Source: Euprymna scolopes
Lineage: Eukaryota
Reading direction: 5' to 3' (one strand)
Length of the DNA stretch: 64,000 bases
Assembly (NCBI GenBank): GCA_053919585.1
Contig: CM132806.1
A program made the translations under genes and the position numbers. Below, piece after piece: positions 1-64,000 of the stretch. The notes below the pieces were generated by a model. The model was not told the DNA's origin. It searched no databases and saw only the letters and a program-made list of their open reading frames with translations. The first letter of the stretch is position 1, and each line of letters starts with the position of its first letter.

Positions 1-12454: not shown

Positions 12455-13202
12455 AAGAGCTTCTATCATGTCTGAAAGTGACAGACTGTACAACGAGCAA
12501 GATCAGAGATGCGCCGCTATACAAATCATGCTCTCTACCGATTCAAGTTATGACAACAGGACCATTGCCAGCACCTTCAAAATGCAAACCTGATCGGTTC
12601 AATTCTTGAGGGCACAGCTCAACGAAGTTTCCGGCCATGGTTATGACGTTTGGTGTGGTTTCAAGTAAAGACTACATCATACCACCTCACATCTTCGAAG
12701 TCGGCTTGAAAGTCAACACCAAAGTATACGTAGATGTACTGAAGAGTGTGGTAATCTCCTCGTGCAATCAGGTGGCTGCTGGCAGACCATGAGTGTGACA
12801 GCAGGACTTGGCGCAGACTCATAGGCCTAACAAAACCCAGTCTTTGCTTTAAATGGATTGCTACGCCTTTGTATCCTTTTCTCACTGCTCCTCTACATCC
12901 TATACCTGGACCCGCTGGTCATTTGGTTATACGTCGAGGACATCACTAACATGACCTCCCACAAACCTAAACCCAGCCTGATCACCGCCATCCGTTGAGT
13001 ATTTGCCGAGCTCCCGCCAGCGCTTGTGGAAAGGCAGGCTTCCAGTTCCGAATCGAAGCGGTGATTGAGGTTGAAGGCGGCTACATTAAATACATATCAG
13101 CTCTACAAATAATTAATTACCTAAATTATTTTTTCAATATAAGTTTTAAAATAAAGCTGTAGTGGAGTTTCTTTATGGCAAAACATTTATCGTTCTACCC
13201 CG
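12455..13202 (+). mobile_element. maT (DD37D) Tc1/mariner-superfamily transposon, internally deleted
   Basis: Encodes PHIFEVGLKVNTKVYVDVLKSVVI, QQD, and IEAVIEVEGGYI; ends TTATCGTTCTACCCCG|TA (TIR + TA). Confidence 0.8.
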
Positions 13203-14823
13203 TATATATACGTTTTCTAGAGTGTATTGTGCATAGTTGGTATGCGTTAGGTCGACTTAAGGTGGAAAACAGATTTTGGCAAATGCACCCTTCATTAACT
13301 TTTCTTCCTTAAGGCTTTTTATTGATTTGCTTGTTATGAAATAATCCCTCTTTCCTGGAGAAAAGATTATGCTATAATTCGCTGAGGTAAATGTCCAATT
13401 TTTATCTACAAATCGCAATCACTTAGTTTGCAAATAAAAAATGCTTACAGCAATTATTTATATATGTTTTATTTGCCTATTTGCGAATTCGGTGCAACTA
13501 TTTCTTTTTCACGTTTATGGTTACATACATAAAAATCAAATTAATACATAATTGAATTCTTCTGAAATCTATTTTTAATAATATCTAATTCAGCAATGTT
13601 TAGGATAGTTATATAAATTATCTTAGTTATCTCCCTTTCAGGAAGCTAGAAACAAGGTCACTTGTTGGCTTAATGTAAATATTATTGTGGAACAAAGTGG
13701 ATTAGAATTTGGTAGATCCTGGTTTTAATTCCATGATATTATCACGTGGGTGTTGCATATGTACACAGGAGTAGTTTTGAATGTAAGAGTGAAAACTGCC
13801 CAGACTTCCTGTAACTAATTCGGAAAAGTATATCGTGCTAGACTACGTATTAGCACCGAGGAAAGTGATCCAAACTAAAAACGTGTTTGCAAATATGATA
13901 TAGATGACTAATTGAAAAGATTTGTGTTTTGTCTTGTATTTTAAACACTAAAAGTTGAAGAACTACAAAGAATAGTATGGTGCTATTAAAATGAGTGGTC
14001 TTTTGTGCTCCAGAATTTATTCTTCTACATAGTAACTGTAATTCTCAATCGATTTTTGCTAGAAATTCAATGAATTATCGTTGCTTCTGATGCACGTCCG
14101 TGACAAGGATTGTGTTCTTAGAGTCTTGCGTCGTCAATACTACAACTTTTAGATCATGAACTCTCCAGTCAAGATAATAGTATAATTTGCAATCTTCTTT
14201 TGTCTATACAGGCGGAATAATAAAGAGGAGGTGTAACTTTGGGATCTCCCTTGTATATGACTTTTGTTACGAGAACAACTATACTTTATTTATACAGTAG
14301 GTTCCGTTTCTAAAATTTTAGATTTACCTTGCGTCAACCCTTTTTAAACCCTTTGCATATTCACGTCAATTCAAGTGAAAAAATGTGCTGTTTCATTTAA
14401 ATCGTAATAAAAACATTACAACATATTTCGGGAGTTTATTATGATTCTTTGTATCGGTTTACAAAAAAAAGCAAAAACAAAAGAACTAGCACTCATAGAC
14501 CTGAACTGAAGGCGAACACAGTCCATAGTGTCACTAAAATTGAAACTATCCTGTCGTTTGAAAACAGTTATAATATTTTACTTTAAGCGTATGAATCTTT
14601 CCGTATAGATAAAAAAATATTTTGATTGTTAAAAATAAATTTTTAAAACATTAAACGCAACGTTACAATAATTCAATGTCAAGTGGTGTCTTACCATGTA
14701 CAGGCATTGACGACTATGACTCTCTATCTCTTTCTCTCGAAGCATTCATGGATTTAGTGTTGATTATAATACAGAATTCATTCACGCTGTTTATCGTAAG
14801 TTTTTAATTGCTTTTTTTTCATT

Positions 14824-14873
14824 GCTCGGGCGGATAGAAATTGCTATAGATTGTAATTTCTTTCCGCCCGAGC
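14824..14873. repeat. Isolated GC-rich 50-nt hairpin
   Basis: GCTCGGGCGGA-T-AGAAATTGC / GTAATTTCT-T-TCCGCCCGAGC, about 21-bp stem with an 8-nt loop. Confidence 0.8.
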
Positions 14874-15084
14874 TGTGTCCATACTGTACGATTTTTCTGA
14901 CCATTGTATCAAAGGAATCATCTGCCCAGCACAACAAAACCACGGACAGAATTATTCTTGATTACTTTACCTTCTTTCCATGACCTCACGTAATTCTGAT
15001 CAGAGAAATTAAGTCGGTTCTCACTCTTTCCCAAGAGTTTCCCACAGATTAGCGGAGAGAAGGAGGGGCCTTATTTTTACAACA

Positions 15085-15190
15085 TAATCACGTGACACAC
15101 CGGTTCTCTCAGATAATTGAAGTAAAGGAACAATGAGCTCTGCCAATACCAGATGTGTGACAATTTGAGAATATTAGGTGCTATATCGGG
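15085..15190 (+). pseudogene. Highly diverged 5S rRNA-derived sequence
   Basis: ACACCGGTTCTC..AGATAATTGAAGTAAAG...GATGTGTGACAATTTGAGAATATTAGGTGCT aligns with the two other 5S-like copies. Confidence 0.6.
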
Positions 15191-15935
15191 TGGCAGAACA
15201 ACACTACAACAATAATAAAAGGATTTAAAAAGATCTAAATATATGAAATGATTTTAATAAAGTAAACACTTGGCCTATTTTATATGTAATTACTGATAAT
15301 GAATGTGTTCATAAGTTGTTCGTTTTGTTAAAAGGGGATGCCAAAAGTGTTTCTAATTTAATTTTTATGTAATTTTAATTTTGAATACTGATAAAAAAAT
15401 TAAACAAACGTCTTTCATCGAAAATGACATCAAATCGAAAGTGCTGATTCAAAATTAGTGATTAGTTTGGCTTTTACATCAACCGGTTAATGCGAACGCA
15501 TATACACACAACTTCTCTCCCTCTGGTCTACTTTCAGGAAAATCGTAACAAGTTAGGATATTCGATGTATCTTAAATAGTATGTGACAAAACCCTACGCC
15601 CGCACATATGTTTTCACCTTTAAATACAATGTATATGCAGCTAGTTAAAAATAAATCAATAAACAGATTAATAAACAAGTATAAAATAAAATGTAAGCGG
15701 AAAACACCCAGATTAAAATAGGCCACTTCTCAATGAAAAAGAAAAGGATACCAATTTGCCAGAAACGAACAAAAAAGAGGTCAACCAGAGATCAAGTAAA
15801 ACATCTGCCTGATAAACGCACGTCCATTGACTGCGATAAATGGATATGTTAATAAAAATGACCCTGACTTGCTGACTCGGAAGTCCATTATCACGTGAAT
15901 ATATAAAAACCCACACTTACATCAATTCTATGCAA

Positions 15936-15985
15936 TAGCTTTACAAATTCTCACAAGGATGAAACACGGAAATTCTGTGTAGCTT

Positions 15986-15986
<1 letters not shown>
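15936..15986 (+). ncRNA. Decayed hammerhead remnant (family of 42114 and 59550)
   Basis: GAT-GAAA-CACGGAAATTCTGTG-TA-GCTTA is intact, but the CTGANGA box is degraded to TTTACAA. Preceded by TATAAAA and followed by (TA)n. Confidence 0.55.
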
Positions 15987-16048
<62 letters not shown>

Positions 16049-16983
16049 ATACATATGTATATATATATATATAATTTACTACCTAGTTCTACTTATGTAT
16101 TGAGCTCTTTCGAAGTAAATACTGAAAATAGATGTATAAACTTTTATGTAGATATATAAAATAATACATATATACACATATATAGCGATAAAGAGAGATT
16201 ACTTCATGTGCCTATAATATCAATATTATAAGAAAGTAGTTTATTTTATGCATCGATATTCAGTGTGTACTCAATATGTGAATGCAGCTAGGTAGTAAGT
16301 TATGAAAACAGATATGGGAAATTAAAGTGCGCAAAATCATCTGCGTAACATACCTACACATATGCAGAAAACAATTGCGATGAACTGTGGAAGGATATGT
16401 GTGTCTGAACTACTATTAATTTCCATACTTTACCACGTGTGTATATGAATAAACCCTTTTTCGGGGTCAACGGCCAACTAGCACCGTGTGTGTTTGTGTG
16501 TGTGTATGTATGTGTGTGTTGGGGTGGAGACGACTCCCGTAAGCCGTGATGAAGGCAACCTTTCTAGGAGGAGCAAATATCTGATTTAAAAACCATAAAG
16601 CGGGAGACCAGAACCTGCATTAAGCTGGTCTGCAGTTTAACTTGTTGCTGGCTATCTTGCTCTTGCTTGTTGCTGGATCTCAACATTTTGAACCGAGAGA
16701 GAAACTTAGCTGTCGTACAAAGCTAAGACTCTGTAACATCATCTTTGTATAGATACTTCCTCAAGCATTTGTTTATAAAAATGGTCCCGTGCCGATAGAA
16801 AAGTTGTGATGCGTGGAGGCTTGAAATGCTGGAAGCATGTAATAATTCATCTCATTGACCGTCTTCAGTGTCATGCCTACTTGAGCATGTGAATTCACCG
16901 GTAGGACTAAAAAAAAGTCATTTTTTGGCTCATGGACCTTAAGTGTCTGAGGGAGTGGCACTCGTCTGACAAGACGTTGCAAT

Positions 16984-17024
<41 letters not shown>

Positions 17025-17065
17025 AACGGTCGGGTTTCAATCCTGGCTTGAGGTAGTTGCCTGTC

Positions 17066-17119
17066 TAGCCGCACTGATGAGCTGTTAAACAGCGAAACAG
17101 TACTGTATGTGGATGACTA
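17066..17119 (+). ncRNA. Type I hammerhead ribozyme, copy 1
   Basis: TAG-CCGCA-CTGATGA-GCTGT(TAA)ACAGC-GAAA-CAGTACTG-TA-TGTGG-(ATGA)-CTA; GUA cleavage after 17107. Confidence 0.9.
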
Positions 17120-17266
17120 TAGTGCTCCTCACCTTGAGTTGAGCATATTGAGAAGTGAAACACGAATTACCATTAGCATATAAGCGACGCTCTTTGTGTA
17201 AACAAATCGAGCGGAGGTATTTCGGACGATATCAAAACATCGTTAAACTCACTACTCGTTCAAGCA

Positions 17267-17338
17267 GCCGCCAATAGCGTAATGGTTAGGAGCCTTGACT
17301 GCCGTACAAACGGTCGGGTTTCAATCCTGGCTTGAGGT
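17267..17338 (+). promoter_or_regulatory. tRNA-derived head with Pol III A and B boxes (repeats every 284 bp)
   Basis: A box TAGCGTAATGG (17275-17285) matches TRGCNNARYGG. B box-like GGTTTCAATCC (17317-17327) sits in a T-arm hairpin GTCGGG/CCTGGC. The anticodon-like loop CTGCCGT suggests a Gly-GCC origin; the acceptor stem is imperfect. Confidence 0.75.
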
Positions 17339-17349
17339 AGTTGCCTGTC

Positions 17350-17403
17350 TAGCCGCACTGATGAGCTGTGAAACAGCGAAACAGTACTGTATGTGGATGA
17401 CTA
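17350..17403 (+). ncRNA. Type I hammerhead ribozyme, copy 2
   Basis: Same fold as copy 1 with stem II GCTGT-GAA-ACAGC; cleavage after 17391. Confidence 0.9.
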
Positions 17404-17633
17404 TAGTGCTCCTCACCTTGAGTATAGCATATTGAGAAGTGAAACACGAATTACCATTAGCATATAAGCGACGCCCTTTGTGTAAACAAATCGAGCGGAG
17501 GTATTTCGGACGATATCAAAACATCGTTAAACTCACTACTCGTTCAAGCAGCCGCCAATAGCGTAATGGTTAGGAGCCTTGACTGCCGTACAAACGGTCG
17601 GGTTTCAATCCTGGCTTGAGGTAGTTGCCTGTC

Positions 17634-17687
17634 TAGCCGCACTGATGAGCTGTGAAACAGCGAAACAGTACTGTATGTGGATGACTA
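17634..17687 (+). ncRNA. Type I hammerhead ribozyme, copy 3
   Basis: Identical to copy 2; cleavage after 17675. Confidence 0.9.
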
Positions 17688-17917
17688 TAGTGCTCCTCAC
17701 CTTGAGTTGAGCATATTGAGAAGTGAAACACGAATTACCATTAGCATATAAGCGACGCTCTTTGTGTAAACAAATCGAGCGGAGGTATTTCGGACGATAT
17801 CAAAACATCGTTAAACTCACTACTCGTTCAAGCAGCCGCCAATAGCGTAATGGTTAGGAGCCTTGACTGCCGTACAAACGGTCGGGTTTCAATCCTGGCT
17901 TGAGGTAGTTGCCTGTC

Positions 17918-17971
17918 TAGCCGCACTGATGAGCTGTGAAACAGCGAAACAGTACTGTATGTGGATGACTA
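17918..17971 (+). ncRNA. Type I hammerhead ribozyme, copy 4
   Basis: Identical to copy 2; cleavage after 17959. Confidence 0.9.
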
Positions 17972-18201
17972 TAGTGCTCCTCACCTTGAGTATAGCATAT
18001 TGAGAAGTGAAACACGAATTACCATTAGCATATAAGCGACGCCCTTTGTGTAAACAAATCGAGCGGAGGTATTTCGGACGATATCAAAACATCGTTAAAC
18101 TCACTACTCGTTCAAGCAGCCGCCAATAGCGTAATGGTTAGGAGCCTTGACTGCCGTACAAACGGTCGGGTTTCAATCCTGGCTTGAGGTAGTTGCCTGT
18201 C

Positions 18202-18255
18202 TAGCCGCACTGATGAGCTGTGAAACAGCGAAACAGTACTGTATGTGGATGACTA
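18202..18255 (+). ncRNA. Type I hammerhead ribozyme, copy 5
   Basis: Identical to copy 2; cleavage after 18243. Confidence 0.9.
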
Positions 18256-18485
18256 TAGTGCTCCTCACCTTGAGTTGAGCATATTGAGAAGTGAAACACG
18301 AATTACCATTAGCATATAAGCGACGCTCTTTGTGTAAACAAATCGAGCGGAGGTATTTCGGACGATATCAAAACATCGTTAAACTCACTACTCGTTCAAG
18401 CAGCCGCCAAAAGCGTAATGGTTAGGAGCCTTGACTGCCGTACAAACGGTCAGGTTTCAATCCTGGCTTGAGGTAGTTGCCTGTC

Positions 18486-18534
18486 TAGCCGCACTGATGA
18501 GCTGTGAAACAGCGAAACAGTACTGTATGTGGAT

Positions 18535-18539
<5 letters not shown>
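18486..18539 (+). ncRNA. Type I hammerhead ribozyme, copy 6
   Basis: Identical to copy 2; cleavage after 18527; the array ends immediately after stem I, in (TA)n. Confidence 0.9.
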
Positions 18540-18597
<58 letters not shown>

Positions 18598-19449
18598 TGG
18601 GCCCACTTTATAGAGACAGATGTGAGTTATTTTGTTTTACCTAAATTTTGCATATTACATTGTTGTGCATTTTTTCTTTAGGAACTTTTTTTTCTGATTT
18701 CAGAAAAAAGTTCTCAAAATAAAGGAAATATCTAATGTTGCTATACAGACTGATTTCTTTCGAATTGAGAGCATATTTAAATGCTCCCTTACTCTGTGTA
18801 TCTTTGACTGTATACACATGCAGACATTTAAATGTGATGTAAACAAACATATCGCTGGACAACTCCCAATTTAGGATCCCCTGTTACTATACACATAAAT
18901 CATTTTAATTTTGCAGGATCCCCTGTTACTATACACATAAAATTATTTTAATTTTGGAGCTCAGTCGCAATGTGCTCTGTTTGAGGTTAATTGCAGTAAG
19001 AAAAAATGTACTCCAAAGCTTTAAAACTCTTTTCAAAATAAAATCTACTTAACTTGAGTGGCTTTTGGTTCCAGATGAACTAATAACTATTGCAAACTAT
19101 TCAGCAAACATATCAGCTTAGATTTGTTCGAAGGATTCAACGTCAATGCCGTCACTACATGCAGAAAATTTATTTTCGATTCTCATCAATAATTCATCCA
19201 ATTTCGCTAAAATAAACATCTTCTATAAATTACTTCGAGTCTGAAAATAAAATCCGAAATTATATGAATTCTACAAAAAATCGTAAAATAATAATTCTAA
19301 AATATTAAGCATTAAATTAAAGTAATCAGTCAAATGGAAAACTTAATGTCTAGTCTGAGAAATTATCATCGCCTTAAGTGTGTTTTAGTCTCCAAGGCAT
19401 GAGCAGCTCCAAGCATTTCATGAATTTAAATAGTTCATTTATTCTTACT

Positions 19450-19482
<33 letters not shown>

Positions 19483-19510
19483 GCCATAATTATAATAATC
19501 ATCATCATAG

Positions 19511-20381
19511 CAGGTGGAACAATAAAATTATTGCCCTAGAAAAGATTACATTAGTTTCATTTCCATAAAAAAAAACTGTTTTCTTTTTCTTTTTGTTGCA
19601 GACCACTTATTAGTTGGCCTCGTGTGTACAAATCCCGAGAGTGATATGGGCTTTCTATAATGTCTGAAAGCTACACAGTGTTTAACGAGCGAGATCGGAG
19701 ATGCGCCACTGTCCAACTCATGCGCTCTACTGATCCAAGGTATGACAACTGAAACGTTGCCAGCACACTGAAAATGCATCGCTGTATTGCCACAGATAAC
19801 AAGGACGTGCCCAAGGTAATGAAAACAAAGTTTCCGGCCACGGTTATAGTCATAGATTTAGTTTAAAGTAAGGGCGACATACTGCCACCTGATATCTTCG
19901 TCAACACCAAAGTGTACCTGGATGTTCTGAAGAGTGTGTTAATCCCCTGGAGTAACCAAGTGGCCGCTGGACTCGGCACCGGCGTATAAATTCAAAGAGA
20001 CTCAGGCTTTGCTCCAGCAGGACTGCTACGACATTGTACCCTTCTCTCACTGGACCGCTCCTCCTCCGACCTAAACCTCTTGGACTACTTCCTTTCGTCA
20101 TACGTCGAGAACATCACCAACGTGACCTCCCACAACACCAAAGTAAGTCTGATACCCGATATCCGAGTATTCGCCGGGCTCCCACCGGCGCTTGTGGAAA
20201 AGCCATGCTTCAAGTTCCGGACCCGTACCGAGGCGGTGATTGAGGCTGAAAGTGGCTACATCAAATAGATGTCAGCTCTTCTGCATAACTAAGTTATCTG
20301 AATTGATTTTTTCAAGAAAAATGTTCAAATTTTGTTGTAGTATTGTTTTCTCTGGGGCGACACTTTTGTCATTCCATACTG
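19511..20381 (+). mobile_element. maT (DD37D) transposon, internally deleted, both TIRs present
   Basis: TIRs CAGGTGGAACAATAAAA / TTTTGTCATTCCATACTG; encodes LDY..SYVENITNVTSHNTK...EAVIEAESGYI. Confidence 0.8.
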
Positions 20382-20600
20382 CTACATGGCTACGTAGAAT
20401 TCAACTCGTTCTGGAGATTTTTGGCCTTCTTCTTTGTAGTTTACATTGCCTATATGTTTTCCTTATCGCTCTAGATTTGCATCGTTTATCTATAGATCTT
20501 AGGAGATGAATTGCCCATTTAAATTAAGCCGTCATTATAGCGGGTCCTATGTCGTTTACTACGGTTTGTTGTCTTATTATCTTTCATTAAATAATTATTG

Positions 20601-22315
20601 TGCAGCTAATTCTACCCTATGCGACGAAGGCCATTAACTCCCCATAACTCCTAAAACACAGTACAAGCAAGGTAACATACAAATATCCGTGCATGAGGTC
20701 ACCAAGCTAATCAAGAACCTAGATTCCAGTAAAGCAACTGGCCCTGATGGTATCCCATTATAGTGTTAAAAAAGCTTAAACCAGAACTTGCTCCCATACT
20801 TACGAAACTGTTTAAGCGCTGCCTTAAGGAGAAGTGCTTTCGCCTCCCTGGAAGACCTCATCAGTTTGCCCTGTATTTAAGAATTCAGGTGATAAGTCAT
20901 CTCCCTCTCAGTACAGACACATAAGTCTCCTGTGTGTTATGAGTAAGTTGCTGGAATCCATATTAAATAGAGAAATAGTCAACCACCTCAGCAGAAATAA
21001 CCTTCTTAGTGACACGCAATATGGTGTCCGCTCTGCAAGATCTACCGCAGATGTGCTGACGGTTATATCCCACAGGATTAGTGAATCTCTTGACAAAGGT
21101 TTCCTTTCTAGGGCAATTGCTCTTGACATATCAAAGGCCTTCGACAAGGTATGGCATAAGGGTCTATTTCACAAGATTTCCAGCTACGGTATAACTGGAA
21201 ATGTTTTCTCAATCATTAAATCATTTCTCTCCGATAGGCTCATAAGGGTAGTGGTTGATGGACAAAAATCGGAGGCCTGCAATATAAATGCTGGAGTTCC
21301 TCAGGGGTCAATACTAGGCCAAAACTCTCTTCCTGATCTACATCAATGACCTCCCTAAACACATACTTAAATCTTTCGTTGACATCTATGCTGATGACAC
21401 GACCATCTACGGCAACACATCAAAGGCTGTAAATGACAAAGTTCTCTCTGATTCTCTCTCCTCTGATCTCGAGCGCGTGGTTCGGTGAGGGAAGATGTGG
21501 CTGGTTACCTTTAATGCATCCAAAACCAAACTCCTATCCTTACATCATCGACGCTCTGATCCCCATCTGGCATCAATTGTGATGGATGGCGTTCGTCTGG
21601 GAGAGGCCCCGTGTTTTGACATGCTTCTGGGTTTGACCTTTACTCCTGATCTGAAATGGAACACGTACATCAAGTCTGTTGCCAAGGTCGCTGGAAAGAT
21701 GGTGGGATCCTTCTACTGCTCCAGAAGATATCTCACTACTGATGCAATTCTCTATTTATATGAAAGCCAAGTACGTCTAAGGATGGAATACTGCTGCCAT
21801 ATCTGGACAGGAGCTGCAAAAAACAGCCTAACCTGCCTTGACAGAGTACAAAATAGACTTCGTGGCTTAGTGGGGATGCCCTTTTCTCTACCATGCAATC
21901 TCTCTCCCACAGAAGAAACGTTGCGAGCCTATCCTTGTTTTATCGTTATTTCCATGGCTGGTGCTCGTCTGAACTCCAATCTCTGGTCCCCCCTCGCCAA
22001 CCTTTCACGAAAAACACCCGTCTAGCTGAATCCACTGTGAAAAATTTCCCCCACTCTTTATCTGTGCCTAGATCAAAACGTGGATTCCATGAACAAAGCT
22101 ACTTTCTTAGAACTGCACGCCCGTGGAACTCTGTTCCTCTGCCTGCTTCCCACCTGACTACAACTTGGATGTCTTCAAGTCCAATGTTAACAAATTCCTA
22201 ATGAACCGCCCCCTTAAGTAAACACTTCATCAAATCTCCACACTAACGTAATGTACTTGCAATAACCCTTATCCATGAGTGATATCCGGGCCTTGATAAG
22301 CGGTGATCACTGTGT

Positions 22316-22320
<5 letters not shown>
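20601..22320 (+). mobile_element. 5'-truncated LINE with disrupted RT (CR1/L2-group-like)
   Basis: ORF pieces contain ALDISKAFDKVWHKGL, GVPQGSILG, YADD and MEYCCHIW; the family 3' tail runs into (TA)n. Confidence 0.92.
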
Positions 22321-22390
<70 letters not shown>

Positions 22391-22899
22391 GTATGGTATT
22401 GGCCCTTGATAGGTAACCGATTTCAACTGGAAGAGAACATTTCAGGCCATACAAAAATGACATACAATTCTCTGCCACATGATGAGATTTGATACGGCGC
22501 TTCGTATTCCGAATGTTTAACCATCTTGTTCTAAAGATGCTCAATAGCGATTTACTTTGTGATCTGACAAGCACNNNNNNNNNNNNNNNNNNNNNNNNNN
22601 NNNNNNNNNNNNNNNNNNNNNNNNNNNNNNNNNNNNNNNNNNNNNNNNNNNNNNNNNNNNNNNNNNNNNNNNNNNNNNNNNNNNNNNNNNNNNNNNNNNN
22701 NNNNNNNNNNNNNNNNNNNNNNNNNNNNNNNNNNNNNNNNNNNGTCGTTGACTGGGTTCAAAAACAGCCTACAGAAAATGGATTCTGATTTATGAAAGTA
22801 TGATAGGTTATGAAAAGGAAGGGTTGTAAAGAGATAGCTTCGAATTTGGGGTATCAAAACCAAAGCAAAATATCATGAAAGTAAAAATAAAATAGATAA

Positions 22900-23345
22900 A
22901 CTCCATAATTTATTATACCATGACTGTTCACACTGAAACACTTATCACATTATTCTGCGGATCTATATTAAAAAACCTTATTAAACTTTGTTACATATTT
23001 ACATTCTATGTAGGTCAGGCCCGAACGAGCACCCCATAATTTTATTATACCATATTTCTTCAAACTGAAACATAATTATCAAATCATACTTACGCATATA
23101 TATATGAAAAGTCATTATTAAAGTTTGTGCCTATTTCCATTCTATGGAGGCCAGGCGCGGACGCAGACCCCACAATTTTATTATACCATCCCTATTTAAG
23201 TTAACACATACTTATCAAAATATTCTTATGTACATCTATATCAAAAACCCTTGTAAACGTTTTTTTTTTTAATTTTTTAATTTTTTATTTCCATACTTTG
23301 TGGACCAGACCTGAACGCACACTCCACAATTTTAATGAACCACCG
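22900..23345. repeat. Degenerate ~130-bp tandem repeat, ~3.5 copies
   Basis: CCA.AATTTTATTATACCAT...CTTATCA...TTCTATG.AGG.CAGGC.CG.ACG recurs at ~22905, ~23035, ~23170 and ~23320. Confidence 0.65.
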
Positions 23346-23473
23346 TTCTGCCAGATTAAACATATCCATTCCTGTGTCTCGATACATCTTCTATCATTAT
23401 ATGATATCAGTTTTTTAAAATAGTCAACGATATAGGAGCCTATTCGTGACCAGACACACACACACACATTCAG

Positions 23474-23542
<69 letters not shown>

Positions 23543-24427
23543 CACGTTGACGATCTGTTTTTTATCATCGAAGGTAAGCGATGTTTGCCTTGGTTGGTTA
23601 AAGATGGTTGACTTATTAGGAATACCAGACATCGGATTATATCTGCCTGTAAAAAAACATCGTCAAAACCGTATTCTCTGCTGAAAGCAACGAATAGAAG
23701 TTATATTTAGTATATCTGCCTGTTTCAATACGAGAAACAAAGACGCAATGCACAATGCACGTGTATTAAAAAATTGATGTCATTAAAGGCAGAAAAACAT
23801 GAGATTAGAAAGACGTAGTTACCATACAATGTTATGATAAAGTTGGATCATTCTACCGCATTACAAAGTATTTGATTCTTGACTTAACCCTCTCCCAATA
23901 TAAGTTAGAGAGGACCTACTATGACATGTTCCTGTTACATCTAGAAATGTGCCGTATTAAACGCCTTTTCTTATCTGAACACTGTAAGATCGAATTCGTA
24001 AAATAGTGTGAGATGTTTTTCAACTCCCTGCAGCCCCATTCCCTAAAAAGATATATCGCTATTCTTATTCTACTCTATCGGTTATTTTTTTTTTGTTTTA
24101 TTTTATTTATTTTATTTTTTTAAGAAAGCGCTTCATTGACTAAGCACTTCTTGACAACATTTGATGCTTTAAAAAGATGGGGGGTTACAGAGTTGCTTAA
24201 ATTAGCTTTGATAACAGGTTCCTAGTAAACCATTCACTTGATTCTAACATTACTACAAAGAAACGTTATGTATTTTTGAGATGAGGATTGGTTATTCGTA
24301 TTATTTGGAGTCTTCTGACTACTGTTCTCATCAATATAATGTTCTCAGAGATGGACCGAAACGTTGTGAAAATTACATACACGTATCTAAATAATATAGG
24401 CTGCAAAAAAGTTTTCTTTCTGTTTGC

Positions 24428-25453
24428 AAAAAACAGGGCCGATAGCCATTAGTCGCGTGCTCTCGTGTAATGAATGAATGAATGCGTGAATGTAGGATTG
24501 GTATGAAAATCTTAAAGATAAACTAAAATGACCGAAAAATGGGCTGAAATGACTTAAATAAATAAAAAGTAAATGACTTTAATGAACTTAAGGATGAATT
24601 GAATGACCTTAAGAATTACTTGAATGCTTAAAAATAAGTGGAATACTTCAAAAACAACTTGAAGGATCTGGAGATTGACTTGAATGGATTTGAGACTAAC
24701 TGGTTGTAAAGTGGGTGATCATTTTACATTAAATTAATACAGAAAAATGATCCCCCACTTTATATCACAATAAGTACAGCATGTAGTAAGAACAGATACT
24801 ACACTTTGATCATGTTTATATAGTTTATTTCCGTAATGAAAAACAATTAAAATTAAATAATGAGAAATTAAAAAAATAAAAGCAAAAAATTAACATTTGT
24901 AAACAAACTTAGGCACAAGGCCATACAAGAAGTGGGATGGGGAGTGTTGCAGGGTCATTGTTACTGAAGTGAAAATGGAGTCTTTGGCGACTTTACTCTT
25001 GACTGGCAACATTTACCGCAATACTTCATTCACTTTGTGGACTGTAAACTAACTAATGAAAACCCCAGCATTTTTGCAAAAAAGAATATATTTACAATTT
25101 CTGTGTGTGTAAAAATTTATTTATTTATTATTATTAAAACGTGTCTGTGCGTGTGAGAAAAGTTCAATTCATTGGAAAATACAATGTTCTTGAAGTTGGA
25201 AGAGAAACAGTTCGTGTTGGGGAGTGGGGAATCTAGAAAAAATATACAAAAAATAAAATTGCCTTTTGATCTTGGCCAAAAGGCCAAGCAAAAGTTTAAA
25301 AAGCTAAGAACAGCATCTATTAACAACAGACGTTTAATCTTAACCAAAAAGGCCAAGCACAAAAGTGTTACGGACAAACCGACCGACAGACCGACTGACC
25401 GACCGACGACCAACAGAGTAATTTATAGAGTCGCTTGCACGCGACTAAAAAAA
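24428..25453. mobile_element. Helentron-associated (HINE/DINE-like) non-autonomous element
   Basis: 12-bp subterminal inverted repeats TTAGTCGCGTGC (24449-24460) / GCACGCGACTAA (25437-25448), terminal hairpin AGTCGCTTGCACGCGACT, (CGAC)n microsatellite, internal ~21-bp tandem repeats, A-run flanks. Confidence 0.6.
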
Positions 25454-26351
25454 GCTTAAACTAAGCTCCCATGAACAGAGTCACAATTTCCATCTACGGA
25501 ATACTCTTTTGTGAAACTACTTTCACTGATAGTACCAACTGTCCGTTGTCAACAAATACCTATCGGGCCGTCCACTGAAAGCATGAAATTTCGTTCGTCG
25601 TTTGAAATATATTCATAGCACTGTTCTATAAAGAAAATATGACAATGCCAATTACAGTTGTATATTACAGATTATTAATTTATTAGAAGCTGTTTATAAA
25701 ATGAATATGAAAATAAACTATTTAAAAAATGAACATGCAAATTAGTAATAACCAAATGAGTTTGAATTTTTATTTAGATCATTATATGCAAAATATTGCA
25801 AGATCTTGTGTTTGCAGAATCAAATGTCATAAACAGTTTTGATTTTAATGTATTTAAGTTATGCGAAATAACGTGCGCATTTTTACATTTCGTTGAACAG
25901 ATAGTTTCTTGAATCTCCTGATGGTGTCGCTGTAATCGATTATCGTTGTTGTTGTTCGAATTTTATATTACTAGGAAATAATAATAAGAAAAAAAGAAAA
26001 ATAAATGTACGTTTATTTATATTGAAAGTTACACAAATAAAGTATGTGCATCGCTTCATTGAACAATGACGTAATCCCTTGATCTAATCATGTTTACGGG
26101 GCTTAAAATAAACCGATCAATCTTGTATACTCTGTTTTATGAGCTCCTAGGCCAGCCTGGAATTAAAGGTGGAAGACGAGTCGCAGCCTAATAGAGATAA
26201 CCTAACAATGTGTAATGTGATTCCGAGCAAAAGCCGAATACGAACCGATCATATAATGACAAGTGTCCACTAGATAGTTTCTTCTTTGAGAGACTTGTTC
26301 GTTTCTTTTTTTTTCTCTTTTTCCTCGATATGAGCACGTTTTCACACAAAG

Positions 26352-27100
26352 CATCTTTACATCATCAACGTTCTGTCTCCATCTAGCATCAATTGAAATG
26401 GATGGCTCTCGTCTAGAGGAAGTTCCATGTTTTGATAACCTTCTGGGCTTGACCTTTACTCCTGATCTGAAATGGAACACGTACATCAAGTCAGTTGCCG
26501 AGGTCGCTGGAAACATTGTAGGATCCTTCTACCGCTCTAGAAGATATCTCACTCCTGATGCAATTCTCTACCTATATAAAAGCCAAGCATGTCCAAGGAT
26601 GGAGTATTGCTGCCACATCTGGGCAGGAGCTGCTAAAACAGTATATCCTGCCTTGACAGAGTACAAAATAGGCTTCGTGGCTTAGTGGGGGGTACCCTTT
26701 TCTCTTCCCTGCAACCTCGTCTGAGCTCCAATCTCTGGTCCCACTCGTCAATCTTTCACAATAAACACCCGTCTAGCTGAAACCACTTTCAGTAATTTTC
26801 CCCACTCTTTATCTGTGCCTAAATCAAAACATAGATTCCATGAACAAAGCTTCTTTCTTAGAAGTACACGCCTGTGGAACTCTGTTCCGTTTGCCTGTTT
26901 TCCATCTGACTACAACCTGGATGTCTTCAAGTCAAACATGAAAAATTCCTGATGAACCGCCCCCTTACGTAAGACACTTTATAAATTCTCCAATACTAAC
27001 GATTACTACGATACTATCCAATTGATTACTGTACACGCAATAATCCTTATCCCTGAGTGGCATCCGGGCCTTTATAAGTGGTGACTACCTTGTAAAAAAA
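26352..27100 (+). mobile_element. 5'-truncated LINE copy
   Basis: ORF 26398-26685 (MDGSRLEEVPCFDNLLGLTFTPDLKWNTYIK...) plus the family tail and poly-A. Confidence 0.9.
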
Positions 27101-27200
27101 AGAAGTAAGACGCTCAACCGATAAACATTCAGCGATCTTGATTTTATTTAACAGTATATTTGAGTAAGATGCGATTCAGATAATAGCGCCTTACATCAGT

Positions 27201-27231
<31 letters not shown>

Positions 27232-28871
27232 TGCGGTACATGAAAAACCCGTCGAGAGAAAGATCACGAAACATTGCCTATCCTCTTCTGATGACCTTAC
27301 ATCATTTCGGTCGGGAACGAAATATTCCAGAACTACAAATATCCAGAGAAAATATTAATATATATGTAAATTTCCAATGTAAGCGTTTTACGTTCAAACA
27401 ACAATATATTCTGTCATCCGTTCGCTTCAAAACTAGTTTTAGTTACATTTCAGACATAAGTGTTTTCCATTATCATTATTATTATTATTTTAAAATAAAT
27501 GTTTTCAGTGTATTTATTGACAGAATGATGAATTCTTAAAATATCTAAAATATTATATCGATTGTAGCCATTGTGAACAGAAATTAACCTTCTGTAAAAG
27601 AACTATGAAAAATGTAGGTATGCTTGCATCTGGGAATAACGTTATTATTATCTATGTTTACTAGCACATATACTTAGTTTACTAACAAATGAACCACGAT
27701 AAAGATTCTATTATATTATTCTTCAACATTATAAAAAGTCTATTCATAAAAGACAAAAAATGCCGAATTTCCGTAGATCTAGATGCGATCAAGAAAATGA
27801 TGATAGTTTTTTAATTTGATGATGCTGCTTACATCATCATCATCACACAATGGAACATATTTATTTAATAAAAAACGCTTTTAAAGATTTATAAAAAAAA
27901 TAAAAAAAAGACTACTAAATCTGACATTACCAATGAAAGAAAATCAATTAATTACAAATCCAGAAATTAAAAAAAAAAATCTGTAATTTTTTAAAAATTT
28001 GCATTTAATAATGAAGATACTGCACGGAGTAAACATTTTCAAAAACTCAGAAATATATAAGTATTATCTTTTACCATTTTCGGTTTAGCATTTTTGTATA
28101 TTTCATAATGAATTTACAATCGGAATTTATTTTACTAGTTATTCATATTAAATACGGAAATACCAGTTCTGTGTCTGCTATATAATAGAATGTTTTTGCT
28201 ATATACTGTCTTAACTACACTATAGATTGCGTTTTTAATATATAATACAATGTGTTTTTGCTATATACTAGTATACTATTTTTTGCTATATAATTTAATG
28301 CGTTTTTGCTATATGAAAAGAATGTGTCAGCTATGAAAAGGAATGTTTCATCTATATAATAAAATGTGATTGCTGTATAATAGAGTGTGTTTTTGCTATA
28401 TATAAGAATGTGTTATCGCAATAAAAATGTATTGTTGCTATATAATAAAATGCATGTTTGCTACATAATATTATGTGTTTTTGCTATATCATTGAATGTG
28501 TTTTTTTTATAAAATAGAATGTGTTATTGCTATAAAAGTGCGTTATTGCTATATAATTAGCAGTGTTTTTGGTCTATAATATAATAGAAAGCGTTATTTC
28601 CCAAAAAATAGAATGTATTATTGATATATAATAGAATGTGTTTTGCTATATCTTAAAATGTGTTATTGCAATACATAAAATGCGTTATTTCTATACAACA
28701 GATACATCTGTTTTTACTATATAATAATAATAATAATAAATGTTTTTGCCATATAATAGAATGTGTAATTACCATATAAGAAAATTTTGTTTGGTGTATA
28801 ATAAGATGTGTTATTGCAATATAATAGAATGTGTTTTTGCTATATAAAAGGATATTTTTGCTATATAACAG

Positions 28872-28905
28872 TGTAATGTTGTGACCCTTTCTTTTATTAT
28901 TATTA

Positions 28906-28949
<44 letters not shown>

Positions 28950-29576
28950 TCGAGCGACGGCGGATCGCTTCATTAATTATTATTATTAGAAAAATAAACA
29001 ATTAAATTGAGTAAAAGGAATGTGAAAATAGAAAATAGATGTAAACATGATTTTTGGTTCGCGTAAAGAAATAACTAGATTGGGGTTACATCAGCTGTTA
29101 GTCTGAGACACGTAATAAAATTAATATTTGGGGAGTCGTTAGCTGGACATCAGAGAGAACGAATGTCTCAAAAAGGGGATTTAGTCTCTCCATGACGCAG
29201 GGAGCGGCGTCATTTCAGGCAAACAAGATGTAAAAATGTGTAATCTCTGAAGATGCCGGCCGGATCATGCAAATAAATGTTTGTAAATAATTCAGGTATG
29301 TGTTGTGTTATTTACTTCTGTTAAAAATAACTGTTTGTCTACAACTGTTTCGATACGTCCACGCCAATAATTTCGTGTTAGAACCGTTGCATAAATATTA
29401 AAATATACACAATAGACGATCATCTAAATGATACGACGTATAGAAATTCACGCATTTACACGTACATGAATATACAGATAAAATAGTAAACCCAACTATG
29501 CAACATGTACGTCGTTACTAAATATATTCACACACATTACCAAACAGGACCCTTTTTAGAGCCCCATAACATAACA
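28872..29576. mobile_element. Solo LTR with 4-bp TSD (ACAG) inserted in the satellite
   Basis: Termini TGTAATGTTGTG / CATAACATAACA are imperfect inverted repeats (TG...CA). ACAG lies at 28868-28871 and 29577-29580; removing the insert restores TATAACAGAATGTG. Confidence 0.7.
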
Positions 29577-30895
29577 ACAGAATGTGTTCTTGCTATTAAT
29601 AAGATGCGTTTCATCTATATAATAGGATGTGTAGTTGGTATATCAAAGAAATTGTTTTCCTATATAATAGAATGTTTCTTTGCTATACAATAGGATGTGT
29701 TATTGCTAAAAATAAGATATGTTATTGCTATATAAAGAATGTGTTTTTGCAATATAATAGAATGCGTAATTGCTATATAATGGAATGTAATATTTTTATA
29801 TAGAAGTATATGTTATGAAAAAATATATAAAATAGAAATTGTTTTTGCTGTATAATAGAGTGTGTGTTTTTGCTGTATAATAGAGTGTGTGTTTTTGTTG
29901 TAAAATGGAGTGTGTGATTGCTATAAAAATGTATAATTGCTATATCAGATAATGTGGTTTTGCTAAAAATAGAATAGAGTTTTGCAATATCACAAACTGT
30001 TTTCTGCTGCATAATAGAATGTGTTTAGCTATATAATAGAATGTGCTTTTGCTATATAACAGAATGTTTTTTGCGATATAAAACATGTGTTTTGTTATAA
30101 TAATGTATTATTTTTATATAATATAATGTGTTATTTCTCTATAATAGAGTGTGTAATATAATTAAATTGTGTTTTGTTATAATAGAATGTAATTTTTCTA
30201 TATAATAAAATGTTTTGCTATAGAATAGAATATGTTTTTGCCATTAAATAAGATTGTGTTTTCGCCAGAAAATACAATGTGTTTTTACTATATAATAGAA
30301 TGTGTTTGTGCTATATAATAGAGTGTGTTTTTATATAATAGAATCTGTTTTGCTATATAAAAGAATGTGTTATGCTATATAATAAAATGTGTTTTTCTAT
30401 GTAATAAAATTTCATTATAAAAAAGAATGTTTTTATATAAAAGAATGTGTTTTGCTATATGATAGAATGTGTTTTTGCTAGATTATAGTTTTTGCTATAT
30501 AATAAAATGTGCTTTTGCTATATAATATAATGTAATTTTTCTATATAATATTGCTATATATGTGTTATTGCTGTATATGTGTTATTGCTGTAGATTAGAA
30601 TGTGTTTTTATGTTTTATATATATTGTTATTGCTTTACATTGGCATGTGTTTTCTATATAATAGAATGTTTTTCTTATATTGTAGAATATGTTATTGTTA
30701 TATAATATAATGAGATTTTGTTTATACAATAAAATGTGTTTTTCTATATAATCAGTTGTGTAACTGCTATATGATATAATGTGGTATTTCTGTATAAAGG
30801 AAAGAAAGTATTGCTTTATAACACAATGTGTATTTGCTGTGTAATAGAATGTGTGTTTGCTATATAATAGAATGTCTTTTTGTTATATAATAGAA

Positions 30896-31323
30896 CTAGC
30901 CTAGGTATCCGGCGTTACCCGGGTGTTTGGAGGTGTGTGTTGAGCTAAAAACGTGGTAATAGGCAATCATGTTAGAACCCGTACCACGAAGAAGGAAAAG
31001 AATATGGAAAAACGTGACATCTTGGCGTTTCAGCCCATCGCCAAACTGGAGGTGGCGAAGGTTTAAATTAAGGCTAGTCAATCAAAAAGAGGGTTAATTT
31101 TGGAAAATATCGGCGAAACAAAGCGACCCCTTCATGTAGAAAAGTGCCTAGTGTAGTGTGAATGAATTTATGTTTTTAGCAAATTTTTCGATATTTGTCG
31201 TCCGAAAGGTCGAGCCTTAAAACGATACGGATCTCGTGAAAATCCGCCGCCTCTGTCAAAAGTTTAAGACAGACATAGATACACACATATATTGAAACAG
31301 AGAGGTGAGATATATATAATCGA
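30896..31323 (-). mobile_element. Non-autonomous Helitron (428 bp)
   Basis: The minus strand runs TC...hairpin CCCGGGTAACGCCGG...CTAG. It is inserted between A and T with no TSD, and removal restores the satellite TATAATAGAA|TGAGTTTTGCTA. Confidence 0.8.
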
Positions 31324-31642
31324 TGAGTTTTGCTACATAATAGAATGTGTTATTTTTATATAATAGAATGTGTTATTTTTATAGATAAGAACATGTTATT
31401 GCTATATAATAGAATGGGTTTTTACTATATAGTAAATTTGCTATTGTTATATAGTAGAATGTGTTATTGCTATAAATAAAATGTGTTATTGGTCTATAAT
31501 AGAATGTGTTATTTGCTATATAATATAAGGGTTTTTTTTCTATATAAAAATGTATTATTGCTTTAAATAAAATGTGTCTTTGCTGTATAATAGAATATGC
31601 TTTTGCTCTAAAATAGAATGTGTTTTTGCTCTAAATCAAATT

Positions 31643-32600
31643 GGTGCATAAAAGGAGATATGAACTTTTAAACACACCGAACGTTGGCACCTGCGTCTCT
31701 CAATTTAGGTATGGGAGCACGGACTCGATACAATTTTGAATAATATTTTATGTTTATTCTTTGAACTTAATTGAACATGGTTATTTAAAGAGATATGCGC
31801 TTTAAAAACATAAAACAATTGATAAAAAGTTCATGTATTTTTATATATTTTATAAAGCTTTTGTTAATATATTTTTTCAAATATTTGTTTTTTTCAAGTA
31901 TAGTTAGTTAGTTTTTTTTTTAACTTGCGTAATCTATTACGATCTTTTTTATCAATTATTATTCTTTTATTTTTTTAATCTAATATTTTTATCGATTTAA
32001 AAAATGTAATCGCATATCTTTTCAAATAACTGTTTATTTAAATTAATATGTTATATATTTTGTCAAACTATTTAAATATAAAAAAATATATTTATTCAGA
32101 GAAACATCCAAAAAATATGAATGTGTCATAGTTTTTGCAGTTTCAAAAAGGTGAATGTGCAACAGAAAATAGCTTAACAGTTTAAAAGTAAACATTTCAC
32201 ATATGTTAAAAATATTAAATTCAAACAACATAATGAGTACGAATAGATTACGTGGGTTTAAATAATGAAACTAGGTATATTTGAAAAAAAACTAAATCTG
32301 TTTGAAAGAATATATCTAAAAAAAAAATTTTTAATCTATAAAAAATATATAAAATACATAAACTTTTTATCAATTGTTATTTAAAAAAATGTTTTAACTG
32401 CATACATTTTATGCGATTAAAGCATTAAAAAGTAATTGATAAAATAAGTTTACGTATTTTTATATATTTTTTTAATATAGGGATTAAAGTAACATAAAAT
32501 ATAATTGAAAATTGTACTTTATGTGCTTTCATACCTAAATTGAGAGACGTGAGTGCCAACTTCCGGTGTGTTTAAAATTTCCTGTCTCCTGTTATGCACC
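31643..32600. mobile_element. Foldback/MITE with long terminal inverted repeats
   Basis: GGTGCATAAAAGGAGA...TTTAAACACACCGAACGTTGGCAC..CGTCTCTCAATTTAGGTATG is mirrored at 32520-32600; the AT-rich interior is also partly inverted. Confidence 0.8.
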
Positions 32601-34544
32601 ATTACCGTCAAATGTGTTTTGCTTTATAATTGAATGTGTTATTGATATATAAGAAAATGTGTCTTCCTATATCACAGAATATGTTATTGCTATATAATAG
32701 AATGTGTATTTACTATATAAAAGAATGTGTTCAGTCTATGTAATAAAATGTGTTTTGAGCTGTACATTAGAATGGGGTGAGTAATTTCTCTATGGATTCC
32801 GAAAAGGCTGAACCGATATATTCAAAATGTCATACCACTGTACTGTATGTGTCTGGAATGTTTTTATAAGGATGCATCTGATAAGCATTGAAAATCAATA
32901 ACCGAAACAAATCTCATTAAAAAAACGGATAACCCGAATCTGACTCTTATATAGCCTAACATCACAATTGCATTTGAGAAGTTTTATCAGCGCGAAAGCA
33001 GAAGAGTCTTGAGTATAAGACAGTGCCCGTTCTAAATAGATACCTTTTGTAAAACGCAATTAAACCATGGTAATTGACGTTTTCATTTTAAACTCTTATT
33101 CAAGCAAACATATAAAAATAATTTTATAATATCAACATTAGTTTCTCTACAGTGCCACAATATATTCTGGACTATTCACTGCGGGATGGCATGTGAACTC
33201 CCCTCCATGATGCATCCCGGTAGCTCTTACACTAGAATAGCCAAAATCAATGAGTTTTGGTTTTTAAAAAAAATGAACAAATTAATCGATTTCGATGGCA
33301 ATACATATTTGGAAGTGTAGATCATTTGTTGCTCCTCATTATTTCCTGGGCAACGTCGGATTTCTCAGCTTGTTATAGTATATTGAAATGTGCAATGTCA
33401 TATTTTCTTGATTGGTCTGTATTATACAAATATTTAAAACGATGAAATCATTTGATGAATTAAGAGAACGTCTCGATAGATATTTATTGACCTTGGCTTT
33501 GACATCAGCCAGTTAATAATAATAACGCGGCAGCTCTGGGATAACGTGTTCTGCATATAGAAAGTTCTTAGCCATTAACTTTGCTCATGGAAGTTTTGTT
33601 GGACTTTTGGCACACAGGATAAGATGGGTAAGTTTGCTTAAGGTGTGATAGCAAGATGAACGTTCCCAGTTGGTGACGTTAACCACTTAGCCATCATCAG
33701 ATTTCGTTACTGTTAGTAGTATATACTTTTTAGCCTTCTAATTTTTTTAAAAGTAACTTCGGTTATATTTTTCCGAAGGGCTTTTGCTTTCTGTCTGCTA
33801 TGCTATCGACTCCATAGCTTCATTCATTCATCTTTAATGAATCATATAATTACTGTTGGCATATGTTTCCCCGATATCTTTCTAGTTAGAAGCTTTTTTT
33901 TTCGAAAAAAAGATCAGGAGGAAACACATGTACGTTGTTACATCCCTAAGTGAAATTGTTTTAGTGGGACGAACTGAAGTCAAACTTGGCACACCTAGGT
34001 CTTCACTTTCTGTCGTAAAACGTTTAACAACCATCATAACGTAATGTTACAAGATCAGTAATCATAAGCTCCAAGATGCGATTTTTCTTTTACTCTCCTT
34101 ACTCTGAAAACATCAAATCAAAATGATTGTTAACTTGGCAATATATTATTAAGATAAAAAAGAAGACGCCTGAACTGTGATAGTTGTATTAAAAGTGTAT
34201 TAGCAAAAGAAAAAAAAAGGAAAGAAAGATAAGAAGAAAAGCGAATACTGTTAAAAACACGCGGGAATTAAATACTTCCTTGTTGTGGTTAGCCGCAAGA
34301 AAATTATTTGAGCAACAAAAACTTGGCCTTGCATTCGTTTCCACTCCATTGATCACCAAAGTTAAACATGAATTTAAAACCGATGCCAAAATTATATTAT
34401 CAAAATCACCGCCTCGGGCAGTTCTATATTTAACTTGCTCGGCGGGGGAGTTCATTCTTTCTGGCCCGTGAAACGTAATGGTTTCTTCTTTAGGAAGTGT
34501 CCGCTTATTTCCTCAGAAGTAATAAATTATATCTTTGTTTTTAA

Positions 34545-35169
34545 TCTATATTAATACAAGCGTCGTCTGTATGGCCAAGTCTTAGCTGACTACACTTGTT
34601 ATATCAGATTCGTGAACTTCAAATCTAAATATTAATTTACTTGTCCATACGTCCAGTCTCACAATAAACATCATCATCAAAAACAATAATTAATGAGAAA
34701 CGAATTACTTCCCTTTATAGTCGCTCGTTTCGTAAGTAAAAAAATCATTAATCATTATTTCCTCTCCAATTTTTTTCAAAACAAATTGGCTGCCTATTTA
34801 CGGGTTCAAGTTGGTTATTTTATTTTATAATTCAAAAAAGGCATGTTGAAAGAAGACTAAGTTGTTTTTTTAATATAGTTTATTTTAAAAAAAATTTAAT
34901 GTGCAAGTTAATTGGCATCTGCTCCTTTATAATTTATATAAAAATTATTTTAAAAATAAACAAATCAAAACATGTGTTTTGTGTTGAATTTTTATTGAAA
35001 AAATCTCAATTTTTAAATTAATTCTTTTCCGCTTAAAAAGGTTAAAAAACTTTTGCTAAAATTGTTTTAAATTCGTCTTTATTTGCTTTATTTTATTTTT
35101 TTAATTATTTTGTTTATAATATGTTTTTAAAATATTCAACTCCCTTGGAAATTCCACGGGTTATGCTAG
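34545..35169 (+). mobile_element. Non-autonomous Helitron-like element
   Basis: A|TCTATATTAATA start; CCCTTGGAAATTCCACGGG hairpin followed by CTAG|T end. Confidence 0.55.
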
Positions 35170-35469
35170 TATATATAGTTTTAATAGAGAGCCTATTAGC
35201 TCGTGTGAGAAAATCAGCAGCAGCTAAAGGATAGCTGGCAAGCGAAAATATTAGCAGCAGCAGCCGTTAAAACACGTACGCAAAATAGCAAATGTGTGCT
35301 AGCTTGTGTCAGTAGAAAAGGGGAGAAAAATACACCACTTTGTCGAGGGTAAGAGCAATGTGGCACGGGGGAAATGGACGTGTAAATATAAGGGCGAGAA
35401 AGCGCTGGCAAACATTAGCACGAGGTAGGAGGAGACAGAAACTTTTAAAAAGCACATGTGTGCGCGAAA

Positions 35470-36904
35470 AGATTTCTTAAAATATTTAAGTATATTTCTT
35501 CATGGGACAATACTGAAAAATGATTTTTGACACAATGAAAAGTAGTCTGTCTGCAGCATATATAACAGAGTTAATTCATTACCCCTCAAAATAACTCTAA
35601 ATATAGCCATAAAAAGCTAACTCTCTGGCAACAAAAGTGAATACACCCATTACAAAAGTTGTCAATATTAACATACAACATATCAACTCTCAATATTCTG
35701 TGTAGCCACTATCATTATCCAAAACTGCCTTTACTCTCCGGGGCATGGACTTTACCAGAGCTTCACATGTAGGCACTGGGATGCTTTTCCACTCTTCAAT
35801 TACGACGTCGTGGAGCTGGCGAATATTTGAGACTTAGCGCACCTCCACCTTCTCCTTGAGGATGCCCCAAAGATGTTCTATTTATTATTTCTATTTCAAG
35901 TCTGGAAACATGCTTGGCCAGTCCATCAGCTTTACCCTCAGCATCTTCAGTAAAGCAGTGCTTGTCTTGGATGTGTGTTTTGGTATTTGTCATGCTGGAA
36001 CACTGCTCTGCGACCCAGTTTCTCGAGGGAGGGGATCAACCTCTGTTGCAGTATTTGACAATTTAATGCTTGAGTTCATGTTTCCCTCAATACAATGTAA
36101 TTATCCAATACCTGCCGCACTCATTTAGCCCCAGACCATGACATTCCCACCACTATGCTTGGCTGTATGCATGATACACTTATCTTTGTGTCCTCATCTG
36201 GTCGCCGCCACACATGCTTAAGGCCATCAGAACCAAATAAATTAAATTTCGTCTCATCAGACCATATGAAATGGTTCCAGTAATCTATGGGCTTTCTTGA
36301 CACATCTTCAGCAAACGGGTTTTTAAGGTATTTCCTTCAGAAGAGGCTTCCTCTTGGGGTAACAGCCATGCACACTAATTTGAGGAGTACAAAGATAAGT
36401 GTGACATGCTTACAGTCAAGCATGGGTGTGGGAATGTCATGGTTTGGGGCTGTATGGGCGCTGTAGGTATTGAATAGCTACATTTCTTTGAAGGGAGCAT
36501 GAACTCTAACATGTACTGGCAAATACTGTAGCAGAGCATGATCCCCTCCGTCTAGAAACTGGGTCGTAGAGCAGTATTTCAATGGCTACATGTGAAGCTC
36601 TGGTAAACTCCATGCCAAGGAGAGTAAAAGCAGTGTAAGATAATGATGGTGGCCACACGAAATATTGAGAGTTGACATGTTGTATGTTAATATTGACAAC
36701 TTTTTGTAAGGGGTATACTCACTTTTGTTGCAAGAGATTTAGCTTTTAATGGCTATATTTTTAGTTATTTGAAGGGAAAAAATAAATTAACTCTGTTATA
36801 TATACTGCAGACAGACTACTTTTCATTGTGTCAAGAAATCATTTTTTCGATGTTGTCCCATAAAGAGATATATTTAAATATTTTAAGAAATGTGAGCGGT
36901 GTAC
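35470..36904. mobile_element. Tc1 (DD34E-type) foldback: two transposase 3' halves in inverted orientation
   Basis: Minus strand 35470-36385 encodes WNHFIWSDETKFNLFGSDG..VWRRP. Plus strand 36405-36904 encodes TVKHG(G)GNVMVWGCM. 35470-35780 and 36580-36895 are reverse complements. Confidence 0.8.
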
Positions 36905-37911
36905 NNNNNNNNNNNNNNNNNNNNNNNNNNNNNNNNNNNNNNNNNNNNNNNNNNNNNNNNNNNNNNNNNNNNNNNNNNNNNNNNNNNNNNNNNNNNNNNN
37001 NNNNNNNNNNNNNNNNNNNNNNNNNNNNNNNNNNNNNNNNNNNNNNNNNNNNNNNNNNNNNNNNNNNNNNNNNNNNNNNCAATTCTGATAATTTCCCCTA
37101 AATTTACAGAGATATAACGTAGCAGGAGCAAACAAACAATAGATAAAAATCCGGATCGGCATTTTTTAATTTTTAACAAAAGCATTCTTTCCCGTCTCGA
37201 CACCATTTTTAAAGTCTCTCATTGCCACATGTCTATTTCCCATGATCAGTTTCCCTTTCTTTCGACCACACGCTTGCCACAGTCAGCCCATTCTCGCTTT
37301 CACTATACACGTCCGTCTTCTTATGCGTTTACTTTGTTTTCTCCCGTGGTTTTCACTCATTTTCTTTATTCTTCAGACACAAGAATGAGCACACTTTGCA
37401 ATTTGCTGTACCTATTTACTAATCGTTTGCCATCCATCCTTTGGTTACTGCTGATACTCTCATGCGCGCCCATGTACGCTATGTAACTGAAATAATCTCA
37501 CACGTCTAATTATTAAAAGAAATGCTTGTTTAACATTTTCTCCGAGTGGACACCAAAACAACAATAAATTTTAATTCAATAATCTTTATTATTTACAGTG
37601 ATCTTATTTAAATTTTCCAGAATTAATACATATTTATATTTTCACTATTTGTTTATATTTCCCGGGACAATGCCGGTACACTGGTTTTGCTAGTATCTAT
37701 CTAAGCACGCGTGTCATACTACTTTTTTTCATACAAGGCTTTAGCTGTCTTAAAAAGCAAATGAAATTTAGGGAATTTTGCTTAATTGCAAATAAATATA
37801 AATGAAATTAAATGCAAATTGGATATATCTTAATTTTCAAGTTGGACGTTTTGTCCATACCACTTATAAAAACAGTTAAAATACGTAAAAGAAACTGGAA
37901 TTTATATAATG

Positions 37912-38410
37912 ATAGCAAACCGCCTGGCGTTGTCCGGTCATAAAATACGCTTAAATATGAAATATATTTTTATCATTTTAAAGCCAATTTTCTATTGATT
38001 ATAGTTTTTCCACATTGTATAATATCGATTTTAAAAATTAAAATAAAAATGTATATTCTGACTACCATCGATTCCAATCGAAACCAAAACAGGTAGCGCT
38101 TAAGCGTGAGTCGTTATCGTTTGAGTTATCATCAAAGGGTTTAGAAATTGTTAAAAATGAACCGACTTAAACGCATAGACGTATATTTGCGTATGTGTAC
38201 AAGAACATTTAAAGTCAGCGAAAGTCTGCCAAATTCCATTTTTCCAGATTTGACATGTTAGCAGCTATCTTCATCGGCTAAGACCTCATAAAAGAACAAA
38301 CGCAATCATCTGATCCGTCTCGCTCTACTCTGTGAGTCTGTATCACAGAGTAGATGCACTTCAGAAAAACTAAAGACAGACAGATAGACGGAACGGGAGT
38401 TTTATAAATT
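37912..38410 (-). mobile_element. Helitron-like non-autonomous fragment
   Basis: ATAGC...CCTGGCGTTGTCCGG hairpin end and AGACAGACAGATAGAC...TTTATA at the other end; similar start at ~41800. Confidence 0.4.
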
Positions 38411-38491
38411 AATTTTTTAAGCTGACTTTTATATCTCTTGATAAAGTTTCAATAAAATGTTAATTTTAGAAAGTGTTTCACTATTTTACAC

Positions 38492-41290
38492 TTTTTTTTT
38501 ACAAGGTGGTCACCACTTATCAAGGCCCGGAAACCACTCAGGTATAAGGGTTATTGTAAGTACAGTAGGTTAGTGTGGAGATTTAATAAAGTGTCTACTT
38601 AAGGGGGTGGTTCATCAGGAATTTGTTTACGTTAGGCTTGAAGACATTCAGGTTGTAGTCAGGTGGGAAGCAGGCAGACGGAACAGAGTTCAACAGGCGT
38701 GCACTTCTAAGAAAGAAGCTTTGTTCATGGAATCTACGTTTTGATTTAGGCATAGATAAAGAGTGGGGAAAGTTTTTGACAGTGGATTCAGCTAGACTGA
38801 TGTTTTTAGTAAAAGATTGGCGAGGGGGGACCAGAGATTGGAGTTCAGACGAGCACCAGCTATGGAAATAACGATAAAACAAAGACAGGCTGTGGGAGAG
38901 AGGTTGCAGGGAAGAGAAAAGGGCATCCCCCACTAAACTACGAAGTCTATTTTGCACTCTGTCAAGGCAGGATAGGCTGTTTTAGCAGCTCCTGTCCAGA
39001 TATGACAGCAGTATTCAATCCTTGGTCGTACTTGGCTTTTATATAGATAGAGAATTGCATCAGTAGTGAGATATCTTCTGGAGCGGTAGAAGGATCCCAC
39101 CATCTTTCCAGCGATCTTGGTAACAGACTTGATGTACGTGTTCCATTTCAGATCAGGAGTGAGGGTCAAGCCCAAAAACTTGTCAAAAAATGGGGCCTCT
39201 CCCAGACGAGAGCCGTCCATTTCAATCGATGCCAGATGGGGATCAGAGCGTTGATGATGTAAAAATAGGAGTTTGGTTTTAGATGCATGCACGTCTTCCC
39301 CCACTGAACCAATCGTTCGAGATCAGAGTAGAGAGAATCAGAGAGCTTTGTCATTTACAGCGTTTGATGTGTTGCAGTAGATGGTCGTGTCATCAGCATA
39401 GATGTCAACTAATGATTTAAGTATGTGTTTAGGGAGATCATTGATGTAGATCAGATAGAGAGTTGGGCCCAGGATGGACCCTTGAGGGACTCCAGCATTA
39501 ATATTGCAGGCCTCTGATTTTTGTCCATCAACCACTACTCTTATGAGCCTATCAGAGAGAAACGATTTAATGATAGAGAGAATATTTCCAGTTATACCGT
39601 AGCTGGAAATCTTGTGAAGTAGGCCTCTATGTCATACCTTGTCAAAGGCCTTTGATATGTCAAGAGCAATTGCCCTAAAAAGGAAGCCTTAGTCAAGAGA
39701 TTCACTAATCCTATGATATATAACCGTTAGCACATCTGCGGTAGATCTTGCAGAGCGGAAACCATATTGCGTGTCACTAAGAAGGTTATTTCTGCTGAGG
39801 TAGTTGACTATTTCTCTATTTAATATGGATTCCAGCAACTTACTCATGACACACAGGAGACTCATTGGTCTATACTGAGAGAGAGATGACTTATCACCTG
39901 AGTTCTTAAATACAGGGCATACTGACGAGGTTTTTCAGGGTGTTGGAAAGCACTTCTCTTTAAGGTAACGCTTAAACAGTTTCGTAAGTATGGGAGCAAG
40001 TTCTGGTTGAAGCTTTTTTAACACTATAATTGGGATGCCGTCAGGGCCAGTTGCTTTACTGGAATCTAGGTTCTTGATTAGCTTGGCGACCTCATGCACA
40101 GATATTTGTATGTTACCTAGCGTGTTCTGTGTTATAGGAGGAAATATTGGGAGTTAATGGCCTTCGTCGCATAGAGTAGAATTAGCTGCAAAGTTCTTGG
40201 CAAATAGTTTGGTCTTGTCTGAAACTGACGAGATGACCTCTGGTCCGTTGATAATGGTTGGGATAGAACGCACACTTCTGTTCAGGATCCTATTTGTTAT
40301 TTGCCAAAACTGGTGGGAACCAAGCCGCTGATCAGCTACTTTGGATTTAACAGACTGGGCATATAGCTCTCTTGCATTTTTTATTACTCTTTTACAGTGG
40401 TTGCTGGCATTCCTGAAATCAGCTTTAATCTCAGTGCATCTATTACATTGGTAGCTATGGACAAAGTGATTTCTGTGCGCGATGGCAGCAGCACATTCTG
40501 GGGAGAAACATGGCTGGCTGGTAGGTTTTTGTTGGAATGTTTTAGATGGTATGAATTGGTCTATGCCTACAATTAACCATTCGGTCAGATCTGATACTAT
40601 AGAGGACACTTCCTTTTTAAACATCGAGTGCAGAGGTAAATCAGATATGAATGTACAGAAGCTATCCCAGTCAGCCATAGAGTATCGGTATACAGTACGG
40701 TGGAGGGGTACGTCTGGGGACTTATTACATTTCATTTTATCTTAACTGATACGACGGAGTGGTCGGATGATCCCAGAGGAGAAAGAACGGAACATGAACA
40801 TAGCTCAGGGGAAGTTGAAAGAAAATGATCTAGGAGGCTTGCATATTGACCTGTAGTATCGGGCACACAGGTGAGCTCGCGAACAATCTGAGTGAGGTCA
40901 CAAGCAATGTCAAAATCATGACAAAACCTCCCCTCATCGTCCGTCTTATTTGAGTGAGTCAGTCATTCCACGTTATGGACGTTGAAGTCACCACAGATGT
41001 GGATGTTAGCTGAGGGATGTGCAGACAGGATGTGATCTATTTTCTTCAGATATGCTCTTAAAGATAGTAACTCCGCTGTTGTGGGACCGATAGAGGGCAA
41101 ATATAAATGCAGTGGTGTAAGCAAGTGCAACCCGGAAGTACACATAAGGTAAATTAGGATCTTCTCTAGAGATATCCCTGCCACATGGGAAGCCATCTTT
41201 AATGTAGGCACATATTCCATGCCCATGGCGATCTTGGGGTTAAGATTTAGATGTTAAGTTGGAGTATCCGTTAATTATGAACTCATTTAC
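38492..41290 (-). mobile_element. Longest LINE copy: disrupted ORF2 with APE endonuclease and RT (CR1/L2-group-like)
   Basis: HICGDFNVH and PLGSSDH (APE); GVPQGSILGP and YADD (RT); several frameshifts; 3' tail with poly-A. Confidence 0.93.
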
Positions 41291-41992
41291 GGAAGTTGTA
41301 TAAACTCATCCAGGGAAATAGTGCATAAAATTAAATAAAACAGATTATATCCCACATTCCTACAATTTAAGCATAGAATCTATGCTCCAAATTTAATATT
41401 TATCGATTAATTAGTTTAAAGGTAAATCATTTACTTACAAATATGTACGCATACATACATACCAAAGTCAATAAAGAAATAGTTATATGCAGAAAAGAAT
41501 TTACTAAGTACATTCAATTAAATGAATTGTCTAATATATTTACTAACAACGCATTTGATAATTAGAAATGATTTCATAACCATAAGTACGATGGGAATCA
41601 AATTAACATAAACCAAAACTTAAAACCCATGACGATGATTCGTGGACATTTAAATTAAACGTGACCAGAATTTGCGATCTCTCGTCTGGTCATTCAACAC
41701 CGAAACAAAATGATGCACACGAAATCAAATGAATATAACCTGAATATTCGAAACACAAATAATTGCTTCAACTTCAATAGCAATTAGAAATATCTATTAA
41801 TAGCTGCGTGTTGTCTGGTCGTGAAATACGCTTTTATATAACATTCTAATTCTTGCTGATTTCGTATTTATTAGTATAGACCCAATACTTTATTGATTAT
41901 TATATTGTACCCAATATATTATAGTGATTTAAAAAGTTAGAAAATATGATCCTATCATCAGATGGATAAAAAACAATTAAAATTAAATCGGG

Positions 41993-42060
<68 letters not shown>

Positions 42061-42113
42061 GAGAGAGCGAGATAGATAGATAGATAGTAAGTTTAGGAAA
42101 TATATATGACAAT

Positions 42114-42167
42114 TAAGCTACACAGAATTTTTCGCGTTTCATCATCGTGAGGATTCGTCAGGCGATA
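42114..42167 (-). ncRNA. Type I hammerhead with intact core and weak stem I
   Basis: Minus strand: GC-CTGACGA-ATC(CTCACGAT)GAT-GAAA-CGCGAAAAATTCTGTG-TA-GCTTAA; lies between TA tracts. Confidence 0.65.
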
Positions 42168-42228
42168 GACTAAGCATTCAGAGTGAAGTTTGTTAGAGAT
42201 GTTCTGCACACACAGAGACAAGGTCGTC

Positions 42229-42266
<38 letters not shown>

Positions 42267-44373
42267 CTGTGTGTGTAATATTTATGTTTGTTTTCAATAA
42301 AAAATATTTGCTTTGTTCTTATCATTCTAATTTTATAAGTGAGTTTATAAAAAACTGAAAACAAGAATGTACATTTTACTTTACATTGAAGAATAAATTT
42401 GCACAATTGGCTTTAGAAAAGCTACTTTACATAATCAAATAATAAAAATAATGTATGCATTACCTAACAATAAAAGCTTTATTCATGTAATCTAAACGTA
42501 TGACACCAGTAAGCCAATGAACTTATGTTCCAGATAACTTTAGATCAGAGGTCATTCAATGTTCTGATTCTATAAAATCGATTAAAGATATTTGAAACAT
42601 TCTAAAATAGGTATTGATTAAAAGGACACATTTACACTGTTTTTTAATTTCCGATTGAATTATCGGAAAATCACTCAAAAATACTTTTCATTTATTAAAA
42701 AAGGGCTGTATTTATATAAAAAGTTTTACTTATAGCCATAATGTTTATAGCTTTATGTACAAGCACGTTCACATTTTCAAATTAAAATAACATTGACAAA
42801 CATTCTGGTTATAATTGTCCATATAAACAACAGAAACACACTATCAAACTTTCTGTATCCTTTTTGATAAAGAATTTTTTTCTATCATAGAATAGACATT
42901 TAGTAAATATAATTATTCTACTATCGGATTTTTATAATTTGATCATATATTTCGCAATACAATCTGTAATTAATCGCAAACAGAAAAATGAAAATGAACA
43001 ATGAAAATTAATTTTAAGACAAAATGTCATTTAATTTTAGTTTTCTTAATTTTAGATTGGATGCTTCGGACGCCTGTTCTTACCTTGATTGTTATTTTAA
43101 CAACGTTTTGGTCGATGTAATGTTCGAACTTCTTCATGTGTATTTTGTCAAAGTCGGAAATCTTCTGTCGAACTTAGCAATCTTTCTGTCGAATTGAGGA
43201 ATTTCAAATGGAAACCCTTATTTAATTCACGTGGGTAGCATGTTATATACTGTCGTCAGCCATGACAGGGTAGAACTCCTAATTAATTCGAAATTATATT
43301 TGAGTATCTCCGCATTGAAGAAAGAACTTTCAACTTCCAGGAAAGTGTAACTTTACAACTTACTTTTACTATGTACTCTATCCGCTACGCAACGGGTCAT
43401 AGCGGACCGAAACTTCTTGAAAAGAACACTCAATAATAGAACAGTGGTCTGTAGTATCTGACTAATATTGTTCTTGGTTGGTGTTTATTTTGGAGGTCTT
43501 AAATAAATCCGATGTCGTAAAATTAAAGATAAAAACAAGTAAAGCAAGCACTTTTCTTGTTTTGTGACATAAATTTCACTTTTTGAAAATACAGATTTAT
43601 ATTAGATGTGACTTCGAATATTCAAGGTATATGTCTGCGAGGTAGCGATGTGAATTGATACTAAGCACTCCCTGTCGTTAAACATATCTTATGTAACTAA
43701 CAACGCTTGGTCGCCGTGGGACCGGTAGAGGTGACTAGCGCTTCTCGCGATCCTGGCTGGAGTGCGAATAGTAGTATGAAGATTGTGTATAATAGAGGAA
43801 CCTAGGTTAAAACTTTTGTTGATCAGGATTCGATTGTGTTCTTCAAGGAGCAGCTGAATGCCTAGATCAGATGTGATAGAAATAGATTGCATTCCATGTC
43901 TTTTTCTGATTTTTTTTTGATACATGTAGCGGGCTTGTGTGTATGAAAGAAATTCAAGTATGACTACGTGTTCCTTCTTGAGCATGGTGAACGCAGGTAT
44001 ATTTAGCCCCTTACTTTGTCAAATGAATGAGTTACCCCAGCCCTGTTAATAGAAATCATCCAAGATGGCCACTCCTTACTTTCAATTTTTTTGTTCTTCC
44101 AAATTGTATTTTTCTTGAGAGAAACCCATTCTCACAATTCTGTACCCGTTTTAGATCCTACTCCTCTTTTGAGATTACTTTCAGTTCTGAATAAGTCTCA
44201 AAACAATTTTATATATTAGAAAGGTTTGGGAGAATCTTACTAACAGATTTTTTTATCTTTGTTTTTTACTTCCCATTATATTTCAATAATAAATCTGTGT
44301 TTGTAAATATATTGATAAAAAATGATTAAAATAAAAAAAAACATGGGTAAAATCCTAAGTAGAATAGACCCTA

Positions 44374-45269
44374 CGAGGTGCCTTTAATGACTTTCCCAAA
44401 AAAATTTCTTATGGGTACTTTTACTGAGAGTATATACATACAACTCATCCCCTTACAAGTTCTCCTCCGGCTGTAATGCACTTGTTGAACCGTTCCAACA
44501 ATTTCTGGAAATCCTCTTGTGTATGTGCGTCAGTGATCCTCATTACAGCCTCTTTAATCTCCTCAATTGTCTCATAACGACAGTCTCTAAGGTTTTCCTT
44601 GAGTTTAGGGAATAACCAAAAATCATAGGAAGCAAAGGTTGGACTATAGGGAGGGTGAGGAACTGTTTTGATGTCTATGATTACGTCTTTATTTCTGATT
44701 TTGTCTGACCACCCTTTGGACAAACTTCATGCAAGTCTTCGATTACTTCAGTTTTTTTTCGCGAATAATTGTGTAACCAGTTCCCACACTGACATCAAAC
44801 TGTGCACTTATTGCCCCTATAGACACAAGACGGCCCTTATCCATGAAATTCTTCCTTTGGCCAATCAACTCTGGTGTTCTAATTGTTTTACTCCTCCCAC
44901 ACTTCACATCATCCCTCACAGACTCCCTGCCTTCCTTGAATCTCTTATGGCAATCCAAAAACTGATGCCTGATTCATGCAAGATGGCTAAAAAGCAGTCG
45001 GAAGGATGTTTTCAAGTTTAAAACATAATTTTGTTGCATATCGTTCTTCTAACGTGGCCTCAAGTCGTGATTTCATTTTGGAAATTAACCAGCTGCCTTT
45101 AGTAGGGTGTATTTCAATTCATGCTGTAGCAGTTCATTTGAACCTGAAGTCATAGAAGTTAGTCAGTTATCTCGTAAGATGTATAGCAATATCATGCTGA
45201 AGTTTCAAGGGTCTACGAAAATTTTAATTGTCTGTACAAAAAAGTTTGGAAACTTAATGGAGCCACATG
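44374..45269 (-). mobile_element. Mariner-family remnant, internally deleted
   Basis: TA|CGAGGTG TIR start; ORFs encode HKRFKEGRESVRDD..GR and PHPPYSPTFASYDFWLFPKLK. Confidence 0.8.
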
Positions 45270-45554
45270 AATTGTGGTGAGTGATATGATTCGGATTGAT
45301 ATTTTTCATCATTATAGACTACGGAAAACCAACAATACTCAATTCCCCATATTTTTATGGTATTCTATCTATTTTGTATTCAACGTAATAAATAATTCAA
45401 AATGTAATATCTGTTTTCAGAAACTCATCAATATTAAATATTAGTAAGATTGTTGAGTATATATCAAAATTATATGATGAATGCAAATCGCAAATATATA
45501 TTACAAAATATGCATTATTATAAACTATTTATAGAATCAATATGACAATTAGAA

Positions 45555-45619
<65 letters not shown>

Positions 45620-45627
45620 TTTATATA

Positions 45628-46472
45628 CAGGGTGGAGCGATAACGCTGTCTTTCTAAAAAAAACAATACTACGGCTTTATTTTAAGATTTTTATGAAAAA
45701 AATCAATTTAGGTGACTTGATTATGTAGTAGAGCCGACATGTATTCAATGTAGCCGCTTTTAGCCACAATCATCGCCTTGGGTCCGGAACTGTGAGTATT
45801 GGCGGATGGCGGCTATCAGGCTGACTTTAGTGTTATGGAAGGTCATGTTGGTGGTGGTTTCGCCGCATGACCAAACGAAGTAGTTCAGCAGGTTCAGGTT
45901 GACGAAAGAGAGACAGACAGTAAGAAAAGGGCACTATGTCTTAGTCCTTCTTCTGAATCCAAACCTGGGCTTTTGGGGACTTGTGGATCGGTGGTGAGAT
46001 CTGCTGCCACACTCAGTGTCTGCCAGTGGCCACCTGATTTCGCCAGAGGATCGCCACACTCTTTAGCACATCCAGGTACACTTTTGTATTGACATTCAAG
46101 CCGGCTTCGAAGATATGAGGTGACATAATGTGGCCCTCACTTGAAACCATAACCGTGGTCGGAAACTTCCATAAGCTGTGCGCTCAAGCGTTGAACCGTT
46201 CAGATTTGCATTTTGAGGGTGCTAGCAATAGCCCTGTTGTCATAATTTGGATCGGTAGAGAACATAAGTTGCACAGCACCGCACCTCCAATCTCGCTCGT
46301 TTAACATTGTATCACTTTTAGGCATAATAGAAGGCTTCTATCGCTCTTAGGATTTATATATAACGGGTCAACAAGTAGATGGTCGACAAAAAAAAAAGAA
46401 AACCGGTTTTTATCAAACGGAAATGGAATCATGTCGTCTTTTTTAGAGTGACAATTTTACCGTTCCACTCTG
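45628..46472 (-). mobile_element. maT (DD37D) transposon, internally deleted
   Basis: TIRs TA|CAGGGTGGAGCGATAA / TTACCGTTCCACTCTG; reverse complement of the 12455 and 19511 copies. Confidence 0.8.
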
Positions 46473-48624
46473 TGTATGTTTGTAAGTGTTTGCATATGAC
46501 TATGTATAGATCATTTCAAGATTATATGGTGTATAATAGAAAATAAAATAAATGCAAATTACAAATATATATTTATCTATATATGCACGCCTAATATTAT
46601 TTTAATATGAAATGCTTATGAAAGAAATATGCAAATTAACATTATCTATAACTATTTGTACGTGGTTGCAAGTTACTATGTATACGACATTTTAAAATAA
46701 AATCGTACTTAATCATAGAATATAAGCATAAGTGTTTTGATGTTGATACAATTTGGATATGTGAAATAACGTTCACGTTCATTCATATAGATAGATATAT
46801 ACCAAGGAGCATTTTATTTCCACGAAACATTTTAAAATAAACACGATAAATCAGTTAATCAGTTTTCCTTTAAAAGTCTCAATGGTCGTGACCTATGTAT
46901 GTCACGAATGTTTGGTGCGTAGGCACACATGAAAGGGCAGATGACTCAGCAGTAAATCACGCAAATCTGTCAGAATGGCGTTTTTTTTTCTTCTTGCTGT
47001 CTATCACATGATAAGCCTACGACATAGCTACACCATTCATAGAAGAGAACCATCACAATCAGGAAAGTATATTACGATTTTTTGATAATAAAGCTTGTAG
47101 AAAAACTTTATAAAAGTAACAATGTAAAATATGTAATATATACGATTTCATTTCAGTAGATAAACTGTACAATAATGTTTTCACAATAAAAAAATACTAA
47201 TAAACATGCTTTAGTATTTAAAACTCATGACTATTCGAACAGAGAAAATGAAGGATAATGCGATATTACTTTCACCAGCCTTGTAACTCTCGCTTGCTTT
47301 ATTTTGTCCTTTAGCCTCAGATTTCATAAGCGATGTTTCTGACAAAGGGGGAAAAATTGGGTCAGAATTTATCTAATACTTATTTTTAGTAAGTTTTTAG
47401 CCCATTATTTACCTCTTTACTTCAAATAGCTTCATGCATTCTTTGCAGCGACTTCTAAAAAAAAGTCCTGATACTGGATTAAAATTCTTCTATACTGATC
47501 CGATATTTGTTTCTTTGTGCCTTGAGAAATATTTTCTATTGAAATGAGATAAATAAAACCGATTCTGAATAGTTAACAATTTTCGGAGACTATCAACAAA
47601 CAAAGAAAATGTAACAGAGCACGGACGCGCGTATGCAGATGCCGTACAACGTGCGAAGAAAAAGAATAAAAAAGAGCGTGTGCACAACCGGCGATCACGT
47701 TCGAGAGTAGGTTCGAAATGGCATTCAAGATGTCAGAGAGAAGGAGCAGTATCACAGTTTATTTTGGAAAGCACTCGGAAATAAATGTCGTTGTTACAAA
47801 TACGGAGTCGAGTTATTACTTGTCATATGTCCCTTGCGAGGTAGACTGCATACGACGTGTTGTATCGATGTGTGTAACGTTACAAAAACATAATGTGATG
47901 GTTGGAAAAACAAAATAATTTTGTCTTTTGTGAAGGTCGTCAAACACAAAAAGCATGGTGTATACTCGTAAAAACAATTGCAAGACCTTGAAAGTAAAAT
48001 CTGGAGAAGAATTAATCCTGAGTAGAAATTAAAATTGAGGTAATGATTATTTATTTATTTCGACTCGCACTTAAAAGAAAAACATTTATGGTGGACTTAC
48101 TTGTTACGGCATGAAATTTGATCTTCCAAAAAATCACGGAAATTGACCAAGTTGTTTATTTTTTTATTTAAGAAAACTATTTGTACGATATTTAGCGATT
48201 AAGTATTTTTAGCAGCCATTGATGAGCGGTTGCTTTATAAGAGATTGTTAAAAGGGGACTAAGCAGTGATTAATTTTGAATTCATTCAAATATGGCGACT
48301 GGGTTTTCTTTAAAATTTGATTGTCTTAAAATAAAAAAAAAATTGATCAAATTTTTGGATTGTGCTATTTTCGTTCTGTGATCAGGTAGGTTCAACATAG
48401 AGACCTTCCTGTGCCTTGTTACTTCAAAATTTTCATTATATATGCAATTCTACATAAGTACTGATTATTTACAGTGTTTGGGTAAATGTTTTCAGAATTC
48501 TTACTTCTATAATAATGCTTTCTTTAACTCTCGATATTAGGAAAATAATTACCTATGAACAAAAATAATTTCCTTATGTGACTGACTAAATAATTTCCTT
48601 ATGCGAAATATAAATATATGTACG

Positions 48625-49790
48625 GGTTGTTGTCTAACGCATCGAGAACCTTGATTCCAGTAAAGTAAGTGGCCATGACAGCATCCCGATCATAACGCTC
48701 AAAAAGATTCAACCGAAAATACGTTCCGTATTTTCAAAGCTATTTAAACGTTGCCTTAAAGAAAAATGCTTCTGAACACCCTAGAAAGCTTCATCAGTTG
48801 CCAATAATTTGAAAACTCTGAAAATCGGTCATCTGCCTCTCAGTACACACTAATCAGTCGCCTGTGCGTCATGCGTAAGTTGCTAGAAATCTGTGATAAA
48901 TAGTATTCAATCACCTCAGCAGAAATAACCTACTTATTGAATGCAATATAGCTTCTGCTAGATCTACAGCTAATGTGCTAACTGTAACATTACATTGGAT
49001 TAGTTCTTCCTTTGATGGGGACTTCGTTTCTGGTGAAATTGCCCTTGACATTTTTATAGAGTGGGACATAAAGCACTAAACCACAAAATTACATAATAAT
49101 TTAAAATGTCCTTTCAATTATTAAATATTTTCTCTTTGATAGGTTTATGACGTCGATGGTCAGAATTCAGAGATAGTATCAACGTTGGTCCAACGATCAT
49201 TATCTCCCAAATCGCATTCTTGATCATTTGAAGACATCTATGCAGACGACACTATAATCTTTGGTAACACGTTAAAGGAGGACAATGACCGACATTTCTT
49301 CGACTCTCTCTTTTCTGATCTTGAGCACGTAGTGCAATGAAGAAAAAGAGGCTAGTAAATGTTAATGTTTCTAAAACCAAGCCGTTCTCCTCTTCAATCA
49401 TCAACGCTTTGATTTCTACTCGCCACAATTGAAATGAATCTCATCTTGGAGAAGTAAAATGTTTTGATAAGTTTCTCGGGCTGACCTTCATTCCCGATCT
49501 GAGATGGAACGCATACATCAAACCAGTTGCCAAGATCGATGGGAAAATGATTAAATCATTCCACCGCTTCAGTAGATATCTTACTACCGATGCAAATCTC
49601 TACCTGTATAAGAACCTAATATGTCCTAAGGTGGAGTACATCTGCCACATGTGGGCAAAAGCTGTTCTCCCCTCCGCTGTCTGTTTCTTACAGAAGGGAT
49701 GTTGCGAGCCTGTCCCTGCTTTATGTTTATTTTCATGTCAGGTACTCGACTGAGCTTCACTCTGTGATTTCCCCATGTAATTCCTTCGCA
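48625..49790 (+). mobile_element. Old, degraded LINE copy
   Basis: Recognisable YADD (TATGCAGACGAC), GLTFIPDLRWNAYIK and EYICHMW; many stops and deletions. Confidence 0.8.
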
Positions 49791-50946
49791 GCAATCAACC
49801 GGCTTTGATACTGATTCAGTCTCATTATTTGTAAGCGTAGTTGTTTTATTTTTCTTATTATATGTTCATTTCAGTTTTATTTGATATTTTCAATTTATCT
49901 TATATACATTTACTATGTTCCCCCTTTTTATTTTATTTTCTTNNNNNNNNNNNNNNNNNNNNNNNNNNNNNNNNNNNNNNNNNNNNNNNNNNNNNNNNNN
50001 NNNNNNNNNNNNNNNNNNNNNNNNNNNNNNNNNNNNNNNNNNNNNNNNNNNNNNNNNNNNNNNNNNNNNNNNNNNNNNNNNNNNNNNNNNNNNNNNNNNN
50101 NNNNNNNNNNNNNNNNNNNNNNNNNNNNNNNNNNNNNNNNNNNNNNNNNNNNNNNNNNNNNNNNNNNNNTTTCTTTANNNNNNNNNNNNNNNNNNNNNNN
50201 NNNNNNNNNNNNNNNNNNNNNNNNNNNNNNNNNNNNNNNNNNNNNNNNNNNNNNNNNNNNNNNNNNNNNNNNNNNNNNNNNNNNNNNNNNNNNNNNNNNN
50301 NNNNNNNNNNNNNNNNNNNNNNNNNNNNNNNNNNNNNNNNNNNNNNNNNNNNNNNNNNNNNNNNNNNNNNNNNNNNNNNNNNNNNNNNNNNNNNNNNNNN
50401 NNNNNNNNNNNNNNNNNNNNNNNNNNNNNNNNNNNNNNNNNNNNNNNNNNNNNNNNNNNNNNNNNNNNNNNNNNNNNNNNNNNNNNNNNNNNNNNNNNNN
50501 NNNNNNNNNNNNNNNNNNNNNNNNNNNNNNNNNNNNNNNNNNNNNNNNNNNNNNNNNNNNNNNNNNNNNNNNNNNNNNNNNNNNNNNNNNNNNNNNNNNN
50601 NNNNNNNNNNNNNNNNNNNNNNNNNNNNNNNNNNNNNNNNNNNNNNNNNNNNNNNNATTTTGTATGTCTTTAACAAGCAAGCGGCGTAATATTTTTTCTA
50701 ATTCGCTTTTATTCGGCGAATAATTAGTCCTTAGTCCCACATTTTCATTTCAGATTATTTTTCGATTTACAAAAGTTCTGCTATTGTTTCCATTCTTCAT
50801 ATTAACTCATCTTGCAACTCGTTGAGATTTGAATCAACAACTAGAATTCTTAAACGTTCCATTTTATGTCAAGTAAACTTCTCAGTTTTATTAAGCTCAA
50901 TTCTATTTAGTCAGCTTTCTGTCTTTTATATATCATCTGTAAGAGA

Positions 50947-52860
50947 CATGGTAGAACGATAAAGTCGTCCTCATGAAAACAACCCTACAGCTTTATTTCA
51001 AAACTTTTATTGAAACAAAATCAATCTTTTTTTTTTTTTTTTACATAGGCGTCACCACATTATCAAGGCCAAGAGGCCACTCAAGGATAAGGGTTAAAGA
51101 GTGTACAGTAGAAATTGGACATTATAGTAATCATTAGTAATGAGAATTTGGTAAAGTTGATAACTTATATGGAACGGCTCATCAAGAACTTATTTACGTT
51201 AGACTTGAAGACAACCATATTGTAGTACGCCGGAAAGCAGGAAAACGGAAGACAATTCCACAGGCGTGCAGTTCTAAGAAAAAAGCTTTGTTCATGGAAT
51301 CTACGTTTAGGTTTAGGCACAGATAAAGAGTGGGGGGAATTATTGATAGTGTTTACAGCTAGACGAGTGTTTCTTGTGAAAGTTTGGCGAGGGGGGACCA
51401 TAGATTGAAGCTCATTCGAACACTGTCCATGAAAATAACGATACATCAGAGACAAACTCGCAACATCTCTTCTGTGAGATAAAGGTTGCAAGGAAGAGAA
51501 AAGGACATCTCCTACGAGGCTACGAAGTCTATTTTGAACTCTATCAAGGCAGGCCAAGTCCTTTCTAGCAGCTCCTGCCCAGATGTGGCAACAGTATTCC
51601 ATCCTTTGACGTACCTGGCTCTTATATAGATAGAGAATAGCATCAGCAGTGAGATATCTACTGGATCGATAGAAAGATCCCACCATTTTTCCAGCGGCCT
51701 TGGCAACAGATTTGATGTACGTGTTCCATTTAAGATCAGGAGTAATGGTCAAGCCAAGAAGTTTGTCAAAACTTGAGGCCTCCTGAAGACGAGAGCCATT
51801 CATTTTAATTGATGTCAGATGTGGATCAGAATGTTGATGATTTAAAGATTGAAGCTTGGTTTTAGATGCATTAAAAGTAACCAGCCATTCTTTACCCCAT
51901 TGTACTACGTGCTCAAGATCAGAGAAGAGAGAATTGGAGAGAACTTGGTCGTTTACTGTCTTAGATGTGCTACCATAAATGGTAGTGTCGTCAGCATAGA
52001 TGTCTACAAATGATGTAAGGATGTGATTTGGAAGATCATTAATGTAGATCAGGAAAAGAGTTGGGCCCAGGATGGACCCCTGAGGGACACCGGCATTAAT
52101 ACTGTGAGCTTCAGATTTTTGCCCCTCAACTACTACTCTTATGAACCTATCAGAAAGAAATGATTTAATAATTGAGAAGACATTTCCAGCAATACCATAG
52201 CTAGAGATCTTATGAAGTAAACCTTTATGCCATACCCTATCAAAGGCCTTAGATCTGCCAAGAGCAATTGCCCTAGAAAGGTTGCCTCCGTCGAGTAACT
52301 TGACTATGTACTAGAGCTGATATCTATTCAATGTAGCCGCCTTCAGCCACAATCGCTGCCTCAATACAAGCGCTGGCGAATACTCGACGGATGTCTGCGA
52401 TCACGCTGGCTTTAGTAGATTGGGAGGTCATGTTAATGATGTTCTCGACGTATGACCAGACGAAATAGTACAGCGGGTTCAGGTTGGGGAAGATGGGGAC
52501 AAATGAGAGAAGGGTACCAAGTGGTAGCATTCCTTCTGAAGTCAAGCCTCAGTCTCTTTGGACTTGTGGGCCATCGTAGAGTCTTGTTGCCACATCCAGG
52601 GTACCAGCGGCCATCTGATTACACCAGGGGATCAACACACTCTTCAGAACATCCAGATACATTTTGGTATTGACTTTCAAGCTGACTTTGAAGGTGTGAG
52701 GTGACATAATGTAGCCCTTACTTGAAACCATTTTATAACCCGTAACACGTTTATCTTATTTGTGACAATCTAGGGATGCATTCTCAGGGTGCTTGCAGAT
52801 AACATTTTTTGAAATAATTATTATTTGGTAAAAATGTTGTTTGTGTCGTTATTTACTCTG
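50947..52860 (-). mobile_element. maT (DD37D) copy split by a LINE insertion
   Basis: 50947-51027 is the terminal TIR segment (CATGGTAGAACGATAAA...AAAATCAAT). The sequence resumes at ~52295 (GTAACTTGACTATG...), collinear with 45700-45730. ORFs encode PNLNPLYYFVWSYVEN. Confidence 0.75.
51028..52294 (-). mobile_element. 5'-truncated LINE copy with an open RT C-terminal frame
   Basis: ORF 51165-51803 (212 aa) plus upstream GVPQGSILGP and YADD; 16-nt poly-A tail. Confidence 0.92.
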
Positions 52861-52872
52861 TATATGTATTTA

Positions 52873-54353
52873 TAGTGTCGACAAAATAATCCGCTCTTGT
52901 CATTTTTCAAAAACTGTAAATTTAAGCTAAATTGACTGTAACAATTTAAACAACCTATACCTCACTTATTTCTCGTTTATTCTTCTATAATTTTACGTTC
53001 ATATTTGACGTTTAATCGATATATCATAGTGTTCACGTCAATTTAAAATATTAACTTCAAATCGAGAAGACAAAAAAAAACTCCGCAGCAACAAATAAGC
53101 TTAAAACTAGCTTAAAATATCCACCTTTTAGGAAACAAAGCATCTCTAATCGTAATTGTTGTTGTTCTTAGGTTATACAACGTAACATTTAGTCTATATG
53201 ACTCGCTTTCCCTTAGTGATCGTCAGGAGCTCATTAATCTCTACCTTTCTAGTTTATCAAATTGAGAAATCGGCTGCAGGTTGAAATGTGATAAGTAAAC
53301 GGTACGAATGACTGTGAAAAAGCACCAAAACACCGACAGTGTTCGTCATGCCCCTAAATCTGGTCGTCCTAGAGTTACTTTTTATAGGAAAGACAATGCT
53401 ATTAGGATCCGTAGCATCAGAAACATGTTTGAAACAGCTCCCTAAATACAACAACAGTGTAATATTGTTTAAAAAGAGCTCTCTTTCTACAGTTAAGAAT
53501 AAATTGAAGGGATTTCATTTGCAAGACTGTGTTGCACGACGCAAACCAATGACCTCTTATGAAGAACAGAAAGCGCCGCCCGGACTTCATCGGAGCAATG
53601 AAGATTATAACTCAAAATATTGGTAAAAGTTATTTTTAGCCACCAAGCAAATGCAATTGGCTACGACGAAAAATTTAATCCTAGGTGCACAGTTTAAACT
53701 CTGCAAGGTTGTGAAGATTCAGTTTTAGTGTGGGGAGTTATTAGTGCCAATAGTCCAGGGCTTATAATTCGCTTGCAAGGCCGACTTTATTCAACCAAGT
53801 ACATTAATATGTTGACTGAGTATTTTCTACTTTATTTTGGCCGGAATGTGGATGATAATTTCATCTTCACCCAGAATAATGCTCTCATACACACAGCTGG
53901 CAATATCAAGGGGTACCTAGAAGAGCATAATATTCCGTGTTTGGATTGGCTTGCACAATCTTCAGTCTCCAATCCTATCGAAAGCATATGGCATCACATC
54001 AAAAAACAGCTATGCTATGACGAAATTTCAAATCTGGAAGAATTTAGACAAAAATTAAAGAGAAGTAGGATGGCCTTTCACAGGAGTATTGCTGCAGACT
54101 AATTCAAGAAATGCTCAATAGATTTAAGGCTGTCAAATTGCAGAAGGTCTATGCTACTAAATATTTGAATTTTATTTTTTTTAATTGACATGTACACTAG
54201 GATACTTCAATTAAAAGTCAAAAGGTAAAAATATAGAGGAATAATTGGTCCATTAAATAAAGTATATGTTTTTAAAACAGTTACATTACATTTAGCTTAA
54301 ATTTTTGGTTTTTGTAAAAATAAAAAAATGTGGACATTCTTTCTACATCACTG
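52873..54353 (+). mobile_element. Decayed Tc1 (DD34E) transposon
   Basis: TIR-like ends (TAGTG...AAATTTAAGCTAAAT / ATTTAGCTTAAATTT...CACTG); ORF 53728-54102 encodes VWGVIS, FTQNNALIH and NPIESIW. Confidence 0.8.
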
Positions 54354-54544
54354 ATACATACATTATCTATCTNNNNNNNNNNNNNNNNNNNNNNNNNNNN
54401 NNNNNNNNNNNNNNNNNNNNNNNNNNNNNNNNNNNNNNNNNNNNNNNNNNNNNNNNNNNNNNNNNNNNNNNNNNNNNNNNNNNNNNNNNNNNNNNNNNNN
54501 NNNNNNNNNNNNNNNNNNNNNNNNNNNNNNNNNNNNNNNNNNNT

Positions 54545-54818
54545 AACAGACTATGGATACCCACGAAGGGGTGCCTGCGCGTGAAATTTTTTGTAGTAGG
54601 AGGTGCCCAGTCTCAAACCACATATCTCCTGAGTCGACATTTTTAAATGACAATGGCAAGTGAAGTGGATGTACAAGACGACTGGAAACAAATGCCGTAA
54701 GAGCACATACAGCGCCGAGAATTCCCAAATGGTAACCATCTGGTATTAACAGGGCTCAACGTTGCTTAACTTCGATGATCTGAGGAGAACCGGTGTGTAA
54801 ACGCGATTATGCCGTATG

Positions 54819-54820
<2 letters not shown>
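54545..54820 (-). mobile_element. 5S rRNA-derived SINE-like element
   Basis: Minus strand GGCATACGGCATAATCGCGTTTACACACCGGTTCTCCTCAGATCATCGAAGTTAAGCAACGTTGAGCCC...GCTGTATG is 5S-like; the body is shared with the 1163 copy. Confidence 0.75.
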
Positions 54821-54891
<71 letters not shown>

Positions 54892-55404
54892 TGGAACAAT
54901 AATATTTTCGCAAGTCAGCAATCCTACAGTTGCTGCTGATTTTCTCACACGCACCCCCTATGAATGCGAAATATTAAACGATAAGCAGAAGTTAAAAAAA
55001 TAATAACAATTGNNNNNNNNNNNNNNNNNNNNNNNNNNNNNNNNNNNNNNNNNNNNNNNNNNNNNNNNNNNNNNNNNNNNNNNNNNNNNNNNNNNNNNNN
55101 NNNNNNNNNNNNNNNNNNNNNNNNNNNNNNNNNNNNNNNNNNNNNNNNNNNNNNNNNNNNNNNNNNNNNNNNNNNNNNNNNNNNNNNNNNNNNNNNNNNN
55201 NNNNNNNNNNNNNNNGAAGAGAGAGACTTCAATTCCACAAGAGGAGACTTATCTGGATACTGCCAAACTCAACAATTATTATTGGAGCTTATACTAAAAG
55301 ACAACAAGATTATGAAATGAAGACACAAAACTATATATTGGTAGATATAGAATGGATCATTTATTGAATAACGGAATACAAGCAAAATTTGGGGGATAGA
55401 AGGG

Positions 55405-55453
55405 ACTCTTTATGCCAGGGCATTTCGAAGCCAATGTTTCTCATCAGAAGAGT
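55405..55453 (-). ncRNA. Type I hammerhead ribozyme (third family)
   Basis: Minus strand: ACTCTT-CTGATGA-GAAAC(ATTG)GCTTC-GAAA-TGCC(CT)GGCA-TA-AAGAGT. 6-bp stem I, stem II with one mismatch, AUA cleavage triplet. Confidence 0.8.
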
Positions 55454-56326
55454 AGAGAAGGTGCTAGGTAGCATGGGGAAGATGCGGCGTCTAGCGAAGT
55501 GTTCATTAGGGACGAAAAAGATTAAGAGGAATTATAGAAGGTTGGGGGAAGCTTTATTGAATTCTAAATAAATAAAGGAGAAGCTTGTTATATATACTAT
55601 GATATATAAGATTGTATATCGTCTTTAACATAGTGTTGAGTTTAAGGGGAATATGTTTTAGGGTTAAAATTGGAAGTGTATATATATATATATTGGTTGA
55701 AACAGAAATGTTTTTAAATCATGAAATACAAAATTTTCTGAAAATAAGAATTTTTCGTCAATCGCGTGGAATATGATATCGTGCGTTTATATTCATTTTA
55801 GGTCATGCAGGTATGAACTCGTTTATGGATGTTGGCATCCACTGTCGCAGCAAGTCTCTGCCTATTTCTTCAATTGTAAGACGAATATTTTCCTTTAATT
55901 CTTAAATGTCAGGTGGCTTCTTTTCTGTTAAACACGTTTCGTAACATATCTTTATTGGAAAAAAATATCACATTTGGACACGTTCGGGAACCGGGAAGGC
56001 TATAGATTTTTAACAAATCTGGGAATAAGCCGTTGGCCAAAACATTATCGGAGAACGTCTATTGAATTCCTGGCGGTTGTATGCTGTCTCTCCTGCTGAA
56101 AGGACAAATGTTATGTTGAAATTCGATTCTTTCTAAACTCGTACAGTATAAATTATTGATCTTCTGGATGTCATGTTCTGGGTTTAAAATGATAGAATTT
56201 AAAGCATTATCTTAAAAAGTAAGATCCAATTCTTTCAGTTTCTCTTATAGCACGATGTGATATCCAATTACTTTATGGCTCTGCAGAGACTTTTCATGCA
56301 GTTTTTTTAAGGATTTTCTTCAGCTA

Positions 56327-57547
56327 CGAGGGCGTGCAATAAGTAATGCCCCTGACCCATTTCTAGTTGTCTGACTAGCTGAAATTTTGTATGTGCAATG
56401 ATTTATATCTCTACGGATTATGTGGCAAATGACAGCTCTAAAGTAATTATGGTTTCTGTTTTACATGTGTTTGAACTGAGTCGGGTGTGAAATGGAGCCT
56501 GTTGAATGTCGAGCAGTGATCCGGTTTTTATATTTGAAAGGACGCACAGCACAGGAGACTTTTGATGAAATGAAAGAAACTTATGGTGATAATGCCCCAT
56601 CATATGACCTTGTAAAACGCTGGCATCGTGAATTCAAACATGGCCGGAAGTCTGTGGAAACAGCTCCCAGTCCTGGTCGCCCCCTTTTGCCATTGATGAG
56701 GTATCTGTCCGTCAAGTTGAGGCTACCATTTTGGAAGATCAGTGCATTACTATTCGCCAAATAGCCTAAGATGTCAAGCTTAGTATAGAGTCTGTGGAAA
56801 CTATCAGTCATGACCATTTGCATATGCATAAGGTGTCTGCCAGATGGATCCCCAGGTTGCTCACACCATTTCAGAAGCGAGCACGATGCTGAGTCAAAGT
56901 TTTTCAAAAGACTGATTACACAGGATGAAACCTGGGTCCATCACTATGATCCTGAGAGCAAAGCCCAGTCAATGCAGTGGAAGCACTTGAACTCACCAGC
57001 TCCAAAGAAAGAAAGGGTGCAGCCCTCCGCTGGCAAGGTCATGCTCACAGTCTTCTGTGACAAAGACGGAGTAGTGACGACAGATTTCCTGACAATGAAT
57101 GCCACAATTACAGGAGCCTATTATGCTTCACTTTTGAGGAAATTAAGGGAAGCTATAAAAATCAAGAGGCGGGGAAAAATCAGCAAAGGTACCCTCCTCC
57201 TGCAGGAAAACGCTCCGATCCTCAACACGCATGTCGCCAGATCAGAAGCACAGGCATGTGGTTACGAAATCCTTCCCCATACTCCCTACTCACCTGACCT
57301 TGCACCCTCTGACTTTCACCTTTTCCCAACCATGAAGTTGTTTTTGAAAGGAAATCGTTTCCCAGATATTGCAGCCTTGATTTCTGAAGTGTTCTACAAA
57401 AACGGTCTCCAGAGCTGCATGAAACGATGGGGGAAATACATAACTCTGGGTGGTTCATATGTAGAGAAAGAATAATAACCGTGCCAAGTTAAATTGCTCT
57501 ACTGGCATGGGAAGTGGGTCAGGGGAATAACTTAATGCACACCCTCG
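56327..57547 (+). mobile_element. Near full-length mariner (DD34D) transposon, inactive
   Basis: TA|CGAGGGCGTGCAATAAGTAATGCCCCTGACCCA ... TGGGTCAGGGGAATAACTTAATGCACACCCTCG|TA TIRs with TA TSD. Confidence 0.93.
56492..57475 (+). pseudogene. Frameshifted mariner transposase
   Basis: HTH N-terminus (ORF 56492-56764); TQDETWVHHYDPE, LLQENA (second catalytic D changed to E) and YSPDLAPSDFHLF (ORF 56810-57475). Confidence 0.9.
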
Positions 57548-58022
57548 TAAATAACGACAGTTTTGTCGATTCACTGTTCCGTATAAATGAAAATGAGCTT
57601 CATCACTTATTAAAAAATGAGTTTGCCATTTGATTCGGAATTCTCTTTCATCTGACGTTCAAAGTAAAGGTTTTGTGTGATGGATAATCTGTAGAGATGG
57701 AAAGGGAGCTTTTCATGTTAGATGCAGCTTGTAGAGCGAACATTAATTCAACGGGCAGCAGAATGTTTCCGAGTAGGTTATTTTGGATTCTTAAGAATAG
57801 CTTCTAAAATGCGTTCCACATTGTGTGGGTCTCTTTATTTTCCTTGATGCCCCAGGAAGGTTTTTTTTTCAGTTTGTCTTCTGTGTAAAGAGAACAGAAC
57901 CCAGTTAAAAATTGTGTATTTTCATAGAACCGCCTGATGTCGAATTAGGTTTAAATAACGACGAAATTCTCTTTAAACAGACTCGTTACTTTTCGCGATG
58001 CTGTCGTATCCAAATACCTTAG

Positions 58023-58367
58023 GCCCTGTCGGTGGGGCATTAGAATACGCCGACTGCCCCCCTGCAGAGGGTAAAAGTCCCTCAATGGGGGTCCTGGATA
58101 TGACCTTAAACTATATCCAGTGGTGAGGCCCCAGCTTGTGAGCTTTGGGGAGTGTGGAGCCACCCTTTAATTACCATTGCTCCCAGGTCCACTCTGACCC
58201 GGAATGGTAGAACCTGTTAGGGTCCCAACTATGGGTTAAATAGAAACCGACGTGAAAACAACAAATATATTCTATTAAAAAGATTTTTCTTCAAAATCTT
58301 TCGATTCGGCATTAAATAACCCGAAAAGGGTTGATATGCCATAAAACAAAAACAACGAACCAACCAA
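58023..58367 (+). mobile_element. GC-rich short interspersed element with (CAAC/AAAC)n-like tail
   Basis: Sharp GC-rich island starting GCCCTGTCGGTGGGGCATTAGAATACGCCGACTGC and ending GGGTTGATATGCCATAAAACAAAACAACGAACCAACCAA, like an RTE-type SINE/LINE tail. Confidence 0.5.
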
Positions 58368-58541
58368 AGACCGTATGTTTAAATGTCAACGTTTTGAACT
58401 TTTATCTGAAAAAAAAAATAATAATGCATCGCAAAATTATAAAATAGCATGTTCCCCCCCCCAAAAGTTACCTATTTAGTGCATTTCTAATAATATAGGA
58501 CAGATTAATAGCTATTTCAAAAAAAACTGTATTTATGACAC

Positions 58542-58620
<79 letters not shown>

Positions 58621-58840
58621 GGTTAAGAAATTCCAACGANNNNNNNNNNNNNNNNNNNNNNNNNNNNNNNNNNNNNNNNNNNNNNNNNNNNNNNNNNNNN
58701 NNNNNNNNNNNNNNNNNNNNNNNNNNNNNNNNNNNNNNNNNNNNNNNNNNNNNNNNNNNNNNNNNNNNNNNNNNNNNNNNNNNNNNNNNNNNNNNNNNNN
58801 NNNNNNNNNNNNNNNNNNNNNNNNNNNNNNNNNGTTCTGC

Positions 58841-58897
58841 TGTCATACTGATGAACTGCGGTACGGTGAAACAAATGCCTGTGTAATATATTGGACA
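58841..58897 (+). ncRNA. Degenerate type I hammerhead candidate
   Basis: TGTCATA-CTGATGA-ACTG(CGGTA)CGGT-GAAA-CAAATGCCTGTG-TA-A-TAT(ATTG)GACA. Core and stem II are good, stem III is eroded, and there is one extra nt at the cleavage site. Confidence 0.5.
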
Positions 58898-59356
58898 ATA
58901 TACAGGATTCATATAACCAAGACTCTCTGCTGTTCCTTTTCAATTAAAAAGGTTATGCTCATAATGTTCATAACTGAACGTCAGATTATGTTGGTTCCAT
59001 TAACCATATCAGTTGTCCCAAATCGTATTTTTATAAGTTTTCTAAAGTAAATATATTTATATTGACTAAATATGCAGCAATAAAATTATTTTACAGACTT
59101 TTTAGTCGCAATACGAAACAATATCGTAATGGCCAACTGTGAAAAATTGATATTTGTTAAAGGATGAATTCTTTTACTGCACTATATATGCTGTGGAACC
59201 TAATAAAATACATTTATTGAGCTTGGACTTTTCTAAATCTACAAAAATGATATAAAACAGGTCTTAATCATTGTAAAAAAAAATATGTATGAGAAAGATT
59301 TTTTTGCCATATACGATTGGTATATACAAACAGAGTACGTTTCAAGTAAATTAGTG

Positions 59357-59420
<64 letters not shown>

Positions 59421-59549
59421 CTACTTAATTTACTCACATAAAATTAATATACGAAAGTATAGATTTATGCGTAAACTTACATATTTACTTCAAAACTGTT
59501 CAATACGTAGGTAGAGCTAGTTAGTAATTTATAAAATATATATGGCGAT

Positions 59550-59602
59550 TAAGCTACACTGAATATTCGGCGTTTCATCAACTCTAGGACTCCTCAGGCT
59601 TA
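59550..59602 (-). ncRNA. Type I hammerhead ribozyme (second family), intact core
   Basis: Minus strand: TAAGC-CTGAGGA-GTC(CTAGAGTT)GAT-GAAA-CGCCGAATATTCAGTG-TA-GCTTA; GUA triplet. Confidence 0.8.
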
Positions 59603-60305
59603 TGCGCGAATTCTGTGGTTGTTTATCGTTTTTATATGCTCCTCTTCTATTGAGATTTTAGTAAGCCAATCAGCTTTCTAGTATCCACCACGCTCTTCCT
59701 ATCAGCCAATGGGCATGCATTTTATCGGACAAAGGATCTGTTTTAAAACTAGGTTAGTGNNNNNNNNNNNNNNNNNNNNNNNNNNNNNNNNNNNNNNNNN
59801 NNNNNNNNNNNNNNNNNNNNNNNNNNNNNNNNNNNNNNNNNNNNNNNNNNNNNNNNNNNNNNNNNNNNNNNNNNNNNNNNNNNNNNNNNNNNNATTCATG
59901 TTTATTTAATTTATTTATTTGTTCATTTTCTATTGTTTTTGTTAGTTTTTAAACTATTTTGTATCGCTACCCTAGAGTAAATTTTAAAACTAACAAAAAC
60001 AATAGAAAATGAACAAATAAATAAATTAAATAAACATCAATATACATAAACGATCACACATATATGTATGTATATATATATGTATATATATGTGCATATA
60101 TGTATGTACACATATGTATTTATATATAAACTAACAATAAAAAAACACACTAACCTAGTTTTAAAACAGATCCTTTGTCCGATAAAATACATGCCCATTG
60201 GCTGATAGGAAGGGGCGCGGTGGATACTAGAAAGCTGATTGGCTAACTAAAATCTCAATAGAATACGAGCATATAAAAACGATAAACAACCACAGAATTC
60301 GCGCA

Positions 60306-60358
60306 TAAGCCTGAGAAGTCCTAGAGTTGATGAAAGACCGAATATTCAGTGAAGCTTA
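60306..60358 (+). ncRNA. Inactivated mirror copy of the 59550 hammerhead
   Basis: TAAGC-CTGAGAA (G8 to A)-...-GAAA-GACCGAATATTCAGTG-AA (U16.1 to A)-GCTTA. Confidence 0.65.
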
Positions 60359-60391
60359 GGCGCCATATATATATATATATATATATATATT

Positions 60392-63300
60392 AAATAACAT
60401 AAATGGCGATGTCGCTTTTATATTTGAGATCACATGTGAGTAACGCAAACTCTATGCAAATTAGTTTAGGCAAGATGCATAAAAAGCCGTAAAAGAACGA
60501 CCGGCAAATGGAAAGACATCGTATTATACGAACAGACGGGTGTGTTATCAAGATTTTTGAAGCTGACTCAAAAGGTTGAAGGCAGAATATAACTGTAAAA
60601 GTTCATTGAAATACATTTTCAAACTTGAAGCCATTCCGGCTTTATATTACCTTTTAGCGATGGAGGGCAAGATTTTTTATATCCGGTTAATTCCGGAGTT
60701 TAGTGGTGTCCCAACTGATATGCCATTATCAAGTGGATAGAAAATGTGTGTGAACTTTGTACTGTGGAAAATTGAGACTGTGAGGTGGGGATCTGGCCAT
60801 ACATAGACAACTTATGACGGAGGAGAAAGCAGACGCAGAACAGATCAAGCGAGTCCGTATAATCGCGTATGCTATCGATGAATTTAATACATATGTCAAG
60901 TTTGTCATTCAACAAATTCGTCCTGATGAGATGGTGGACGAGTTTTTTGCTGAGCTGCGACGCCTGGCCGTTTTAATTTGCGGACCGTTGCCCGAATGTT
61001 GGTTAACGTGCGAAATATGTCAGACGTATGTTGCGTTCTTCATCCAGGATGAAAATGTTGACTCGGACAAGAGCTGTCATGATTGACCACGAAAGCCTTG
61101 TAGAAAATTTGCTTGCTGCCTGTGTTGTGGTCCTAACCAGTTGGCAAAGGACTGTTTACAGAATCGCCAAGAGAGGCCGGAAAGTCCATCATGTTGTTTC
61201 AGAAGCAGTAGCCTTAAAGACATATAGCATCGCAGTGTCAGGGAAACGCTGAAGAGGAGAACGCATTAGTATTATTGCCCTCACCGACCAACTGAACACT
61301 AAAAAGCTACTTTCCATGAAAGTACGTGTAGATGGGCAAGCGTGCACTGCGTTAATCGATTCCGAGTGTTTGCAGACTCTAGTAAATAAAGCCGTGTGTC
61401 GCTTTTGGAAGCGGAACTCAGCAGGAGTACTAACAGCTTACGGAATAACATTGAATTGTCGAGGATACGACAGAATAAATGTAGAGGTTGGCCAAGTTCC
61501 AGCTGCCGACATTGAGGCGTTGGTCGTGGATAAACTATTGGGGATTGATGCAATCAAGAAACTCGATGGAGTTTATTTCACAGAATCAGGCGAAACACGT
61601 TTTGGAGGTTTAAACACATGTGCTACCATCTCGATGGACAAGCCAGACCTTAGCATGACTTATGATCGCAGTAATAAAGAATAGATTGCATTGTGGAAAT
61701 AGGCAAATGGTCATTCCTCCAGTGAATTGAGTAACAATGTGAAAGAATACACAGTGTCTTGCCATGCCAGGGATGCCGATGAGAATCAGATTCAACAATG
61801 GCAGCAGAACGGATGGCTAGTGTGATATTCATAAGAATAACTTGGCCCATCAAAAGCTCGAATTCCCTTAATAGCGGTCCTGCAGGAGCAGAAGCAAAAG
61901 GTGCGTTTATTGCTTGACTACCGAGAATTGAATGCGTTTGTACATGCTTTCACTGCCAATGCAGAATTGTGCGCGTTGAAACTAAGAGAATGGTGACGAC
62001 AAAGACGTTAATGTATCGTTTATGAATCTGCGAAATACATATCTTCAAGTCCATGTCGACAAGGCGCTATAGCCGTTTCAAACAATAATTTTAAGGGGCC
62101 AGCGCCTCTGTCTTACACTATTGGGATTTGGGCGGAATGTGGCGCCACCTATCAAGTATCTCAAAATCATGCGATCAAAAGCGCCACATCAGCATATGTT
62201 GATGATATTTTCATTGATGAAAGTGTAGTTCATGCGGCGCGCGTGCAATAACATTTTTAGACTATGGTTTGGTTTCCAAAGATCTGGTACAACTGAGAGA
62301 AGGAGCCAGAGTTCTTTGCTTGCAAATCTAGAGAAAAGATGGCACTCTTCTATGGAACGAGTAAGTCCAATTCCGGAGATCACTAATGAATTATCCCGTC
62401 TCTGCGGGATACATGTTGCTCACTTCTCCATATATACATTGGTCCGGGTAGCAATTGAATTTATCAAGCGCGTATCAACTGCAGTAATGAAGGGCTGGAA
62501 TGACGGAATCAAAAACGGGTCGCTCTGTCAAATATTGGCAGAAACATTGAGCCAAGTTTGAGAAGTGACTCCCTGTTGGAAGAGACTGGTGTATGGGCGG
62601 TAGAGAAATTTTAGTCTTGGTGGATGCGAGTTGCATAGCCACAGGAGTGGCACTGGAAACGAATGGAACTGTTATTGAGGATACGTGTTGGCTACGTCCA
62701 ACTAACGATGCTTAGCATATAAATCTAGCTGAACTCGACGCGGTACTCAAAGGAGTCAATTTAGGCTTTTCAGTGAGAAGCGACAATGTTACATATGGTC
62801 ACTAATTCGGCGTACGTTCACCGGTGGATTTCCGACACTTTAACTGGGAAAGCACGCGTGAACATGCAGGCAACTGGTGAGACGTTCATCATGCAACTGT
62901 ATGGAACCCTGCAATTGCTGGTGAAAGTATACGGATTGACTATCGATGTAAAACATGTATAGTCCTGTCAGAAACACGCAGATAGTCTCACCGCAGTAGC
63001 GCAAGTGGATGGATCTAAGGAAGGAAATTATACGGACGTACTTATCAATTGACGAATACGATTTAGAGGATAGGGAGAGGCTAATCTATTTGAATTCAGA
63101 TCCGCTTGGCAGTTATTTGATGCTAGTAACCGCTCCATGATGAGATTTTTATTGAAAACCGACTCGCAGACGGAAATACGCTTGAAAGTAAGGCCCGCAT
63201 CATTCTTCTTCGGAGATGTACCCGGCATATATATTACCTCAATGCCCTGTTTATGATCATGGGATAAGGAGGGAGTGTAGGGAAATCGTCGCTAGCGTGA

Positions 63301-63547
63301 GTGTCGTGTTCATTCGCTTTAGGAAAATAAAGCTAAAATGGCGACATAGCTTTTGTATTTGATAATCACGTATGAGTAACGCAAACTCTATGCTATTTAG
63401 TTTATGCAAAGTGCATAAAAATTCGGTAAAAGGAAGGACCAGCGATTTGAAAGACAGTGTGTGATGCGATTATTGAAGCTGAGTAAAAAAATTGTATGCG
63501 AAATAGAACACAACTATAAAACTTAATTGAAATAAATTTTTAAACTA

Positions 63548-63550
<3 letters not shown>
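60392..63550 (+). mobile_element. Decayed Gypsy-like LTR retrotransposon (integrase missing)
   Basis: Diverged LTRs at ~60392-60650 and 63276-63550; polypurine tract GGGATAAGGAGGGAG|TG. Gag zinc-knuckle remnant (CFR...HIASQC), protease ALIDSE, RT KVRLLLDYRELN and YVDD, RNase H VDAS..TGVAL and INLAELDAV. Confidence 0.85.
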
Positions 63551-63601
<51 letters not shown>

Positions 63602-63720
63602 TTTATTTATACAAACATTGATGGCTACATATGTGCATACATGTTTCTGTAATCACCCGCGTTCGGTGATTACGTCTTCATGCCAAGAATATATATATAT
63701 ATATATATATATATACATGC

Positions 63721-63751
<31 letters not shown>

Positions 63752-64000
63752 CTAGCATGAATTTCTGGCGTTGCCCGGGTGTTTGGAGGTGTGTGTTGAG
63801 CAAAATAAAAAATGGTAGTAGGAAGGCAGGCTCGAACCCGTACCGCGAAGGAGGAAAAGAACGGGGGAAAAACCTGACGTCTTCGCCGCTACGACCACTG
63901 CCAAACGGGAAGTGATGTAGGTTTAAATTAGGGTTAGACAATCGAAAAGAGGGGATGACTTTCGAAAATATCGGTGAAAAAAGCGACCCCTCCCTGTAGA
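63752..64000 (-). mobile_element. Non-autonomous Helitron, same family as 30896-31323 (runs off the window)
   Basis: A|CTAG...GGCGTTGCCCGGGTGTTTGGAGGTGTGTGTTGAGC is nearly identical to the 30896 copy. Confidence 0.8.

What the first reader, a model, noticed from the sequence alone, without database searches (positions are those of the whole stretch)
17021..18541. Retrozyme-like system: Pol III tRNA head fused to a hammerhead ribozyme in a 284-bp tandem array
Seen: 5.35 near-identical 284-bp units with six complete type I hammerheads (CUGAUGA and GAAA core, GUA site, stem I with ATGA bulge, 5-bp stem II). Each ribozyme follows a tRNA-like sequence with a consensus A box and a near-consensus B box (the first head is truncated). 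No coding potential is evident. Established: tandem hammerhead repeats (non-LTR retrozymes, Schistosoma SMalpha, newt satellite 2) are transcribed as multimers, self-cleave to monomers and can circularise, and are thought to be mobilised by Penelope-like RTs. Inference: this is a young, self-promoting, self-processing non-coding replicon yielding 284-nt linear or circular RNAs. Whether this family is already described cannot be judged here.
Basis: partly seen in the sequence, partly recalled or inferred. Interest (0 to 1): 0.92.

Follow-up and report, generated by a model that had tools for sequence, protein, structure and literature searches.

The report
Hammerhead-ribozyme SINE-like retroposon array
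The 284-bp tandem array is real and is one multi-unit copy of a very abundant, non-coding mobile element of a mollusc genome: a tRNA-related head, a hammerhead ribozyme and a (TA)n tail. It is a new member of the known animal "retrozyme" / Schistosoma SM-alpha kind, not a new kind of system.

Summary
Window 17021-18541 carries 5.35 units of 284 bp (98% alike) with six complete type I hammerhead motifs, cut site A|U at 17107|17108 and then every 284 bp. There is no coding potential.

New here: the array is one insertion of a dispersed family. The 5.9-Gb genome holds 10,992 exact copies of the element's 3' end joined to a (TA)n run, but only 1,641 internal unit junctions. Every copy examined ends at the same base, 14 nt past the cut site. 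The 5' ends are truncated at variable points (about 35 to over 3,400 nt). That is the signature of target-primed reverse transcription.

An abundant young Penelope-like element (RT + GIY-YIG) in the same genome also abuts (TA)n. It is the likeliest mobiliser, but it shares no sequence with the unit.

The Pol III "tRNA head" is only weakly supported:
- ARAGORN and Rfam find no tRNA, and the A/B boxes match at near-chance level.
- Sister subfamilies do carry canonical B boxes.
- 5 of 90 unbiased insertions begin just upstream of the A box.

Self-cleavage, circles and Pol III transcription could not be tested, because only contigs were available.

Verdict: new member of a known kind (non-LTR retrozyme / SM-alpha-like SINE).

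The parts
17021..18541 (+). Whole insertion: 5.35 tandem units of 284 bp. It is 5'-truncated inside the head (first unambiguous base 17023) and ends at unit position 101.
16988..17022 (.). (AT)n at the 5' junction. It is the target microsatellite, and also the end of an unrelated high-copy repeat at about 16450-16990.
18538..18591 (.). (TA)n at the 3' end (tail or target remainder). The same feature follows all copies examined.
17066..17119 (+). Hammerhead 1 (type I); cut after 17107. Loop II carries G>T.
17350..17403 (+). Hammerhead 2; cut after 17391.
17634..17687 (+). Hammerhead 3; cut after 17675.
17918..17971 (+). Hammerhead 4; cut after 17959.
18202..18255 (+). Hammerhead 5; cut after 18243.
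18486..18539 (+). Hammerhead 6, the terminal one present in every family copy; cut after 18527.
17021..17055 (+). Truncated first tRNA-related head (B-like box 17033-17043; A box missing).
17262..17339 (+). Complete tRNA-related head (unit 242-284 + 1-35): A-like box 17275-17285, B-like box 17317-17327. It repeats at 17546-17623, 17830-17907, 18114-18191 and 18398-18475; the last has a mutated A box.
17122..17261 (+). Body (unit 102-241) with no recognisable feature. It repeats every 284 bp. Units 2 and 4 carry the private B variant (columns 120, 121, 171).
2906..3163 (+). Second, divergent member of the superfamily: canonical B box GGTTCGATCC at 3069-3078, hammerhead near 3098-3160, and (TA)n on both sides.

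Best explanation
The array is one multi-unit copy of a high-copy, non-coding, non-autonomous retroposon of a mollusc genome. Each unit has a degenerate tRNA-related head, a type I hammerhead ribozyme and a 140-nt body. The element always ends 14 nt past the ribozyme's cut site and is followed by (TA)n. In kind it is a metazoan non-LTR retrozyme with the architecture of Schistosoma SM-alpha.

Shown:
- about 11,000 dispersed insertions;
- one invariant 3' end;
- smooth 5' truncation;
- frequent (TA)n on both flanks;
- no coding capacity;
- presence in RNA libraries;
- co-residence with an abundant, young, (TA)n-associated Penelope-like element (RT + GIY-YIG).

Inferred mechanism:
1. Element RNA is made from the head by Pol III (about 50% likely) or by read-through transcription.
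2. It is copied by target-primed reverse transcription at nicked (TA)n, most likely by the Penelope-like enzyme.
3. Every insertion crosses the cut site within 14 nt of its 3' end. The template must therefore have been intact there: either never cleaved, or cleaved and re-ligated.
4. I favour an uncleaved linear RNA carrying a (UA)n tail for most copies (about 60%). A re-ligated circle read from the UAUA at unit 98-101 is the alternative (about 40%).
5. The folded hammerhead probably doubles as the 3' recognition module.
6. Its palindromic helix III predicts that it cuts well only when two ribozymes pair, that is, in multi-unit transcripts.

This particular array inserted into a (TA)n tract, probably as about 3.35 units, and then gained one 568-bp duplication.
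For: Family and ends:
- Own-genome search: 364 candidates on many chromosomes.
- Exact-pattern counts: 10,992 for the 3' end plus TA run, 1,641 for the internal junction, and 6,868 for the 33-mer hammerhead end plus tail. Reversed-pattern controls gave 0.
- All 16 + 90 copies examined end at unit 101.
- An alternative 3' end at an internal ATATA was found 2 times, against 2,563 normal copies of that site.
- The unbiased sample of 90 spans about 35-730 nt with smooth decay. 40 of 90 have TA-rich 5' flanks; the median pure (TA) tail is 30 nt.

Ribozyme:
- Core and helices are intact.
- The cofold of two ribozymes gives a double hammerhead with a 10-bp helix III: -34.2 kcal/mol against 2 x -12.5.
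- A C-G to U-A double change in helix II separates subfamilies.

Head:
- Sister subfamilies have canonical B boxes.
- Relaxed ARAGORN calls tRNA-Asp in 3 heads.
- 5 of 90 insertions start at unit 242-246, 9-13 nt upstream of the A-like box.

Penelope-like element:
- 15,395 GIY-YIG candidates, with open frames up to about 870 aa.
- RVT_1 + GIY-YIG domains.
- 3' ends abut (TA)n.
- One retrozyme copy lies tail to tail with such an element across a shared (TA)n.

RNA:
- Family contigs occur in poly(A) RNA-seq runs of 3 studies, while the unique flanks have zero depth there and 12-15 in a DNA run.

This array:
- The B variant exists nowhere else in the genome.

Literature:
- PMC7229834 and PMC7761336 (retrozymes).
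- PMC2770079 (SM-alpha is tRNA-Gln-like and carries a hammerhead).
- PMC8557442 (Penelope-like elements prefer (TA)n).
Against: - No Rfam hammerhead match reaches the gathering score (22-26 bits against 48.5).
- No tRNA is detected in this subfamily, and the box matches are near chance.
- The 5'-end excess is modest (5 observed, about 1.6-1.9 expected, P about 0.03-0.04).
- The abundant Penelope-like family shares no sequence with the unit. No hammerhead core was found within 1.5 kb of its endonuclease domain.
- No target-site duplications were found.
- The RNA-to-DNA depth ratio is no higher than for neighbouring unrelated repeats, so the RNA could come from read-through.
- Cleavage, circles and Pol III dependence are untested.
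- Within-array (0-3%) versus between-array (2.4%) divergence does not separate linear from circular templates.
Confidence: 0.78

Rival explanations
1. Classical retrozyme cycle. Arrays are transcribed by read-through and the hammerheads cut them into 284-nt monomers. A host ligase (RtcB) circularises the monomers. A Penelope-like reverse transcriptase then copies the circle by rolling circle from a (TA)n nick annealed to the UAUA at unit 98-101. This yields truncated copies and homogeneous multi-unit arrays. The head plays no promoter role.
For: - All insertions cross the cut site and end where the element's own TATA merges with (TA)n.
- A 9-unit array (L004) has 1 difference in 2,570 bp, while arrays differ from each other by about 2.4%.
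- Insertion lengths decay smoothly past 284 nt with no full-length step.
- Published model and in vitro circularisation of mussel and axolotl retrozymes (PMC7229834).
Against: - Three other (A/U)4 sites in the unit are essentially never used as 3' ends (2 against 2,563), so microhomology alone does not explain the end.
- 56% of copies have a non-TA 5' flank yet a long (TA)n on the 3' side.
- A small excess of 5' ends at the head start is not expected from a circle.
- The ABABA pattern here is explained by an in-place duplication.
- No circle was observed.
Confidence: 0.35
2. An ordinary tRNA-derived SINE mobilised by a LINE with a (TA)n tail. The hammerhead-like 3' module would be only a stem-loop recognised by the reverse transcriptase and would not cleave in vivo. 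Tandem units would come from template switching and unequal crossing-over.
For: - The head, 3' module and simple-repeat tail layout, the 5' truncation and the high copy number are classic SINE features.
- Rfam does not accept the ribozyme at threshold.
- Arrays demonstrably grow by segmental duplication.
Against: - All invariant hammerhead core bases, all three helices and a GUA site are intact across about 11,000 copies and several subfamilies, with one compensatory change.
- RT + GIY-YIG elements that sit at (TA)n are abundant here.
- No LINE with this tail was seen, although none was searched for systematically.
Confidence: 0.12
3. Plain satellite DNA or an assembly artefact, with a chance hammerhead-like motif.
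For: The locus is a perfect-period tandem array between two simple repeats.
Against: - The same unit occurs with the same 3' end at thousands of loci on all large contigs.
- Independent DNA and RNA runs contain it.
- The reversed-pattern controls gave 0 matches.
Confidence: 0.02

Closest known systems
Schistosoma SM-alpha / Sj-alpha SINE-like elements (Ferbeyre et al. 1998; PMC2770079)
   Same: - A unit of about 300 bp that combines a tRNA-related part with a type I hammerhead. tRNAscan SM-alpha copies tRNA-Gln.
- Both tandem and dispersed copies, with more than 10,000 copies.
- Non-coding.
   Different: - Different phylum (mollusc against flatworm).
- The head here is not recognised as a tRNA and looks Asp-like in sister subfamilies.
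- The invariant 3' end 14 nt past the cut site with a (TA)n tail is documented here. I could not check it for SM-alpha.
- Sequence homology was not tested, because no SM-alpha sequence was available to the tools.
Metazoan non-LTR retrozymes (coral, mussel, axolotl; PMC7229834, PMC7761336)
   Same: - Tandem units of 150-450 bp, each with a type I hammerhead with a short helix III.
- Non-coding, dispersed, present in RNA, and co-resident with Penelope-like elements.
   Different: - The review states that retrozymes seem to have no promoter. This family carries a tRNA-related head with A/B-like boxes.
- Most copies here are truncated single insertions, not arrays.
- G+C is 45.8%, against the stated <45%.
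- Circular RNA was not shown here.
Newt satellite 2 and avocado sunblotch viroid hammerheads, and Penelope-like minimal hammerheads
   Same: A weak helix III that can extend into an intermolecular helix, so two ribozymes pair into a double hammerhead (PMC6155905, PMC7761336).
   Different: Here helix III is 3 bp plus a tetraloop, with a full helix I bulge. This is not the minimal Penelope-type motif.
Penelope-like elements (Neptune and Naiad types; PMC8557442)
   Same: (TA)n insertion preference, partial tandems, inverted neighbours, and no clear target duplications.
   Different: The element here encodes nothing. The resident RT + GIY-YIG family shares no sequence with it, and no hammerhead was found in that family's 3' region.

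Membership tests
Hammerhead ribozyme, type I | Conserved core CUGAUGA ... GAA, with A15.1-U16.1 | tested here: met
   Present in all six copies.
Hammerhead ribozyme, type I | Three helices, with helix I open and helices II and III closed by loops, and an NUH cleavage triplet | tested here: met
   16 standard or G-U pairs and a GUA triplet. The named fold scores -7.9 kcal/mol, and the double hammerhead is the lowest-energy dimer.
Hammerhead ribozyme, type I | Match to the Rfam covariance model at gathering score | tested here: not met
   No hit at gathering score. The best is Hammerhead_3 at 22.4-26.3 bits against 48.5, a partial threading that uses the upstream CUGUC.
Hammerhead ribozyme, type I | Site-specific self-cleavage | not testable with these tools
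   Only assembled contigs of RNA runs were available, so RNA ends are not visible.
Metazoan non-LTR retrozyme | Short tandem non-coding repeats (150-450 bp), each with a type I hammerhead | tested here: met
Metazoan non-LTR retrozyme | Dispersed at many loci (mobile) and co-resident with Penelope-like elements | tested here: met
Metazoan non-LTR retrozyme | Expressed as monomeric linear and circular RNA | tested here: inconclusive
   Family contigs occur in RNA libraries, including a 283-nt contig. Circularity and ends are not visible, and the RNA-to-DNA ratio resembles that of neighbouring repeats.
Metazoan non-LTR retrozyme | Low G+C (<45%) | tested here: inconclusive
   The unit has 130 G+C in 284 bases, or 45.8%, which is borderline.
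tRNA-derived SINE | 5' head derived from a tRNA, with Pol III A and B boxes | tested here: inconclusive
   - A box 10/11; B box 9/11, at chance level.
- No tRNA by ARAGORN or Rfam.
- Sister subfamilies have canonical B boxes and 3 relaxed tRNA-Asp calls.
tRNA-derived SINE | Defined 5' end at the head (transcription start) | tested here: inconclusive
   5 of 90 insertions start at unit 242-246, against about 1.6-1.9 expected.
tRNA-derived SINE | Simple-repeat 3' tail, 5' truncation, high copy number | tested here: met
tRNA-derived SINE | Target-site duplications | tested here: not met
   No consistent duplication among 43 copies with a non-TA 5' flank. This is expected for Penelope-type integration.
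SM-alpha family (Schistosoma) | Sequence homology to SM-alpha | not tested
   No SM-alpha sequence was available through the tools. The resemblance is architectural only (PMC2770079).

The most novel reading that the evidence does not exclude
This would be a retrozyme family that carries its own Pol III promoter. Current reviews say retrozymes have none. Its folded hammerhead would be the 3' recognition module for a (TA)n-targeting Penelope-like reverse transcriptase. Its roughly 11,000 precisely bounded insertions would give the first genomic read-out of how retrozymes are copied: from a template intact across the cut site, either circular or uncleaved.
Probability: 0.3. Interest if true: 0.7.

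Novelty: new member of a known kind. Interest (0 to 1): 0.45.

Why it matters
Two questions about animal retrozymes are still open: what transcribes them, and how and from which RNA form they are reverse-transcribed. This family has features that make both testable:
- a candidate internal promoter;
- one invariant 3' end next to the ribozyme;
- about 11,000 truncated insertions at (TA)n;
- an abundant candidate mobiliser in the same genome.

A 5'-end histogram, empty-site comparisons, Pol III inhibition and a retrotransposition assay could address these questions in one organism. On its own, the locus is an ordinary copy of a known type of selfish element.

Tried and rejected
- Rfam at gathering score over the whole window returned only two 5S rRNA matches.
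- The Rfam tRNA model on the head alone, at E up to 10, returned nothing. The same was true on six sister loci.
- ARAGORN at default settings found nothing.
- Raw-read RNA runs were sought twice and none was offered. Cleavage ends and circles could therefore not be read.
- Similarity between the unit and 12 Penelope-like loci: none. A relaxed hammerhead-core scan of those loci: none.
- Target-site duplications: none found.
- Within-array against between-array divergence, to separate a rolling-circle from a linear template: not discriminating.
- A source array for the ABABA pattern: the B variant is unique to this locus. Rolling-circle copying of an AB dimer is therefore not needed to explain it.
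- Absence of TTTT in the unit as evidence for Pol III read-through: rejected, because a 284-nt sequence of this composition lacks TTTT about 40% of the time (own arithmetic).
- The Ferbeyre 1998 paper is not held.
- Correction: start positions printed are 2 too high and lengths 2 too short, because the sequences were cut at unit 99. The corrected values are used in this report.
Full report
**What is in the window.**
- Tandem Repeats Finder reports one array at 17021-18541: period 284, 5.4 copies, 98% matches, no indels. It lies between (AT)n at 16988-17022 and (TA)n at 18538-18591.
- Aligning the units gives only six variable columns.
- Three linked columns (120, 121, 171) alternate perfectly: units 1/3/5 against units 2/4. 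This is a 568-bp ABABA pattern.
- No ORF exceeds 55 aa and none starts with ATG.

**Anatomy of a unit (unit position 1 = window 17305).**
- *Hammerhead helices and core.* Positions 46-99 form a complete type I hammerhead.
  - Helix I pairs 49-53 with 88-92 and 46-48 with 97-99, around an AUGA bulge at 93-96.
  - The core CUGAUGA lies at 54-60.
  - Helix II pairs 61-65 with 69-73, with a GAA loop.
  - GAA follows at 74-76.
  - Helix III pairs 77-79 with 84-86, with a GUAC loop.
- *Cleavage site.* The cleavage triplet is GUA, and the cut falls after A87.
- *Pairs and energy.* All 16 pairs are standard or G-U. The named fold scores -7.9 kcal/mol, against -12.5 for the lowest-energy fold of the isolated 57-mer.
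- *Dimer.* The helix III region ACAGUACUGU is a perfect palindrome. Two copies cofold into a double hammerhead with a 10-bp helix III at -34.2 kcal/mol. Newt, viroid and Penelope-type hammerheads behave this way (PMC6155905, PMC7761336).
- *Rfam.* Rfam does not accept the motif at its gathering score. The only hits are Hammerhead_3 partial threadings of 22-26 bits against 48.5.
- *Head and body.* Positions 242-284 plus 1-35 are the "head". Positions 102-241 are a featureless body.

**The array is one copy of a dispersed retroposon family.**
- *Copy number.* A search of the window's own 5.9-Gb assembly found 364 candidates on many chromosomes.
- *Exact-pattern counts* (reversed-pattern controls gave 0):

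| Pattern | Matches |
|---|---|
| 3' end joined to a TA run | 10,992 |
| Internal unit-to-unit junction | 1,641 |
| 33-mer hammerhead end plus tail | 6,868 |

- *The 3' end is invariant.* In 16 loci from the first search and an unbiased sample of 90 loci along contig C1, every copy ends at unit position 101 (...GGATGACTATA). That is 14 nt past the cut site and exactly at the end of helix I. A (TA)n run follows, with a median pure length of 30 nt.
- *The 5' ends vary.* Lengths run smoothly from about 35 to about 730 nt in the unbiased sample (median about 175). They reach more than 3.4 kb in selected arrays.
- *Flanks.* 40 of 90 copies also have (TA)n on the 5' side. No target-site duplications were seen.
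- *Other TA-rich sites are not used.* An end at the internal ATATA occurs twice, against 2,563 normal copies of that site.
- *Reading.* A fixed 3' end, variable 5' truncation and a simple-repeat tail are the signature of target-primed reverse transcription, with the hammerhead strand as the RNA.
- *The template was intact at the cut site.* Every insertion crosses the cut site within 14 nt of its 3' end, so the template was either uncleaved or re-ligated. A cleaved linear monomer would need a template jump after only 14 nt.

**The head.**
The Rfam tRNA model finds nothing even on the 91-nt head alone at E up to 10.
  - The A box is 10/11 and present in four of the five complete heads (22 found against 11.5 expected in the window).
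  - The B-like box has two mismatches, which is chance level (66 found, 64 expected).
  - Some carry canonical B boxes, GGTTCGATCC or GGTTCGAACC. One such copy is in this window at 2906-3163.
  - With a relaxed threshold, ARAGORN calls tRNA-Asp(GTC) in three heads.
  - Five of 90 insertions begin at unit 242-246 (AAGCAGCC / AGCAGCC / AGCCGCC), 9-13 nt upstream of the A-like box, where a Pol III start is expected. Their lengths to the 3' end are 140, 143, 143, 428 and 712 nt, close to 143 + 284k. The expected number is about 1.6-1.9 (P about 0.03-0.04, positions corrected by -2).
- *Other recurrent 5' ends.* Many other recurrent 5' ends begin with TA or AT (for example TATTTC, ATCCTG, ATATAAG). 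That fits microhomology with the (TA)n target.
- *Rating.* I rate a functional Pol III promoter at about 50%.

**RNA.**
- The family is held by eight runs on record as RNA, from four studies (two of those runs gave identical contigs). These include poly(A) RNA-seq runs labelled invertebrate or mollusc metagenome. It is also held by runs of a second, differently labelled organism, where a 283-nt contig covers one full unit with 4 differences.
- In RNA runs X7 and X17 the unique flanks of the array have zero depth, while a DNA run covers them at 12-15.
- X7 holds 293 million letters, under 0.05x of the genome. The family's depth of thousands therefore cannot be DNA carry-over (my arithmetic; summed contig depths are rough).
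- However, the RNA-to-DNA depth ratio is no higher than for unrelated neighbouring repeats. Read-through transcription is not excluded.
- Only contigs were offered, so RNA ends, strand and circles could not be read.

**Candidate mobiliser.**
- The genome holds 15,395 GIY-YIG candidates. Most of the 150 best-scoring ones give near-identical scores, with open frames up to about 870 aa.
- Two translated copies have RVT_1 followed by a C-terminal GIY-YIG domain, the Penelope-like combination.
- Their 3' ends abut (TA)n in two alternative forms that differ by an extension of about 45 nt. Inverted partial copies lie nearby. These traits are described for Penelope-like elements, which prefer (TA)n targets (PMC8557442).
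- One retrozyme copy (L022) lies tail to tail with such an element across a shared (TA)n.
- Against the link: there is no sequence similarity to the unit, and no hammerhead core within 1.5 kb of the endonuclease domain. The partner is therefore inferred, not shown.

**How arrays arise and grow.**
- Multi-unit copies are a minority: 24 of 90 insertions exceed 284 nt.
- A 9-unit array (L004) starts exactly at U88, the base a hammerhead cut would expose. It has one difference in 2,570 bp.
- A more than 20-unit array on C18 carries private mutations and a 12-unit segmental duplication.
- Within-array mismatch is 0-3%, against 2.4% between arrays. This does not separate rolling-circle from linear templates.
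- The B variant of this window's units 2 and 4 occurs nowhere else in the assembly. The simplest history is therefore an insertion of about 3.35 units, two mutational events in one unit, then one 568-bp tandem duplication.

**Most likely mechanism.**
- Shown: the retroposition signature, the invariant ribozyme-adjacent 3' end, (TA)n association, presence in RNA, and a co-resident Penelope-like family.
- Inferred steps:
  1. Transcription starts from the head (Pol III) or comes from read-through.
  2. The folded hammerhead serves as the 3' recognition module.
  3. Priming occurs at nicked (TA)n.
  4. Limited processivity gives the 5' truncation.
- For the template, I favour an uncleaved linear RNA with a (UA)n tail (about 60%). 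Three points support it:
  - Other UAUA-like sites are not used.
  - Over half of the copies have a unique 5' flank but a long 3' (TA)n.
  - A few 5' ends coincide with the head start.
- The double-hammerhead prediction would let single-ribozyme transcripts escape cleavage, while multi-unit transcripts are cut.
- The published circle model remains viable (about 35-40%). It best explains homogeneous long arrays.

**Comparison and novelty.**
- The class is known: metazoan non-LTR retrozymes (PMC7229834), lately argued to derive from Penelope-like elements (bioRxiv 10.64898/2026.07.22.740005).
- The specific fusion of a tRNA-related part with a hammerhead in a unit of about 300 bp, both tandem and dispersed, is the SM-alpha architecture of Schistosoma (PMC2770079).
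- The review literature says retrozymes seem to lack promoters (PMC7761336). A promoter-bearing mollusc family would therefore be a noteworthy variant, but the evidence is weak.
- I found no description of this family in the searched papers. I could not consult Dfam or Repbase.
- The host is a mollusc by run labels. The genome size and the more than 45 large contigs suggest a decapodiform cephalopod; this is inference only.
- Verdict: a real feature, a new member of a known kind, of moderate interest as a test bed.

Noticed in passing
window 2906-3163 (+): A second, divergent member of the same superfamily. It has a canonical B box (GGTTCGATCC), a hammerhead whose helix II carries U-A where the main family has C-G, and (TA)n on both sides.
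   Followed up: partly
window 1168-1275 (+) and 54704-54819 (-): Two 5S rRNA matches above the Rfam gathering score (58.5 and 60.9 bits). The first lacks part of helix I. They may be 5S-derived repeats or pseudogenes, not genes.
   Followed up: no
window about 16450-16990: An unrelated repeat of about 550 bp and very high copy number: DNA-run depth up to about 1.2 million, against 12-15 for unique flanks. It ends in the (AT)n into which the array is inserted. Copies also occur in loci L023 and L029.
   Followed up: partly
window 20834-21349 (+) and 56810-57475 (+): A reverse-transcriptase fragment (RVT_1, E 6e-20) and a mariner-type transposase fragment (Transposase_1, E 4e-19). The surroundings are transposon debris.
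   Followed up: no
window 28222-32757: Long degenerate minisatellite arrays of a 23-bp unit (AGAATGTGTTATTGCTATATAAT), up to 59 copies.
   Followed up: no
L111-L122 (e.g. L117:190-2440): A very abundant, young Penelope-like family (15,395 GIY-YIG candidates). It has two alternative 3' ends about 45 nt apart, both abutting (TA)n, and inverted partial copies next to full ones. No hammerhead core was seen in the 3' region.
   Followed up: partly
L022 (G000:C1 about 2.599 Mb): A 66-nt retrozyme copy lies tail to tail with a Penelope-like 3' end across one (TA)n. Upstream, two inverted copies of a different hammerhead-like 3' end (…GGTACTGCATGTGGATTACTA) face each other across another (TA)n.
   Followed up: no
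run X2: A run guessed to be RNA covers the unique flanks evenly at about 4.5x, so it behaves as a DNA run. It was not counted as RNA evidence.
   Followed up: yes
unit column 171 (e.g. window 17475): The same C/T position varies independently in this array (units 2 and 4) and in the otherwise uniform 9-unit array L004. It may be a hypermutable or RNA-level variable site.
   Followed up: no
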